Assembly: GCA_947628675.1 (NCBI GenBank)
Contig: CANRAR010000003.1
Coordinates: 11,114 to 75,113 of the forward strand
Origin: an uncultured Clostridia bacterium
GTDB taxonomy: Bacteria; Bacillota; Clostridia; Christensenellales; Borkfalkiaceae
DNA length: 64,000 nt
Reading direction: 5' to 3'
Shown: positions 1 to 64,000 of the stretch, piece by piece
Layout: the number at the start of each line of letters is the position of its first letter
Numbering within the stretch: the first letter of the stretch is position 1
Notes under the pieces: model-generated
The model's input: the letters and a program-made list of their open reading frames with translations, nothing else
Database searches by the model: none
What the model was told of the DNA's origin: nothing
Made by a program: the position numbers and the translations under genes

Positions 1-122
1 TTTCCCGCCTTATAGTCGGAAATGCATTGCTTGGATACGCCCACCGCGCGCGCCAACTCCGTCTGTTTGATTTCCGCATAGCGCAAGCATTCCGTAAACC
101 GTAGCTGAAATTTCGTCCCCAT
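1..122 (-). CDS. XRE-family helix-turn-helix regulator, N-terminal part only (gene runs off the window start)
   Basis: Own reverse-strand translation from ATG (122-120): MGTKFQLRFTECLRYAEIKQTELARAVGVSKQCISDYKAG, a Cro/C1-type HTH. Absent from the ORF track because it has no stop inside the window. Confidence 0.6.
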   Translation of the reverse strand, partial: MGTKFQLRFTECLRYAEIKQTELARAVGVSKQCISDYKAG

Positions 123-154
123 AAAATTATTATAGGAAAAAAGTACGTTTATAC

Positions 155-184
155 TTGACAAGTACGTTAATAACGTACTATAAT
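155..184 (+). promoter_or_regulatory. Sigma-A-type promoter (TTGACA 155-160, TATAAT 179-184, 18-nt spacer) with a perfect palindromic operator GTACGTTAATAACGTAC (162-178) in the spacer; extra half-site GTACGTT at 143-149
   Basis: Hexamers and inverted repeat read directly. Lies between the divergent XRE gene and the glycosyltransferase-plsY operon. Confidence 0.5.
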
Positions 185-225
185 CAGCGTAAGCGCACCG
201 AATTTTTTTAAGGCGGTTTTTACAA

Positions 226-1386
226 ATGAAATTTTTGATCTTGAGTTGCGGCACGGGGGAAGGGCATAACAGTGCCGCAAAGGCGATTAGAAATTATCTC
301 ATAGGGAAAGGGGAAACCGCAGAGATTCTCGATGTGCTGTCGTTCAAGAGCGAACGGAGCAGAAAGCGCGTCACGGGCGCCTACGGAACGGTCATAAGAA
401 AAACGCCGTGGCTGTTCGGTCTCGTATACCGTTTGGGCGCCGTTTATGATAGGCTCAAACTTCCGTCGCCGATTTTTCGCTACAACGCCGGCTATGCCGA
501 CCGCATCTATTGGTATGTCAGGGAAAATGCGATCGATGCCGTCATATGTACGCACCTTTTTTCCATGGAGGCGATGACGGCGATCCGCAAAAAATATGCC
601 GAAAAAATTCCGAGTTACGGCGTTTTGACCGATTACACGGAAGTCCCGTTTTATAAGGATACGCAGCTCGACGGTTATTTTGTGCCGACGGGCGAGGTGC
701 GTGGCCAGCTGATCAAGCGGGGGATCGGGGCAGAAAAGATCCATGTAACGGGGATCCCCGTCGGTGAGAAATTCGGGCAAAAAACCGAACAAGGAAGGGC
801 GCGGGAGATCATAGATATTCCCCCCGGCAAAAAAGTTATCGCCGTCATGACGGGTGGCGCCGGTTGCGGGAAGATAGCAACGCTGTGTAAAAAACTCGAT
901 AAGTTGACCGACGGGCGCCATGCGATCTTTATTTTTACGGGCAACAATATGAAGCTCAAACAAAAGCTCGAAGTGCGCTACGGCGGCGAAAAATTCCGCA
1001 TTTTGCCGTTTACGCCGTATATGCATCTCTATCTGAAAGCTGCCGATGTCGTTTTGTCCAAGGCGGGCGGACTTTCCTTAACGGAGGTCGCCGTATGCCG
1101 TGTGCCTCTCGTGCTTATGAAGTCCATTCCGGGCGTAGAATCCGCAAACGTAAAATATTTTGTCGGCAACGGGCTCGCACTTCATTCCGGTTTCGCCAAA
1201 GGAGCCGCAAAATCGGCAATGGAATTGCTGAAAGACGCGCAGCTTGCGGACTCCGTAAGAAGGGCGCAATCGGAAGCCGTCCACCCGAATGCGGCGGCGG
1301 ATCTGGCGGAAATCATTTTGAAGGAGATCACAAATGACGATCCTGTATTGGAGCGCGGCGATCGCGGGCGGGTTTCTGTCCGGTAG
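226..1386 (+). CDS. GT28-family diacylglycerol glycosyltransferase (UgtP / MGDG-synthase-like)
   Basis: 386-aa ORF. ILSCGTGEGHNSAAKAI near the N-terminus and SKAGGLSLTEVAVCRVPLV...PGVESANVKYF near the C-terminus match B. subtilis UgtP as I recall it. The 3' end overlaps the plsY start by 53 nt. Confidence 0.75.
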   Translation: MKFLILSCGTGEGHNSAAKAIRNYLIGKGETAEILDVLSFKSERSRKRVTGAYGTVIRKTPWLFGLVYRLGAVYDRLKLPSPIFRYNAGYADRIYWYVRENAIDAVICTHLFSMEAMTAIRKKYAEKIPSYGVLTDYTEVPFYKDTQLDGYFVPTGEVRGQLIKRGIGAEKIHVTGIPVGEKFGQKTEQGRAREIIDIPPGKKVIAVMTGGAGCGKIATLCKKLDKLTDGRHAIFIFTGNNMKLKQKLEVRYGGEKFRILPFTPYMHLYLKAADVVLSKAGGLSLTEVAVCRVPLVLMKSIPGVESANVKYFVGNGLALHSGFAKGAAKSAMELLKDAQLADSVRRAQSEAVHPNAAADLAEIILKEITNDDPVLERGDRGRVSVR

Positions 1387-1936
1387 CGTGATGTATAGCG
1401 AAATTCTGCCCAAAATTTTTGCGCATAAGGATATTTGCAGGTCGAGCGACGACTGCAATCCGGGTGCGTTCAACGTATTTTCTCAATGCGGGGCGAAGTT
1501 GGGAACGGTATGTTTGTTGCTCGATTTGGCAAAGGGGCTTGTTCCCGTCTTGCTTGCCGCACTGTTTTTAAGCGTCGATAGTTTGGCTTTCGTATTTGTC
1601 ATGCTGGCTCCCGTCTGCGGCCATGCAGTCGGAATATTCAACCGTTTCCGCGGCGGAAAATGTATCTCCTGCGCGTTCGGCGTCATGCTCGGCGTTACCC
1701 CCGTCACCCGTATCGTTTTTGTATTGGCGGCGCTCTACATCCTGTTCTCCGTTCCGCTCAAAATACGGTCGCATACGGTGAGGACCGTCGCCGTATTCGG
1801 CCTTTTTGCACTGTTCTCGGCGGTCATTCTTTGCTTGCGGGAACTCCTCTGCGTCGCCATAGGCTGTGCGGCAGTCTCCGCTCTCGTCATCTTCAAACAT
1901 CTTCCTTTTTTCGGAACACGCGGGAAAAGCGGATAA
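1334..1936 (+). CDS. plsY: Glycerol-3-phosphate acyltransferase PlsY
   Basis: 200-aa polytopic membrane ORF with NPGAFNVF (cf. NPGATN) and DLAKG motifs typical of PlsY. Confidence 0.8.
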   Translation: MTILYWSAAIAGGFLSGSVMYSEILPKIFAHKDICRSSDDCNPGAFNVFSQCGAKLGTVCLLLDLAKGLVPVLLAALFLSVDSLAFVFVMLAPVCGHAVGIFNRFRGGKCISCAFGVMLGVTPVTRIVFVLAALYILFSVPLKIRSHTVRTVAVFGLFALFSAVILCLRELLCVAIGCAAVSALVIFKHLPFFGTRGKSG

Positions 1937-1987
1937 ACAATCGCGTATGAAAAAATGCCCCGTCCGCGGGGCATTTTCAGATAGCGT

Positions 1988-3400
1988 TTATACAGTTTCC
2001 AAATTGATGAGCGAGGAATTTCCGCTCTTGCCGTTGGGGGTGCCGCCCGTGATGACGATGACGTCGCCCTGCTGCACGAGCCCGCTTTCGACTGCGGCGC
2101 GCTTTGCAAAGTGGAACAAAACGTCCACCGAGAAGTATTCCTCGGAGAGGACGGGCAGAACGCCCCAAGAGAGGGCGAGTTTTCTATAACTCTTCTCGTC
2201 CGTCGTCATGCCGATGATGTCGATGTTGGGGCGGAAGCGGGAGACCATCTTGGCTGTCCCGCCCGTGCGGGTGCAGACGACGATGGCCTTCGCCTTCACA
2301 TCGTGGGCGAGGAGGCAAGCCGAGTGCGAGAGGGCGTCCGAGAGCCCGCGGATGAGGTATTCCTTGTCCTCGACGTATTGGATGTACTCCGTCTTGTTCT
2401 CCGCCTGCTCGGCGATGCGCGCCATGGCGGCAACGGCCTGCACGGGGTATTCGCCCGCGGCGGTTTCGCCCGAAAGCATGATGGCGGAGGAACCGTCGTA
2501 CACAGCATTGGCAACATCGGAAATTTCCGCACGGGTGGGGCGGGGCTGGTGGATCATGCTCTCCAGCATCTCCGTCGCCGTGATGCACCGCTTGCCCGCC
2601 TTACGGCAGGCGGTGATGATGGTCTTTTGAATATCGGGCAACTCCTCATAGGGAATTTCCACGCCCATGTCGCCGCGGCCGATCATGATGCCGTCGGAGA
2701 CCTTCAGAATCTCATCGAGATTGTTCACGCCCGCGCGGTTCTCGATCTTTGCGATGAGGTCGATGTCCGTACAGCCGTTCTCTTTGAGGAAATTTCTTAC
2801 GTCCAGAACGTCCTGCGCCTTGGAGACGAAGGAGCAAGCCACAAAATCCACGCCGTGCTGAATACCGAAGAGGAGGTCGGCCTTGTCCTGCTCGGAGAGA
2901 TAGATAAGGTCGAGTTGCTTCTCGGGGAAGAACATGGACTTGCGGTTGGAGAGTTCGCCGCCGATAACGACTTTGCAGATGACGTCGGGCGCCTTGACTT
3001 CCACAACTTCAAACACCATGAGCCCGTTGTTGAGAAGAATTTTGTCCCCGGGGTTCATGTCGTTGCAGATATTTTTGTAGGAGACGGAGACGCGGTGCTC
3101 GTCGCCCTCTATTTCGTGCGTCGTGAACGCGAAGGTGTCGCCCTCTTTCAGGAACACCTTGCCCTCTTTGAAGGTGCGGATGCGGAACTCGGGGCCCTTC
3201 GTGTCGAGCAGAATGGGCAGCGGGATGTTCTTCTCCGCGCGGACTTTTTTGATGGCGGCGATCTTCTTCGCGTGGTCCTCATGGGTGCCGTGCGAGAAGT
3301 TGATGCGCGCAACGTTCATGCCCGCGTCCGCCATGGCGGCGATGATCTCCTCCGTTTCGGAAGAGGGGCCGAGCGTACATACGATCTTTGTCTTTTTCAT
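1988..3400 (-). CDS. pyk: Pyruvate kinase
   Basis: MKKTKIVCTLGPSS..., INFSHG and MIGRGDMGVEIP motifs. Start moved to the second ATG (3400), which has a GAGGGGGA RBS 6 nt upstream. Confidence 0.95.
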   Translation of the reverse strand: MKKTKIVCTLGPSSETEEIIAAMADAGMNVARINFSHGTHEDHAKKIAAIKKVRAEKNIPLPILLDTKGPEFRIRTFKEGKVFLKEGDTFAFTTHEIEGDEHRVSVSYKNICNDMNPGDKILLNNGLMVFEVVEVKAPDVICKVVIGGELSNRKSMFFPEKQLDLIYLSEQDKADLLFGIQHGVDFVACSFVSKAQDVLDVRNFLKENGCTDIDLIAKIENRAGVNNLDEILKVSDGIMIGRGDMGVEIPYEELPDIQKTIITACRKAGKRCITATEMLESMIHQPRPTRAEISDVANAVYDGSSAIMLSGETAAGEYPVQAVAAMARIAEQAENKTEYIQYVEDKEYLIRGLSDALSHSACLLAHDVKAKAIVVCTRTGGTAKMVSRFRPNIDIIGMTTDEKSYRKLALSWGVLPVLSEEYFSVDVLFHFAKRAAVESGLVQQGDVIVITGGTPNGKSGNSSLINLETV

Positions 3401-3495
3401 AACCATTCCCCCTCGGAAAAAATTCCGCCTTTATTTTATCATATCCGTGCCAAAAAACAAGTACTTTTTCAAATTTTGTGGTATAATAATTGCGA

Positions 3496-3963
3496 TCCGA
3501 GCGGACTACGCGGTCGCGGCGCGCTATACGCGCGATGAGGAAAGTCCGGGCATCGCAGGGCAGGACGCCTGATAACGTCAGGTGGGGGCGACCCTAAGGA
3601 AAGTGCAACAGAAATAGACCGCCTTGTATCCTCTTTCGCCTTTAAGGGCTCCCGAAAAAGATTGCGAAGCAAGATTTTTTGGGAAGAGGAGAAGCAATCG
3701 AACGAAAATTGCTCTTTGCGTGAGCGAAGAGCAGGAAGTGAGATTTGCTTCGACGAGGCAAGGATGGAAAGGCGAGGTAAGAGCTCACCGACGGGACGGT
3801 AACGCCCCGTGCCATGTAAACCCCGTCCGATGCAAGTTTGGGATCTTCTCACATAGGGTTGCCCGCCCGGGGAGATCCGTGAATAACGCTGGAGCCTATC
3901 GGTGACGGTAGGCGTAGATAAATGACCGCGCTCGACAGAACCCGGCTTACAGGTTCGCTCGTA
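3496..3963 (+). ncRNA. rnpB: RNase P RNA, bacterial type A, with expanded P12
   Basis: Conserved blocks: GAGGAAAGTCCGGGC (3537-3551), AGTGCAACAGAAA (3602-3614), GGTAAGAGCTCACC (3776-3789), ACAGAACCCGGCTTAC (3935-3950). P1 pairing 3498-3506 with 3953-3961. Extended -10 TGGTATAAT at 3479-3487. Confidence 0.9.
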
Positions 3964-3965
3964 TC

Positions 3966-4001
3966 CCACGCCCGCCCCGCTTTTTTGCGGGGCGGGCGTG
4001 G
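3966..4001 (+). terminator. GC-rich hairpin just after rnpB (15-bp stem, TTTTTT loop, no U-tail)
   Basis: CCACGCCCGCCCCGC-TTTTTT-GCGGGGCGGGCGTGG read directly. The lack of a 3' T-run makes the terminator role uncertain. Confidence 0.35.
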
Positions 4002-4023
4002 ATATAAGCGGACTTTACGAAGA

Positions 4024-4196
4024 GGGCTCCCAAAAAAGATTGCACAGCAAGATTTTTTGGGAAAGAGGAGCCGCAACGGAGTGCAGTTGCCCTTTGCCTT
4101 TGGGCGAAGGGCTGAAAGCGAAGTTTGCGGCGACGAGGCTTACAGGTTCGCTGTTCCGCATTTTGCGGGGCGGGCGTGGATATAAGCGGACTTTAC
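4024..4196 (+). repeat. Copy of the P12-like dispersed repeat (4024-4139) fused to a second copy of the rnpB 3' end plus hairpin (4138-4196)
   Basis: 4024-4139 runs parallel to rnpB 3646-3759 (GGGCTCCC-A-rich-GATTGC..GCAAGATTTTTTGGG-AAGAGGAG ... CGACGAGGC). 4138-4196 repeats 3945-4018 (GGCTTACAGGTTCGCT ... GCGGGGCGGGCGTGGATATAAGCGGACTTTAC). Confidence 0.75.
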
Positions 4197-4231
4197 TTGT
4201 CAAGGGCGCGGGAATTTGGTATAATCAAAAT

Positions 4232-5074
4232 ATGGAGCAAACATCGGAAAATCAAACCGCGGAGCAAAATGAAATTCGGGCGAAGGCGGAGGAGTGCCTG
4301 CGCAAAAAATTCCATAAGGCGATCTTTTCCAAATTCACGAAGGCCGTCGTCACCTATAAATTGTTGGAGCCCGAAGATAAAATTGCCGTCTGCATTTCGG
4401 GCGGCAAGGATTCCATGCTCATGGCAAAACTCTTCCAAGAGTTGCAGCGCCACCGCAAATTTCCCTTTGAACTAAAATTCCTCGTCATGGATCCCGGGTA
4501 CAGCGCGGAGAACCGCGCCCGCATCGAAAAAAACGCCGCGCTGCTCGGCGTACCGATTTCAATTTTCGAGACGGACATCTTCGCAAGCGTGTACCCCGTG
4601 GAAAAATCGCCGTGCTACCTCTGCGCGCGGATGCGGCGGGGCAATCTCTACGCCAAGGCAAAATCGCTCGGGTGCAACAAAATTGCGCTCGGGCACCACT
4701 TCGACGACGTCATCGAGACCATTTTAATGGGCATTTTGTACGGCGGGCAGGTGCAGACGATGCTGCCCAAAGTGAAGAGCGAAAATTTCGAGGGGATGCA
4801 ACTCATCCGCCCCATGTACCTCATCCGCGAGAAGGACATCATCGCGTGGCGCGACTACAACAAACTGGAATTTTTGCGCTGCGCTTGCAAATTCACCGAC
4901 GGAAGATATGAGGACGGCAAGCGCAAAAAGGTGAAGGAACTCATCGCAAATCTTGCCAAGGACGACCCCGAGATCGAGCAGAATATTTTTCGGAGCGTGG
5001 AGAACGTGAGCCTTTCCATGGTGGTGGAATACAAGGATAAAAACGGCGTTCGCCACCGCTTCGACGAGGAATAG
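4232..5074 (+). CDS. ttcA: PP-loop ATPase, tRNA 2-thiocytidine synthase TtcA family
   Basis: SGGKDS PP-loop, CYLCARMRRG and GHHFDD motifs. Start taken at ATG 4232, in frame within track ORF 3998..5074. The upstream 234 nt is repeat DNA. TGGTATAAT -10 at 4217-4225. Confidence 0.85.
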   Translation: MEQTSENQTAEQNEIRAKAEECLRKKFHKAIFSKFTKAVVTYKLLEPEDKIAVCISGGKDSMLMAKLFQELQRHRKFPFELKFLVMDPGYSAENRARIEKNAALLGVPISIFETDIFASVYPVEKSPCYLCARMRRGNLYAKAKSLGCNKIALGHHFDDVIETILMGILYGGQVQTMLPKVKSENFEGMQLIRPMYLIREKDIIAWRDYNKLEFLRCACKFTDGRYEDGKRKKVKELIANLAKDDPEIEQNIFRSVENVSLSMVVEYKDKNGVRHRFDEE

Positions 5075-5210
5075 GAAAATTCCGAACGGATTTTTGAAGG
5101 AATTTGACGGAAATTTGCGCGGAGTTTTTTGCGAGATTTTCGGGCTTTGACGGAATTTTGGGTGGAATTTTTAAGAAATTTTATCGCGCGGAAAATTGAA
5201 AAAACGGGGG
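5075..5210. repeat. Array of about 8 degenerate GGAAWTTT units spaced 13-17 nt apart
   Basis: GGAAAATTCC, GGATTTTTG, GGAATTTGAC, GGAAATTTGCG, GGAGTTTTTTG, GATTTTCGG, GGAATTTTGG, GGAATTTTTAAG, GGAAAATTG read in series. Confidence 0.5.
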
Positions 5211-5237
5211 ATAAAAAAATAAAATTTTCCACTTAAA

Positions 5238-5308
5238 GCGCCCCGCTGCTCCGCGCGCTGCCGCCGCCCTCGCGGCAGCCGCGCGCGTTGCAGCGGGGCG
5301 CTTTTTTT
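5238..5308 (+). terminator. Long compound GC hairpin followed by T7
   Basis: Outer arms GCGCCCCGCTGC (5238-5249) and GCAGCGGGGCGC (5290-5301), inner arms GCGCGCTGCCGC / GCGGCAGCCGCGCGC, then TTTTTTT. Confidence 0.55.
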
Positions 5309-5424
5309 CACAAGGCGCACTCGCTTCACGCTCTTTTCTCTTTCCACAATGTAATGGTACCACAAATTTTTCGCCCTGTCGGGTGTATATGCCATGTTTT
5401 TTGAAAAAAGTCGGAAATTTTTTT

Positions 5425-5699
5425 AAGATACGCTCGCCCGCGCCCGCCGCGCTCTGCGCGACGGGCGCGGGTTCGGTATGAGGGGAAGGAAGGGGAGAGG
5501 GGGGAGCGGGGAGCGGGAAGGAAGCAAAAGCAACCTCTCATTCGGAGAAAAACTCCGCATATCATAGGTCGCCTTTCCTGAAAGCCATAAGGAAGGCTCC
5601 CATGAGGGGGCGAGAGAGGAAAGCGCGCGGGGAGGGGGTAAGATACGCTCGCCCTGCGCCCGCGGCAAATGCCGCGGGCGTAGGGCTCGGTATGAGGGG
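5425..5699. repeat. Cluster of short dispersed repeats: R1 (AAGATACGCTCGCC...CGGTATGAGGGG) at 5425-5485 and 5640-5699; R2 (CTCCGCATATCATAGGTCGCCTTTCCYGAAAGCCATAAGGAAGGCTCCC) at 5553-5605
   Basis: The same sequences recur elsewhere in the window (R1: 6743, 11051, 40368, 42496; R2: 43309-43360). Confidence 0.75.
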
Positions 5700-6013
5700 C
5701 GGGGCGGAATGGCGCGGGCGATAAATTTTGCGGAAAATCTTGTAAAATTTGTGCAGCTGAATTCGGCAAACAATGTCCACCAAAAATAGAGATTTTTTAT
5801 AACTGTGTCGGAGCAATACTCGATTCGTTAAGCAAAAGAGAAGCCTGAAATGAAACATAACAAAAGGCCGTTCATCGAAAGCGAGAGGATTTATTTTATA
5901 TATGCGAGGTTCGGAAAATGAAATCTAATTTGGTAAAATGACGCAAACCTCTTTGATATCGGGAAAAAATGTGATATAATAAAATAGATCGGTAATAGAA
6001 TCGAGGTATTCAA

Positions 6014-6346
6014 ATGCGCTTTTTGGGTAACAAAACCAGAATGTTAAGCAATATTCAGTCGGTAATAGAAGAGAATAATAGCATAAATCTTGATGTGCCT
6101 AACAATATTGTAGCACTATGCCCGAATTGCCATTGTCAAATTCATTTAGGAAGTCGCCAAGCAAGATTGAAAATTTTAAGTGAATTGTATGTAAGGAATA
6201 AAGCGAAATTGCTCGCATTGAATCCTGGCTTAACATTGTCTGTTTTAGCCGCGTATTACAATATTGGGTTGGGGGAGGAAGAAGAACGGGATTGGTTGAA
6301 ACGAGCAGAAAAAATCGTGTCCGAAAAGAAGTATTTTCACGGCTAA
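6014..6346 (+). pseudogene. Remnant ORF joining a DNA-methyltransferase-like N-terminus to the C-terminal half of an HNH nuclease motif
   Basis: MRFLGNKTRMLSNI resembles adenine-methylase N-termini. NNIVALCPNCHCQIHLG is the distal half of an HNH motif, and the proximal catalytic His block is missing. Lies in an AT-rich patch (~5780-6450). Confidence 0.4.
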
Positions 6347-6573
6347 AAGTATGAATCGAAATGAAATACAAAATAGAGATATAGAGAAATTCAACGGTAA
6401 AAAAACAGGATTGAATTTGAAAAACAAATAGATGAAAGGGATGAAAGCATTTGTTGCGCCGCCGCGGCTCATAGAGCCGCGGCGGCGCGTAGTATGTGGG
6501 GGGCAAGATGAGCGGCGCGGCGGTGTCCGCGCCGCGGGGCATTGGTAGAAACAGGAGAGAACCCCCTACCCTA

Positions 6574-6659
6574 CCCTCCCCCCTTAAAAAGGGGGGAGGC
6601 AAGAGAGGGCGATTGCCCCTCCCCCCTTAAAAAGGGGGGAGGCAAGAGAGGGCGATTGC
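6574..6659. repeat. Perfect tandem duplication, 2 x 43 nt
   Basis: CCCTCCCCCCTTAAAAAGGGGGGAGGCAAGAGAGGGCGATTGC occurs twice back to back (6574-6616, 6617-6659). Each unit contains the hairpin CCCCCCTT-AAAAA-GGGGGG. Confidence 0.9.
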
Positions 6660-6677
6660 CGCGGTGGCGTTTGGATG

Positions 6678-7544
6678 TTATGCGGCGGGAGTGTTCTCGT
6701 CCGAGGTGGGCTCCTCCGCTTGAGAGAGGGGTTCGGCGGGGGAAGATACACTCGCCCCCTTCGTGGCATACTTCGTCGCTTCGCTCCTCGTGCCGTCCTT
6801 AGTCGAAAATGGTGCGGACGGGGCGGTATGAGGGGCTGTGAGATTCTGCGCGGCGGGCTCCTGCGTTGCGGCGGGCTTCTTCGCGCCAACAAGTTTGAGG
6901 GCGGGGATCATGAGGCCGCCCAGGGAGTTCCCCAAGATGACGAGCCAAATGAAGAGGAGCGCTTCGCCCGAGGCGATGCCCGAGGCCGCGAAGTAGAACA
7001 TATCGGCGATGGAGTGCTCGTAGCCGCTCAAAATGAAGGCGGGTATGCAGAACACCACGCCGAGCGGCGTTTTATGGTTGCGGTAGATGTCAACGGCGAG
7101 AAAGACGAGAATGCCGCAGAAGAACGCCCTGACGAGCGTCTGCCACCATTCCTGCGATTGCAGTTTGCCGTCACAGAGCGCAAACGCCGCGTCCTTCAGC
7201 GAGGGGACGGCGGCGGCGAGCAGGTACCCACACGCCACGGTGCCGATGAAGTTCCCGAGGAGCCCCAACAGCATGACGGAGATGTCCTCTTTGGAGTGTT
7301 TTTCGAGCACATAGCCGATTTTGCCCGTGTACAGGGAGAAACCCTTGATGCAGATGCATAGCAGCGCCGTGCAGAAGAACACCGCGCCCACGTATTTGCC
7401 GATGGGGGGCATCTCGCCATAGCAGGCGAGGAACACCGCCCCGCCGATGGAGATGAGCGCACCCGCGAGGAAGCCGTCGATGATCTTTTTGAGAATGTCG
7501 AGCACGGTTGCCTGCGCGCCGCCCTTTGTTTGCCGCTCTTTCAT
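6678..7544 (-). CDS. Formate/nitrite transporter (FNT) family membrane protein
   Basis: GYEHSIADMFY (FNT signature-like) and six hydrophobic segments. Start at ATG 7544 (MKERQTKGG) with RBS AAAGGAG. The track ORF extends further upstream into repeat element A. The last ~65 codons run through repeat DNA. Confidence 0.85.
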   Translation of the reverse strand: MKERQTKGGAQATVLDILKKIIDGFLAGALISIGGAVFLACYGEMPPIGKYVGAVFFCTALLCICIKGFSLYTGKIGYVLEKHSKEDISVMLLGLLGNFIGTVACGYLLAAAVPSLKDAAFALCDGKLQSQEWWQTLVRAFFCGILVFLAVDIYRNHKTPLGVVFCIPAFILSGYEHSIADMFYFAASGIASGEALLFIWLVILGNSLGGLMIPALKLVGAKKPAATQEPAAQNLTAPHTAPSAPFSTKDGTRSEATKYATKGASVSSPAEPLSQAEEPTSDENTPAA

Positions 7545-7592
7545 GGTTTTGCTCCTTTTTTCGCCGTTTTTCGTCGGATTTTTCCGCTGAAA

Positions 7593-7621
7593 ATTATAGC
7601 ACAACGGCGGGCGGCTGTCAA
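7593..7621 (-). promoter_or_regulatory. Consensus sigma-A promoter for the FNT gene (TTGACA-17-TATAAT on the reverse strand)
   Basis: Plus-strand ATTATA 7593-7598 and TGTCAA 7616-7621 with a 17-nt spacer. Confidence 0.55.
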
Positions 7622-7726
7622 AGGAAATTTTGGGGATAAATGGGGGCGGGCGCCGTGGCGAGGAGGCAGGTCGAAGATGAGGCGTGGCGGTTGGTTCATG
7701 CGTTTGGATTGATGTGGATGGGCGCG

Positions 7727-8063
7727 GTGCAACGCTTAACGGGTCGCTTGCTCCTCCCGCGCTCCCGCTTGGGGCCCTCCTCATTGCGTGAGGCTTCAAA
7801 GGGCGAAACCTCACGCAACGAGGAGGCTCAGCCGCTCCGCGGGTGGAGCAGTGCACCATGCTCAACAGCCCAGTGGGCTGTGAGCGCACCGCGACAGGAG
7901 CGCCGGAGGGCGCGTCCCGCCCGCACTATTTTCAACCAAGGGCGGCACGAGCCGCAGGCGAAGTACGGGGTTTGCGGCGGTTCCTGCCGACGCAAACGGG
8001 GTAGCGGCAAAAAGACGATGATGATAGAATTCTACTGTGAGTAGATACAAATCGGGACGCATC
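7727..8063 (+). repeat. Structured non-coding element, copy A (337 nt; GTGCAACGC...ATCGGGACGCATC)
   Basis: Near-identical by eye to the reverse complement of 32487-32862. The last ~115 nt are also at 41601-41717. Multiple perfect hairpins and no conserved ORF. The strand label is only a relative orientation. Confidence 0.8.
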
Positions 8064-8299
8064 AAAAAAACGAGCGGGCGGGAGGTGCGGCAGTGGGAAT
8101 GGACGGGACGATTTTATTTAAGGGGGAGGGCAGAGAAGCCCATGGGAGAGAAACACACAGGAGCATAGAAAAAGTGGCGCGGGGCAAAGAGAAGAATTTG
8201 TGGCGAGCATATGAAGGGATAGATCTTCTCCCTATATAAATTTTGCACGGGGGTTGTATTTGTTAAAGCGGCGTGGTATAATTGTAACGCGGTGAACAA

Positions 8300-9070
8300 A
8301 TGAGGATCAAATGGCTCGGGACTGCGACGCTGCTGCTCGAGAGCGGCGCAACGCGCATCCTCCTCGACCCCTATCTTCGGGGGAGAAACAAAAAACTTGC
8401 GCCCATTTCGCCCGACGAGACGGCGGATGTGCAGGCGATCTTTATCACCCACCCCCACCTCGACCACTTTGCCGACGTGAACGCGTGGACGGAGCGCGGC
8501 GTGGAGCGGGTATTCGTCTCGGAAAACGGCATCAGAAATGCGGAAAGGAACGGCATGGACGTCTCCCGTATGCTTCCGCTCGGCTCCGATGAGATGCACC
8601 GTGTGGGCGATTTCACCGTGCGCACCTTCAAGAGCCGTCACTGCAAATTCGACGTTCTGACCGTACTGCGCGTATTTTTCTCGCCGCGCGCGTGGGCGCA
8701 CTTTTTCGGCACCTGTGCCTTTTTGCACCGCGTACGGAAGTTCCCCCTCGACGGCGACATCTACGCGCTCGAGATCTCCGACGGCGAAAGGACGGTGCTG
8801 GCGCTGGGCTCGGCGGGCATGGACGAGCGGGTGCACTATCCCGAGGGCGCCGATCTTCTCGTGTTTCCCTATCAGGGGAGGGTGCGCATGGATAAGTATA
8901 TGCGGAAGTTCTTGCGCGCTATGAAGCCCAAGAAGGTCATGCTTGACCACTTTGACGATGCGTTTCCGCCCCTCACGCACCGCGAGAACACCGGGCGGTT
9001 TGCCGCCGCGGCGGAGGAAGAGGGGACGGAGGGGTTCGTGCCCGCAGAGGGGCAATGGTACGAGGTGTAA
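8300..9070 (+). CDS. MBL-fold metallo-hydrolase
   Basis: HPHLDHF metal-binding motif. 256 aa. TGGTATAAT -10 upstream at ~8273. Confidence 0.8.
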   Translation: MRIKWLGTATLLLESGATRILLDPYLRGRNKKLAPISPDETADVQAIFITHPHLDHFADVNAWTERGVERVFVSENGIRNAERNGMDVSRMLPLGSDEMHRVGDFTVRTFKSRHCKFDVLTVLRVFFSPRAWAHFFGTCAFLHRVRKFPLDGDIYALEISDGERTVLALGSAGMDERVHYPEGADLLVFPYQGRVRMDKYMRKFLRAMKPKKVMLDHFDDAFPPLTHRENTGRFAAAAEEEGTEGFVPAEGQWYEV

Positions 9071-9071
9071 C

Positions 9072-9506
9072 ATGACGAGAGCAGAAAAGGCAAAGGAATA
9101 CTTCAAACAGGGCTACAACTGTGCGCAATCGGTGATGCTTGCCTTTGCGGACAGGCTGGGGCTGCCCGAGGAGAGGGTCGCCGCGCTCGCAAAGCCAATG
9201 GGCGCGGGGCTGGGGCGGCTCCGCGAGATGTGTGGGGCGGTCTCGGGCGGGGCGATGTGCCTCGGGCTCATCTACTCCGATGTGGAGCGGCGCGAAATGT
9301 ATACGCTCGTGCAGGACTTCGCCAAGCGCTTTCAGGCGGAGAACGGCAGTTACAACTGCGGTGAACTGCTGACGGGGGCGGGCGTCCGTCCGGAGAACTT
9401 GCCCACGCCCGAGGAGCGCACCGAGGCCTATTACAGGAAGCGCCCGTGCGCCGACCTCGTGTACAGCGCCGCCCGCATTCTCGAGGAGATGACGGAGGAA
9501 AATTAA
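9072..9506 (+). CDS. C_GCAxxG_C_C family redox-active protein
   Basis: MTRAEKAKEYFKQGYNCAQSV...CGAVSGG...CADL pattern typical of the family. ATG at 9072, 1 nt after the previous stop. Confidence 0.75.
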   Translation: MTRAEKAKEYFKQGYNCAQSVMLAFADRLGLPEERVAALAKPMGAGLGRLREMCGAVSGGAMCLGLIYSDVERREMYTLVQDFAKRFQAENGSYNCGELLTGAGVRPENLPTPEERTEAYYRKRPCADLVYSAARILEEMTEEN

Positions 9507-9529
9507 ATTTTTTTCGGGGGGACATGGAA

Positions 9530-9562
9530 GGAGCCGCCCGCGCTTTCGGCGCGGGCGGCTCC
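9530..9562. terminator. Bidirectional hairpin terminator between convergent genes
   Basis: GGAGCCGCCCGCGC-TTTC-GGCGCGGGCGGCTCC with T/A runs on both sides. Confidence 0.6.
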
Positions 9563-9612
9563 TCATATTTTTATGGAGATTTTTTCAAAGAGTGCAAAAC
9601 GCTGTGAGTTTT

Positions 9613-10434
9613 TCAGGCGTCGATGCCGATCTTCGTGCAGGGGACGGCGCCCGAGAGGACTTCGGAGATGGTGTATTTTGCGCTTGCGATGTACACGGTG
9701 GTGCCCTGCGCGGCGGCATCTTTGACATATTCGAGTTTGGCGCGCGCGCCGTTCGCCCCCGCGCGGGACGCCCCCTCGCAGAACTTTTTGTGCGCCTCGA
9801 TGTTCTCCACGAGTTCGTACGCATCCTTGCCCGAAATGCGCTTTACGAGCGTTGCGGCGTTCTGCGGGTCGGTGTAGATGCCCTCCGCACTCGTGAAGAT
9901 GACGAGATTTTTGGCGCGGACGAGGCAGGCGATGCGCGAGGCCGTTTCGTCGTTATCCACGCACTCATACACGTGGCGGCGATCCTTGCCGAGGGCGGCG
10001 ATCTCCAATCGCCTGTTCTCCTCGGAGGAGACGGCGTCGTTGTAGTTGACGATGGGTACGGCGTTCTGCTCCTTGCAGCGCAGGAGCAGATCCTTGATGT
10101 GCTCGCTCTTTGTGGGGTCGTTGAAGTGCTGGTGTTCGACGAGCACCTGCCGCACGTTGTAGCGGGGGTCGATAAACTGCCGGTACGTCTGCATGAGGAT
10201 GGCCTGCCCCTGCGCGGCGTAGTCGGTTTTGGCGTGTTCGCCCGTAAGTTCTGCCCCGCTGCGGGAGAGATAGTCGAGGCGGCCTATTTCCGTTGCGCCG
10301 CTCGAGACCCAGATGACCCCGGGGCGCAGTTCGCGTGAAATGCGCGCCACGCGCGTATAGTCGATGATGTGCGCCTTTTCGTCGATGAGCGCCATCGAAC
10401 CTATCTTGCCCACGAGTTCGGTATCGAATTTCAT
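9613..10434 (-). CDS. Amino-acid kinase family protein (glutamate 5-kinase-like, no PUA domain)
   Basis: KIGSMALID..., VSSGATEIG and NDAVSSEE...DNDETASRIA...IFTSAEGIYTDP resemble ProB-type kinases. Start at ATG 10434 (MKFDT). Confidence 0.65.
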   Translation of the reverse strand: MKFDTELVGKIGSMALIDEKAHIIDYTRVARISRELRPGVIWVSSGATEIGRLDYLSRSGAELTGEHAKTDYAAQGQAILMQTYRQFIDPRYNVRQVLVEHQHFNDPTKSEHIKDLLLRCKEQNAVPIVNYNDAVSSEENRRLEIAALGKDRRHVYECVDNDETASRIACLVRAKNLVIFTSAEGIYTDPQNAATLVKRISGKDAYELVENIEAHKKFCEGASRAGANGARAKLEYVKDAAAQGTTVYIASAKYTISEVLSGAVPCTKIGIDA

Positions 10435-10491
10435 AGTTGCACCTCGTAGCAATCATAGCATGATTTTAAGGGAATTGCAAATAATTTTTGT

Positions 10492-10908
10492 ATGAGAAGA
10501 ATGATTTTTCCCGTTGTGCTGCTGTGCGCCGTCGTTTTATGCGGCTGCCTATGCGGCTGTGACGCGCGCGAGATGACCTCGCTGCCCGACATCTCCAAGC
10601 CGTATGCGGGCACCTACGAGTGCACCGAACTCACCCTCGGCGGCGAGGACGCCCTCGGGCGGTTCGACTACGTGCGGCTCGAACTCAAGGGCGACGAGAC
10701 GTTTGCGCTCTCCTACCGCACCGCGGAGGGCAATGAGGGCGGCGTCGATGGGGAGTACAAGATGGACTTGGAGCGGGGGGAGGTGACCCTCTCCAAAAAG
10801 ACGCTCCTGCGCACCGTCTCCTACGTGTTTGCGGTGGAGAAGGGCGAAATTTTCGGGGAGATGAATATGAGCGGCGAACTGCTCCACGCGCGGTTTGCGA
10901 TGCCGTAG
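10492..10908 (+). CDS. Small lipoprotein, unknown function
   Basis: Signal peptide with Cys-rich lipobox region (VVLCGCLCGC). 138 aa. Confidence 0.55.
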   Translation: MRRMIFPVVLLCAVVLCGCLCGCDAREMTSLPDISKPYAGTYECTELTLGGEDALGRFDYVRLELKGDETFALSYRTAEGNEGGVDGEYKMDLERGEVTLSKKTLLRTVSYVFAVEKGEIFGEMNMSGELLHARFAMP

Positions 10909-10995
10909 TTGCCCCTTCCCCCGTGTCCCCCTCCCCGCGCCAATGGCGCGGGGAGGGGATAATAATGAGGGGATCATAATAAGGAAAGGCGCGTA

Positions 10996-11113
10996 TTTGC
11001 CGCCCGCCGCCCGCCGTGCCCCTGTGGGGCGCGGCGGGCGGCGGGCGGCAAAAGATACACTCCCTACGGTCGGTATGAGGAGAGGATACACTCACTGCGG
11101 TCGGTATGAGGGG
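10996..11113. repeat. 57-nt GC palindrome (10996-11052) followed by two tandem R1-type units (11051-11080, 11081-11113)
   Basis: TTTGCCGCCCGCCGCCCGCCG...CGGCGGGCGGCGGGCGGCAAA, then AAAGATACACTCCCTACGGTCGGTATGAGG and AGAGGATACACTCACTGCGGTCGGTATGAGGGG. Confidence 0.75.
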
Positions 11114-11146
11114 GGGGAGAGAAAATTTTTCAAAAACATAGAACAA

Positions 11147-12451
11147 ATGTTTGCAATTTTGCGCGGGGTGTGGTATACTTTCCGTGTGGAACGGACGGCG
11201 CTTTCCGCTTCTCCCTCGCTCACCTCCGATCAAGCCGAGGCGGCAGAGCTCATCGAGGAGTGGTTCTTCAACCTGAATACGCAGATCTTCGTCCTGTGCG
11301 GGTATGCGGGCACGGGAAAAACTTTCCTCGTGGACTACATCGTGCGCAAGATGGGGCTCGTCCCCGGGGAGAGCGCCGTGTTCGTCGCGCCCACGGGCAA
11401 GGCGGCCTCCGTGCTCATCCGCGGCGGCACCCCCGCGGGCACCGTGCATTCCCTCATCTACACGCGCGAGGAGGACATCGAGGTCAACGAGGACGGCGAA
11501 GTCATCTCCGAACGCTTCCTGCGCTTCGTCAAGAAGGACAGGCTGAACAAGGACATCCGCCTCATTGTCGTGGACGAGACGAGCATGGTCTCGGACGACG
11601 TCCTGAAAGATTTGCTGTCCTTCGGCGTCAAGTGCCTCTTCTGCGGCGACCCCGCCCAACTTCCGCCCGTCGGCGGGAGCAATTCCCTGCTCTCTATGCC
11701 CGTTATCACCTTGAAACAGATCGTGCGGCAGGAGGAGAGCAACCCCATCGTGCGGCTCTCGGCGCGGGTGCGGGCGGGCGAGGGCATCTCCCTCGGGAGT
11801 TACGGGGAGAACGTGTGTGTGCTTCCGCGCCGCTCCCTCGACAGGGACACCCGTCGCGAGATCTTCACCCATGCCGATCAGATCATCGTGGGCTCCAACC
11901 GTACGCGCGCCTTCGTCAACCGCGAGATGCGCGAATTTTCGGGCATTCCGCCCACGGCGACGCCCACCGACGGCGAAAAACTCGTGTGTACGCTCAACGA
12001 TTGGTCGAAACCGCTCGACGAGAGGGGGGATTTCCACCTCGTGAACGGCATCATCGGCACCTGCCACCACGTGCGGGAGGGGGAGGACGGGCTGCTGCTT
12101 CTCGACTTCCGCGCTGACTTTTTAAGCAATACGGTGTGCGATCTGCCCGTGGATGCGGGGGTGTTCCGCGAGGGGAAATACTACCACAACTACGGCGCGA
12201 AGGCGTATTTGCTTGCAAACGGGCGGCTCGTGCACGAGAACAACGTGGAGGCGCTCCGCTCGGCGCGCGTGAAACGGGAGGATACGGTGTGCCGCTTTGA
12301 ATTTGCCTACGCCGTCACCTGCCACAAGGCGCAGGGCTCGGAGTACGACAGCGTGGTGGTCTTGGACGAGAGTTACCTCTTTGAAAACAGCGCGTCGTGG
12401 CTGTACACCGCCATCACGCGGGCAAAAAAGAATTTGGTGATCATAAAATAA
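11147..12451 (+). CDS. RecD/Pif1-like SF1 DNA helicase (AAA_30 + UvrD_C_2 type)
   Basis: Walker A GYAGTGKTF, VVDETSMV (motif II) and a C-terminal AVTCHKAQGSEYDSVVV motif. The start is uncertain (ATG 11147 or GTG downstream). The upstream part of the track ORF is repeat DNA. Confidence 0.8.
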   Translation: MFAILRGVWYTFRVERTALSASPSLTSDQAEAAELIEEWFFNLNTQIFVLCGYAGTGKTFLVDYIVRKMGLVPGESAVFVAPTGKAASVLIRGGTPAGTVHSLIYTREEDIEVNEDGEVISERFLRFVKKDRLNKDIRLIVVDETSMVSDDVLKDLLSFGVKCLFCGDPAQLPPVGGSNSLLSMPVITLKQIVRQEESNPIVRLSARVRAGEGISLGSYGENVCVLPRRSLDRDTRREIFTHADQIIVGSNRTRAFVNREMREFSGIPPTATPTDGEKLVCTLNDWSKPLDERGDFHLVNGIIGTCHHVREGEDGLLLLDFRADFLSNTVCDLPVDAGVFREGKYYHNYGAKAYLLANGRLVHENNVEALRSARVKREDTVCRFEFAYAVTCHKAQGSEYDSVVVLDESYLFENSASWLYTAITRAKKNLVIIK

Positions 12452-12529
12452 AAAAGCGCCGCGACCGCGGGGTTTTTCATATGAAGCGCCGCCCGCGGCT
12501 CTGCCGCGGGCGGCATAAAATTTTGCGCG

Positions 12530-13939
12530 TTATTCTTCGGGGGCGGGGAGCCAATCGCCCACGATCATGAGGGGGAATTGAATGGGGCTTGTGGAGTAGG
12601 GCGCATACCATGTGACCGTGCAGATATTGCCTTCCAACGTATAATTGCCTGTATAGATGTAGCCCGTGTAATAACTCTGATCGGAGTAGGTGACTGTAGC
12701 GGCGACGGTGTTGAATTCCTCCATGGAGGAGCAATCAGTTCTCGAAATTTTGACGCTTGAACTTGAAAAGGACTTCTTCGCCGAGAGACCTATTTCATCG
12801 TTGTACCTGACGTCGAGGAGCAAACTCGATACCTTTTCATCATTGTCAAATTCAATGGTAAGGCGTTTATAGATAAGTTTTTTTGCCTGTTCTTTGATCT
12901 CTGCGATGTCTTCTTCAAGGGACACCATCTTGTCAAGTTTTCCGTCAAGAAGCGCTTTTTCTTGTTCTTCCATAAGATCGGCGGCCTTTTCTTCGAGTTC
13001 TATATAATCGTCGCTCATATATTCCCAAGTAAATTTATCGGGCTCTTGATCGTGGGCGGTCGGGGAGACGTAGGGCTCTCCAAAGATTCTTTCTACCGTC
13101 TTTTTATCCGCGCCGAGTTCTATTTTCATAGCATTTTCGAGAGTAAGGCGGTCGCGGGATCCGCCGAGAAGAGTAACGGGGATAGCAATCACGAGGATGA
13201 CGATGTACAAAAGAAAGACGCCGAGTGCTGCAATGCGCACCCAATCGTGGGTTATTTGTTGAGTATGGTTGTGTTTCGCAAGCGCGAGAGAACGCGCGGT
13301 CTCCTGTATGCTGATGACGGGGATGTCTGCCTCATAGATGGGGTCGGATTTGCCGTAATAGCCTGTTTCGAGCTTTTCGCCGAGGGGAAGGGTGAATAGA
13401 CCTAGAAGAGCCGCGGCAAATTCCGAGGCAAATGCAAGCCATATGATGACGGGGACGAGAATCCCCCAAATCCAAGTAGTCGGATTGGTTTCCCCATATA
13501 GCGCATAGACATCATAGGGTTTGGGCGCCGTCAAAATGGGCAGGGCGAGTACATGGAACAAGATCCCGCCAACGAGCAAGAGGGCAGCGAGAAAGCAACC
13601 TATTATCGTTCGGGTGCACAACTTTTTGCGCTCTTGGCCAAGCCTTGCGGGGTTCCAATCGGAGAGCGAAGGGCTCTGAAATCCCCTGACGATACCGACG
13701 ATAATGCCAATGATGCCATAGAAGGGGATCCCGCCGAATAGATAGCCCGTAATGGCCTTTCTGCGTGAGATCCAATTTTCCGTCTTTTTTGCGAGTGCCA
13801 CGTTGGCGGCATCGGGCTCCGCGGCGGGCTCGGGATCATATACGGGCGAGGGCGCGGGAGATTGCATCGGCGCGGGGGCGCCGCAGTTCGGACAGAACTT
13901 GCTATCGAATTCCGTCCCGCAATTTTCACATTTGTGCAT
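12530..13939 (-). CDS. Zinc-ribbon, multi-pass membrane protein (paralog 1)
   Basis: MHKCENCGTEFDSKFCPNCGAPAP zinc ribbon, Pro-rich linker, several TM helices and a soluble C-terminal domain. Start at ATG 13939 with a GGAGG RBS. Confidence 0.75.
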   Translation of the reverse strand: MHKCENCGTEFDSKFCPNCGAPAPMQSPAPSPVYDPEPAAEPDAANVALAKKTENWISRRKAITGYLFGGIPFYGIIGIIVGIVRGFQSPSLSDWNPARLGQERKKLCTRTIIGCFLAALLLVGGILFHVLALPILTAPKPYDVYALYGETNPTTWIWGILVPVIIWLAFASEFAAALLGLFTLPLGEKLETGYYGKSDPIYEADIPVISIQETARSLALAKHNHTQQITHDWVRIAALGVFLLYIVILVIAIPVTLLGGSRDRLTLENAMKIELGADKKTVERIFGEPYVSPTAHDQEPDKFTWEYMSDDYIELEEKAADLMEEQEKALLDGKLDKMVSLEEDIAEIKEQAKKLIYKRLTIEFDNDEKVSSLLLDVRYNDEIGLSAKKSFSSSSVKISRTDCSSMEEFNTVAATVTYSDQSYYTGYIYTGNYTLEGNICTVTWYAPYSTSPIQFPLMIVGDWLPAPEE

Positions 13940-13973
13940 ATGTACCTCCATATAAGAGAATAGTTTCATTATA

Positions 13974-14019
13974 TAGACAAAAACTGTCTATGTCAAATGT
14001 TTTAGACAACTTTCGTCTA
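13974..14019. promoter_or_regulatory. Two palindromic candidate operators in the divergent intergenic region
   Basis: TAGACA-AAAAC-TGTCTA (13974-13990) and TAGAC-AACTTTC-GTCTA (14003-14019). Confidence 0.4.
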
Positions 14020-14030
14020 AAATCTTCGAT

Positions 14031-14240
14031 ATGAAACTGATGTTTGCAGAGAGATTGAAAGATTTGAGAACGGAGCGGGGTCTTAAACAGAGCGCCCTCG
14101 CGGAGGCTTTGGGGACGACCCAGCGCCGCATCTCCTATTGGGAGACGGGCAAAGTGGAGCCCGACCTGCTTTCGCTGTGCAAACTCGCCGAATTTTTCTC
14201 GGTGTCGCTCGACTATCTCGTCGGGCTTAAAGATTATTGA
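14031..14240 (+). CDS. XRE-family HTH regulator (69 aa)
   Basis: FAERLKDLRTERGLKQSALAEALGTTQRRISYWETG is a classic HTH_3 sequence. Confidence 0.85.
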   Translation: MKLMFAERLKDLRTERGLKQSALAEALGTTQRRISYWETGKVEPDLLSLCKLAEFFSVSLDYLVGLKDY

Positions 14241-14313
14241 CCGTGCCGCTTGCCGTCCGTATGACCGCCGCCCAAAAATTTCGGGCGGTTTTTTTGCGGA
14301 ACGGCGCGAAAAC

Positions 14314-14342
14314 TTGACATTTCCACGCAAACAAACTACAAT
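14314..14342 (+). promoter_or_regulatory. Promoter for aspS (TTGACA-17-TACAAT)
   Basis: Hexamers at 14314-14319 and 14337-14342. Preceded by the terminator hairpin CCGCCC-AAAAATTTC-GGGCGG plus a T-run (~14267-14295). Confidence 0.55.
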
Positions 14343-14368
14343 AAGAAAAAAATGCACGAAGGTACGAT

Positions 14369-16117
14369 ATGGCTTACAGAACTCACAACTGCGGCGAACT
14401 TCGCAAAGAGGACGTCGGCAAAAAGGTGACGGTCGCGGGCTGGCTGGATTCAAAGCGCGACAAGGGCGGGCTTTTATTCGCCGTCCTCCGCGACTACTAC
14501 GGCGTGACGCAGGTCGTCTGCTCGGAGGAGCCCATGCTCTCCGCCCTGCGCGAAATTCCCACGGAGTCCACGATCGCCGTCACGGGCGAGGTGGCGCTCC
14601 GCTCCGCGCCCAACGAGAAACTCCCCACGGGGCTCATTGAGATCGTCCCCGAGAAGGTGGAAATTTTGGGCAAGCGCCTCACGCCCGCCCTTCCCTTCGA
14701 GGTCAACCGCTCGACGGAGGCGGGGGAGGACGCGCGCCTCAAATACCGCTTCCTCGATTTGAGAAACCCCGCCGTGAAGGAGAAGATCATTCTCCGCGCC
14801 AACATCATTGCCGACCTTCGGCGCCTCATGACGGAGCAGGGCTTCCTCGAAATTTCCACGCCCATTCTGACGAGTTCCTCGCCCGAGGGCGCGCGCGACT
14901 ACATCGTGCCCAGCCGCCTCTACCCGGGGCAGTTCTACGCCCTGCCGCAGGCGCCGCAGCAGTACAAGCAACTTTTAATGTGCTCGGGGTTCGATAAATA
15001 TTTCCAGATCGCGCCGTGCTTCCGCGACGAGGACGCCCGCGCCGACCGCTCCCCCGGGGAGTTCTACCAACTCGATATCGAAATGGCGTTCGCCGAGCAG
15101 GAGGATGTGTTTGCGGTGCTCGAAAACGTGCTCCCGCCCGTGTTCGCAAAGTACAGCGGTTGGGAGGCGGATAAGCCCCCGTTTGCGCGCATTCCCTACC
15201 TCACCGCCTTGGAGGAATTCGGCACCGACAAGCCCGACCTTCGCAACCCGCTCCGCATCAAGGATGTGACGGAACTTGCAAAACGCTGCGAGTTTGAGCC
15301 CCTGCACGGCGTCACAAAGGCCATCGTGGTGAAGGACGTCAACGTACCGCGCAAGTGGATCGACAAGACGGCGGAGGAGTTCACTGTAAAGACGGAGGGC
15401 GGCAAACTCTTCTGGTTCAAACTGGACGAAACCGGCGCGCCCGCGGGCGGCATCGCAAAGTTCGTTGCGGACAGCGCGGAAGAGTGGAAATCGGCACTTG
15501 GGGTGGAAAAAAACGCCTTCGTCGCCCTCGTCTCCGAGGAAAAACTGCAACTCGTGCAAAAGCGCGCGGGGCTCCTTCGCACCATGCTCGGCACGGGGCT
15601 GGATCTTTGCGAGAAGAATGTTTACAGGTTCTGCTGGATCGTCGATTTCCCCATGTACGAGATCGGCGAGGAGAGCGGGCAACTCGAATTTTGCCACAAC
15701 CCGTTCTCCATGCCGCAGGGGGGCATGGCGGCGTTTGAAAAGGACCCGCTCGAAATTCTCGCCTATCAGTACGACATCGTGTGCAACGGCGTGGAACTCT
15801 CGTCGGGGGCTGTGCGCAACCACGACCCCGCCATCATGCTCAAAGCGTTCTCGCTCGTCGGGCTCGGCGAGGAGGAGGTGCGGGCGAAGTTCCCCGCCCT
15901 CTACAACGCCTTCGAGTACGGCGCGCCCCCCCATGCGGGCGTCGCCCCCGGGGTGGACAGAATGGTGATGCTCATCGCCGATACCACCAACATCCGCGAG
16001 GTCATCGCCTTCCCCATGAACGCCAAGGCGCGCGATCTTTTGATGAATGCGCCGTCGCCCGTCGAAAAGAAGCAACTCGACGAGGTGCACATCGAGGTCA
16101 AGGAAGAGAAAAAATAG
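14369..16117 (+). CDS. aspS: Aspartate--tRNA ligase
   Basis: 582 aa. MAYRTHNCGELR..., FYALPQAPQQYKQLLM, CFRDEDARADR and GGIAPGVDR-type class II motifs. Confidence 0.97.
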   Translation: MAYRTHNCGELRKEDVGKKVTVAGWLDSKRDKGGLLFAVLRDYYGVTQVVCSEEPMLSALREIPTESTIAVTGEVALRSAPNEKLPTGLIEIVPEKVEILGKRLTPALPFEVNRSTEAGEDARLKYRFLDLRNPAVKEKIILRANIIADLRRLMTEQGFLEISTPILTSSSPEGARDYIVPSRLYPGQFYALPQAPQQYKQLLMCSGFDKYFQIAPCFRDEDARADRSPGEFYQLDIEMAFAEQEDVFAVLENVLPPVFAKYSGWEADKPPFARIPYLTALEEFGTDKPDLRNPLRIKDVTELAKRCEFEPLHGVTKAIVVKDVNVPRKWIDKTAEEFTVKTEGGKLFWFKLDETGAPAGGIAKFVADSAEEWKSALGVEKNAFVALVSEEKLQLVQKRAGLLRTMLGTGLDLCEKNVYRFCWIVDFPMYEIGEESGQLEFCHNPFSMPQGGMAAFEKDPLEILAYQYDIVCNGVELSSGAVRNHDPAIMLKAFSLVGLGEEEVRAKFPALYNAFEYGAPPHAGVAPGVDRMVMLIADTTNIREVIAFPMNAKARDLLMNAPSPVEKKQLDEVHIEVKEEKK

Positions 16118-16300
16118 AGGGGAAACATACAGAACGGCACGGCCGCGTCTGAGGCGCCGCAGGCATAAGTTTTGTGTAAAATGTGAGAAGCCGCTCCCGT
16201 TCGGGGGGGGGCGGTTTTCGCGTAAAATTTTCATTGCTTTCTTGACATTTCGGGTGTGGGCGATATAATAAAGGCAATCAAAACAGGGGGGAAAACAAGT

Positions 16301-18619
16301 ATGAAAAAACAATTCACAGCGCTCATGGCGGGCGCGGTGGCGGCGGCGCTGCTCTTCTCCGCGGCGGGCTGTGGCGGCGGGGAGAAGCCCGACCGCGAGG
16401 CTCCCGCGTTCGACGATGCGCAGGCCACGTTGAAACTCACGGGCGTCGATACGGGCGCGAACGGGGACGTCTCCGACGAACTCTACGGCGTCTTTCTGGA
16501 GGACATCAACTACGCCTCGCAGGCGCTCGACGACAACATGGTGAAGAACGGCTCGTTCGAGAAAGTTGCGGGCGCGAAATATTCCGACGGCAAGCACGGC
16601 TGGACGGCGAGCGGCGCGACCCTCACCGTTCTGACGGACGCAAACGGCGTCATGGGCGAGAGTTATAAGGACTATAATAGCAGTTATCACCTCTCCTATG
16701 CCTCCGTCGAGGCGACGGCGAACGGCACCCTCGTAAACAGCGGCTATACGCCCGCGCCCATGGCGGTCACGGAGGGGACGGACTACGTGTTCTCCGCCTT
16801 CATGAAGTCCTCGGCGGCGGTGAACGTCACCGTGACCGTCACCGACGGCACTGCGGATTACGCCTCGGTCACCATTCCCGTCTCGGGCGGGTGGAAGAAG
16901 TACAAGCGCACCGTAACAGCGACGGGCACCATGGCGGAGGGGCTCAAATTGCAACTCAAATTTTCGGCGGCGGCCACCGTCTGCCTCGACGCCGTCTCCT
17001 TCGAGACGACGGATAGTACGGTGGGCATCAAAAATTACCTCTACAACGCCGTCAAGGAACTCGGTCCCAAGTTCATCCGCTTCCCCGGCGGGTGCATCAT
17101 CGAGGGCGAAAATTACAATCAGGCGTACGATTGGAAGAACAGTATCGGCGCGGTATCAAACGGCGCGAACGCGGGGGACGATACGGTGCCCGCCCTCAAC
17201 TACACCCTCAACACCGAGAGCGGCGACGAAGCGGTGACGACGTACGGCGAATATGTCACGCGCGAGGCCAACGTAAATCTATGGGAGAACAACGGCGGCG
17301 AATATTTCCTCATGGACTACGGCATCGGGTTCTACGATTACTTTTTGCTCTGCGATAGCCTCGGCGCCTCCGCGCTGCCCGTCGTGAACTGCGGGCTCTC
17401 CTGTCAGGGGCAGGCCTATCCCGGCGCGGCGCTTCAAGGCAGACACAACAAGAAGATCGCCGACTACATCCGCGACGCCGCCGACCTCATTGAGTTCGCC
17501 AAGGGCGACAAAACAACGACATGGGGTGCGGTTCGCGCCGCCATGGGGCACGAAGAGCCCTTCAAGATGAACTACATCGGCGTCGGCAACGAGCAGTGGA
17601 ACGCGGGCGGAAATTCCGACTACTTCACGGGCTACTACGAGAAGTTCCTCGAGGACGAGTACTTCATGGAGAAGTGCGAGCAGTACGGCGTTCAGCTCAT
17701 CGTCGGCAACCACCAAGAACTGCGCAACTGCGAGGGATACGACAGTTCCATCGCGGATAACCCTTGGAATCAAGGCACGGATGCGACGGGCGGGGACGCG
17801 CGCAAAGCCGCGCTCGCCTATATGAACAAGGGCAAGATCTCCTCCCTCGGCGAATACGGCGTACAGGATCACCACTATTACAACAGCCCCGTCGATTTCT
17901 TCCTGCACACGCACCTCTACGACAACTACACCCGCGAGGGCGCCAACCGCTACGAGGTGTTCGTCGGCGAGTATTCGGCGAACAACAACCTCAAATATTC
18001 GGGCGACTTCTCCTCCATCTATAAGATCAACAATTGGTTCTCGGCGCTCGCGGAGGCCGCCGCGATGACGGGCTTCGAGCGCAACGGCGACATCGTAAAA
18101 CTCGCCGCCTACGCGCCCATATTCGCCCCCGTGAACGAGAGCCAGCGCCATTGGGCGGTGGATATGATGCTGTTCACAAACACCGAACTCGTCCGCACCG
18201 CCAACTACTACGTGCAGCAACTCTTTATGCAGAACGCGGGCACGAAGAAACTCACCTCCGAACTGAATTTTGCGAGCGGCACGGAGACCACCTTCGAGCC
18301 CGAGACCGCGGGTAAGACGCGCAAACTCGACAGGCTCTACTACGTTGCGAGCGTCGATGAGACGACGGGCGACTACATCGTGAAGATCGTCAACGCCGAC
18401 GAGTTCTCGGCGATAAGGCTCAACATCGACCTCGGTGACGCAAACATCACGGGCATCGCAGCGGTCACAGAACTTTCCGCCGCCTATCAGGACGTGAACT
18501 CCTTGGAGGATACCCCCGTCGCGCCCGTTAACTATACGGTGGGCGGCTTTACGAAGTCGGTCGCGGGCATCCGCCTCGCCCCCTCGAGCGTCACCGCCAT
18601 CCGCTTCCACATCGGGTAA
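16301..18619 (+). CDS. Secreted lipoprotein, GH51-like alpha-L-arabinofuranosidase with an N-terminal carbohydrate-binding module
   Basis: Lipobox LFSAAGC. IRFPGGC...YIGVGNEQWN catalytic-region pattern and a C-terminal beta-sandwich region resembling AbfA. Start at ATG 16301 with RBS AGGGGGG. Promoter TTGACA (16242) / TATAAT (16264). Confidence 0.7.
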   Translation: MKKQFTALMAGAVAAALLFSAAGCGGGEKPDREAPAFDDAQATLKLTGVDTGANGDVSDELYGVFLEDINYASQALDDNMVKNGSFEKVAGAKYSDGKHGWTASGATLTVLTDANGVMGESYKDYNSSYHLSYASVEATANGTLVNSGYTPAPMAVTEGTDYVFSAFMKSSAAVNVTVTVTDGTADYASVTIPVSGGWKKYKRTVTATGTMAEGLKLQLKFSAAATVCLDAVSFETTDSTVGIKNYLYNAVKELGPKFIRFPGGCIIEGENYNQAYDWKNSIGAVSNGANAGDDTVPALNYTLNTESGDEAVTTYGEYVTREANVNLWENNGGEYFLMDYGIGFYDYFLLCDSLGASALPVVNCGLSCQGQAYPGAALQGRHNKKIADYIRDAADLIEFAKGDKTTTWGAVRAAMGHEEPFKMNYIGVGNEQWNAGGNSDYFTGYYEKFLEDEYFMEKCEQYGVQLIVGNHQELRNCEGYDSSIADNPWNQGTDATGGDARKAALAYMNKGKISSLGEYGVQDHHYYNSPVDFFLHTHLYDNYTREGANRYEVFVGEYSANNNLKYSGDFSSIYKINNWFSALAEAAAMTGFERNGDIVKLAAYAPIFAPVNESQRHWAVDMMLFTNTELVRTANYYVQQLFMQNAGTKKLTSELNFASGTETTFEPETAGKTRKLDRLYYVASVDETTGDYIVKIVNADEFSAIRLNIDLGDANITGIAAVTELSAAYQDVNSLEDTPVAPVNYTVGGFTKSVAGIRLAPSSVTAIRFHIG

Positions 18620-18645
18620 TCGCATCGGAATGCAAACTATCACGT

Positions 18646-18682
18646 GCGCCGCGCGGCAGAAGCCGCGCGGCGCTATATTTTT
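18646..18682 (+). terminator. Rho-independent terminator
   Basis: GCGCCGCGCGGC-AGAA-GCCGCGCGGCGC followed by TATATTTTT. The same 28-nt hairpin is at 23073-23100. Confidence 0.65.
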
Positions 18683-18848
18683 GCCGCAAAAATGGGCTTA
18701 TGCCTTCGATGTGGATAACTTTGCCGAAAAAAACCGAAGAAACTTGTTAAGATTTGTTAAGAAATGAAAATATACATTTCGGACAGTTGACAGGGGGGGG
18801 AGGTTGTATAATTGCAATTGAAATTCTCTGTATTGTGGAGAGTGAAAA

Positions 18849-21800
18849 ATGCAAACAAAGCGAAAAACAAAGAAGAAGGCGATGCTCGGTCTTGCGCTCT
18901 TTATGGCGTCGGCGATCGCGGCGGGCGTAGCGTTGGGGCTGCCCCAAACAGGGACGGCGGACGCGGCGCGGGATGCGGGCGCATGGGCGACGGTCAATGA
19001 GATCTACAACGATGACACCCAATCGTTTGACGGCGCAAACATGATGGAGCTCATCAAGGCGCTCACGGGGGAGCGGTCGTATGATGCCCTGGAGAAGGCG
19101 GCGGAAGCAACAACTACTTCCGATGGCTTTCGCACGGCGAACGGCGGAAAAAACGTTTCGGTGTATTTCGGCGGCATGAAGTGGGATGCGGTCTATCTCA
19201 CAACGGCAAAAACGACCGCAGAGAACACAAAGGCGGGCGACATCATCCTCGACTTGTGGCGTTCGGCGGACACGCTTACGTCGTCCGATGCCGCACCCTA
19301 TTCTTACTATTGGTCTGCCAACAGCACCGACTATTCGTACCCCTCGAATATGTATTCTACGAGCCTTATCCGTGTTCAGACGCTGAACGTGGGCGGGCAA
19401 TATTCCCAAAGCGGCGGCGAAAGTTTGAAATCGAGCACTCAAGACGAGAAAAACCAATACGCCCGCTTTACGATGGATGGCGTGGAGGGCAGTCTGACGG
19501 AGTACATTGCCAAGCCCTCCGAAGTCGGGTATCAGGAGACGGAATACGACAGAGAAACGATGCTGTCGATCTACGGAGAGCCACGAGAAACAACACGCTA
19601 TCAGGCAGGTAATTACTTCTTATATTTCCCCAACGACGCATACGGTACGCCGAGCGGAAGCAAATTCAGTAGCGGCGAGACAGAAAGTAAGTGGTACGAC
19701 AACATGAATTACAGCAGCAAGGGGGAGGGTGCAACGGCATACAATGCGTGGAAAGACGACTACCTTTGGCTCCCCTCTCTGACGGAAACGGGTATGTCCA
19801 ATGGCAGCGATGGTATGTGGGATACCGATGCGCCTCTCAGAAGCGCGAAGAGCGGCGTTGGGATGGGCTATTGTTGGCTCCGCTCCGGCGATGCCTACCG
19901 TGCGGACCGTGCGTCCTTTCTCGACGCTTCCGGCAATCGCAATCCTATTGTTGTGAGCTCCAACTGCGGGGTGCGCCCTGCGCTCCATCTCAATCTGACT
20001 GCTGCCGCGCACACAGCGATACTCGATAGAGAAAATTGGAAGGATGAAACAAAGACCTACTCCCCCAATGGTGTGACATGGGAGATCGTAAATACCGACA
20101 TGGTAGAGATCACCGCCGTTGCGGAAGGCGGAGATACGAGTTGGTATAAGACGGGAGAGCATACCACCATTACGGCGGACAAAGTAGGCGAATATAAACT
20201 GAACATCAAGCCCTCGGATGGTTTCCAATGGAAGGACGGCACAAGTGATGCAATCACCGTTACATATAAAGTCGTACCCGCCGATATGACGGTGACGTTC
20301 AACAACGGGGCATCGGGGGTGTTCAATAACGGGAGACTTGAAAAGCGGCGGGAGGTCGTTTACAGTTTGGGGATGGAGCCGATCGCACTCAAACTGCCCG
20401 ACCCGACGGAGAGCAACTTCCCCATCACTTGGAAGGATGTCTCATGGTTCAGTGACGCCAAAGATAAAATCGAGATTCAGTATATCGTAACCAAGCGCGA
20501 AGATTACGATAAAACAGAGATAGAAGAGTATCTCGATGACCACCTGAAACTCGGGGAATACGCCGAAGATTGGAAGGATTACGATAACCTCACCGACAAA
20601 ACCGCCCAAGAGCTGATGTACTACGTCGTATATTTCAAGGCGGTGGATACCGAGGGAAACCACAACCCGTGCTATGATTATTTTGTCGTCCACATTGCGA
20701 CAGAAGATCTGAAAATTACTTTGTCCGCGGCGGCAAGAGCGGGCTTTGAAAAGGGCGTGGAGTATGGCGACGTCGCCCATACGAAAAATGCCTTTGAAGA
20801 AGATATCCTCGGCGGCATCGAAAAAGTCACGGCGACTGCCGCAGATCCGGAGGGCGCCGATATCGACAAAACGAAAGAATTCAAAGACAATCTCGATAGT
20901 TTTACGTTCTATCTCCGCAAGGACAACTCCATGCAAGGCGGTACCGTTCAGGACGACGGCGATATTTACACCGTGGAAGATGGCGGCATCTACCTTCAGA
21001 AAGACGGCTCGGAATCGGAAAAGGTAGACAACCTGCCGCGCGGCAACTATCATCTCTACGTTGACGCCGTGGACGCAAATGCTTCAAAATATTTGACGCT
21101 TGCGTGGTCGGGCGACAGGCCGGGTTTCACCGTTTCGGCAAGAAAAATAAATGTCACGCTGACTTTTGAGAAGGGGGCGACCTACGGGGATGCCCACACG
21201 GGCTGGGTGACGGCAACCGCCTCCCGAGTAACAGCGGGCGCGGAAGGTTCTTGGTACGCCCCCAATGAGGCGGAGGGGGAGGATGATTTCCACATCCTCG
21301 GTCTTTCTTATACTCTGCAAGGGATGAGCGGAGTGCCGAGCATAAGCACGCCTGCGGGCACCTATACCGTCACCCCGACGCGGACGAATACGAATTATGA
21401 GGTGCACTTTGCAGACGAGCAAGGCGGTACCGCGTTTGAGTACAACATCGGGAAAGCGACGCTCACCGTGACGGCAAACGATAATGCCATTACTTACGGC
21501 GATGCGCCCGCGGGGAACGGCGTGACATACAGCGGGTTTGTGAACGGCGAGGGCGAGGACGTCCTCAAAAAAGAGGGTCTCGGCTACACCTTCTCGTATC
21601 CGTACAGCGCGACCGGACTTGGCGACGTCGGCAATTATACGATCACGCCGAGCGGACTTCTTGCTGACAATTACGACTTCCGATATGTGAACGGGATGCT
21701 CACCGTAGTAGCGCGGAAACTTACGTTTTCCCTCAATTCCGCAGAGGGCGCAGACGGGCTCGTCAATGCGATATTTGAGGACGAAAAGGGCAATTCCGTC

Positions 21801-22112
21801 GCCCTTGCCGCAACCGATTACACCATTACCTATTTCTTGAACGGAGAGGTGGTGGAGAACATGACCGCCGCGGGCGAGTATACCGTCACCGTCACACTCC
21901 TTGGCGACGCGGCGAGGAATAACACACTCATTGCGACAGTGTATATGCTCGCGGAGGGCATCTCGGGCGGCGAAACGACGGATAAAGACGATCTCGACAT
22001 CGGCGTCGCGGTCGTGTTGATCGGAGCGCAAGCGGTCTTACTCGGGACTGTGTTCGGTTTAGCGGTCAAGAAAAAGAGAGAAGAAAATACAAACGTAGAG
22101 GAGGATAATTGA
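18849..22112 (+). CDS. Large cell-surface protein with MBG-type repeats and a C-terminal membrane anchor
   Basis: 1087 aa. Signal peptide. ITYGD...YSGFVNGE...GNYTITPSGLLADNYDFRYVNGMLTV blocks (MBG-domain-like). C-terminal TM helix followed by KKKREE. Confidence 0.75.
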   Translation: MQTKRKTKKKAMLGLALFMASAIAAGVALGLPQTGTADAARDAGAWATVNEIYNDDTQSFDGANMMELIKALTGERSYDALEKAAEATTTSDGFRTANGGKNVSVYFGGMKWDAVYLTTAKTTAENTKAGDIILDLWRSADTLTSSDAAPYSYYWSANSTDYSYPSNMYSTSLIRVQTLNVGGQYSQSGGESLKSSTQDEKNQYARFTMDGVEGSLTEYIAKPSEVGYQETEYDRETMLSIYGEPRETTRYQAGNYFLYFPNDAYGTPSGSKFSSGETESKWYDNMNYSSKGEGATAYNAWKDDYLWLPSLTETGMSNGSDGMWDTDAPLRSAKSGVGMGYCWLRSGDAYRADRASFLDASGNRNPIVVSSNCGVRPALHLNLTAAAHTAILDRENWKDETKTYSPNGVTWEIVNTDMVEITAVAEGGDTSWYKTGEHTTITADKVGEYKLNIKPSDGFQWKDGTSDAITVTYKVVPADMTVTFNNGASGVFNNGRLEKRREVVYSLGMEPIALKLPDPTESNFPITWKDVSWFSDAKDKIEIQYIVTKREDYDKTEIEEYLDDHLKLGEYAEDWKDYDNLTDKTAQELMYYVVYFKAVDTEGNHNPCYDYFVVHIATEDLKITLSAAARAGFEKGVEYGDVAHTKNAFEEDILGGIEKVTATAADPEGADIDKTKEFKDNLDSFTFYLRKDNSMQGGTVQDDGDIYTVEDGGIYLQKDGSESEKVDNLPRGNYHLYVDAVDANASKYLTLAWSGDRPGFTVSARKINVTLTFEKGATYGDAHTGWVTATASRVTAGAEGSWYAPNEAEGEDDFHILGLSYTLQGMSGVPSISTPAGTYTVTPTRTNTNYEVHFADEQGGTAFEYNIGKATLTVTANDNAITYGDAPAGNGVTYSGFVNGEGEDVLKKEGLGYTFSYPYSATGLGDVGNYTITPSGLLADNYDFRYVNGMLTVVARKLTFSLNSAEGADGLVNAIFEDEKGNSVALAATDYTITYFLNGEVVENMTAAGEYTVTVTLLGDAARNNTLIATVYMLAEGISGGETTDKDDLDIGVAVVLIGAQAVLLGTVFGLAVKKKREENTNVEEDN

Positions 22113-22113
22113 C

Positions 22114-23052
22114 ATGAAAACATTGAACGCTTCATTTTTCGGAATTGAATCGTCTATGAGCAACAATACACTCATGACCATCCTTTGGATCGTCGAGGCT
22201 GTGATCTGTGTGCTTTTGGTGGCGGTCATGATTTATGTCCTGCACCGCAAGAAGCCCGGTGAAATGCAGAAGGAAGTTCCCATGCCCGCGCCCGCCGAAC
22301 CTGTTCAAGAGCCGCAGGAAGAGCCCGTACCCGCCGCGCTTGTTCCCGTGCCTGCACCGCCCGTCATCGCGGAGGAGTCCTTTGAGGGCGTTCTGCGCTA
22401 CAACAAGAGTTTCACGGCGAAGTACATCCAGTCGGGCGACGAGGTGAAAAATTGGTATACGGCGCTCAAAAACGAGATGCTTTCCTACAAAAAGGTCAAA
22501 GCGCGCACAAGTTGGAAGCGCGAGACCTTCCGCTTGGGCAGAGAGGCGGTCGCGCGGCTCGCCTATCGCGGGAATACGCTCTGCGTATACTTTCCTCTTA
22601 ACGCCGCCGACTACACAGGCAGCAAATATAAGGTGGAGGACGTCTCGGAGAGCGCCGCATACGCCGATACGCCGTGTATGTACCGTCTGAAAAACGGGCG
22701 GCGCGCGCGGTATGCCATGGAGTTGTTTGCCGCAGTCATGGAGCGCATGGGCGGCGTCCGCACCGAGCGCATCGCCGAAGATTACTACCTTCCCTACGAG
22801 GGCGTCGTCGAACTCATCGAAAAGGGGCTTATAAAGCGCGTTGTCAAGAGCAAGGCCGAAGAGGCGGCGTTCCTGCGCCCCGCTGAAGCGGCCGCTTCCG
22901 AAGCCGCTCCCGAAGCCGTTCCCGAGGAGCCCGTAGAAAAGCCCCTTGAAGAGCCCGCGGAGCAAGTCGCGGAGGAAGTTGCGGAAGAGGTCGCCGCCAC
23001 CGCGGAACCTGTTGAGGAAGCCACCGCGGAGCCCGCCGAAGAAAACAATTAA
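22114..23052 (+). CDS. Membrane-anchored protein of unknown function with Pro/Glu/Ala-rich segments
   Basis: 312 aa. One N-terminal TM helix. GAGGAGG RBS 9 nt upstream. Starts 1 nt after the previous stop. Confidence 0.6.
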   Translation: MKTLNASFFGIESSMSNNTLMTILWIVEAVICVLLVAVMIYVLHRKKPGEMQKEVPMPAPAEPVQEPQEEPVPAALVPVPAPPVIAEESFEGVLRYNKSFTAKYIQSGDEVKNWYTALKNEMLSYKKVKARTSWKRETFRLGREAVARLAYRGNTLCVYFPLNAADYTGSKYKVEDVSESAAYADTPCMYRLKNGRRARYAMELFAAVMERMGGVRTERIAEDYYLPYEGVVELIEKGLIKRVVKSKAEEAAFLRPAEAAASEAAPEAVPEEPVEKPLEEPAEQVAEEVAEEVAATAEPVEEATAEPAEENN

Positions 23053-23072
23053 ATATCTTTGAACAACGAAAC

Positions 23073-23110
23073 GCGCCGCGCGGCAGAAGCCGCGCGGCGC
23101 TTATCTTTCT
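23073..23110 (+). terminator. Rho-independent terminator (same hairpin sequence as 18646)
   Basis: GCGCCGCGCGGC-AGAA-GCCGCGCGGCGC followed by a T-rich tract. Confidence 0.6.
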
Positions 23111-23166
23111 TTCCGCAGTTCATAGGACAACCCGCCCGCGTCATACAATACAAAAGCGAGGAGAAT

Positions 23167-23868
23167 ATGCTTCAACTTTTGTATGCCGTATTCGGGCGGC
23201 TGTTTTTTTTCACGGGCGCGCTGTCGGATGGCACGTCGTACCCCAAACCGCTCTCCCGCGAGGAGGAGGCGCGCTGCCTCAAACTCGCCCGCGAGGGCGA
23301 CGCCGCGGCGAAGGAAAAGCTCATCCGCCACAATATGCGGCTGGTGGCGCACATCGCCAAGAAGTACGCGGGGGCGGCGGAGACCGACGATATGCTCTCG
23401 GTGGGCTCGATCGGGCTCATCAAGGCCATCAATACCTATGAGGAAGGCCACGGCTCGCGGCTTGCAACGTACACCGCAAGGTGCATCGAGAACGAGATCC
23501 TGATGCTCATCCGCGCGGGCAAGAAGCACCGCGGCAACGTGTCTCTTTCCGACCCCGTCGGCACCGATAAGGACGGCAACGAACTCACGCTTATGGATCT
23601 TCTCTTCGAGAAGGAGGAGAAGGTCTTTGCAGGCGTGGAGCGTTCGCTCATGCAGGAAAAATTTTTGAAGGCGGTCAAGGAGCTTCTCACCGAGCGCGAG
23701 ACGGTCATCATCTGCCTTCGCTACGCCCTGACGGGCGATGCGCCCCTCGCGCAGAGGGAAGTCGCGCGCAAACTCAACATTTCGCGCTCCTACGTCTCCC
23801 GCATCGAAAAGCGCGCCCTCGAAAAACTCCGCGCGGGTCTTCGCCGCGAGGATTTCTTCTCGGAGTAG
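23167..23868 (+). CDS. sigK: Sporulation sigma factor, pro-sigma-K type (uninterrupted)
   Basis: YPKPLS, RLVAHIAKKY, ATYTARCIENEILM, VSLSDPVGTDKDGNE and ISRSYVSRIEKRALEK match B. subtilis SigK better than SigE, from memory. Hydrophobic prosequence. Start at ATG 23167 with a GAGGAG RBS. Confidence 0.85.
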   Translation: MLQLLYAVFGRLFFFTGALSDGTSYPKPLSREEEARCLKLAREGDAAAKEKLIRHNMRLVAHIAKKYAGAAETDDMLSVGSIGLIKAINTYEEGHGSRLATYTARCIENEILMLIRAGKKHRGNVSLSDPVGTDKDGNELTLMDLLFEKEEKVFAGVERSLMQEKFLKAVKELLTERETVIICLRYALTGDAPLAQREVARKLNISRSYVSRIEKRALEKLRAGLRREDFFSE

Positions 23869-23941
23869 GTTTTCCCCATACACTCACGCGCCGCCGCGGC
23901 ATAGCCGCGGCGGCGCGTGAGTGTATCTTTTCTTCTTGTGT

Positions 23942-25585
23942 TTATTTCAACGCGATGCCTTCCTCAAAGTAGGCGAGTTCGCGGCGGTACTTGCGCCAAA
24001 CCTTACGTTGCTCGTTCCGTTTCGCAAGGTAGGCGTTTTTCTGCTCGATATATGTTTGTTTTTGCAAAATAAAGGCGCGCTTCAGTTCTTTTACCGCTTT
24101 CGAATGTCGGGGGTGTCTTGCGCCGTAAACGGCAAGCGAAAGTTTTTCTCCTTTATTTATCTGCGCACCTGCGGCAGAATAAAACGCGACGATATATGTA
24201 GCATAGATAGGCAATGGAACATAGTGAACAAGTATCCAACGCGGGGGCATAAATACAAAAAAGAACATGATGCCGCAGCCAAGGAGTACGATACCAAAAA
24301 CCGATACCGTCCAAAACATCGGCGCATTGCTCCAAGTGCGTTTGCTTTGCCAATTGAATTTTGGTGCCTTCTTTTTTTGGTACTCAGATCCCAAAATGCC
24401 GCCGAGAACAACTGTAAGTATACCGTAACAAAGGAAGAAGATCCATAACGCGGGAGGGAAAGTTTCATCACCTTCTAGACCTTCTATATATAGGGGGATC
24501 AAAAAGCCGATAAGAAAAATCAACGGAAAAATAACTCCCGCAAATATCATAAGCAGATTTCTCGCTTTTACGTGTTTGGCAATTTTATCCTTCATCTTTT
24601 CCGAACACTTTGCTTCCGGATATTGCTTGATTTTCGGCTTTCTCGGCTTTGTCGGCTTGACCAACTCTTTCCATTCGGGCTTTGTGGGCGGCGTTAAATC
24701 GGCGCGGCGTTCGGCCTTGCGCTGTTTCGCTTCCTCCACGGCGGCGGGGAAGAGTTTGGGCGAAAATTTTTGCAGGAGAACTGCACCTGCGGAGCACAAT
24801 CCGAAGAGAAGCGCAAACACGAGGACGCAGACGGGCCCCGCGTCGGGAGAAGTGATCTCATCGTTCACCGTGCCGCAGAGAATGCACCCGAGGAGAAAAT
24901 CGATAAAGTAGAAGAGCAGAATGCCCCAATCGAGGAGGGTGCAGATGCGGAGATTTCCGATTTTCTTGGCGCGCAGGGGAATATAGAGGCGGAAGGCGAG
25001 CGCACAGGCGGCAAGGACTATGCCGAACGAGGCGAATACGACGAGCGCGATGCAGAGATTTGCGATGTCGTTTCCGCCCGAAGAACCCATCATTTCCCCG
25101 AAGAGATCCGCCTCCCCGCCGACGCTCAAAGCGGTGTTCTGATAGATGCTGCCCGTGCTCATGCCCATGACCGAGGAGACCGAGCCGAGGAGCATCAAAA
25201 AGAGCAACACAGAGAAGAGGGCGAAGAGGGCAGCCGTCGCATAGGGGAGCAAGGATAAAAATTTTACAGCCGCGGGCGAAACAGTCGTTCTTTCCGCCAC
25301 AGAACCCACGCCATAACGGTTGTTATTCCCGCCATAATGGCCGTTTCCGCCATGCTGCCCGTTCCCCTCGTCATCCCGAGTGTTTCCCCTGTCATCCCGA
25401 GCGTAGCCGAGGGATCCCGTCTGCTTTCCCGCGCCCTTCAAAGCGCAGCCGCATTCGGGGCAGAACTTATCCGTGGGGGAGAGTTTCGCGCCGCAGTTAG
25501 GGCACGCCTCCAAGGGCGCGGGGGCGCCGCAGTTGGGACAGAACTTGCTCTCAAATTCCGTCCCGCAATTTTCACATTTGTGCAT
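23942..25585 (-). CDS. Zinc-ribbon, multi-pass membrane protein (paralog 2, double zinc ribbon)
   Basis: MHKCENCGTEFESKFCPNCGAPAPLEACPNCGAKLSPTDKFCPECG, a Gly/Asn-rich linker and many TM helices. Start at ATG 25585 with a GGAGG RBS. Confidence 0.75.
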   Translation of the reverse strand: MHKCENCGTEFESKFCPNCGAPAPLEACPNCGAKLSPTDKFCPECGCALKGAGKQTGSLGYARDDRGNTRDDEGNGQHGGNGHYGGNNNRYGVGSVAERTTVSPAAVKFLSLLPYATAALFALFSVLLFLMLLGSVSSVMGMSTGSIYQNTALSVGGEADLFGEMMGSSGGNDIANLCIALVVFASFGIVLAACALAFRLYIPLRAKKIGNLRICTLLDWGILLFYFIDFLLGCILCGTVNDEITSPDAGPVCVLVFALLFGLCSAGAVLLQKFSPKLFPAAVEEAKQRKAERRADLTPPTKPEWKELVKPTKPRKPKIKQYPEAKCSEKMKDKIAKHVKARNLLMIFAGVIFPLIFLIGFLIPLYIEGLEGDETFPPALWIFFLCYGILTVVLGGILGSEYQKKKAPKFNWQSKRTWSNAPMFWTVSVFGIVLLGCGIMFFFVFMPPRWILVHYVPLPIYATYIVAFYSAAGAQINKGEKLSLAVYGARHPRHSKAVKELKRAFILQKQTYIEQKNAYLAKRNEQRKVWRKYRRELAYFEEGIALK

Positions 25586-25702
25586 ATGTGCCTCCAAACA
25601 AAAATGTCATATAAAGTATATTACATTTGTTAGTCACTTGTCAATACATTTGGTGAATAAATATTTGCCATTTGTATAGTATGCTTGGTGTGGAGGTGAC
25701 CC

Positions 25703-26020
25703 ATGCAAGCATATGAGATCGTGGAAAAAATCGAAAAATTACGCGAGGAGCGGGGGTGGACATACTACCGTCTCGCGGAGGAAGCGTGTCTGTCTCAAAC
25801 GACGCTGCTCAATATGCGTACGCGGGGAACGCTCCCGTCGGTTACGACGCTTGCGGGCATTTGCGATGCGTTCGGCATCACGCTCTCCGAATTCTTTTCG
25901 GAGGGGGACGGAGCGGAATCGCTCAACGCCGACGAGCGCGCGCTCATTGCCGCCTACCGCAAATTGAGTTTCGGCAACAAGAAGGCTGTAAAATCACTCG
26001 TCGAAAACTTACAACCGTAA
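25703..26020 (+). CDS. XRE-family HTH regulator (105 aa)
   Basis: IEKLREERGWTYYRLAEEACLSQTTLLNMRTRGTLPSVTTLAGICDAFGITLSEFF is an HTH_3-type sequence. Confidence 0.85.
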   Translation: MQAYEIVEKIEKLREERGWTYYRLAEEACLSQTTLLNMRTRGTLPSVTTLAGICDAFGITLSEFFSEGDGAESLNADERALIAAYRKLSFGNKKAVKSLVENLQP

Positions 26021-26157
26021 ATCGCCCCTCGTCTGGAACATTTCTTGTTTACTCCTCATACTGCCCCCCCATACGCGGCGGGCGCGTGGCGCGCGTATCT
26101 TTCCCCGCACTTTTCCCATTCTCCCCGCATAAAATATAAAAATGTGCGCATAAACGC

Positions 26158-26186
26158 TTGACTTCGCAAAAAATATGCGATACAAT
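26158..26186 (+). promoter_or_regulatory. Promoter of the asnB leader (TTGACT-17-TACAAT)
   Basis: Hexamers at 26158-26163 and 26181-26186. Confidence 0.55.
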
Positions 26187-26192
26187 GAATGC

Positions 26193-26456
26193 ACAAAAGC
26201 GACGACGAAGAGGAGTAACCCGAAAAACGCCTTGTTCAGTGAGCGGGCAGAGTGCGAACCCCGCAGGACGCTTCGGGCGAAAAACACTTCCGAGCTGCCA
26301 CCCGAAAGAGATCGAGTAGGGAGAGCCGCCGCCCTGCGTTACGGGGCAGCCCCTTTGCGGGGGAAAAAGGGATTGCCTTTGGGCAATAAGTTAGGTGGCA
26401 CCGCGGATACAGCGCTATCCGTCCTGATGAAAAAAGGACGGGCGGCGCTTTTTTCG
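26193..26456 (+). promoter_or_regulatory. T-box riboswitch leader, probable Asn (AAC) specifier
   Basis: T-box sequence AGTTAGGTGGCACCGCGG at ~26389-26406. Terminator arms GCGCTATCCGTCC / GGACGGGCGGCGC followed by TTTTTT (26412-26455). Candidate specifier loop GAAA-AAC-A at ~26279-26286. Confidence 0.8.
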
Positions 26457-26474
26457 TCCCGTCGGGAGGGTCAT

Positions 26475-28055
26475 ATGTGTTCGATTTTTGTGCTTACGGG
26501 CAAGAGCGTCCCGCGGGAGAAGGCCGAGCGCGCGTTCTATCAAACGCTGTCGCGCGGGCCCGATTTGAGCAATTTTTCCGTGACGAAGGAGGGCTACGTC
26601 GGCTTCCACCGCCTCGCCATCATGGGGCTCACCGTCAAGGGGATGCAGCCCTTTGTCCGCGGGAAGAACTTCTGCGTGTGCAACGGCGAACTGTACGGCT
26701 TCCGCGCCGTCCGCTCTGCCCTTGAAGAGGAGGGCTACGAATTCGAATCGGAGAGCGACTGCGAGATCCTTTTGCCCCTCTACGAAAAATACGGCGTGGA
26801 GATGTTTGCCCGCCTTGACGCCGAGTTCGCCTGCGTTCTCTACGACGGCGAGAGGGGGGAATACATCGCCGCGCGCGACCCCATCGGCATCCGTCCCATG
26901 TACTATGGGTATCTCGCGGACGGAAAGATCGCCTTTGCGAGCGAGCCCAAGAACCTCGTGGGGCTGTGCGCCAAAATTTTGCCCTTCCCCCCGGGGCACT
27001 ACTATCGGGGCGGCAAGTTTGTATGCTTCCGCGATGCGACGAAATTCCGCTCCCCCGCCGCGGGCAGTCTCGACGAAATTTGCGCGAAAATCAAGGCAAA
27101 ACTTACATATGGGGTGGAAAAACGGCTGGATTCGGATGCCCCCGTCGGCTTCCTCCTCTCGGGCGGATTGGATAGTTCGCTCGTCTGCGCCATCGCCGCC
27201 CGCAGGGAGAAACAGCCCATCCGCACCTTCTCCATCGGCATGGAGAAGGACGCCATCGACTTAAAGTACGCCCGCGAGGTCGCCGAGTACATCGGCTCCG
27301 CGCACACCGAATTTTTCATGACGCGCGAGGAGGTGCTCGCCCACCTCGAATTTGTCGTGAAGACGCTCGCCACATACGACATCACCACCGTCCGCGCGAG
27401 CATGGGGATGTACCTGCTGTGCAAGAAGATCCACGAGAACACCAACGTCCGTGTACTCCTCACGGGCGAGGTCTCCGACGAACTCTTCGGCTACAAATAC
27501 ACCGACTTCGCCCCCGACGCCGCGGCGTTCCAAGCGGAGGCGGAAAAGCGGGTGCGCGAACTGCATATGTACGACGTTCTGCGCGCCGACCGCTGCATCT
27601 CGGTCAACTCCATGGAGGCGCGCGTCCCCTTCGGCGACCTCGACTTCGTGGAATACGTCATGGGCATCGACCCCGCCCTCAAGATGAACACCTACGGCAT
27701 GGGCAAGTATCTTCTGCGCCGCGCCTTCGAGGGCGACCTGCTCCCGCATAGCATTTTATACCGCGAGAAGGCGGCGTTTTCCGACGCGGTGGGGCACTCC
27801 ATGGTGGATGACATCAAGGAGTTCGCCGAGGAGAAATACGGCACCGATTGGGAAAAAACGGCAAAACGCTACGAGTATTGGCGCAAACCGTTCACCAAGG
27901 AGGCGCTTTTATACCGCGAAATTTTCGAGAAATATTACCCCGGTCAGGCGGAGATGATTGCCGACTTCTGGATGCCCAACAAAGCGTGGGAGGGGTGCAA
28001 CGTCAACGATCCCTCCGCCCGCGTCCTCTCCAACTACGGCAAGAGCGGCGAATAA
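26475..28055 (+). CDS. asnB: Asparagine synthase (glutamine-hydrolysing)
   Basis: Begins MCSIF (Cys2 nucleophile). SGGLDSS PP-loop. 526 aa. The upstream part of track ORF 26175.. is the T-box leader. Confidence 0.92.
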   Translation: MCSIFVLTGKSVPREKAERAFYQTLSRGPDLSNFSVTKEGYVGFHRLAIMGLTVKGMQPFVRGKNFCVCNGELYGFRAVRSALEEEGYEFESESDCEILLPLYEKYGVEMFARLDAEFACVLYDGERGEYIAARDPIGIRPMYYGYLADGKIAFASEPKNLVGLCAKILPFPPGHYYRGGKFVCFRDATKFRSPAAGSLDEICAKIKAKLTYGVEKRLDSDAPVGFLLSGGLDSSLVCAIAARREKQPIRTFSIGMEKDAIDLKYAREVAEYIGSAHTEFFMTREEVLAHLEFVVKTLATYDITTVRASMGMYLLCKKIHENTNVRVLLTGEVSDELFGYKYTDFAPDAAAFQAEAEKRVRELHMYDVLRADRCISVNSMEARVPFGDLDFVEYVMGIDPALKMNTYGMGKYLLRRAFEGDLLPHSILYREKAAFSDAVGHSMVDDIKEFAEEKYGTDWEKTAKRYEYWRKPFTKEALLYREIFEKYYPGQAEMIADFWMPNKAWEGCNVNDPSARVLSNYGKSGE

Positions 28056-28059
28056 TTCC

Positions 28060-28245
28060 ACGGTGCGCCCTTGCTCGCCCCCTCCCGAGGAGGGGGGTAG
28101 GGGGTGTGGCAATCCTCATACGCTCGCCCCGCGCCCCGTTTTTTCGCGTCATTCTGAACCGCCGCCCGCGCTCCGCCCCCGCTGGTGCGGGGGCGGAGCG
28201 CGGGCGGCGGTGAAGAATCCCGATGGGCGAAGTCCGCCCCCATCC
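28060..28245. repeat. Cluster of short dispersed repeats in reverse orientation (R1-, R3- and palindrome-type)
   Basis: CCTCATACGCTCGCC (R1 reverse complement). GCGTCATTCTGAACCGCCGCCCGCGCTCCG and GAAGAATCCCGATGGGCGAAGTCCGCCCC (R3 reverse complement; compare 42370-42475 and 43141-43258). Palindrome CCGCCCGCGCTCCGCCCCCGC-TGGT-GCGGGGGCGGAGCGCGGGCGG. Confidence 0.7.
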
Positions 28246-28303
28246 ATAACCTGTACTTATACTTCTCGTCAAAACGCCAAAAGGGAAAAGGAGAGCGAAA
28301 CGT

Positions 28304-28332
28304 TTGACTTCCCTCGCGCGAAATCATATAAT
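28304..28332 (+). promoter_or_regulatory. Promoter of the glutamine synthetase gene (TTGACT-17-TATAAT)
   Basis: Hexamers at 28304-28309 and 28327-28332. Confidence 0.55.
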
Positions 28333-28366
28333 AGGGTCGTAAATCAACCATATAAGAGGAAAACGT

Positions 28367-30445
28367 ATGAACGTAACCGAACTTTTCGGCACCAACGTAT
28401 TCAACGACGAGGTGATGAAGAACTCCCTGCCGAAGGAAGTCTATAAGTCCCTCCGCAAGACCATCGACGAGGGTGAGCCCCTCGATAGTTCCATTGCGAG
28501 CGCGGTCGCCAACGCCATGAAGGACTGGGCGGTGAAGAAGGGCGCCACGCACTACACGCATTGGTTCCAGCCCCTCACCAACCTCACGGCGGAAAAGCAC
28601 GATAGTTTCATCGAGCCCTCGGGCGACAAGGCCATCCTGCAACTCACGGGGAAATCCCTCATCGTGGGCGAGCCCGATGCCTCGTCCTTCCCCTCGGGGG
28701 GAACGCGCGCCACGGCAAACGCCCGCGGCTACACGGCGTGGGATCCCACTTCGCCCGCCTTCGTCAAGGAGGGCACCCTCTACATTCCCACGGTGTTCGT
28801 CTCCTACACGGGCGAAACGCTGGATAAGAAGGCGCCGCTATTAAAGTCCATGACCGCGCTCGATACGCAGGCCAAGCGGCTTCTGAAACTCTTCAACATC
28901 GAGTGCAGAAAGGTCTCGACGACGGTCGGCCCCGAGCAGGAGTACTTCCTCGTCGATGAGGAGGTCTACAATCAGCGCAAAGACCTCATCCTGACGGGCA
29001 GAACGCTCTTCGGCGCGCCCTCCACGCGCGGGCAGGAACTCGAAGATCACTATTTCGGCACCCTCAAGACGCGCATCTCGGAGTATATGCGCGACCTCGA
29101 CGAGACGCTCTGGAGTTACGGCATCTTCGCCAAGACCAAGCACAACGAGGTCGCCCCCGCCCAGCACGAACTCGCGCCCGTCTTTACGACGACCAACGTC
29201 GCCGTGGACGATAACCAACTCACCATGGAACTCATGAAGAAGGTGGCAAAGAAGCACGGCCTCGTCTGCCTCCTCCACGAGAAGCCCTTCGAAGGCGTCA
29301 ACGGTTCGGGCAAGCACAACAACTGGTCGCTCTCCACCGATACGGGGCTCAACCTCCTCGACCCCGGCGAATCCCCCGAGGAAAACCCCCGCTTCATGCT
29401 CATTTTGGCCTGCGTCATCGCGGCGGTGGATCGGTATCAGGGGGTTCTCCGCGCCTCGGTAGCCTCTGCGGGCAACGACCACCGCTTGGGCGCCAACGAA
29501 GCGCCGCCCGCCATTCTCTCCGTGTACCTCGGCGATCAGCTCGGCGCCCTCGTCGATAGCATCGTCTTGGGCAGAGAGTATGTGCCTAAGAAGGCGATCC
29601 CGGGCTCCATCGGCGTCCCCGAGAGCCCCATCTTCCCCATCGACACGACGGACAGGAACCGCACGTCGCCTTTTGCGTTTACGGGCAACAAGTTCGAGTT
29701 CCGTATGCTCGGCTCGCAGGCGTCCGTCGCCGACCCCAACATCGTGCTCAACACCATCGCGGCGGAACTCTTCTCCGAGGCGGTCGAGGAACTTTCGGGC
29801 AAGAAGGACTTTGAAAAGGCCTGCAAGGCGTACACCGTAAAACTTCTCAAAAAGCACTACCGCATCATCTTCAATTACAACGGCTACGGGCCCGAGTGGG
29901 AGCCCGAGGCGGAGCGGCGGGGGCTTCTCAACAACAAGACGACGGCAGACGCCGTGCCCGAGTTCTTCAAGCGGGAGAACATCGATGTGTTCGTGCGGCA
30001 GGGCGTGTACACCGAGAAGGAGGTCATCGCCCGCGCCAACATCCAACTCGAAAACTACATCAAGACCATCGCCATCGAGGCAAAGACGACGGCGGAGATG
30101 GCGCGGCAGGACATCTACCCGTCGGTCAACGGTTACATCACCGAACTCTGCTCGGCGATCGCCGCCAAGCGCGCCGTCAGCGAGAAGTTCCCCTGCGCCG
30201 CGGATATGGCGCTCGCGGAGAAACTCTCCGCGCTCAACGAGGAACTCATGGAGGCAGTGGAAGCGCTCGAGGGCGACCTTGAAGAGATGCCCGAGGGCGA
30301 GGCGGCGGCTTCGCAGAAGATGGCGCACACCGTCGTGCCCGCCATGGAGCGGGTGCGCAGGGCTGCCGACGAACTCGAAAAACTCACTTCAAGCGACTAT
30401 TGGCCGTTCCCCAAATACACCGACCTCATGTACAGCGTCCGCTGA
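28367..30445 (+). CDS. glnA: Glutamine synthetase, type III
   Basis: 692 aa. The N-terminal GSIII-specific region ([18 protein letters not shown]...) and catalytic-core motifs are typical of the GlnN/GSIII family. Confidence 0.9.
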
Positions 30446-30497
30446 AAATGCAAACCGCCGCGGATAGGCATCCCCGGCCGCGGAGCAAGGAGACAAA

Positions 30498-31640
30498 ATG
30501 CGCCGAAAGCTAAAAGAGAGAACGAAAATTCTTTTTTTGGTTTTCGGCTGTATTTTTTTACTGCTCCTCGCCGCCTTTTTGGCCGTCACGCAGACCAAGA
30601 CGCTGTCCGAGGGCGCAGTGAGCGAGGACGGCTCCTACACTTCCGTCCTCGCGGATATCGCAAACATTGCGGAGGCCGACCCGCGCGTCGTGGATCTTGC
30701 CATGCTCGGCTCGCACGATGCGAGCACGGGCGCACTCTCGGTGGGCGCTCCCGCCGATGAAAGCACGGGCGGCGGCGTAAAATTTCTCTATGCCGTGGCG
30801 CCGGGGCTCTCCTACCGCTACACCAAGACGCAGGTCTCCACCGTCACCGCGCAACTGCGGCAGGGCGCGCGGTTTTTGCACATCAAGTGCGCCTATCACG
30901 AGGGCAAGTGGTGCGGAAGCCACTCCATGGTAGACGGCGCCATCGAGGGCTACGTCCGCGAGGTCATCTCCTTTTTGCAAGGTGCGAAAGGGGAGATCGT
31001 CGTCCTGCAATTTCAAATCGCCTACGGCGGCGAGAGCACCCTCTCCGCCTTCCTTACAGAACTCTTCGCCTACGAATGCGAGGGGCATACGCTCAAAGAC
31101 TTTGTGCCCTACGAAAACGTCCCGCTCGGCGAACTCACCTACAACACGGTCACACAGAACGGCACAAAGGGCGGCGCCGTCGTCATGTTCTCGGGGGAGG
31201 ACGACCTGCCCGACGTCGAGCGGGTGTTCGATCTTCAAAACAGCGAATATCGCGGCAAGTGCTATTCAAGGAACTCGATGACAAACCGATGGTATAACCG
31301 CATGAAGACCTCCGCCATCGCGGAGGGCGTTGCTAAAAGGTGCGCGGAGATTCAGGGGGAATTTGACCGCTACAAAAATATGTTCCGCGTCATGCAGATC
31401 AACACCTCGCCGTGCGGAAAGGACTTTTTCGAAACGGTCGGCGCGTGGTCGCTCGTCAGCAAGGCGAAGAAGCACAACGCAGAGATGCTCCACTGCGCCG
31501 ATTTCGACAAGTGGATGGAGACGATGCCCGTCGTCCTGTGCGACTTTGTGACGTCGGCAAACGGCGGCTTCAACGCCAAGATCAACCAAAAAATCGTCGC
31601 GTACAATCAGAGATTGGTCGAACGTCTGCTCGCGGAGTAG
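30498..31640 (+). CDS. Membrane-anchored protein, possibly a PLC-like phosphodiesterase (PI-PLC X-domain-like)
   Basis: N-terminal TM helix. MLGSHDAST resembles the PI-PLC X-box (GTHDS). Otherwise unassigned. Confidence 0.45.
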   Translation: MRRKLKERTKILFLVFGCIFLLLLAAFLAVTQTKTLSEGAVSEDGSYTSVLADIANIAEADPRVVDLAMLGSHDASTGALSVGAPADESTGGGVKFLYAVAPGLSYRYTKTQVSTVTAQLRQGARFLHIKCAYHEGKWCGSHSMVDGAIEGYVREVISFLQGAKGEIVVLQFQIAYGGESTLSAFLTELFAYECEGHTLKDFVPYENVPLGELTYNTVTQNGTKGGAVVMFSGEDDLPDVERVFDLQNSEYRGKCYSRNSMTNRWYNRMKTSAIAEGVAKRCAEIQGEFDRYKNMFRVMQINTSPCGKDFFETVGAWSLVSKAKKHNAEMLHCADFDKWMETMPVVLCDFVTSANGGFNAKINQKIVAYNQRLVERLLAE

Positions 31641-31689
31641 CGCGTCCGCTTTGCAAACGGGCTGCGGCATTCCGCAAAGCAGCCCTTGT

Positions 31690-31711
31690 CCCCGCCGAGG
31701 CGGGGTTTTTT
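31690..31711 (+). terminator. Rho-independent terminator, immediately followed by the dut promoter (TTGACA 31713, TATAAT 31736)
   Basis: CCCCGCC-GA-GGCGGGG followed by TTTTTT. Confidence 0.65.
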
Positions 31712-31747
31712 CTTGACAGAATTTTCCCGGGGCGGTATAATGGCGCC

Positions 31748-32179
31748 ATGAAAGTCAACGTGAAAAAACTCAACGAAAACGCCAAACTTCCCACTTACGG
31801 CTCGGAATTTGCCGCCGGCGCCGACCTATACGCCGCCGAGGGCATGGAGATCCCCGCGGGCGAAACGCGCTTCGTGCACACGGGCATCGCGGTGGAATTG
31901 CCCGCAGGCACGGTTGGGCTCGTGTACGCGCGGAGCGGCCTCGCCTCCAAGCAGGACCTCGCGCCCGCCAACAAGGTGGGGGTCATCGACTGCGACTACC
32001 GCGGCGAAATCATCGTCTCCCTCCACAACCACGGCAAAGAGCCGCGCACGGTGAGCGCGGGCGACCGCATCGCCCAGCTCGTCGTCGCCCCGTATTACAC
32101 CTGCGAATTTGAAGAGGCGGCCTCGCTCTCCTCAACCGTCCGCGGCATCGGCGGCTTCGGCTCAACGGGCACAAAATAG
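31748..32179 (+). CDS. dut: dUTP diphosphatase
   Basis: AAGADLYA, GVIDCDYRGEI and RGIGGFGSTG motifs. Start at ATG 31748 inside the longer track ORF. Confidence 0.93.
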   Translation: MKVNVKKLNENAKLPTYGSEFAAGADLYAAEGMEIPAGETRFVHTGIAVELPAGTVGLVYARSGLASKQDLAPANKVGVIDCDYRGEIIVSLHNHGKEPRTVSAGDRIAQLVVAPYYTCEFEEAASLSSTVRGIGGFGSTGTK

Positions 32180-32205
32180 GCTCACAAAATTCTTTGATAT
32201 AAAAT

Positions 32206-32263
32206 CCGTCGGCAGGAACCACCGCAAACCCCGTACTTCGCCTACGGCTTGTGCCGCCCTTGG
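32206..32263 (-). repeat. Fragment D of the structured element family (about 58 nt shared core, then divergent to ~32440)
   Basis: CCGTCGGCAGGAACCACCGCAAACCCCGTACTTCGCCTACGGCTTGTGCCGCCCTTGG matches 32553-32611 of copy B with 3 substitutions. Confidence 0.65.
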
Positions 32264-32451
32264 AGTGTAAGTAGTGCGCGCAGGGTGGCGGAAGTGGATT
32301 CCGCCTAAGGCACATAATTTACAGTAAAGACGGCAAAGCGGTTGTCTAACAAGCGGCGGGAGTGTCGCTTCTTATTATCCTGCGAACGGGATAGGGGATA
32401 AGACAGACAGCCCCCATATACTTACAACAAATGATATTACCAAGAGAATAA

Positions 32452-32483
32452 AAAAGATAAAAGATTAGATTATTTTATCTTTT
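32452..32483. repeat. Perfect 11-bp A/T hairpin abutting copy B
   Basis: AAAAGATAAAA-GATTAGATTA-TTTTATCTTTT. Copy B begins 3 nt later. Confidence 0.7.
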
Positions 32484-32486
32484 TAT

Positions 32487-32862
32487 GATGCGCCCCGATC
32501 CATATCTACTCACAGTAGAATTCTATCATCATCGCTCATTTTGCGGCTCCCCGTTTGCGTCGGCAGGAACCGCCGCAAACCCCGTACTTCGCCTGCGGCT
32601 CGTGCCGCCCTTGGTTGAAAATAGTGCGGGCGGGACGCGCCCTCCAGCGCTCCTGTCGCGGTGCGCTACTACGTGCCGCGCTTAGTAGACAATGGTGCGC
32701 GCGGGGCACAGCCCACTGGGCTGTTGAGCATGGTGCACCGCTCCACCCGCGGAGCGGCTGAGCCTCCTCGTTGCGTGAGGTTTCGCCCTTTGAAGCCTCA
32801 CGCAATGAGGAGGGCCCCAAGCGGGAGCGCGGGAGGAGCAAGCGACCCGCATAGCGTCGCAC
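32487..32862 (-). repeat. Structured non-coding element, copy B (376 nt, inverted relative to copy A, with a 39-nt extra hairpin)
   Basis: The reverse complement aligns with 7727-8063 along its whole length. The extra segment carrying hairpin CTACTA-AGCGCGGCACG-TAGTAG sits at ~32657-32695. Confidence 0.8.
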
Positions 32863-32961
32863 CAACTCCGTCAACAATATGCCCAAATCGCGGAGCAAGC
32901 GATTTGCCGTATCATTCGGCGGGCGTCTATCACGAAACTCCACCAAAAGGAAAAAATAGCA

Positions 32962-33645
32962 ATGCGAATGCGCAAAAAGCGGCATTTGGAGCCGCGCATG
33001 GAGCGGTGCGCCGCCATCTTGTTGGCGCGCGGCAAGCCCTGTAAAAACTTAAAGGAGGCGGCGGAAAACTACCGCTTCCTCCTAAATTATGCCGAAATTT
33101 TCGGCAATAGTAACCCCGTCGAACTCGAGATTGGGTGCGGCAACGGCGGCTTTCTCCTCGAAAAGGCGAAGCGCGAGCCCGCCGTCAACTTCCTCGCCGT
33201 CGAACTGTGCACCAACGTCATCCTGACGGCGATGGAGCGCACGATGGCGGCGGAACTTAAAAACGTCCGCTTCCTCAACATCCCCGCCGAAATTTTGCAG
33301 TGCTACATTCCCGAACGCAGCGTCCGCAAAATTTACCTGAATTTCTCCACACCCCTGCCCGAAAAGAGCCGCGAAAAACAGCGCCTCACCTCGCAGCGGT
33401 TTCTCGAAATCTACAAAACGCTGTTAGTTTTCGGGGGGATCATCGAGCAAAAGACGGACAGCGCGGAGTTCTTCGATTATTCCATTTCCGGGTTCCAAGC
33501 GGCGGGCTTTCGCGTGGAGGAAGTCACGCGCGACCTGCACCGCAGCGCATATGCGCAAAACAACATCGTCACCGAGTACGAGGCCAACTTCGCATCACAG
33601 GGCAAGCCCATCTGCCGCTGCCTCGCCGTTTTGGAGCAACCATGA
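32962..33645 (+). CDS. trmB: tRNA (guanine46-N7)-methyltransferase
   Basis: EIGCGNGGFL SAM-binding motif and overall TrmB layout. 227 aa. Confidence 0.88.
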   Translation: MRMRKKRHLEPRMERCAAILLARGKPCKNLKEAAENYRFLLNYAEIFGNSNPVELEIGCGNGGFLLEKAKREPAVNFLAVELCTNVILTAMERTMAAELKNVRFLNIPAEILQCYIPERSVRKIYLNFSTPLPEKSREKQRLTSQRFLEIYKTLLVFGGIIEQKTDSAEFFDYSISGFQAAGFRVEEVTRDLHRSAYAQNNIVTEYEANFASQGKPICRCLAVLEQP

Positions 33646-34742
33646 ATTTTTCCTCCCACATTCCCACCAAGGTAATCGCGGGCAGGGGGTGCGTACGCGC
33701 CCACGCCGCGGCCTTAAAACCGCTCGGCACGTGCGCCCTCATCGTCACGGGAAAGTCGTCCAAAACGAGCGGCGCGCTCGCCGATGTCACGGCCGCCCTC
33801 GCGCAAAACTCGCAGCGTTTTGCCGTTTTCGACGAAGTCGCCCCCAATCCGACGCTCGCCTGCGTCAAAAAGGGACTCGCCCTTTTGCAGGAAACGGGCG
33901 CCGATTTCGTCATCGGCGTCGGCGGCGGCTCGCCCATGGATGCCGCCAAGGCGATCGCGCTTCTGGCGGTGGAGCCCCGCGCCGACGGGGCAATTTTCGC
34001 AGGCAATTACGGGGCGAACGCCCTGCCCATGGCGCACATTCCCACGACGGCGGGCACGGGGAGCGAGGTCACGCCTTACGCCATTCTCACCGACGATTTC
34101 GCCCGCACCAAGACGAGCATCACGTCGCCCGCGCTCTTCCCCAAGATCGCCTTTTTGGACGCCGCCTACACCGACAATTTGCCACCCCATATCACCAAAA
34201 ACACGGCGATGGACGCCTTTTCCCACGCCGCCGAGAGTATGCTGAAAAACTCCTCCTCGCCCGCCTCTGAACTGTTCGCCCGCGAGAGCCTGCGCATCCT
34301 GTATCCGCGCCTCAAATCGCTCGAACACCCCACCGAGGAGACGCGCGACGTCCTGCTTTGGGCATCCTGCCTCGCTGGCATGGCAATTGCCCACACGGGC
34401 ACCACGTTCGTGCACGGCATGGGGTACTTTTTGACCTACGATTACGGCATCGCCCACGGTCGCGCCAACGGGCTCTTGCTCGGCGAAACGCTCCGCATTT
34501 TCGCGGAGAACCACGTTCCCGCGGTAGGGGAAATTTGCGCCGCCTGCGGGGCGTCCGCCAATGAAATCATCAACACATTGTCGGTTTTATGCGGTGCGCG
34601 CGAAAAAATTCCCCGCGAAAAATGCAGGGAGTACGCCGCCCGCGCCATGCAGACCAAGAACATCAAAGCGTGTAAATATCAGCCGACGGAAGAGGACATC
34701 CTGCGCATCTTCACAGCATCGCTCGGCGGGGAGGAAACATGA
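33642..34742 (+). CDS. Iron-containing (group III) alcohol dehydrogenase
   Basis: GVGGGSPMDAAKAIA and a downstream His-rich metal site (HAAES...HTGTTFVHG). ATG 33642 overlaps the trmB stop (ATGA). Confidence 0.85.
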   Translation: MNFSSHIPTKVIAGRGCVRAHAAALKPLGTCALIVTGKSSKTSGALADVTAALAQNSQRFAVFDEVAPNPTLACVKKGLALLQETGADFVIGVGGGSPMDAAKAIALLAVEPRADGAIFAGNYGANALPMAHIPTTAGTGSEVTPYAILTDDFARTKTSITSPALFPKIAFLDAAYTDNLPPHITKNTAMDAFSHAAESMLKNSSSPASELFARESLRILYPRLKSLEHPTEETRDVLLWASCLAGMAIAHTGTTFVHGMGYFLTYDYGIAHGRANGLLLGETLRIFAENHVPAVGEICAACGASANEIINTLSVLCGAREKIPREKCREYAARAMQTKNIKACKYQPTEEDILRIFTASLGGEET

Positions 34743-35215
34743 GAAGGGCAGATCGGGAAGTCACGGACTTCGGAGAAATTTCAGAGATCATCGCGCGGTG
34801 CGACGTGTTGCGCCTCGCGTTGAACGGCGAGGGGTTTCCCTACATTTTGCCCCTCAATTTCGGCGAAAAGTTGACGGACGGACGCGTGGAATTTTATTTT
34901 CACGGCGCGCGTGAGGGGGAGAAATACGCGCACATGGCGCGTGACAGCCGCGCGAGTTTCGAGATGGACTGCGCCCACCGCCTCGTCGCGGACGAGGAAA
35001 AGGGGCAGTGCACCATGGAGTACGAGAGCGTCATCGGGCAGGGACACGTGGAGGAAGTTTTCGGCGCGGAAAAGGAAGAGGGGCTACGTATTTTGCTCGC
35101 CCACTACGGCAAGGAGAATTTTGCCTACAACCGCGCCGCACTCCCCGCGACCCGCGTCTTTAAGTTGGTCGTGGAGCGCATGACGGCAAAACGCCGCAAG
35201 TGCAAGACGGTGTAA
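34739..35215 (+). CDS. Pyridoxamine 5'-phosphate oxidase family (FMN-binding split-barrel) protein
   Basis: MRRADREVTDFGEISEIIARCDVLRLALNGEGFPYILPLNF is a typical N-terminus for this family. Confidence 0.8.
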   Translation: MRRADREVTDFGEISEIIARCDVLRLALNGEGFPYILPLNFGEKLTDGRVEFYFHGAREGEKYAHMARDSRASFEMDCAHRLVADEEKGQCTMEYESVIGQGHVEEVFGAEKEEGLRILLAHYGKENFAYNRAALPATRVFKLVVERMTAKRRKCKTV

Positions 35216-35224
35216 GGGGGAAAT

Positions 35225-35791
35225 ATGCAGAAGCGGCGGTGTGATTTCAGTTTGGGCGGAGGGCGCGTCTCGGAGAAGGCGCTCCTCTATCACGATACGC
35301 GTTGGTGCAAGCCCGAGCACCGCGAGGGCGAACTTTTCGCCATGCTCGTTCTCGAGGGGATGCAGGCGGGCGTCAGCTGGAACCTGATTTTGGAGAAGGA
35401 GGAAAACTTCCGCCGCGCGTTCGATGGCTTCGACCCTACGATCGTCGCCGGTTACGGCGAAGCAAAGATCGCCGAACTCATGCAGGATGCGGGCATCATC
35501 CGCAACCGCCGTAAGATCTGCGCCGCCATCGCCAACGCCCGCGCCTTTCTCGCCGTGCAGAAGGAGTTCGGCAGTTTCGATCAGTTCATTTGGAGTTTCA
35601 CGGGCGGCAAGACGATCGACCACCGGTTGAAGAACATCAAGGATATGCCCGCGAAGGACGCCCTCTCGGAGCGCGTGAGCGCCGAACTCAAACGCCGCGG
35701 CTTCCAATTCGTCGGCCCGACGATCATCTATTCCTACCTCCAAGGCATCGGCATCCTCAACGACCACTGCGTGGATTGCGATTTTCGGTAA
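35225..35791 (+). CDS. tag: DNA-3-methyladenine glycosylase I
   Basis: YHDTRWCKPEH...LFAMLVLEGMQAGVSW...GPTIIYSYLQGIGILNDH match Tag. Confidence 0.9.
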   Translation: MQKRRCDFSLGGGRVSEKALLYHDTRWCKPEHREGELFAMLVLEGMQAGVSWNLILEKEENFRRAFDGFDPTIVAGYGEAKIAELMQDAGIIRNRRKICAAIANARAFLAVQKEFGSFDQFIWSFTGGKTIDHRLKNIKDMPAKDALSERVSAELKRRGFQFVGPTIIYSYLQGIGILNDHCVDCDFR

Positions 35792-35823
35792 GAGAAATGG
35801 CGGATCTACAAAACCTCCGCATA

Positions 35824-35852
35824 TTGACAAGCATATCGCTTTGTGCTATAAT
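35824..35852 (+). promoter_or_regulatory. Perfect consensus sigma-A promoter at the left edge of the AT-rich island
   Basis: TTGACA (35824-35829), 17-nt spacer, TATAAT (35847-35852). A second TATAAT at 35944-35949 lies closer to the ORF. Confidence 0.6.
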
Positions 35853-35971
35853 TCTACTAATCGTAGAGTTTTATTGTGTGGCGCACGGAAAACGGGCAAG
35901 ACCACTCGAAAAGAAGTAGGTTTACTTTTTCGGCAAAAAAAGCTATAATGAGCCTGCACAGGAGGACATTT

Positions 35972-37846
35972 ATGGGTATTTTTAGTAAAAAGCACAGTAT
36001 CGGAAAAACGATTGCCGAGCTTCGCAAATCAAAAGGTTGGACGCAGGCGGAGCTTGCGGAAAAGTTGCAGGTCAGCGATAAAGCGGTCAGTAAATGGGAA
36101 AAGGATAACGGCGCGCCAAGCATTGAATTTTTCCCCGCGATTGCAGAACTTTTCGGTGTGAGTATCGATTACATCATGACGGGGAAAGAACCAGAAAGGG
36201 AAGTCATTACGATTTCCAAAGCCGAGCTTTGCGCCAAAAATGACGATCCAGCCATGCTCGACGGTATCGATATCAATCATAAAGACGAGCAAGGAAAGTC
36301 GCTTGTAGATTACATTCTGCAATATCAGAGTTTTAAGGTCTTTGTAAAACTCTGCGAATCCCAAAAGGGAAATATCGCCAAATTTCCAATTCTCGATGCA
36401 ATCAAGCTGTCGATTTTAACAAATCGTCTTGATTTACTTCGTGGCGAACAATTTGAGGTTGAGATAAGGCATTATCTGCGTTGGAAGTTTGAAACCGAGG
36501 AAGAACTTTTATCATTATTGCCCGAAGCCGAAGAATCAGGGTTTAATGATAGAGAATCCAAAACGCTATGTATTTTAACGGATGATATTTTTAAGACGAT
36601 TGTCTGTGACAAGAGAATCAGCGAAGATACGTTAAATAAAATATTAGGCAAACAACCTAATCGGCAATGCGTATGGTATCATACATTTCCATATTTGATA
36701 CATCAGAGTTATTTGAATAAAGAGGATAAAATGTTGCGCAGACTATTGACTCTCTCCGTTGAGAACAATCAATACGCCTATGATAACATGAAATTGGTGC
36801 GCAATAGATATGATGGCGGATTGAATTACACACCAAATTTCTTTTTTATGGCGGCGTATAACTACAAGGGGCATGGATTAGTTCGTATTTTGGAAGAAAC
36901 CATTAAGCTCGCGCTCGAAAGAGGCGATTTCGCGCTTTTTAAGGAGTTCGACGACATTAACAGAGCGATTCAAGCATATTACGATTTTAAGCCGTATATC
37001 GCTTCCGAGTACGAGATCCGCATGGCAAAATTAAAGGCGGACAAGTCTGTATCGCAAGATGAGTTGATAGTTCAATCAACCATTCACGACGGAATCATTA
37101 ATATTGACGAATTGCTTGCTACAAAAAATTTGCCGCTCATCAAGAAAGCGCTCTCAACCTACGATATTCATCCAATCGAGCCGCTTTGCCGAATCTTCCA
37201 AAATAAGCAATGGCGAGCGCTATTTGAATATGCCGTAGATAGCAAAAACGATAGTCTTGCAAGGGCTGTTATGAAGAATGACGAAAAAGGGATGGAGAAA
37301 GAGATCGCCGCTTTGTTTTTACGAACTGTCACGAGGAGCGGATATCCGAGTGTCAACAACAAACAATTCGTTGTCAGAAAAGCGAATAGGTTCAAAACGA
37401 ACGAGGACTATCATGCGAGCGATAATTTGAAGGTAGAGTCAATTGTGGAATATCTCAATTTTTATCGTCAGCAAATTATTTTTGATTATTCTTTCGAAGA
37501 AGAAAAAATCAAAGCCGTCAACGAACTGACGAAAGAATATTTTGAATCCGAACTCAAAAAAGGCAACACGGAAATCGTCATCATCAAGCTGTGCGTTCGG
37601 TTGGAAGCAATCCTTCGTTCATCGTATCATTACGAAGGCGACTTTTCGGAAATGCTCGATAAGTATTGCTCGCAGCACGGACAAGAGGACGACGGATGGG
37701 GATATAATCGAGAAGCCAAATTTGTAAAATATCTTCAAAAACTTCGGATGTGCCGCAATAGTATCGTCCACGCCGAAAAGAAGAAAGATATGCTTACCCT
37801 TGAAGAAATTCAATATTGTATCGATTATATCTGCAATTTGAAATAA
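35972..37846 (+). CDS. HTH(XRE) / ankyrin-like / helical protein with a C-terminal HEPN-like Rx4H motif (624 aa)
   Basis: Start at ATG 35972 with a CAGGAGGA RBS. N-terminus GKTIAELRKSKGWTQAELAEKLQVSDKAVSKWEKDNG is an HTH_3 sequence. DINHKDEQGKSLVDYILQY is ankyrin-like. C-terminus LQKLRMCRNSIVHAEKK has R-N-S-I-V-H at nt 37754-37771. AT-rich codon usage unlike the neighbouring genes. Confidence 0.7.
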   Translation: MGIFSKKHSIGKTIAELRKSKGWTQAELAEKLQVSDKAVSKWEKDNGAPSIEFFPAIAELFGVSIDYIMTGKEPEREVITISKAELCAKNDDPAMLDGIDINHKDEQGKSLVDYILQYQSFKVFVKLCESQKGNIAKFPILDAIKLSILTNRLDLLRGEQFEVEIRHYLRWKFETEEELLSLLPEAEESGFNDRESKTLCILTDDIFKTIVCDKRISEDTLNKILGKQPNRQCVWYHTFPYLIHQSYLNKEDKMLRRLLTLSVENNQYAYDNMKLVRNRYDGGLNYTPNFFFMAAYNYKGHGLVRILEETIKLALERGDFALFKEFDDINRAIQAYYDFKPYIASEYEIRMAKLKADKSVSQDELIVQSTIHDGIINIDELLATKNLPLIKKALSTYDIHPIEPLCRIFQNKQWRALFEYAVDSKNDSLARAVMKNDEKGMEKEIAALFLRTVTRSGYPSVNNKQFVVRKANRFKTNEDYHASDNLKVESIVEYLNFYRQQIIFDYSFEEEKIKAVNELTKEYFESELKKGNTEIVIIKLCVRLEAILRSSYHYEGDFSEMLDKYCSQHGQEDDGWGYNREAKFVKYLQKLRMCRNSIVHAEKKKDMLTLEEIQYCIDYICNLK

Positions 37847-37857
37847 GGAGAAAAACC

Positions 37858-38616
37858 ATGAATAAATATCAAGAATATCTCTTAAAGGGGATTTTATCAT
37901 CCAATTTTCTTTTTTATCGGTGCTGTCTCATTGGGGAATTCAGTAATGCTAAAAAATTTTATGGCAAATTTGACAAAGATAACGATACTTTCACAATTAC
38001 GCAAGATGATGACATTAACCTTGTGGAATATAGTTTAATTATATGGAAAAAAATCGATTTTATTGAAAATGTTTATATCTGGAAAAACAAGCAGTGGGAA
38101 AAAGTAGCAAATACAGAAATAGAACTTACAAATTCTACGGGCAAAGAGAGTTTTCCCTGTTACCGCATCGACGTTGATTTTCGCAATAGGATAGATAAAC
38201 TTCGCTTTACTTTCAAAGGGGGGTTGGCAGATGATTACATTCTGAAATTGCAATATGTCGAAGCCGATAAAGAAGCATACTATGCGGAACAGGCAAAAAC
38301 AGCCCGTGAAAATCTTATTAAGGCTGCGGCAATCAAGCATTCAACGGGAAATGATTTGGTTAACATCTATTTTCAACCGTGTTGCGACGAATACGAACGG
38401 GCGGAAATTTCTTTATACCATGACGGTCAAATGCTTGCGAAATACAAAGTTGAAGACGGCGCGTATTTCAAATCGATCGGCGGTCTTGCTTATGGAGCCT
38501 ATGAATATATTGTAAAACAATTTGGCAAAAATGATAAATTGCTTTTAGAAACCGAGAAAATCAAATTTTCTATCAGTCGCCCGAATTATGGCGGGGAGCA
38601 CATAGTTGTCATTTAG
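37858..38616 (+). CDS. Hypothetical protein (252 aa), operon partner of the HTH-HEPN-like gene
   Basis: ATG 37858 lies 11 nt after the upstream stop, with an AAGGAG RBS. I recognise no motif. AT-rich like its partner. Confidence 0.65.
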   Translation: MNKYQEYLLKGILSSNFLFYRCCLIGEFSNAKKFYGKFDKDNDTFTITQDDDINLVEYSLIIWKKIDFIENVYIWKNKQWEKVANTEIELTNSTGKESFPCYRIDVDFRNRIDKLRFTFKGGLADDYILKLQYVEADKEAYYAEQAKTARENLIKAAAIKHSTGNDLVNIYFQPCCDEYERAEISLYHDGQMLAKYKVEDGAYFKSIGGLAYGAYEYIVKQFGKNDKLLLETEKIKFSISRPNYGGEHIVVI

Positions 38617-38674
38617 TCTATGTGACAGGTGCTATTCCTCATATAGAGCATGATTGTGTGAGGAGGTGATGTTC

Positions 38675-38734
38675 ATGAAAGCCATTTTTAAGGCTTTGAT
38701 GCGACGATATAAGGAGTGCGTCAAGCATGAATGA
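38675..38734 (+). CDS. Possible 19-aa cationic peptide sORF (MKAIFKALMRRYKECVKHE)
   Basis: AGGAGG RBS 8 nt upstream of ATG 38675, at the right edge of the AT-rich island. No other support. Confidence 0.2.
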   Translation: MKAIFKALMRRYKECVKHE

Positions 38735-38784
38735 GTTTGGCTCCCGAGCGGCACCGCGGTTCACCTCCTCTTGCAGTAATGCAA

Positions 38785-38812
38785 CAAAAAAGGCGGCTTT
38801 TGCCGCCTTTTT
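38785..38812. terminator. Bidirectional terminator (A-run, AGGCGGC-TTTT-GCCGCCT, T-run)
   Basis: Read directly. Lies between the island and the convergent radA. Confidence 0.65.
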
Positions 38813-38825
38813 GCGTGGAAAATTT

Positions 38826-40175
38826 TTATTGAAACAGCGCCTTGATCATTTGGGAGACGTAGGTGACGGGGACGAGGGTGATTTTGTCGCGGAATTTTTC
38901 GCAGGCCTTCATGTTCTTGGCGGGGAGGATGACGCGCTGAAAGCCCATTTTCAGGCACTCGTTGACGCGGCGCTCGGCAAAATTCACGCCGCGGACTTCG
39001 CCCGTCAAGCCCACTTCACCGAACACTGCGGTGAATTTCTCCACGGGGATCATCTTTTCCGCCGAGGCGAGCGCGGCGCAGACGGCAAGGTCGGCGCTCG
39101 GCTCGTTCAAGCGGATGCCGCCCATGGCGTTCAGGTAAATATCCTGCATTCCGAGCGGCAAGCCGCACCGCTTTTCGAGCACGGCGACGAGCACGATGAG
39201 GCGATTCAAATCTACGCCCAAGGACATTCTGCGGGGAAGGCCGTAGTTGGTCTTTGCCATGAGCGTCTGGATCTCCACCATCATGCAGCGGTTGCCCGTC
39301 TCGCTCGGCGTGACGACGGCGCCCGCCGCGACGCCGCGGCTGTCCGATAAAAAGAGGGAGGCGTAATCGGTGAGCCCGTAGATGCCCTCGCCCGTCATCT
39401 CGAATACGCCCACCTCCTGCACCGAGCCGAAGCGGTTTTTGACGGCGCGCAGAATTTTGAAGTTCTCCGTGCGCTCGCCCTCGAAGTAGAGAACGGCGTC
39501 CATGATGTGCTCCAAAACTTTGGGGCCCGCGAGGGTGCCCTCCTTCGTCACGTGCCCGATGATGAAGAACGTGACGCCGCGGCTCTTTGCGATGCGCATG
39601 AGTTTTGCGGCGCACTCGCGGACTTGTCCCACCGAGCCCGCCGCCGAGGTGAGCGTCTCGGTGTAGACGGCTTGAATTGAGTCGATGACGACGTACTCCG
39701 CGTCGTAAAAGTGCTCCTCGGCGTTCTCGATGCACGTCTCGTTGAGAAGCAGCAAATTTTCCGAGTTGAGCCCGAGGCGCTCGCAGCGGAGTTTTACTTG
39801 CGAGCAACTCTCTTCCGCCGAGAGATAGAGAACTTTGTGCTCCTTCGCAAGGTGCGCCGCGACCTCGGTGAGGAGGGTGGATTTGCCGACGCCGGGGTCG
39901 CCGCCGACAAGCACCAGCGAGCCGCGGACGATGCCGCCGCCGAGGACGACGTCGAGTTCGCCAATGCCCGAGGAGACGCGCTCGTACTTTTCGAACTTCA
40001 CCTGCGAGAGGGGAAGGGGCTTGGCGGCATACGCGGGGCGCGCCGATTTTTTGGCGGGTTCGGGGGCGATCGCCTCCTCCGCGAGCGTGTTGAATTTTCC
40101 GCAGTCCGGGCAACGCCCCAGCCACTTGGGACTCGTGTATCCGCATTCGGCGCAGACAAATTGTGTTTTCGGCAT
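38826..40175 (-). CDS. radA: DNA repair protein RadA
   Basis: N-terminal zinc ribbon CAECGYTSPKWLGRCPDCG, Walker A GGDPGVGKST, KNRFG motif and a Lon-like C-terminal domain. Confidence 0.95.
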   Translation of the reverse strand: MPKTQFVCAECGYTSPKWLGRCPDCGKFNTLAEEAIAPEPAKKSARPAYAAKPLPLSQVKFEKYERVSSGIGELDVVLGGGIVRGSLVLVGGDPGVGKSTLLTEVAAHLAKEHKVLYLSAEESCSQVKLRCERLGLNSENLLLLNETCIENAEEHFYDAEYVVIDSIQAVYTETLTSAAGSVGQVRECAAKLMRIAKSRGVTFFIIGHVTKEGTLAGPKVLEHIMDAVLYFEGERTENFKILRAVKNRFGSVQEVGVFEMTGEGIYGLTDYASLFLSDSRGVAAGAVVTPSETGNRCMMVEIQTLMAKTNYGLPRRMSLGVDLNRLIVLVAVLEKRCGLPLGMQDIYLNAMGGIRLNEPSADLAVCAALASAEKMIPVEKFTAVFGEVGLTGEVRGVNFAERRVNECLKMGFQRVILPAKNMKACEKFRDKITLVPVTYVSQMIKALFQ

Positions 40176-40207
40176 ATCGTTCTCCTAATATGATTTTTTA
40201 TCTTTTT

Positions 40208-40272
40208 CTTTCCCCCGCCCGCGCGCGCTGTTCCCCCCTACGGGGGGAACAGCGCGCGCGGGCGGGGGAAAG
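40208..40272. repeat. 65-nt perfect GC palindrome centred on CCCCCCTACGGGGGG (probable ispDF terminator)
   Basis: CTTTCCCCCGCCCGCGCGCGCTGTTCCCCCC-TAC-GGGGGGAACAGCGCGCGCGGGCGGGGGAAAG. A sibling palindrome is at 57225-57291. Confidence 0.8.
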
Positions 40273-40384
40273 AAATTTTTTCTCCGCGCCGCCGGATTTC
40301 TTTTTCCGTTTGGCATTTGTTCCGCCTTTTTGCAAGGGGATGGGGTGTGGTCGGACTTCATTTGAGGAAAGATACTCTCGGCTT

Positions 40385-41542
40385 CTACGTAGCCTTGGTA
40401 TGAGGGGCGGATAAGGGTTTACCGAGCAGGACGGTTGCGTAGGCGGTGATGCCGCGGCCTTCGCCGATGTAGCCGAGTTTTTCGTTGGTGCCCGCGGCGA
40501 CGGCGACCGCGTCGCAGTGGAGGGCGCGGCGCAGGTTTTCGCGCATCTTTTCGATATAGGGCGAGAGGCGGGGGAGTTCGCATAGAATGGAGATGCTCGC
40601 GTTCTTCACGCAAAATCCGCGCGCCTCCACCGTCTGCATGACGCGGGCGAGCAGTTCCATGCTGTCCGCGTCTTTGTAGGCAGGGTCGGTATCGGGGAAG
40701 TGGAAGCCGATGTCCCGCTCGCCGATGGCGGAAAGCAGCGCATCCATGAGGGCGTGGACGGGAACGTCGCCGTCGCTGTGCGCCTCCAACGCGCGGTTGG
40801 ACGGAATGACGACGCCGCACAGGGTGATGTAGTTCAGATTGAGACGGGCGATGCCGCGGTCGATCTCATCCTGATGCGCGAAGGCGTGGGTATCGACGCC
40901 GAAGCCGACGCGCTCCGCGGGCGAAAAATCGGCAATATATGTGAGTTTTTTGTTGGCGTGGTCGCCGAGGAAGAGGTGAGGCGGCTCCGCGTAGCGGGCA
41001 TAGATCCCGCTGTCGTCGGTGAACGTTTCGCCGCTCTCCATCGCCCTTTCGTAGGCGGCGAGAAGGGGCGCTGTGCGGAAGCCCTGCGGGGTCTGGACGG
41101 TGAAGACGCTTTCACGTTTGGGCGTTTGGTAGCCGCCCTCCGCGAGCACGACGGTGTCCGTCGCGGGCAGGGCGCAGACGCCGCTGCCGTAGGCCTCCAC
41201 GCTTGCGATGCAGTCCTCGATGACTTTGGGCGTGACGAAGGGGCGCGCCGCGTCGTGGATGAGCACGACGTCGCCATGGGTCTCCTTCAAGCAGGCAAAG
41301 ACGCTGTCCGTCCGCGTTTCGCCTCCGCGGACGGTGCGCGCCTGCGGGTGGGGAGCAAGCAGGGGGAGGATGCGGGGCTCATCCTCCTCGCGGCAGGCGA
41401 CGAGCAGTTCGTCCGCATACGGCGCGAACGCCGAGAGGGTGTGCGCGAGGACGGGCATTCCGTTTAGATCGTGCAGGATTTTGTTTTCGGGCAGGTGCGC
41501 CCGTGTGCCGCTTCCCGCGGCGCAGAGAATGACGGTGAGCAT
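40385..41542 (-). CDS. ispDF: Bifunctional IspD/IspF (MEP cytidylyltransferase / MEcPP synthase)
   Basis: N-terminus VILCAAGSGTR (IspD P-loop). C-terminal half has GFGVDTHAF...HSDGDV (IspF). Start at ATG 41542. The upstream part of the track ORF is repeat element C. Confidence 0.93.
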   Translation of the reverse strand: MLTVILCAAGSGTRAHLPENKILHDLNGMPVLAHTLSAFAPYADELLVACREEDEPRILPLLAPHPQARTVRGGETRTDSVFACLKETHGDVVLIHDAARPFVTPKVIEDCIASVEAYGSGVCALPATDTVVLAEGGYQTPKRESVFTVQTPQGFRTAPLLAAYERAMESGETFTDDSGIYARYAEPPHLFLGDHANKKLTYIADFSPAERVGFGVDTHAFAHQDEIDRGIARLNLNYITLCGVVIPSNRALEAHSDGDVPVHALMDALLSAIGERDIGFHFPDTDPAYKDADSMELLARVMQTVEARGFCVKNASISILCELPRLSPYIEKMRENLRRALHCDAVAVAAGTNEKLGYIGEGRGITAYATVLLGKPLSAPHTKAT

Positions 41543-41600
41543 AGAGGGTTCCTTTTTTATGGTGTTGGTTTGTGGGGCAAGGGAAAATGCACTACCTCGG

Positions 41601-41717
41601 CGCGAGCCGTAGGCGAAGTACGGTGGGGCGACGATTTCTGCCGACGCAAGCGAAAGTGGCAAAAACTGACAATCATGTATCAATTCTACTGTGAGTAGAT
41701 ACAGATCGGGACGCATC
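41601..41717 (+). repeat. Structured element, copy C (only the terminal ~115 nt)
   Basis: GAGCCGTAGGCGAAGTACGG...CTGCCGACGCAAGCG...AATTCTACTGTGAGTAGATACAGATCGGGACGCATC matches the right end of copy A. Confidence 0.75.
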
Positions 41718-42019
41718 GGTAAAGAGAAAGAAAATTTTTACTTTTATTTTTAATTCACACTTTTTAATCATTTTTTATATTTTATATTTTCTTTCTTCTT
41801 TTTTCATTTTTCTTTACTTTTTTATTTTTTTCTTGGCTTCTTTCTTTTATTGACTACGATGCCGATGCCGGTACCCACGTCGGAATACGGGTCTATCCGC
41901 ACTTCACGTGGGGCACCCGTTTCTTTGCCGTTTTCATTCACATCGGAGTGTCCCGTCCGTTTTTCCACGAAAGTGCCGACAAGAGGGGCGCCTCGCGTTT
42001 CCGCTCCATGGGTGGGCGG

Positions 42020-42262
42020 TCAGAGGATGATCTCGTAGAGAGAGGCGGCTTCGTCCTTTTTCACCGTCTCTTTGAGTTCGAGGACGCGGAATTTGAGGAC
42101 GCCCGCGGCAAACGAGACCTCGACGACGTCGCCGATTTTGAGGCGGTAGGACGGCTTGACTTCCCGCCCGTTGACGGAAATTTTGCCCGCGTTCGCCGCC
42201 TCCTGTGCGACGGTGCGGCGCTTTAAGATGCGGGACACTTTGAGAAATTTATCGATACGCAT
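42020..42262 (-). CDS. rqcP: S4-domain RNA-binding protein, RqcP/YabO-like
   Basis: MRIDKFLKVSRILKRRTVAQEAANAGKISVNG...ELKETVKKDEAASLYEI closely parallels B. subtilis YabO as I recall it. Start at ATG 42262. Confidence 0.8.
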   Translation of the reverse strand: MRIDKFLKVSRILKRRTVAQEAANAGKISVNGREVKPSYRLKIGDVVEVSFAAGVLKFRVLELKETVKKDEAASLYEIIL

Positions 42263-43473
42263 AGTTCTCCTTGGGGGTAGATGGGCAACCCCCACCTGTC
42301 GCGGCAAAGCCGCGCCACCCGCCCCCTTCAAAGGGGGCAGGTCGTTGTTCCACCCCCCTCCCGAGAGGGGGCGAGACGGACTTCGTTGGTCGGGATTCTT
42401 CGCTACGCTCAGAATGACGCGGTAAGCAAGCGAGGGGCGGAATGCGCGGTAACCGAGCGCGGGGCGGATGACGCGGGGGGGGGAGATAGAGCAGAAAGAT
42501 ACGCTCACCGCCAGAGGCGGCTCGGTATGAGGGACGGGGCAGGGGCGGAAATGAGGGGGAAAATCAACTTTTTTTGTCGATTTTGCGAAAAAGTTTTTTT
42601 CCGTGCGCAAAACCGTTTGACATCTTGTGCGCCCTTTGCTATAATTCCATACTGTATCACTATGTAAAATGCATATTTATGCGTTCTCGCGGGAAAGCCT
42701 TTCCTTATTTATATGGAGACCCGCCCGCTGTTACACCTCTATTATAGCGTAATTTTGCCGTGAAGTAAAGGGTAGGTGACAGGTTTTTTTCGGGGAAAGA
42801 CGGAAAATTTTTCGCGGGTGTGATATGAGGGGACGGACTTCGTTTTTCGGGATTCTTCCGTCGCTGTGCTCTCTACTTCGCGCTACGCGCTCCGTGCCGC
42901 GCTTAGTAGATACAGGGTTCCCAAAAAAGATTTGCGTAGCAAAGGTTTTTGGGGAAGAGGAGGCGCGGGCGTGAAAGCAAAGCGTTTGCCGCAGGCGGAC
43001 GCTTGCGAAGTTCGCCCTGCGCCGACGAGCGCGCGGGGCAGAATGACGCGTAAAACAGGCGCGGGGCGAGGGAAAATATAACCCCCACCACCGCCTACGG
43101 CGGAGCCGCCCCCTTGCAAAGGGGGCAGCCATGGGCAGGCGGGGCGAGACGGACTTCGTTTTTCGGGATTCTTCGGTCGCTGTGCTCCCTCAGAATGACG
43201 CGGTAAGCGCGCGTCGAGCGAAAGACGCGGCGACCCGAGCGCGGGGCAGAATGACGCGGAAGGTTAAGGGGATGCCCCTCCCCCTGTGTCCCCCATTGCG
43301 GAGAAAGGCTCCGCATATCATAGGTCGCCTTTCCCGAAAGCCATAAGGAAGGCTCCCCAAAGGGGAAGGGGATGAGAACAAGGTGGCAGATCAATTTCGG
43401 ACATTTCGATTTTTATCGATGAAAAGATATACTCGGTAAATCGCCAAATGATAACATCATTATAAGGAGTTAT
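42263..43473. repeat. 1.2-kb non-coding mosaic of dispersed repeats upstream of rpoB
   Basis: R3 at 42370-42475, 42831-42880 and 43141-43258. R1 at 42496-42533. P12-like repeat at 42915-43030. R2 at 43309-43360. CCCCCTT(C/G)CAAAGGGGGCAG hairpins at ~42323 and ~43110. Only short repeat-derived ORFs. Confidence 0.8.
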
Positions 43474-43479
43474 TTGCGG

Positions 43480-47538
<4,059 letters not shown>

Positions 47539-47556
47539 TGGGGAGGAAGTGAGAAT

Positions 47557-51324
<3,768 letters not shown>

Positions 51325-51403
51325 CCGTACCAACGTGGGGGCGCCGCCGATGCGGCGCTCCCTAACTACATCGCGCGCTTTTGGCGCGTCGGGAGGAAAA
51401 ATT

Positions 51404-52456
51404 ATGAAAAAATTTTGTGTGATGTGTGCCGCAGTCGCGGCAGTCACGGCGGTCGCGGCGCTCTCGCTTGCGGGGTGCGGCGGCAAGAAGACCGATCCGC
51501 AGGAACTCGGCACGGAGACGGGCACGTACCGCGGTCTCTCGCGCGCGGAATCGGTGTACGGGCTTGCGGCGGTCACCACGGCAAAACTGCTCGAAGAGTC
51601 GTCCGCGGGCGGCGCGCAGAGCGTGGCGTTTACCGATGCGAGCGGCTCGCCGGACGCAGTCGATAAGGCAAAGGGGCAGGCGGAGGACTTCAACAAATAT
51701 TTTGCGATGCTCGACGGCTTCCTCGATGCGGACGCGACGACCACCGTCGTGGAGAACAACGCCTCGGAGGACGCGGCGCTGAAAGATTACACCTACAAAC
51801 TCACCGTCACGGGCAAGGACGCCGCGGGCGGGGACGTCTCGCACACCGTGTACTACTCCGAGACCGAGGGCGACACCAAACAGACGAGCAGACAGGACGA
51901 CGACGAGACCGTAACGATCTCCTCCACGGTGTACACCCTCGAAGGCGTCGTGGATATGGGCGGCGGCGTGTTCTACCATATGCAGGGCACACGCACGGAG
52001 ACGGAGACCACCGAGACCGAGGGCAGAGAGACGGAGACCAAGCGCATAAGTTCGCTCTCCATGCAGGCCTCTTTGGCGGCGGGGGACACGAGCGACTATG
52101 TGCTGCTCACCCACACGCAGACCTCGGAGGAGGAGACGGGCGAGGCGGAGACGGAGGCCATTTATAAATACACCGTATACGAGAACGGCGCGCCCGTGCA
52201 ATCGACGCAGGTGAGTTTCGAGACGGAGACCGAGCACGGCGAAGAGGAGACGGAGTACACCGTGGAGTTCCTGTCGGGCGCATCGCGCGGCAAGTATATC
52301 GTCGAGCGCGAGACGGAGAACGGCAAGACGGAGATCGCCGTTTCCTACGCGATCGACGGCGCGACGGGTACGTTCGTCATCGTGAAGGACGCGGGCGGCG
52401 CCTACCGCTACAAGTTCTCTTCCAACCCCGATGACGACTTGCTCTTCGACGATTAA
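51404..52456 (+). CDS. Lipoprotein of unknown function, Thr/Glu-rich
   Basis: Lipobox LSLAGC after a signal peptide. TETETTETEGRETETK low-complexity segments. Start at ATG 51404 with a GGGAGG RBS. Confidence 0.6.
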   Translation: MKKFCVMCAAVAAVTAVAALSLAGCGGKKTDPQELGTETGTYRGLSRAESVYGLAAVTTAKLLEESSAGGAQSVAFTDASGSPDAVDKAKGQAEDFNKYFAMLDGFLDADATTTVVENNASEDAALKDYTYKLTVTGKDAAGGDVSHTVYYSETEGDTKQTSRQDDDETVTISSTVYTLEGVVDMGGGVFYHMQGTRTETETTETEGRETETKRISSLSMQASLAAGDTSDYVLLTHTQTSEEETGEAETEAIYKYTVYENGAPVQSTQVSFETETEHGEEETEYTVEFLSGASRGKYIVERETENGKTEIAVSYAIDGATGTFVIVKDAGGAYRYKFSSNPDDDLLFDD

Positions 52457-52476
52457 GATCCGACCCAATGCAGAAC

Positions 52477-52503
52477 GCCGCGCCTTCGGGCGCGGCTTTT
52501 TTT
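52477..52503 (+). terminator. Rho-independent terminator
   Basis: GCCGCGCC-TTCG-GGCGCGGC followed by TTTTTTT. Confidence 0.75.
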
Positions 52504-52546
52504 GCGCCGAAAAAGAAAATTTTCCGCGAAATTTTACAAAAAACCG

Positions 52547-52601
52547 TTGACAAACAGTCGGCACGGTGATAAAATAACGACTGTTATATAACGGTTGTTA
52601 T
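52547..52601 (+). promoter_or_regulatory. Promoter (TTGACA 52547, 17 nt, TAAAAT 52570) with two abutting 14-bp palindromic operators
   Basis: ATAAC-GACT-GTTAT (52574-52587) and ATAAC-GGTT-GTTAT (52588-52601), directly upstream of the TetR gene. Confidence 0.5.
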
Positions 52602-52619
52602 TTTTTTATGGAGGCAGAT

Positions 52620-53192
52620 ATGCCGAGAGAGGCGAAGTTGAAAAGGGAACAGGTGCTTGCCGCGGCGGCGGAGATCATCCGCAGAGACGGCGAGGAAAAG
52701 GTAAACGCGCGGGCGATCGCAAAGGAACTCGGTTGCTCCACGCAGCCCGTGTATTCGCTCTTCCGCAGCATGGAGGCGCTGAAAGTTGCACTCACCGAGG
52801 AGGCAAAGCGGCGGTACCGCGCGCACATCGATGGGTACCTCGCGCAGGGCGGGCCCAGCCGCTACCGCTCGTACGGCATGGGGTTCGTGCGGTTCGCCCG
52901 CGACGAAAAAGGGCTGTTCCGCTTCCTCTTCCTCGGCGGAAAGCACATCACCGACCCCTTTTTCGAGGACATCGTGCGCGAGATGATGGCGGAATACCGT
53001 ATGCCCGAGGAGACGGCGCGCAATTTTCATGCCGATATGTCCGTCTTTTCCTTCGGGCTCGCCATGCTCGTAAACGGCAACAGCGGCGCCCTCACCGAGG
53101 AGGACATTGCAGACGCCTTCGCCCGCGAGTTCTTCGCATTGTACGGGCTGTATTTTCCCGACAGAGAACGCTTTTGGGAGAAAACAGAGTAG
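52620..53192 (+). CDS. TetR/AcrR family transcriptional regulator
   Basis: REQVLAAAAEIIRRDGEEKVNARAIAKELGCSTQPVYSLF is a TetR HTH. Start at the second ATG (52620), preceded by GGAGG. Confidence 0.85.
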   Translation: MPREAKLKREQVLAAAAEIIRRDGEEKVNARAIAKELGCSTQPVYSLFRSMEALKVALTEEAKRRYRAHIDGYLAQGGPSRYRSYGMGFVRFARDEKGLFRFLFLGGKHITDPFFEDIVREMMAEYRMPEETARNFHADMSVFSFGLAMLVNGNSGALTEEDIADAFAREFFALYGLYFPDRERFWEKTE

Positions 53193-53358
53193 GAGGGGAC
53201 ATCCTACCGCGGATAGAGACGTCGGGACACGTAGGCAGAAAGAAGGACGCGGGAAAAGATACACTTGCTTTCGCAGTGCGGGCGGGGCGGAATGACGCAT
53301 TGACGGAATGACGCAGATGAGAACAGTAGACGGAGCGTGAAAACGACAAGGGGAAACG

Positions 53359-53787
53359 ATGCGGAATTTTGGAATGAGTATGTTGTGGTTTTGGGTGTGT
53401 TATGTTTGCGTAACATGCGTGGGTATAGCGCACTGCGTGTTCAATATCAAGGTATTGCACATGAAGCCGATGGACGGCCATTCGATGGGCGAGGGCTATG
53501 AGGCGACCAAGCCGTGGCATCCGCTCTATAACATCGTGCTGTTTCCGCTCTTTGGTTGGCTCTATATGCGAGGGCTTACTGTGCCGACTGCGGCGGAAGC
53601 ATTGATTACGGGCGCCGTATGGGCGGGAATCTGCATTGTGTTCGACCTTGTGGGCTGGGTTTTGATCCCGCACCCGTGGCGGCTCACATTTCGGCAGTTC
53701 TACATCGAATATCAACCCCATATCACTTTGATTTATCTCATTATCTTTCTCTCGCCCCTTGTTGGGTTTGGATTTGCGATGCTGTAA
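53359..53787 (+). CDS. Small integral membrane protein, unknown function
   Basis: 142 aa with four hydrophobic segments. Lies between the TetR and ABC transporter genes. Confidence 0.5.
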   Translation: MRNFGMSMLWFWVCYVCVTCVGIAHCVFNIKVLHMKPMDGHSMGEGYEATKPWHPLYNIVLFPLFGWLYMRGLTVPTAAEALITGAVWAGICIVFDLVGWVLIPHPWRLTFRQFYIEYQPHITLIYLIIFLSPLVGFGFAML

Positions 53788-53796
53788 GGAGTTGAT

Positions 53797-54699
53797 ATGA
53801 ATGCGATCGAAATCGAACATCTGAAAAAATATTACGGCGAAGTGAAGGCCGTGGACGATGTCTCTTTCACCGTGGAGGAAGGGCAGTTCTTCGCTTTTCT
53901 CGGCGTGAACGGCGCGGGCAAGAGCACCACCATCTCCGTGCTGTGCGGCAGGCTCCCGCGCGACGGGGGCGAGGTGAAGATCGCGGGGCTGAATATCGAC
54001 GGCCACCTCGGCGAGGTAAAAAGCAGCCTCGGCGTAGTGTTTCAGGAGTGCGTTTTGGATAGGGCGCTCTCCGTGCGGGACAACCTCAAATACCGCGCCG
54101 CGCTGTACGGCATCACGGGGGAAAAGTTCGACGAAAAACTGCAAACGCTGTGCGATTTGTTCGATTTGGGCGGCTTTTTGAAGCGGCCGGTGGGCAAACT
54201 TTCGGGCGGGCAGCGGCGGCGGGTGGACATCGTGCGCGCCCTCGTCCACGACCCCAAGATCCTCATCTTGGACGAGCCGACGACGGGGCTCGACCCGCAG
54301 ACGCGCAGGAGCGTGTGGGACGCGGTGCACACCCTCCGCAGGGAGCGCGGGCTCACCGTATTTCTGACGACGCACTACATGGAGGAGGCGGCGGATGCCG
54401 ACCGCGTCGTCATTCTCGACGGCGGCAAGGTGCTCGCCGAGGGCACCCCGCTCGAACTTAAAAATGCGTACACGGGCGACTTTATCACCCTCTACGGCGC
54501 GGACGAAAACGACCTGCAAAAAATAGGGCTCACATACGAAAAAGTGGGGAATGGGGTGCGGATTTCCGTAAAAAACACCGCCGAGGCGACGGCGCTCATC
54601 CTGCAATATCCCGCCCTCTTCACCGACTACGAGGTGACGAAGGGCGGCATGGACGACGTGTTCCTCGCCGTGACGGGCAAGAGGGGAGAGAGGGTATGA
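53797..54699 (+). CDS. ABC transporter ATP-binding protein
   Basis: Walker A GVNGAGKST, signature LSGGQRRR, Walker B ILILDEPT. Confidence 0.92.
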   Translation: MNAIEIEHLKKYYGEVKAVDDVSFTVEEGQFFAFLGVNGAGKSTTISVLCGRLPRDGGEVKIAGLNIDGHLGEVKSSLGVVFQECVLDRALSVRDNLKYRAALYGITGEKFDEKLQTLCDLFDLGGFLKRPVGKLSGGQRRRVDIVRALVHDPKILILDEPTTGLDPQTRRSVWDAVHTLRRERGLTVFLTTHYMEEAADADRVVILDGGKVLAEGTPLELKNAYTGDFITLYGADENDLQKIGLTYEKVGNGVRISVKNTAEATALILQYPALFTDYEVTKGGMDDVFLAVTGKRGERV

Positions 54700-55601
54700 C
54701 GACATTACGCTATCTGGTTGCGCGCAACTGTAAGTTGTTCTTCAAGGATAAGGGGGTGCTGCTTCCCTCCCTTCTCGCGCCGCTCATCCTCCTCTTCCTC
54801 TTCATCGCCTTTTTGGGGAACGTCTACCGCGATAGCATCCGCTCGGTCGTCGAAGAGGGCGGGTTTTCGCTCTCGGGCGGGCTCGTGGAGAGCATCGCAA
54901 GCGGTTGGCTCGTCTCCTCCCTTCTCGCCGTGTGCGCGGTGACCATCGCCTTCACCGCCAACCTCATCATGGTGCAGGACAAGGTGACGGGCGCCATCAA
55001 CGATTTGTATGTGACCCCCGTAAAACGCCAAACGCTGTCGGTTTCCTACTTTGTCTCCACCTATCTGGTGACGGCTTGCGTATGCTTTATCGCGCTCGGC
55101 GCGGGGTTTGTCTACATGGCAATCGCGGGGTGGCACCTCTCGGCGGGGGACGTCTTTCTCACCGTGGCGGACGTCCTGCTTCTCGTGCTGTTCGGAACGG
55201 GGCTCTCCTCCGTCGTGTGCCGTTTTTTGAAGTCGCAGGGGGGGATCGCCGCGGTGCAGGCGACCGTCTCCTCGGCGTACGGCTTTCTGTGCGGCGCGTA
55301 TATGCCCCTTGCGAACATGGCGGCGTGGCTGAAAAATGCCGTCATGTGCCTGCCGGGGATGTACGGCACGGGGCTATTGCATGAGCACCTCATGGGCGGC
55401 GCCATCGAGGCGGTGACGGGCGAGGGCGTTCCCCCGCAGTTTGTGACGGCGCTCAAGGAGGGGTTCGATTGCTCGCTCGATTTCTTCGGGCACACCGTTC
55501 CCGAATGGACGTGCTATTTGGTGCTCGGCGTTGCCGCCGCCGTGCTCGTGGGGATATTCGTCCTGCTGTGCACGTGGAAGAAAAAGCGCCGCGGAGATTG
55601 A
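54696..55601 (+). CDS. ABC-2 type transporter permease
   Basis: 301 aa with six TM segments. The start overlaps the ATPase stop (ATGA). Confidence 0.8.
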   Translation: MTTLRYLVARNCKLFFKDKGVLLPSLLAPLILLFLFIAFLGNVYRDSIRSVVEEGGFSLSGGLVESIASGWLVSSLLAVCAVTIAFTANLIMVQDKVTGAINDLYVTPVKRQTLSVSYFVSTYLVTACVCFIALGAGFVYMAIAGWHLSAGDVFLTVADVLLLVLFGTGLSSVVCRFLKSQGGIAAVQATVSSAYGFLCGAYMPLANMAAWLKNAVMCLPGMYGTGLLHEHLMGGAIEAVTGEGVPPQFVTALKEGFDCSLDFFGHTVPEWTCYLVLGVAAAVLVGIFVLLCTWKKKRRGD

Positions 55602-55632
55602 GGGCGAAAGCGCCCCGTTTCCCCCATAAAAG

Positions 55633-55669
55633 CAAAAAAAAGCGGTTTGAGCGTTTCAAACCGTTTTTT
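55633..55669. terminator. Bidirectional terminator
   Basis: A8, CGGTTTGA-GCGT-TTCAAACCG, T6. Confidence 0.7.
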
Positions 55670-55695
55670 GTTTGGGGATAGACGCCGATGCGCGT

Positions 55696-55893
55696 CTATT
55701 TTTCATATTGGATAATATCCTCCACGCGGCAGTCCAAAATTTCGCAAAAATCGTCGATCTTTGCGGTACTGATGCCGTTTCCCTTTTTCATGCGGTCGAT
55801 GGTTGCGCTGCTGATATTGTGTTGGTGGATGAGCGCATACGTCGTGACCCCTTTCCTCTTCAGCGTCTGCCAAAACGGAGCATAGCTTATCAT
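55696..55893 (-). CDS. XRE-family HTH regulator (65 aa)
   Basis: FWQTLKRKGVTTYALIHQHNISSATIDRMKKGNGISTAKIDDFCEILDCRVEDII is a typical short Cro/C1 protein. Confidence 0.85.
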   Translation of the reverse strand: MISYAPFWQTLKRKGVTTYALIHQHNISSATIDRMKKGNGISTAKIDDFCEILDCRVEDIIQYEK

Positions 55894-55990
55894 ATTTTTA
55901 TTATAAATTCATGTTATTTTCTTGACAATACTCATAATTATGACTATAATGAGAGAAAAAATGCCGTAAAACGGCGAAAAGGAGAAAATT

Positions 55991-56740
55991 ATGAAAAAAA
56001 GAGTAGTGTTCGGTTTGGTCTCGGCTGCGCTTGCCGCCGTGATGTGCATCGGGTTCGCGGGCTGCGGCGGCTCGAAGGCGGAGAGCATCAAGGGGGAAGA
56101 GGTCACCGAAAAACAGTGGGATAAGGCCTTTGACTATTTCACGGAAGAGGACGCAAAGTATACGATCTCGTACAGCGAGGAATGGACGACGGAGTACAAG
56201 TTCGTCTATCTCGATGAAAAATTATCGGGAAGCGGGAAGGACGTAAGAACCATCGATGCGGTCAAAAACGGCGCGAAGGAATATGTCAAGCAGACGGATA
56301 CGATAGAATTTTCGGGCGATATGAAGAAGATCGCCGCGGCGCTGGACGATGAGGTCGAGGAAAAAGAGGAGACGGAGGAGACCTACGCCGAATTCAAGAG
56401 CGGCGCCTATACCGTGTACACGCAGGACGATGACGACAAGTGGGGGACAAGTCAGGCAGACCGCACCATCATCCCGTTTGAAAGGGTGACCGGGGGTCTT
56501 TCGTTCGATTACAGTTCGTATGAGTACAGTTCGGATATGAAGGGGTACATCCTGAAGGGAGCCATCAAAAACGGGTATATGTACGTGGTGAAATTCAACA
56601 GTGACGGGCAACTCAGCGCCATTTCTTACACGCTCGAAAGGACTACGAAGTCGGGAAGTTACGAGGAAACGACGACGCGGGTGCTCAGCGTCGTGATCGA
56701 ATATAAGGCGGATGAAATCACCTTGCCGACAGTCGGTTGA
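55991..56740 (+). CDS. Lipoprotein of unknown function
   Basis: Lipobox IGFAGC after a signal peptide. 249 aa. Confidence 0.65.
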   Translation: MKKRVVFGLVSAALAAVMCIGFAGCGGSKAESIKGEEVTEKQWDKAFDYFTEEDAKYTISYSEEWTTEYKFVYLDEKLSGSGKDVRTIDAVKNGAKEYVKQTDTIEFSGDMKKIAAALDDEVEEKEETEETYAEFKSGAYTVYTQDDDDKWGTSQADRTIIPFERVTGGLSFDYSSYEYSSDMKGYILKGAIKNGYMYVVKFNSDGQLSAISYTLERTTKSGSYEETTTRVLSVVIEYKADEITLPTVG

Positions 56741-56949
56741 TTGTAAAAAAACAGAAGAATCGGCGCTTTCGGGCGCCGGTTTTTTTATGGGGTGAAGTGT
56801 CAAACCGAGCATAACGTTTATTGAGATTTTGTTTAAGATGGATTGCCGCCCGCGCCGATAGGCGCGGGCGGCAAAATTATTTTTCGGGATAAAAATTTTT
56901 TCAAAAAAGTCTGTCATACACGCCCGTATTTTCGCGCCCCCCATGTTAC

Positions 56950-57200
56950 AATAAAATCGGAGAAAGCGAAAGGGGGAGCAAAAGTCATGTGCGGAAAGTC
57001 GGGCGCGCAAAAGTCGGAGAATGTGCGGGGCGTGACAAAAATCGGAGAATGCAAAAGGCGGGAGAATGGAAGTCGGAAAATGCAAATATCGGAGAATGCG
57101 AGAGGCGGAAAATGAAAATCGGAAAAATGAAAATCGAAAAAAGCGAAAGCCGGAAAATGCAAGGGAGAACAAAGTCGGAATATGCGAGGGCAGAGCAAAA
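56950..57200. repeat. Array of about 9-10 degenerate (A/G)TCGGARAATGC units, irregular 16-28-nt spacing
   Basis: ATCGGAGAAAGCG, GTCGGGCGCGC, GTCGGAGAATGTG, ATCGGAGAATGCA, GGGAGAATGGA, GTCGGAAAATGCA, ATCGGAGAATGCG, ATCGGAAAAATGA, GCCGGAAAATGCA, GTCGGAATATGCG read in series. Confidence 0.6.
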
Positions 57201-57224
57201 GAGCGGCGGCGCGGAAAAAAATTA

Positions 57225-57291
57225 TCCCTCCCCCCGCGGCGCGCAGTTCTCCCCCCTACGGGGGGAGAACTGCGCGCCGCGGGGGGAGGGA
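57225..57291. repeat. 67-nt perfect GC palindrome centred on CCCCCCTACGGGGGG
   Basis: TCCCTCCCCCCGCGGCGCGCAGTTCTCCCCCC-TAC-GGGGGGAGAACTGCGCGCCGCGGGGGGAGGGA. Related to 40208-40272. Confidence 0.85.
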
Positions 57292-57451
57292 TAAAAGGGA
57301 AAACAAAAATGTGGGAAGAAGGGCAAATGCCGCGGCGGGAGCGCATCTTGTCTTTCAAATGGAATTCGAGCAAAAGAGCGAAAATTTTTTGGGAAAAACT
57401 GTCTCAATCGCAAAAAAATATGCTATGATACGGGTTAGGACGGAGGAAAGC

Positions 57452-59827
57452 GTGAGCATCACGGAAAAGGGCAAATCAGGCGTTCGGGAACGGCTGGATC
57501 CCAAAAAGAATGCGGATAAGGCGTGGTATCTCTCCCTGCTCGATGAGGGGGAGCAGATCTCCTATGAGGAAGAGCACCTCGAAGCCGTTTTGAAAATGCT
57601 CAAATCCTTCTACATTCTCCTCTTCCGCAAGAAGATCGCCTCGCTCGAGGAGGAAATTTCCGCCATCCGCGCGCAGGAAAAATACAGCGCGGACGATTAC
57701 AGGACGATCCTCGAAAAGAACGCCTTGATTTCCGCCGAGAACAAAAAACTCAACGCCTACAAGTGCTTTTTCACCGAGCCCTACTTCGCCCGCATGGACG
57801 TCGTGGATAAAAGGGAGGGCTACAACAGTTACTACATCGGCAAGAAGGGGGATGTGCACCTCGAGATCGTCGATTGGCGCGCCCCGCTCGCCGTCCGCTA
57901 CTACCAAAAGAGCCGTGTGCAGTTCTCCATCAACGAATACGATTACCGCACCGTTTTGCGCCGTGCGCTCTCCGTGAAGAACGGCAAACTTTTGGAATAC
58001 CGCAACGAATATCTCTCCGTGCGCGATGTGCTGACGCCCGAGGAGATCGCGGGGCGGGACGAGGAAATTTTATTCGACCCCTACCTTCGCAGCATCATCA
58101 AGAGCCGCAAGGACGACGTGCACGTCCGCGACATCATCCAGACCATTCAGGAGCAGCAGTTCGAGATCATCACCCGCCCCGAGCGGGAGAGTTTCGTCCT
58201 CCAAGGGTGCGCGGGCAGCGGCAAGACCATGATCTTATTGCACCGCCTCAGCTACCTCATGTACAACAACGAGGCGCTCAGGCCGCGCGACGTGCTCGTC
58301 ATCACCCCGTCGGATAGTTTCAACGCCTTCATCGACGAACTCGCGCAGGTGCTCGAACTGCAGCGCGTCAAGACCATCACGCTGAAAAATTATTTCTTCC
58401 AGACCCTCCTTGCCGAGGGCATCGACCTCAATGCCAAGATGGGGACGGAAAAGGAGCCCGAGGAGTACCTTTCCTACCTCTATTCGCCCCGCTTCACCGA
58501 GGATACGAAGCGGCGCGTCAAAAAAATTTACGGCGACATCTACGGGCTGTTCGCGGGGGAGGAGTGCCGCGAAGTCGCGGAAAACGTCCTCAACGATTGC
58601 CGCCGCCGCCAAGCGCTCTACACCCGCGTGAAGAACGCCTCCGTGCGGGTGCGCCGCGCCGTGCTCGGCGAGATGAAGGACGATAAGGAGGGCGGCTTCT
58701 ACTTTACGAAGCCCTTCCGTATGCTCATGAGCGCGTTTGTGGGCGTGGAGGATTTCCTCGGCTACGTGCTCGCGGGCAAGGTGAAAACGCCCGATCGGCT
58801 CTTCCGCGAATTTCTCGATTTTTACCGCTCGGCGAAGTACATCGCGGGGGGCGCGGACAAGATCTTCGCCCGCGCGCGGGACGATTTGGCGGCGCTTTGC
58901 GACCTCGTGGGCAGGGAGATCGTCGATCTCAAGCGGTACCGCCAGCGCAAGGGGAGCGCCGAGGTGTACACCTACGCCGAGCGCATCGCGCGCAGGGAGG
59001 AACTCATCGGCGAGGCGGAAAAAATTTCGGGCGTCGTCGCGGAGATGGCGGAGGGCGTCGATCTCTTCCGCGAATTTTTCGCCGTCATGCGGCTGACGGG
59101 GCACTGCGCCGAACTCGGCAAGTGCAAGACGCCCGTGGATATTGCGCGGTGGCTGTACCGCGAAACGGTGAAGCGCGCCAAGCGCAAATTCGGTATGAAG
59201 GGCATCTATCCCTCGGACGGGTACGCCCTCGCCTATGTGCTCGCGGCGGCGGGCAGACAGCTGACGCCCCGCTACGGGCTCGTGTTCGTGGACGAGGGGC
59301 AGGACATCTCGGAGGGGGAGTACGAACTTCTGCGCACCATCCACGGCGACGCGGCGTTCAACGTGTTCGGCGACCTCAAACAGAACATCACCCCGTGGCG
59401 CGGCGTGAAGGATTGGACGCCCGTCGCGGAACACGTGTACACCCTCAACCAAAATTACCGCAACACCAACGAGATCGTGGACTTCGTGGCGAAGATCCCC
59501 GACGTGGAGATGAAGTCCATCGGGCTCCACGGCGAGGAGGTGAAGCGGTTGAAGGCGCGGGGCTTGGGCTCGTGGCTCAAGGAGGGCGCGGGGCTCAAAG
59601 CCGTCATCGCGCGGGAGGAATACCTGCCCCTCTTTGCAAAGCGCGGCTTTAAGATGCTCGCCTCGGACGGAAAAATTTCCAAGACGAAGGTCAACGTGAT
59701 GAGCGTGTACGAGAGCAAGGGGCTGGAATTTTCCTCCGTCGCCGTCTACGACAGGGACATGACGGAGAACGAAAAATATATCGCCTACACCCGCGCGCTC
59801 GGCAGGCTCGCACTCATAGAGGACTGA
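57452..59827 (+). CDS. helD: HelD-type (helicase IV-like) SF1 helicase / RNA polymerase recycling ATPase
   Basis: YFARMDVVDKREGYNSYYIGKKG...VDWRAPLAVRYYQ (HelD N-terminal signature), Walker A GCAGSGKTM, VFVDEGQD, and a C-terminal SVYESKGLEF...YIAYTRA. Start is GTG 57452 (GGAGG RBS) or ATG 57425. The upstream track ORF is repeat DNA. Confidence 0.8.
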   Translation: MSITEKGKSGVRERLDPKKNADKAWYLSLLDEGEQISYEEEHLEAVLKMLKSFYILLFRKKIASLEEEISAIRAQEKYSADDYRTILEKNALISAENKKLNAYKCFFTEPYFARMDVVDKREGYNSYYIGKKGDVHLEIVDWRAPLAVRYYQKSRVQFSINEYDYRTVLRRALSVKNGKLLEYRNEYLSVRDVLTPEEIAGRDEEILFDPYLRSIIKSRKDDVHVRDIIQTIQEQQFEIITRPERESFVLQGCAGSGKTMILLHRLSYLMYNNEALRPRDVLVITPSDSFNAFIDELAQVLELQRVKTITLKNYFFQTLLAEGIDLNAKMGTEKEPEEYLSYLYSPRFTEDTKRRVKKIYGDIYGLFAGEECREVAENVLNDCRRRQALYTRVKNASVRVRRAVLGEMKDDKEGGFYFTKPFRMLMSAFVGVEDFLGYVLAGKVKTPDRLFREFLDFYRSAKYIAGGADKIFARARDDLAALCDLVGREIVDLKRYRQRKGSAEVYTYAERIARREELIGEAEKISGVVAEMAEGVDLFREFFAVMRLTGHCAELGKCKTPVDIARWLYRETVKRAKRKFGMKGIYPSDGYALAYVLAAAGRQLTPRYGLVFVDEGQDISEGEYELLRTIHGDAAFNVFGDLKQNITPWRGVKDWTPVAEHVYTLNQNYRNTNEIVDFVAKIPDVEMKSIGLHGEEVKRLKARGLGSWLKEGAGLKAVIAREEYLPLFAKRGFKMLASDGKISKTKVNVMSVYESKGLEFSSVAVYDRDMTENEKYIAYTRALGRLALIED

Positions 59828-60496
59828 ATGAAGGACATCTTTTTTCTCGACATGGACGCAACGCTTTTAGACTTTGCGCGGGCGGAGCGGACAAATTTTT
59901 TCCGCGCGCTCGGCGCCTGCGGCATTTCGGCGGACGACGGCGTGTATGCGCGCTTCCACGAGATCAACGACGGGCTGTGGAAACTCCTCGAAAAGGGCGG
60001 CATTTCGCGGGCAGAACTCACGGTGCGGCGGTTTGTTCTCCTCTTTGAAGAGATGGGGCTTACGGGCGCGGAGGACGCCGCGCGGGAGTACTACGAGGGG
60101 TTCCCCGAAATTTGCTTCCCCTTTGAGGGGGCAACGGAATTTTTGAAGAAACTTGCCGCGCGCGGGCGGGTGTACATTGTGACCAATGGCGGGGCGCGCA
60201 TCCAGCGGCGGCACATTGAGATTGCGGGCTTTGCGCCCTACCTTGCGGGCGTGTTCATCTCCGAGGAGGTGGGCGCGGACAAGCCCTCCTTCGCCTATGT
60301 GGGCTACGTGGAGGCGCACACGGCGGGGTTTGCACGGGAGTGTGCCGTGCTCCTCGGCGACAGCCTGACCTCGGACATGGTATGCGCCGAGCGCATGGGC
60401 GTGGACTTCGTACTGTTCTCGCCGGGGGGCAAGCCCGTTGGCTACGGGGGGAAGGTCGCAAGAAATTATGAAGAGGCGCTGTCGCTGATGTGTTGA
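59828..60496 (+). CDS. HAD-superfamily hydrolase (YjjG-like nucleotidase type)
   Basis: FFLDMDATLLDF (DxDxT motif I), VTNG (motif II) and GDSLTSD (motif IV). Confidence 0.8.
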   Translation: MKDIFFLDMDATLLDFARAERTNFFRALGACGISADDGVYARFHEINDGLWKLLEKGGISRAELTVRRFVLLFEEMGLTGAEDAAREYYEGFPEICFPFEGATEFLKKLAARGRVYIVTNGGARIQRRHIEIAGFAPYLAGVFISEEVGADKPSFAYVGYVEAHTAGFARECAVLLGDSLTSDMVCAERMGVDFVLFSPGGKPVGYGGKVARNYEEALSLMC

Positions 60497-61521
60497 GCGG
60501 CGAAGAAATTTTTGTTGTAGAGAACGGAGGGATGCCGCGGGGCGATCGCCTCCGTTTTTTTGTGGCAGGAAAACGCCTCTTCCCTCTCGCCGAGCGCCCA
60601 GTGGCAGACGACGAGCCCGAGGAGGGGGATGAGGTCGCGGCAGGCGGGGAGTTCGAAATCTCCCTCGGCGGCGTGATCCTCGCAGAGCATGGCGGCGCGG
60701 TACCAAAAGACCGCCTCGCGCGGACGGGCGAGGGAAGAAAGCCGTGCGGCGATCTCGCAGAGGACGGAGGCGCGGGGCGCGCCGTATTCCAGAGAGCGAT
60801 AGAGGGGCGCAAGCGAGGCCGCGGCGCCGCGGGTCTTGAGAAGGCAGAGGGAGAGCGTCTTGCAGGCCTCGATCTTGTTGACATACCACCCGCCGCCCTG
60901 CAAAAAGCGTGTGAGCACGGCCTCCGCCTCCTTGTACTCGCCGCCGTCGCTAAGTTCCCGCCCGAAGTAGAAGAGATCCCGCCCCGCGAGGGGCTCCTCC
61001 TCTGCCCATTTGCGGTAGATTTGAAGGTTGCGCGCCGTGTGGAGCGCTTCGCCGCGGTGCGAAATGCGGAGGTCGAAGCGCACGACGTTCCCGCGCACCT
61101 CGATGCACTCGTGCACCCTGCCCCGCCAAGAAAAATTTGCCGCGCGGCGCAAAAACCGCTCGCGGTAAAAGACGGCGCCGCCCACCTCGTACGGGCAGAG
61201 AACGGCGTCGGGCGCTTCCTCCAAAAGGGCGCGGAGGGCGGGGAATTTTTCCCGCTCGGAGGGGGGAAGAACGTCGTCGGCGTCCAGCCAAAAGAGGTAG
61301 TCGCCCGAGGCGAGCGAGAAGGCGTAGTTGCGGGCGGCGGCAAAATCGTCCGTCCACGCAAAGGAGTGAACGGCGCCGCACTGCGCTGCGATGGCGGGCG
61401 TACCGTCGTCGGAGCCCGTATCCACCACAATTATCTCATCGGCAAGGCCGCCCGCGCTTTCAAGGCACCGCGCGAGCGTCTTTTCTTCGTTTTTCACGAT
61501 CATGCAGAGAGAAATTTTCAT
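60466..61521 (-). CDS. Family 2 glycosyltransferase with a C-terminal TPR-like domain
   Basis: MKISLCMIVKNEEKTLARCLES...IIVVDTGSDDGT...WLDADD (GT2 DxD), followed by a helical-repeat C-terminus. Start at ATG 61521. Confidence 0.8.
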   Translation of the reverse strand: MKISLCMIVKNEEKTLARCLESAGGLADEIIVVDTGSDDGTPAIAAQCGAVHSFAWTDDFAAARNYAFSLASGDYLFWLDADDVLPPSEREKFPALRALLEEAPDAVLCPYEVGGAVFYRERFLRRAANFSWRGRVHECIEVRGNVVRFDLRISHRGEALHTARNLQIYRKWAEEEPLAGRDLFYFGRELSDGGEYKEAEAVLTRFLQGGGWYVNKIEACKTLSLCLLKTRGAAASLAPLYRSLEYGAPRASVLCEIAARLSSLARPREAVFWYRAAMLCEDHAAEGDFELPACRDLIPLLGLVVCHWALGEREEAFSCHKKTEAIAPRHPSVLYNKNFFAAQHISDSASS

Positions 61522-61890
61522 GCCGCCTCCCGCCATGTACAGGATATGTGGAAAGGGGAAAAGCGGTGCGCTTTTGCGCGCAGTACCTCTAAAAAGCCCC
61601 TTGCTTTTCCCCGCCGCGGCTTGTTCGGCGGGCGGAAAGCGGGGAATGGGGCGAGATATGGCGGTGCGCGGGAAATGGCATTTTTGCACGAAAAACGGCG
61701 GGAAATGTCGCGCGAATTATTCCGCTGCCGTTGACTTCCCATAAAAAGGGGACTATAATTGATTTAATTTGTGAAACAATTGCATCCGCGAAACGCGGCA
61801 GCGCAGGGCGGGTGCGGCGGGTTTCGCGGATTTCACATTTTTTACATTTCGTGACTTGAAAGTTTTCAGCGTTTGGAGGGTTTCAAGATT

Positions 61891-64000
61891 ATGACAGGGG
61901 GTAGGAAAAAACTGCTCGGCGCGCTCGCCGCCGTGATGATACTTGCCATTGCGGCGGGCGCGGGAGCCGCTCTCATTGCGCGGCGGGCGGATACGGAACG
62001 GGGCAAGGTAGATGACTTTTGGGCGGCAGAGGAGACGGGCGGCGCGCTTTCGCTCGATTGGGAACCCCCTTGCGGCGATTTGAAAAATGCGGAAAATTGC
62101 GCCAGCGTGGAGGAGGCGTCGCTGAAGATCGGCGGCGACGAGAAGCACGGTGCGCTCGCCGATGTTTGGGCGGCGGCGCAGGCGGCAGACGCGGCAACGG
62201 TGACGCTCCTGCGGGACGTCGAAATTTCGGCGACGCTCACGATGGAAGAGGGCGACGTCACGCTGGATCTGAACGGAAAGATGTTGAAGATGACGGGCGC
62301 GGGGAGCGTACTTGCGGTGGCGGGCGGCTCGCTCACCCTGCGGGACGGCGCGCCCGAGGCGGGCAGCCATGAAGTGCGGGGCGGCGCGTCCGATGTTACG
62401 ATCGCGGGCGGCGTCATCACGGGCGGAAACCGTGCAAACGGCGGCGGCATAGAGGTGAGCGGGGGCTCGTTCACCCTTGCGGGCGGCACCGTTGCGGGCA
62501 ACACCGCTTCAAAGGCCGGCGGCGGCGTGTATGCGGCGGGCGGCAAAGTTACGGTGACGGGCGGCACGGTCTCCCACAACCGGGCGGCGCGCGGCGGCGG
62601 GGTGGAAGTCGGCAGTGGCGCGTTCGAAATGACGGGCGGCGCCGTACAAAACAACGCGGCGGAGCAGGGCGCCGACGTGGATGTGCAGGGGGATGCGGGC
62701 GAGCCCGTTTCCCTCGCGTGGGGCGGCGGCGAGATGGGCACCGTCTGCCTCGGGGCGGGCGCGTGGATTTCGGTGAGAAGCCCCGTGAATGCGCCCCGCG
62801 AGAAAATCGTAATCGAAGCGCCGATCGGGGATGTTCCCTCCAAGGTGCTCGCGTGGGAGGAGGGGACTGCCGACCCGACTGCGTACTTTTCGAGCGCGGA
62901 CGCGGGGGCGTGTTTTTATGCCGAGGGCGCGGCGGCGTTCATCGGCAAGCACAGCGTGGTGCAGGCCGAACCTCCGACATGGGTGGGGCATACGCGCGCG
63001 GAATTTCGCCTCGAATGCGGACATGGGTGCGGCAAAGAAGCTCTCGTGGCGCTCGAAGGGGAGCGCATCGAAGAGACTTTTTCGGCGGCGACCTGTACAC
63101 GGGCGGGGCATACGGCGTATCGGGCGGAGGTGCGGCTCTCCGACCTCGACGGGTTCGACCCGCGCGATACGCAGTTTGCGGAGACGGTTTCGGCGGAGAC
63201 CATGTCCGAGGCGGGCGCCTCTCCACAGGGGCACACGTGGGAATACGCCGCGGAGGGCGCGGTGCTTACGGCGACGTGCACAAATCCCGCGCATCGGGAG
63301 GAGGCGGACGGCGCGAAAATTATCACCGCCACGCTGACAGAGCCCGCGGCTGCCACCTATACGGGCGAGGACATCGAGGCGAGCGTCAAGGTGGAGGGCG
63401 GCGAGTTTCCCGGCGGCTACTACATCGACTACGAGTACAAGCGCGACGCGAATTCGAAATACGCGGAGACTTGGTCGTACGCCGCGCCGGGCTATTACAG
63501 AGCCACGCTGACGGCGGCGGGCGACAGGGCGGCAAAGCGAGCCGCCGCGACCCTCGAATACATCATCGAAAGGGCGCCGCTGCGGTTGAAGATTCAAGGC
63601 GCGACGGTCGAGTACGGCGATGCCGACCCGCAGGCGACGATCTCCTACGTGGACGGGCTCCTGGGGTATGACGCCGAAATGATCGACGGAAAAAAGTTCG
63701 ACGAGGCTCTAAAGAAGGCGGTCACCTTCCGGTTCGGCGGCTATGAGGCGGGCGCGGCGCGGCGGAAGACCTTCGAAGTGACCGCGACGGTGGACGCCGG
63801 TGCGCTCGCAAAGCGGGGCGTGAACATCGACCTCGAAAATTATAAGTTTCTCGTGGAGGGATGCAGGCTGGAAATTGCGCCGCGCAAAATTACGGTGACG
63901 CTCGCCTTTGCCTCCATGACCTACGGCGACGAGCCCGACGGAGGCTGGGTGCGGGCGGAAGCCGTACGCGACGGCCTGGGAACGTGGTATGCCGCGACGG
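61891..64000 (+). CDS. Large surface protein, partial (beta-helix Gly-rich repeats followed by MBG-type repeats); runs off the window end
   Basis: Own translation from ATG 61891: MTGGRKKLLGALAAVMILAIAAGAGAALIARR..., then repeated GG.V..NRA..GGGV.V.GG.F.M.GG blocks, later APLRLKIQGATVEYGDADPQ...ENYKFLVEGCRLEIAPRKITV. No stop before 64000, so it is not in the ORF track. Confidence 0.7.
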   Translation, partial: MTGGRKKLLGALAAVMILAIAAGAGAALIARRADTERGKVDDFWAAEETGGALSLDWEPPCGDLKNAENCASVEEASLKIGGDEKHGALADVWAAAQAADAATVTLLRDVEISATLTMEEGDVTLDLNGKMLKMTGAGSVLAVAGGSLTLRDGAPEAGSHEVRGGASDVTIAGGVITGGNRANGGGIEVSGGSFTLAGGTVAGNTASKAGGGVYAAGGKVTVTGGTVSHNRAARGGGVEVGSGAFEMTGGAVQNNAAEQGADVDVQGDAGEPVSLAWGGGEMGTVCLGAGAWISVRSPVNAPREKIVIEAPIGDVPSKVLAWEEGTADPTAYFSSADAGACFYAEGAAAFIGKHSVVQAEPPTWVGHTRAEFRLECGHGCGKEALVALEGERIEETFSAATCTRAGHTAYRAEVRLSDLDGFDPRDTQFAETVSAETMSEAGASPQGHTWEYAAEGAVLTATCTNPAHREEADGAKIITATLTEPAAATYTGEDIEASVKVEGGEFPGGYYIDYEYKRDANSKYAETWSYAAPGYYRATLTAAGDRAAKRAAATLEYIIERAPLRLKIQGATVEYGDADPQATISYVDGLLGYDAEMIDGKKFDEALKKAVTFRFGGYEAGAARRKTFEVTATVDAGALAKRGVNIDLENYKFLVEGCRLEIAPRKITVTLAFASMTYGDEPDGGWVRAEAVRDGLGTWYAAT

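Follow-up and report, generated by a model that had tools for sequence, protein, structure and literature searches.

Hairpin-rich elements of uncultured rabbit-gut Clostridia as probable long forms of a new mosaic family of interspersed palindromic repeats

Much is known of mosaic palindromic repeats in Proteobacteria, pneumococci and Rickettsia, whereas in gut Clostridia they have, to our knowledge, hardly been studied. REP/REPIN families, including the REPIN/RAYT systems, persist with a conserved consensus (PMC3116915). BOX, RUP and SPRITE elements cluster and insert into each other, and Rickettsia palindromic elements (RPEs) insert in frame into ORFs (PMC10969869). Here, an element of ~340-380 nt was analysed in a 64-kb stretch of DNA from an uncultured member of the Clostridia, the whole of which is hereafter called the window. 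The element is real and repeated, and it is not described in the libraries searched. The best reading is one of mosaic repeats confined to a narrow clade of uncultured rabbit-gut Clostridia, and we put at roughly 0.6 the probability that its two long copies, A and B, represent long forms of a mosaic repeat belonging to a new family of interspersed palindromic repeats of the REP, BIME, BOX or RPE kind. The modules of which these copies consist are independent, reordered, nested and patchy at orthologous sites, and they also reside in a disordered protein tail (module X) and in a tolerant loop of RNase P RNA (module W).

Copies A-E were located by blastn of positions 7700-8080 against the 64-kb window (Table 1; related loci are given by L numbers). 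A sequence-only reading of this DNA had described A and B as nearly identical, and the four other matches returned by the search confirmed that the element is repeated. The two long copies (A, ~7686-8063, +; B, 32863-32480, -) share 86% identity over 385 columns (E 1.6e-136), their largest difference being a 39-nt segment present in B only, the X1 module. With this segment set aside, the core is identical at 223/225 positions, and identity amounts to 43/47 in the head, 20/29 in the tail and 34/38 in T. The fragments C (41598-41717, +; 80% over 123, E 3e-25) and D (32284-32207, -; 88% over 78, E 1.6e-22) had also been noted, but a fifth, E (6825-6787, -; 85% over 39, E 9e-7), had been overlooked. 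The limits first assigned to the element were too narrow on both sides. Likeness to a paralogous L040 copy begins at ~7686-7703, about 40 nt earlier than had been proposed, and the likeness between B and C continues for ~35 nt beyond the supposed GCATC end into the A/T tract. This GCATC was said always to abut an A/T-rich tract, which is true of B and C, but A has just seven A's after it. A second tail-like segment follows directly after A. Long forms number two in ~80 kb of the source genome, the ~16 kb beyond the window (L078, L079) having added none. Over ~130 kb from five genomes, the count comes to two long forms and three fragments in the window, at least three copies on one 3.3-kb L040 contig, and 15 X units.

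Table 1. Positions of repeat copies and modules in the window.
Feature	Position	Strand	Basis or remark
Copy A, long form	7686-8063	+	blastn and alignment; left limit from likeness to paralogous L040 835-996
Head module (GGTGCRACGC..GGGTCGCTTGCTCCTC..)	7727-7775	+	in A, B and L040 at 868-, 1113- and 2693-
M1, large hairpin, 7 + 10 bp with one A.C mismatch	7776-7826	+	inverted repeat
M2 hairpin (7832-7851) and M3 hairpin (7866-7880)	7832-7880	+	read from sequence
X2 unit: stem 7917-7922/7940-7945, 17-nt loop GCACTATTTTCAACCAA, CACGAG, mini-hairpin GCC-GCA-GGC (7951-7959), GAAGTA	7914-7965	+	
L hairpin (GTTTGCGGCGG..CCGACGCAAAC)	7970-7997	+	inverted repeat
T module: hairpin TCTACT-GTG-AGTAGA (8031-8045) and ATCGGGACGCATC	8018-8063	+	
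Second tail-like segment (GCGGGCGGGAGGTGCGGCAGTGGGAATGG..GATTTTATTTAAGGGG)	8064-8125	+	resembles L040 short-form tails (..GGGCGGGGGTGCGGCAGGAATGGGCGAGGATGATTTTTTCAAG)
Copy B, long form with X1 and X2	32446-32900	-	including ~35 nt A/T-rich extension common to C
X1 and X2 of copy B	X1 32668-32707, X2 32598-32636	-	nhmmer census
Copy C, partial: mini-hairpin, degenerate L, tail, T, A/T extension	41598-41756	+	
Copy D: X2-type unit and 5' part of L	32207-32284	-	28-105 nt downstream of dut, antisense to dut
Copy E: X unit, stem CCGTCC/GGACGG	6785-6824	-	nhmmer E 4.5e-12
X unit, 5'-truncated, fused to W module	42891-42912	-	
W module: palindrome CCCAAAAAAGATTTGC..GCAAAGGTTTTTGGGG and ~70 nt	42914-43030	+	
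W module in P12 loop of RNase P RNA	3630-3746	+	gene 3498-3965; ~117-nt insertion in cmscan alignment

Mapping of B on all clade sequences, together with a reading of L040, resolved nine modules: head, M1, M2/M3, X1, 'mid', X2 with its mini-hairpin, L, tail and T. Copy A is ordered as 5' extension, head, M1, M2, M3, X2, mini-hairpin, L, tail and T, without X1. In the module map of B against the clade loci, the M2/M3, 'mid' and L segments occur in long forms only, M2/M3 being confined to A, B and L040 2848-3145. Head and M1 stand alone at L040 868-996 and form, together with a tail, a short form at 868-1020; a head, W and M1' series lies at 1113-1340 of the same contig, or at 1113-1370 with its tail. 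The T module is found in B and C and is solitary in L072 (twice, 9891-9931 and 9945-9977) and L075 (5029-5060), and the L040 ortholog of A has none. X is the commonest module, with 15 instances aligned (five in the window, three in L040, four in L072 and three in L075). One further X unit was observed at the end of contig L071, beyond the 15 aligned. Where X1 and X2 occur together, they are arranged in tandem as direct repeats (B, L040, L075 5554-5628). As in elements of the BIME or BOX type, short motifs are thus also found solitary and in other orders and numbers, as documented by the module map, the L040 short forms and the X and T censuses. The resemblance to the BOX, RUP and SPRITE repeats of Streptococcus pneumoniae (PMC10969869) includes a Firmicute host, a modularity of the boxA-boxB-boxC type with variable content, units that are bunched and inserted in each other, stable predicted RNA/DNA hairpins, and the lack of a known mobilising enzyme. 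In contrast to these repeats, with which they share no sequence similarity, the elements described here have another set of modules of other sizes, a larger long form (340-420 nt) and a core that is unusually conserved between species.

The density of hairpins that had been noted in the element was confirmed by RNAfold, which gave -183.8 kcal/mol for 7685-8070 (z -5.9), and the proposed arms 7776-7797/7805-7826 and 7970-7980/7987-7997 were found by inverted-repeat search. The antisense strand folds at -182.5 kcal/mol (z -7.3); with sense and antisense energies about equal, there is no strand asymmetry. The larger architecture that had been drawn, a three-hairpin junction closed by a helix at 7753-7765/7897-7909, was weakened by comparison. 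The arms of this helix were recovered by inverted-repeat search in copy A (92%), but only 6-7 of the 13 pairs are left in the L040 ortholog of A, as read from the alignment, and the 5' arm is present in short forms that lack the 3' arm. The junction is further weakened by the independent occurrence of the modules, by the equal folding of both strands and by the finding of neither promoter nor terminator. Similarly, a helix suggested at 7952-7968 is broken in the L072 copies, unlike an alternative GCC-GYA-GGC mini-hairpin, which is retained everywhere. Conservation resides in individual local hairpins; it extends neither to a global fold nor to a three-way junction. The L hairpin is the same in A, B and L040, with a degenerate 5' arm in C and the outer stem gone in D, and A7850 disrupts one M2 pair in copy A. 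Covariation is confined to the local hairpins X and M1. In M1, a compensatory change from UA to GC occurs in two L040 copies, and in a fourth copy the distal arm differs with folding retained (-31.9 kcal/mol, z -6.4).

The X unit combines a covarying 6-bp stem, a nearly invariant 17-nt loop (GCACYATTNTCNACYAA), the motif CACGAG and a small GC hairpin (loop GYA) that precedes GAAGTA(G). Stem variants comprise CCGCCC/GGGCGG, CCGCGC/GCGCGG, CCGTCC/GGACGG and CCACGC/GCGTGG. Over the 15 instances from four genomes collected by the nhmmer census and aligned, 93% of stem cells are paired and compensatory changes affect 3/6 pairs, a covariation score reached by none of 500 shuffles. These features invite comparison with BIME/REP and REPIN-RAYT systems (PMC3116915, PMC3337134), which are likewise short GC-rich imperfect palindromes, extragenic and assembled into mosaics of variable composition, with a family consensus kept across related species. 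Several units also carry GTAG or CTAC at or in their hairpins: most X units have GAAGTAG after the small hairpin, two have GTAG before hairpin 1, and T is a CTAC-loop-GTAG hairpin, although the position and orientation of this tetranucleotide differ from those of canonical REPs, GTAG lying on the other side of the small hairpin. Other differences are substantial. X has a conserved 17-nt loop and a covarying stem, whereas REPs conserve the sequence of the stem; X1 and X2 stand in tandem as direct units and not as the inverted doublets of REPINs; and the host is a Clostridia lineage, in contrast to the proteobacterial hosts of BIME/REP. No RAYT gene was found in the available sequence, whether in the window or in ~60 kb of related loci.

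Modules of this family also enter each other and, in two instances, genes. The L040 ortholog of A has X1, lacks T and contains in its head an insert of ~100 nt that includes W. W itself recurs at 4023-4139, at 42914-42966, in L040 and in L072, and the W module occupying the P12 loop of RNase P RNA matches 4023-4139 (78% over 118), 42914-42962 and L072 8417-8534 by blastn. RPEs are tolerated inside stable RNA genes as well, to which this P12 residence may be compared, and in cyanobacterial RNase P RNA, helix P12 is occupied by short tandemly repeated repetitive (STRR) insertions that leave the conserved core intact. Both cases place a genome-wide repeat in the P12 loop, but here it is one palindromic module of ~117 nt and not a series of heptanucleotide tandem repeats. 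The C-terminal tail of the FNT ORF contains copy E in frame, within a 78-nt in-frame length difference from the L040 ortholog, and this tail is itself made of repeat motifs. A palindromic repeat is thus tolerated in frame in a protein gene, as described for RPEs (PMC10969869; PMC1166351), although there is a single in-frame case, in an already repeat-derived disordered tail, with no conserved encoded peptide and with unrelated sequence and host. The residence of X in the FNT tail and of W in P12 is accordingly a likeness to RPEs in behaviour, not in homology.

The copies lie beside housekeeping genes: A between those of an FNT transporter (6678-7545, -) and an MBL-fold hydrolase (8300-9070, +), D and B between dut (ends 32179, +) and trmB (32962, +), and C between ispDF (40385-41542, -) and, beyond an A/T tract, an S4-domain gene. 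The long-form element is present in two species and missing from four relatives (L070, L071, L072 and L075). In L070 and L071, where protein identity is 60-65%, the FNT-MBL spacer measures 85-160 nt and the promoters stand back to back; from this short spacer, ~600 nt including A can be recognised as an insertion in the lineage of the window and L040. L072 represents a sister species (87% ispDF identity) that is syntenic from rpoC to glutamine synthetase. Its dut-trmB spacer is without B and D, and its S4-ispDF spacer retains T alone; the latter spacer is empty in L075, with a length of 115 nt. Orthologous spacers are filled with other modules and do not reveal the exact ends of the element.

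One assembly is informative on the relationship between A and B. A contig of ERZ27249651 is 99.98% identical to the window over 11 kb and differs inside A only, by the 39-nt X1 and two SNPs, all three being B-like states, and its B locus is that of the window over the entire 782-nt dut-trmB spacer. Both long copies interrupt Logan contigs, A at window position 8018 and B at 32820. The presence or absence of X1 was considered as a proof of mobility and rejected, since the sole differing assembly departs from the window by B-like states alone and is otherwise 99.98% identical; the X1 difference reflects either gene conversion between the two copies or a chimeric assembly. When the window is compared with the L040 species at the same locus and in the same orientation, the M1-to-L core (~265 nt) is identical at 252/264 positions (95.5%), as against 80/114 (70%) at fourfold-degenerate sites of the adjacent MBL gene and about 55-60% in the 5' flank of the element. 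For the window and L072, identity is 70-76% for repeat modules in the orthologous S4-rpoB spacer and 69% at ispDF fourfold sites. With neutral sites at 70%, a passive remnant should decay, and a core at 95.5% therefore requires ongoing gene conversion, transfer between co-resident species or selection as part of the model. We favour gene conversion that repeatedly overwrites copies with a constrained family consensus, on account of the B-like states in the near-identical assembly and of a core identity sharper than that of the arms. Recent exchange between co-resident species is possible, and so is purifying selection on a real function.

Such selection is central to the alternative that survives best, in which the long-form core (~7776-7997, with X1 in B) would be a multi-copy structured ncRNA gene or another functional element embedded among repeat modules. 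We regard this alternative as unlikely, even though the interspecies conservation of the core is what it would predict. The identity of A and B at 223/225 core positions, as against 69-91% in head, tail and T, points in the same direction, as do the strong fold z-score, the restriction of M2/M3, 'mid' and L to long forms, and the orientation of the X units, 11/15 of which are co-oriented with the transcription of a neighbouring gene. However, the hallmarks of a stand-alone ncRNA gene were not observed: A and B are framed by no sigma-70-like promoter or terminator, orthologous loci are not conserved in L072, L070, L071 or L075, covariation does not extend to a global fold, and pairing is not specific to one strand, the antisense folding no less well than the sense. 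The closing helix is not retained, a 100-nt insert in the head is tolerated, X1 is optional, and Rfam offers no relative.

The search for known families was broad. Rfam 15 at gathering threshold identified RNase P RNA and a T-box in the whole window and nothing matching the repeat. The earlier failure to assign the element to an RNA family was reproduced by a permissive cmscan (E <= 10) of A and B/D, which yielded noise only (miRNA and snoRNA models) and no match to HEARO, Intron_gpII or group-II-D1D4. Copy B had no match among PLSDB plasmids and INPHARED phages (blastn, distant setting), and exact-pattern scans recovered nothing real from IMG/VR and only two chance matches from JGI metagenomes. 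In GTDB genomes, the core pattern was detected at 53 loci, of which L040 and L044 alone are real, the others being chance matches in high-GC genomes. Real genome matches come from 'Lapin' MAGs only, and the same species was found in ENA and Logan rabbit samples. A tRNA-derived origin was also considered and discarded: ARAGORN finds no tRNA in the window, and the L044 match, located next to a tRNA-Arg fragment, shares just CACGAGCCGCAGGCGAAGTACGG.

These searches bear on a further explanation, that of a non-autonomous IS derivative mobilised from elsewhere in the genome, either a PATE of the IS200/IS605 type, possibly with a TnpB/IscB guide-RNA scaffold, or a classical MITE. Several features are in line with it, including hairpins close to both ends, the precise and scarless difference in X1 between copies, and CTAC/GTAG hairpins (T, and X ending in GAAGTAG) that recall the REP sites of Y1 transposases. 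On the sense strand, however, GTAG is 3' of the small hairpin, the opposite of the canonical REP arrangement. Like HEARO and the omega RNAs of IscB and TnpB, the element is multi-copy, hairpin-rich and intergenic, such RNAs being 200-350 nt long and often ORF-less; unlike them, it matches no covariance model at E <= 10, is accompanied by no nuclease or transposase gene, lacks a conserved flank or guide junction, and consists of modules with separate distributions. No TnpB, IscB, TnpA, Y1_Tnp, OrfB, HNH-RuvC or RT gene was found in the 64-kb window together with ~60 kb of related loci, the window encodes no transposase, and no copy adjoins an iscB, tnpB or tnpA gene. The aligned X units have no common target motif on their left flanks, and the junctions display neither target-site duplication nor clear terminal inverted repeats. 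The best inverted match, between 7750-7770 in the head and 8068-8088, is weak (21 nt, 76%), which, with no duplication and no parent IS found, also separates the element from MITEs. We therefore hold an IS derivative to be improbable. The non-autonomous mobile element of the sequence-only reading stands in its broad sense, with lineage-specific copies, empty orthologous sites and nested modules, but neither of its specific examples does: an omega-RNA module of IS200/IS605 origin finds no RNA-family match and no nuclease or transposase gene beside the copies, and an ORF-less retroelement finds no group II model match and no RT domain in the window.

The copies might instead have been fixed as cis elements useful to the host, whether terminators, RNA-stabilising hairpins, leader structures for the neighbouring genes or insulators between divergent promoters, which we judge quite improbable. 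Copy A does lie between the back-to-back FNT and MBL promoters, and several X units are found 28-80 nt past stop codons in sense orientation (L072 11171, L072 16738 and L040 1507). A weak promoter-like site at 41807-41779 (-) would place the reverse complement of C in the ispDF leader. Yet the unit is found beside unrelated genes in varied orientations, B and D being antisense to both neighbouring genes; FNT has its own perfect promoter downstream of A (TTGACA-17-TATAAT at 7621-7593, -); and the orthologous genes of relatives manage without the element. A small basic protein is scarcely credible: contrary to the initial impression that the copies share no reading frame, one sense frame is open for ~110-150 codons and colinear in A (7640-8044) and B (32985-32536), but it has no ribosome-binding site or common start codon, A and B differ in the core by two changes that are both non-synonymous, stops and frameshifts interrupt the frame in the L040 copy, ten overlapping ORFs have no exact entry in a collection of 15 billion proteins and were never called as genes, and the concatenated six-frame translation of B used as a protein query returned nothing at E <= 1.

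Under the mosaic-repeat reading, the long forms would be composites of several short palindromes (head, M1, X, T and tail), some copies also containing a nested W. Their spread probably takes place at the DNA level, by either of two routes: a putative trans-acting enzyme could recognise the hairpins, or existing modules could recombine or undergo gene conversion. With its covarying stem and invariant loop, the X hairpin is a candidate protein recognition site. The ~265-nt long-form core may have been copied by gene conversion between pre-existing head/M1 and tail modules, which would account for the identity of A and B at 99% in the core as against 69-91% in head, tail and T. Effects on the host would be passive and arise from the hairpins, as transcript ends or as insulation between divergent promoters. 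The weak points of the mosaic-repeat reading are the high interspecies identity of the core, the number of long forms, two in ~80 kb of this genome, and that no mobilising enzyme, no target-site duplication, no clear TIRs and no clean empty site giving exact ends were found.

Two readings that go further are put forward tentatively, and we consider them doubtful. The ~265-nt core could be a new functional RNA or ssDNA element under purifying selection, and the X hairpin, with its GCACYATTNTCNACYAA loop, CACGAG and GYA mini-hairpin, could be the site at which a hitherto uncharacterised clostridial system for hairpin-specific mobilisation or binding recognises its target. Such an X-hairpin system would be distinct from REP-RAYT and would place modules in intergenic DNA, protein tails and stable RNA loops.

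For annotation, the elements are to be masked as repeats and not called as sRNA genes, ORFs or part of the FNT protein. Short-read assemblies of these MAGs are interrupted by them, and chimeric consensus sequences can result. The clade displays together what mosaic palindromic repeats can do, namely nesting, in-frame residence in a protein tail and occupation of P12 in RNase P RNA. The conservation of the X loop and the covariation of its stem point to a specific putative recognition protein, and the conservation of the long-form core between species constitutes a concrete, testable anomaly.

The gene for the class A RNase P RNA has a length of 468 nt because its P12 loop is occupied by a palindromic repeat module of ~117 nt (W; about 3630-3746). 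This W module was also found at 4023-4139 and 42914-42966, as well as in L040 and L072, two loci from sister species. Shortly 3' of the RNase P RNA gene lies a partial pseudo-copy, in which a W module is joined to a repeat of the last ~20 nt of the gene and of its terminator, the terminator repeat being 100% identical between 4161-4196 and 3983-4018.

Structured and repeat-associated features located in the window
Feature	Window coordinates	Score or position
RNase P RNA gene, class A	3498-3965	274.9 bits
Partial pseudo-copy of the RNase P RNA gene	4019-4196	shortly 3' of the RNase P RNA
Palindromes and tandem units	5235-5304; 5424-5485 ~ 5639-5699; 6456-6488; 6560-6660	within 5074-6678
Long near-perfect palindromes	40205-40275; 57222-57294; 28151-28218; 10996-11052; 23878-23926	at gene ends
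T-box leader	26193-26429	101.5 bits

The S4-domain gene and rpoB are separated by an 800-nt spacer (42650-43470), in which repeat modules of other types form a dense array. These modules, including CGCGTCATTCTG..., GAAGAATCCCGAAAAACGAAGTCCGTC and GGGGAGG/CCCCTCC palindromes, are common to the window and L068, L070, L072 and L075. Palindromes and tandem units are also dense in a stretch of 1.6 kb without called genes (5074-6678), where a low-GC patch carries a 110-aa ORF (6014-6346). This ORF, whose HNH motif is weak (a sub-threshold Pfam match, E 0.016), is probably a gene remnant. In the adjacent FNT transporter ORF, repeat-derived sequence (6678-6960, minus strand) encodes the last ~65 residues, which lie past the Pfam domain. 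This tail and that of the L040 ortholog differ by a 78-nt in-frame block, and despite this difference both ORFs share the same end (...PLSQAEEPxSDENTPA*).

Copy C, a partial copy of the mosaic palindromic repeat, is adjoined by an extremely A/T-rich tract of ~130 nt (41720-41850) in a genome of 57% GC. The tract contains weak promoter-like sites on both strands; with the one at 41807-41779 (minus strand), the ispDF leader would contain the reverse complement of copy C. In L044 (3120-3230 and 3572-3646), from another rabbit-gut metagenome-assembled genome, CACGAGCCGCAGGCGAAGTACGG separates the two halves of an interrupted sequence. This sequence seems to be a broken second copy of the adjoining tRNA-Arg(CCT) gene, and ARAGORN made no tRNA call for it.

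The gene-end palindromes are 57-73 nt long, with arms that are 88-96% complementary. Those at 40205-40275 and 57222-57294 are mutually related (76-81%) and are flanked by A/T runs. These palindromes are probably bidirectional terminators representing a further repeat family. Directly downstream of the T-box leader is a glutamine-hydrolysing asparagine synthase gene (Asn_synthase and GATase_7).

Third-position GC falls to 0.36-0.46 in an island at 35876-38616, versus about 0.8 in neighbouring genes. The island encodes an HTH_3/CI-repressor-like protein of 656 aa and a 266-aa protein without Pfam match. Since its counterpart in L072, adjoining radA, holds other small genes (HTH_26, RelB-like), this island is a variable region and was probably acquired.

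Follow-up and report, generated by a model that had tools for sequence, protein, structure and literature searches.

The island analysed here lies at positions 35796-38785 of the window, the term used for the whole 64-kb stretch of DNA, and carries two co-directional genes, an upstream control region and a downstream structured element designated S (Table 1). No other 3-kb stretch of the window has so low a GC content (0.397, ~40%), with windowed GC falling from ~0.60 to 0.33-0.45 across 35750-38750, and the GC3 values of gene 1 (0.45) and gene 2 (0.36) compare with 0.76-0.83 in tag, radA, ispDF and other neighbours. The AT-rich composition that a preliminary description of this DNA had judged by eye, and the aberrant codon usage that it noted, are borne out by computation, and in composition the cassette is alien to its host. 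The island lies among housekeeping genes and not in a defence island, and housekeeping flanks also prevail in most of the related loci whose context was read. No integrase, transposase or MNT gene, all stated earlier to be lacking, was found within 10 kb, and no flanking direct or inverted repeats of at least 7 nt were found.

Table 1. Features of the cassette, in coordinates of the window
Feature	Position	Strand	Basis
Promoter P1, TTGACA-17-(TG)TATAAT	35824..35852	+	12/12 consensus match, TG extension
Operator-like palindrome TCTAC-TAATC-GTAGA	35853..35867	.	directly 3' of the -10 box
Second promoter-like site TTTACT-17-TATAAT, within the 5' leader	35921..35949	+	10/12 consensus match
Gene 1, 624 aa: HTH, ANK-like region, helical domain, HEPN	35972..37846	+	ORF with AGGAGG RBS upstream
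XRE-type HTH, residues 14-68	36011..36175	+	Pfam HTH_3, E 4e-16
Weakly ankyrin-like helical repeats, residues 83-160	36218..36451	+	AF2: paired short helices
Central domain, helical and with a few small beta-hairpin elements, residues 161-455	36452..37336	+	no known family
C-terminal HEPN domain, residues 486-624	37427..37843	+	Pfam PF18735 HEPN_RiboL-PSP profile
Predicted catalytic motif R592-x2-R595-N596-x3-H600	37745..37771	+	invariant residues
Gene 2, 252 aa: two FN3/Ig-like beta-sandwiches joined by a helix (residues 138-157)	37858..38616	+	AF2 pLDDT 92
S element, 5' hairpin P1	38617..38647	+	MFE fold
S element, core	38655..38775	+	fold z-scores -3.4 to -4.9
19-codon sORF MKAIFKALMRRYKECVKHE, within S	38675..38734	+	SD buried in covarying stem; GGAGG 5 nt upstream
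Terminator hairpin, apparently common to convergent radA	38792..38812 (radA terminator 38792-38804)	.	+ strand stem-loop and T-run; A-run upstream for - strand

The promoter at the head of the island, earlier called perfect, is so at every position and has a TG extension besides. The region 35820-35971 is 89-97% identical in three related loci (L007, L013 and L122), versus 78-87% for the coding genes, and the second promoter-like site is kept in the same three loci and partly in L123. A CTAC-N3-9-GTAG site was present in 60 of 73 loci, compared with 0.8 loci in shuffled controls, and in most of the 60 it took the form CTAC-N5-GTAG and preceded the start of gene 1 by 107-125 nt. The family-wide occurrence of a palindrome just past the -10 box of a consensus promoter fits autoregulation and lends support to the earlier proposal that the cassette is controlled by its own HTH protein; the HTH of gene 1 would then bind the CTAC-N5-GTAG palindrome.

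Gene 1 has 483 homologues of 600-650 aa, and its AF2 model has a mean pLDDT of 87. The N-terminal XRE-type HTH, recognised at the outset, is the best-conserved region of the protein (mean pairwise identity 0.73), and Foldseek matched it to the DNA-binding domains of P22 c2, ImmR and SinR (target-normalised TM 0.8-0.9). The ankyrin-like repeat reported along with it fared less well: 5 of 24 relatives matched Ank_2, Ank_4 or Ank_5 (E 1e-3 to 1e-4, close to the cut-offs or short of them), but the window protein itself gave no such match at E <= 0.1. The central domain, for which no Pfam or PDB profile match was obtained, evolves faster than any other folded part of gene 1 (identity 0.47-0.49) and is not detectable in distant relatives.

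The PF18735 profile matched the C-terminal domain of the window protein, when searched alone, with an E value of 3e-4 (21.1 bits), and the full protein with 7.1 bits; it also matched 37 of 41 relatives (E <= 0.1, best 4.6e-8). These scores have to be read against a gathering cut-off of 28.4 bits, below which the window protein falls and which a single relative, P0102, passes (28.5 bits). The match spans the R-x4-H helix and the helices before it, and weaker matches were to other profiles of the HEPN domain family, namely HEPN_Apea, DUF4145, HEPN_MAE_28990, HEPN_Cthe2314 and AbiU2. R592, R595, N596 and H600 did not vary among 63 full-length homologues or across 41 domains from different species, and this invariance holds down to about 30-40% identity among the relatives. 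AF2 modelled residues 488-621 as five helices with a small hairpin insert (pLDDT ~90). A Foldseek search with the whole 624-aa model returned HTH matches only, with no HEPN structure among the top 50, and the sole, weak PDB sequence match was to the motif helix of the HEPN domain of the antiviral tRNase ApeA; the two helices are near-identical in pattern (LRRIYRTRNNIVHSGK versus LQKLRMCRNSIVHAEK), the overall similarity not being significant (E 3.9). Judged by its profile matches and the invariant R-x4-H, the C-terminus of gene 1 is a HEPN-superfamily domain, as the preliminary description had inferred, and the R-N-S-I-V-H sequence had been placed correctly at nt 37754-37771.

Gene 2 begins 11 nt past gene 1, the spacing noted earlier, and each gene has the strong RBS attributed to it, that of gene 2 (AAGGAG) overlapping the gene 1 stop codon. 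Typically separated by 10-13 nt, the two genes are adjacent in 93 of 100 informative loci, which answers the question, raised at the start, of whether the homologues co-occur. When species representatives were located through gene 2, a HEPN ORF lay directly upstream in 41 of 48 loci; when loci were located through the HEPN domain, gene 2 lay directly downstream in 52 of 54 informative cases. The genes are probably translationally coupled. The gene 2 family comprises 346 representative clusters among 1.84 billion proteins, nearly all of 130-340 aa and mostly of 220-290 aa; none of these clusters shows an obvious fusion to another domain. No sequence match was found in Pfam, PADLOC, PHROG, NCBIfam or PDB, and Foldseek gave generic tandem FN3/Ig matches only (TM about 0.3). 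By these sequence comparisons the partner, previously described as unrecognisable, is a new protein family tightly linked to gene 1. Its N-domain is variable (identity 0.38) and its C-domain conserved (0.68); with the middle domain of gene 1, the former is the most variable folded part of the system, which points to sensor-like evolution.

The region following gene 2 had been credited with a 19-aa sORF preceded by an RBS. That ORF exists, but what had been missed is that the region constitutes a conserved structured RNA or small gene of the cassette. In the S core, a long-range stem in which GAGGAGGUGA (38660-38669) pairs with UCACCUCCUC (38761-38770) encloses a hairpin, AAAGCC-N8-GGCUUU. Both sides were changed in 22 of 26 pairs, and the proportion paired was 89%, versus 38-50% when the partner was slid. 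A covariance model of S matched 15 loci (the window and 14 others), always 35-220 nt 3' of gene 2, with nothing significant elsewhere in about 1 Mb, and an island-wide scan of Rfam 15 at E <= 10 returned no family for it. The position of the 5' hairpin is kept, with differing sequences, in L018, L123, L032, L044, L021 and L050. On the strength of this covariation S is a structured RNA motif not described before. Its setting within a conserved structured element makes the sORF more than a chance ORF; L018, L123, L032 and L044 share its 19-codon frame and the position of its stop, and the frame is cut to 9 codons, with the stems retained, in L007, L013, L122 and L064, which include the closest relatives of the window. 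S occurs in either orientation relative to gene 2, and convergent copies, present in 9 loci, carry their own -10 box. It is absent from about 85% of 100 loci; many relatives have instead a third gene, whose ~180-aa product also bears an R-x4-H motif, and S and this gene 3 never co-occur.

The hosts of the gene pair found so far are uncultured gut Clostridia and some (Mollicutes-like) Bacilli. The flanks of the cassette differ from genome to genome, placing it at unrelated chromosomal sites, and in most hosts the flanks exceed it in GC content (cassette 0.33 versus flanks 0.51, and 0.37 versus 0.58-0.63, among others). Foreign composition and recurrence at unrelated sites uphold the earlier view that the cassette was horizontally acquired. 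Large serine recombinases adjoin it in four loci (L061, L062, L071 and L120), and defence-type neighbours (DUF4238, TIR_2 and HNH) occur in three. Homologues of the cassette were absent from 50,697 sequenced phages and 72,556 plasmids, and IMG/VR contained only two distant relatives, on contigs beside integrases.

Many immune and toxin systems use HEPN RNases as their effectors, and XRE HTH and HEPN domains normally act as dimers. We favour, with modest confidence, the reading that the cassette is a horizontally mobile, autoregulated HEPN-ribonuclease conflict module, most likely of an abortive-infection or toxin-like kind. In its favour are the HEPN profile matches with their invariant motif, the linkage of the two genes, the foreign composition and varied sites, the defence-type neighbours in some loci, the operator-like palindrome, the variable domains of both proteins, the S RNA, and the precedent of AbiF(Cd) and its RNA RCd22, described below. 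Counting against it are the sub-threshold PF18735 score of the window protein, the lack of a HEPN structure among the top 50 Foldseek matches, the housekeeping flanks, and the absence of homologues from the phage and plasmid sets. The gene 1 protein would dimerise, and its HTH would hold expression low through CTAC-N5-GTAG; the paired HEPN domains would form a metal-independent RNase site, inactive until triggered, whereupon cleavage of cellular or invader RNA would stop growth. More speculatively, gene 2 might bind gene 1 through its conserved C-terminal sandwich and use the fast-evolving N-terminal sandwich as a trigger-recognition or control surface, and the slot after gene 2 might hold an optional regulator, either the S RNA with its SD-sequestered sORF or, elsewhere, the ~180-aa R-x4-H protein.

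One could also envisage a classical type II toxin-antitoxin system, in which gene 1 is a HEPN toxin with an autoregulatory HTH and gene 2 a downstream protein antitoxin. The tight pairing across an 11-nt gap, the invariant motif and the operator-like palindrome all agree with this, and intact gene 2 lies beside a truncated gene 1 in six loci (L017, L030, L040, L042, L044 and L039), which is expected if loss of the toxin is harmless. However, gene 1 also persists intact, with its motif, where a working partner is missing: a serine-recombinase element splits gene 2 after codon 6 in L071 (on a contig at 182x coverage), and gene 2 is absent from L101. Moreover, the confidently folded double beta-sandwich of gene 2 is unlike typical antitoxins, which are small and partly disordered, and it varies most across an entire domain. 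We regard a type II system as unlikely. It is slightly more doubtful still that gene 1 is an ordinary transcription factor whose HEPN-like C-terminus is non-catalytic, serving dimerisation or ligand sensing, with gene 2 as regulated cargo of non-conflict role. HTH and operator are the best-conserved features, the flanks are housekeeping genes, the window protein is sub-threshold for PF18735, and non-catalytic HEPN domains are known, for example in MtlR and some families (PMC3710099); yet such families usually lose the motif (table in PMC3710099), whereas the four motif residues are invariant here, and the patchy, AT-rich, mobile nature of the cassette, its place beside recombinases, TIR or DUF4238 genes in several loci and its swappable third slot also speak against this explanation.

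A peptide sensor of the RRNPP type, with gene 1 as HTH and helical-repeat receptor for the S sORF peptide after the manner of Rgg/SHP or ComR/ComS, would draw on the long helical region, the low-ranking Foldseek matches to ComR, PrgX and Rgg2 and the nearby gene for a 19-aa partly hydrophobic peptide, convergent in 9 loci, but it is very improbable, given query-normalised TM values of 0.09-0.13 to those proteins with the HTH as the only significant part, no TPR profile match, and an sORF that only 15 of 100 loci possess, that is reduced to 9 codons in the closest relatives of the window and has its SD in a covarying stem. Equally hard to credit is a remnant of prophage immunity, that is, a CI-like repressor with a leftover structural Ig-like protein: the HTH matches repressor families (Phage_CI_repr and those of PHROG), phage tail proteins often contain FN3/Ig domains of the kind that gene 2 resembles, and the two IMG/VR relatives lie beside integrases, yet many genomes carry the two genes by themselves, surrounded by housekeeping genes, with both ORFs intact and under constraint, the phage genomes gave no matches, and the structural resemblance of gene 2 is generic.

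Returning to the HEPN conflict module, we compared it with known systems. In PADLOC-DB v2.0.0, gene 1 matches cover residues 6-115 (the HTH) only and gene 2 has none, so that the earlier failure to recognise a named system stands. RnlA-RnlB has the HEPN toxin gene first and the antitoxin gene rnlB downstream. With RnlA-RnlB, LsoA-LsoB and HEPN-MNT pairs the cassette shares a two-gene operon with a HEPN RNase, but at least two natural loci with an intact gene 1 dispense with gene 2, and there is no detectable similarity to RnlA or RnlB. A HEPN-MNT toxin-antitoxin assignment was rejected, since there is no MNT gene and gene 2 is a modelled double beta-sandwich lacking any Pfam or NCBIfam match. 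RiboL-PSP-HEPN (PF18735) gives the best profile match of the gene 1 C-terminal domain, with the motif conserved, and is distantly related to AbiF/AbiD; it has been described as fused to endoRNase L-PSP or in ParB operons (Anantharaman et al. 2013, PMC3710099). Searches of gene 1, gene 2 and the neighbouring genes revealed no L-PSP or ParB domain, and gene 1 differs in its fusion to XRE HTH, ANK-like and novel helical domains, in its beta-sandwich partner and in scoring below the gathering cut-off. ApeA is a HEPN antiviral tRNA anticodon nuclease (PDB 9hxj), a single-gene, doughnut-shaped oligomer activated by deoxydinucleotides (bioRxiv 10.64898/2026.01.26.701840). Like gene 1, it combines a large N-terminal regulatory region with a C-terminal HEPN domain, and HEPN_Apea matched 10 of 41 relatives of the gene 1 domain, but ApeA lacks an HTH and a partner gene.

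How silence is kept and then broken is an open question for most HEPN RNases, and the cassette offers, in less than 3 kb, four separable parts: an operator with its HTH, a middle domain and an Ig-like partner that both vary, and a swappable RNA or protein component. Its hosts, uncultured gut Clostridia and Mollicutes-like Bacilli, are organisms in which very few defence systems have been studied. If active, it would add to the defence catalogues a new system, two new protein families and a new, covariation-supported structured RNA motif that Rfam 15 lacks; should it prove inactive as a nuclease, it would represent a well-documented HEPN motif kept for another purpose. A bolder proposal, which we put forward tentatively and consider unlikely, is that it represents a new modular anti-phage class, composed of a latent HTH-HEPN RNase, an Ig/FN3-like sensor and a swappable third part (S RNA or a mini-HEPN protein) that sets or relieves activity, in which case S would be a new class of RNA regulator or antitoxin for HEPN nucleases, unrelated to the abiF motif.

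In Clostridioides difficile, the Abi_2 HEPN toxin AbiF(Cd) is neutralised by a structured non-coding RNA, RCd22 (PMC12373285). The two systems have in common a Clostridial HEPN-type effector, an adjoining conserved structured small RNA, mobile DNA and negative self-regulation (predicted in the case of the cassette), but the window cassette lacks an Abi_2 domain and the abiF RNA motif (no Rfam match), and S lies downstream, in either orientation, contains an sORF and occurs in only ~15% of loci. S also recalls type I toxin mRNAs (the hok, ibs and fst classes) in having a short, partly hydrophobic sORF with its SD locked in a long-range 5'-3' stem and, in the convergent copies, a -10 box of its own; no antisense RNA partner for S was identified. 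It differs from them in that its peptides, of 15-19 aa, contain several charged residues, and in that several lineages keep the stems but have a truncated sORF.

The segment between tag and radA that the preliminary description had picked out by eye as AT-rich and foreign in composition retained this character when composition was computed in windows: GC fell from about 0.60 to 0.33-0.45 across 35750-38750, and the island itself (35796-38785, GC 0.397) is the lowest-GC 3-kb window in all 64 kb. The GC3 values of its two genes (0.45 in gene 1 and 0.36 in gene 2) lie far below the 0.76-0.83 of tag, radA, ispDF and three further neighbours. Both genes run in the same direction with the short spacing described, each preceded by a GGAG-type RBS. 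One flank carries asnB, glnA, dut, trmB, an Fe-ADH gene and tag, and the other radA, ispDF, an S4-domain protein gene and rpoBC. The reported absence of an integrase or transposase extended to the flanks, as no recombinase was found within 10 kb of the island. Its ends showed neither target-site duplications nor terminal repeats of at least 7 nt, and when an empty site was sought via the exact Tag protein, every contig recovered had the cassette.

Features of the cassette, its relatives and the window (L-numbers denote cassette loci of relatives; other positions are those of the window)
Feature	Position	Strand	Remarks
Promoter	35824-35852		TTGACA-17-TATAAT
Palindrome	35853-35867		TCTAC-TAATC-GTAGA, directly after -10 box
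Second promoter-like site	35921-35949		TTTACT-17-TATAAT, inside gene 1 leader
Gene 1	35972-37846	+	624 aa
R-N-S-I-V-H motif	37754-37771		in gene 1
Gene 2	37858-38616	+	252 aa, 11 nt from gene 1
S (structured element)	38617-38775	+	5' hairpin, then long-range stem enclosing second hairpin; contains 19-aa sORF
S copies	L018:1851-1970; L123:6649-6768		
S copies	L032:7220-7341; L044:7809-7931; L021:3498-3588; L050:7737-7832; L038:1421-1509	-	
Further S copies	L064, L067, L081, L075		
Gene 3 examples	L119:12718-13266; L121:12681-13223		directly after gene 2; about 40 further loci
Large-serine-recombinase element	L071:5438-7180		after gene 2 codon 6 (MNKYQE)
Apparent deletion ORF	L039:6560-7744		394 aa
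DEDDh/RNase T-like exonuclease gene	L058:2977-3924; L109:3046-4182		right after gene 2
Helical ORF	L015:4027-4545		172 aa, 27 nt after gene 2
CPNCHxxxH ORF	6014-6346	+	110 aa
RNase P RNA class A	3498-3965	+	275 bits
T-box leader	26193-26429	+	101 bits

The XRE-type HTH that had been read at the N-terminus of gene 1 was recovered both in Pfam (HTH_3, E 4e-16) and by Foldseek, which returned the DNA-binding domains of P22 c2, ImmR and SinR at a target-normalised TM of 0.8-0.9, and it is the best-conserved part of the protein (identity 0.73). The neighbouring ankyrin-like repeat stood only in part: residues 83-160 are weakly ankyrin-like, but the Ank matches were below threshold and came from just 5 of 24 relatives. 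Residues 161-455, a helical stretch said to lack any recognisable motif, matched nothing in Pfam or in PDB profile searches. The HEPN-like character claimed for the C-terminus was supported by profile, since the domain scanned alone matched PF18735 (RiboL-PSP-HEPN) with an E value of 3e-4. Of 41 orthologous domains, each from a different species, 37 also matched this profile (best E 4.6e-8); weaker matches were to HEPN_Apea, DUF4145, HEPN_MAE_28990, HEPN_Cthe2314 and AbiU2. The gathering score for PF18735 was just passed by one member, and because the window protein falls below this cut-off and is without L-PSP or ParB context, its C-terminal 140 residues are filed in the HEPN superfamily, to which they belong by profile, and not in the PF18735 family. 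R592 and the R595, N596 and H600 of the R-N-S-I-V-H motif noted earlier did not vary in any of 63 full-length homologues or across the domain alignment of 41 species. The AF2 model of gene 1 was confident (pLDDT 87); in a whole-chain Foldseek comparison with the PDB it returned HTH matches only, with no HEPN structure among the top 50. PDB profile searches with alignments of the HEPN domain, the middle domain, gene 2 and the alternative third gene (gene 3) gave no significant match, the sole PDB sequence match of the HEPN domain being a non-significant one to the motif helix of the antiviral tRNase ApeA.

The perfect promoter reported at the opening of the island was confirmed and has a TG extension besides. 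Over the 150 nt between its -35 box and the start codon, relatives show 89-97% identity, compared with 78-87% for their coding sequences. Of 73 loci, 60 had CTAC-N3-9-GTAG in the 220 nt preceding gene 1, compared with 0.8 loci in shuffles, and most of these sites were CTAC-N5-GTAG located 107-125 nt before the start codon. The conserved promoter region and palindrome, together with the best-conserved HTH, fit autorepression and thus the self-regulation suggested previously, in which the HTH would bind the operator-like palindrome. A second promoter-like site in the gene 1 leader is also conserved in relatives, and several other loci have a related CTAC-N7-GTAG about 72 nt ahead of the start codon.

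Gene 2, described as having no recognisable motif, indeed matched nothing in Pfam, NCBIfam, PHROGs, PADLOC or PDB sequences. Its AF2 model (pLDDT 92) predicts two beta-sandwich domains with a 20-residue helix between them. Foldseek against the PDB and BFVD returned generic tandem FN3/Ig receptors and phage FN3 proteins at a TM of about 0.3, which is too unspecific for a function to be assigned. When 1.84 billion representative proteins were searched exhaustively with HMMER, 346 clusters were found, nearly all of 130-340 aa and mostly of 220-290 aa, with no obvious fusion to other domains among them; no signal peptide was seen by eye. Of all folded parts of the system, the N-domain varies most (0.38 mean pairwise identity), whereas the C-domain is conserved (0.68).

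The two genes are linked across genomes. Starting from gene 2 in species-representative genomes, a HEPN ORF lay directly upstream in 41 of 48 loci, typically 10-13 nt off, two of the seven exceptions being loci cut by contig ends; starting from the HEPN domain, gene 2 lay directly downstream in 52 of 54 informative metagenome loci. The cassette is carried mostly by uncultured gut Clostridia, among them Christensenellaceae, Ca. Coproplasma, Scatosoma and Protoclostridium. Some Bacilli of Acholeplasma, Anaeroplasma and Izemoplasma type have it too, and in other phyla it was found in single bins. The flanks, usually housekeeping genes, vary between genomes, and in most hosts the cassette is lower in GC than its flanks, which, with the foreign composition, agrees with the horizontal acquisition originally proposed. 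Large serine recombinases adjoin the cassette in four loci, including both IMG/VR contigs, and in three others the next gene is DUF4238, TIR_2 or HNH. In the L071 locus (contig coverage 182x), a large-serine-recombinase element interrupts gene 2 and leaves gene 1 intact. The start of gene 2 is nearly invariant family-wide (M1, K3, Y4, Q5), and so might be an attachment site for such an element. Gene 2 is missing in L101, where gene 1 is intact. In L039 an apparent deletion has fused gene 2 to the beginning of the middle domain of gene 1, with loss of HEPN, and a truncated gene 1 stands beside an intact gene 2 also in L017, L030, L040, L042 and L044.

We think it somewhat probable, judging from sequence, that the cassette works as an abortive-infection or toxin-type module whose HEPN RNase is latent and autoregulated. 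Gene 1 would form a dimer with predicted HEPN RNase activity, latent until a trigger, and gene 2 would serve as a sensor or co-factor. This role is favoured over that of an antitoxin because gene 1 is intact where gene 2 is split (L071) or missing (L101), and because an entire domain of gene 2 evolves fast; a plain type II toxin-antitoxin pair, which the tightly linked genes would then form, is unlikely. A regulator with a non-catalytic HEPN-like domain, considered beside both the conserved HTH and the invariant motif residues, seems still less likely. Homologues of either protein were absent from 50,697 phage and 72,556 plasmid records; a prophage remnant is highly improbable, as is an RRNPP-like peptide sensor, which was rejected.

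The 19-aa sORF that had been seen after gene 2 is present, but the conserved element enclosing it, S, had been missed. In its stem the SD of the sORF (GAGGAGGUGA) pairs with UCACCUCCUC 90 nt downstream. Fold z-scores were -3.4 to -4.9, double changes occurred in 22 of 26 pairs of the model-fitted alignment, and 89% of cells pair, compared with 38-50% when partners were slid, in an alignment that leans towards the model. Two covariance-model rounds over about 1 Mb of related loci, fetched through the gene 1 and gene 2 proteins, placed S in 15 distinct loci, always 35-220 nt downstream of the stop codon of gene 2 (six on the same strand, nine on the opposite), with no significant match elsewhere in those loci; Rfam 15 held no matching family. 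Several opposite-strand copies have, by eye, a -10-like box upstream. Four distant lineages retain both the 19-codon frame and its stop position, yet in the closest relatives of the window the frame ends after 9 codons with the stems retained, so RNA structure is the better-supported constraint. S is, on this comparative evidence, a conserved structured RNA or small gene with a putative SD-sequestering stem. It could act like RCd22, a structured RNA neutralising the Clostridial HEPN toxin AbiF (PMC12373285), although S is a different motif. Mimicry of the 16S rRNA 3' end was dropped as a reading, because the 3' arm, UCACCUCCUC in the window, reads CCGCUUUGC or UUCCGUCUUG in other copies.

Gene 3, whose product of about 180 aa comes from a family of 657 proteins with an invariant E and R-x4-H, takes the place of S behind gene 2 in 42 other loci. 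S and gene 3 occurred together in none of 100 loci, and 43 had neither. Gene 3 had no Pfam match, and hhalign to the gene 1 HEPN profile aligned the motif helix alone (probability 24%), so that its likeness to HEPN is at motif level only. A gene 3 remnant in the window was likewise discarded, the resemblance by eye between the C-termini of the sORF and of gene 3 scoring z < 3 against shuffled-control alignment. A DEDDh/RNase T-like exonuclease may be another occupant: the L109 protein matched Pfam weakly (E 1e-4), and that of L058 has the same FDIE motif. The helical ORF of L015 contains ACELYLKSLL and R-x6-H, is unrelated to gene 3 by BLAST and had no Pfam match.

HEPN conflict modules are an already known kind. 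The XRE-HTH/ANK-like/novel-domain/HEPN architecture, the beta-sandwich partner family, the optional gene 3 protein and the S RNA appear to be undescribed; the HTH apart, none of the four matched anything in Pfam, PADLOC v2, Rfam 15 or the literature searched. That the domain combination was not recognised as a named system is borne out by PADLOC, PHROGs, NCBIfam and Pfam scans, which gave gene 1 HTH matches only and nothing for gene 2, and by a literature search, which found no published description of this architecture.

Elsewhere in the window, RNase P RNA class A and a T-box leader were the only families to reach gathering scores in the Rfam scan. Further low-GC patches lie near 12600 and at 24000-24700, and another, at about 5600-6500, holds an ORF with CPNCHxxxH that may be an HNH nuclease fragment.
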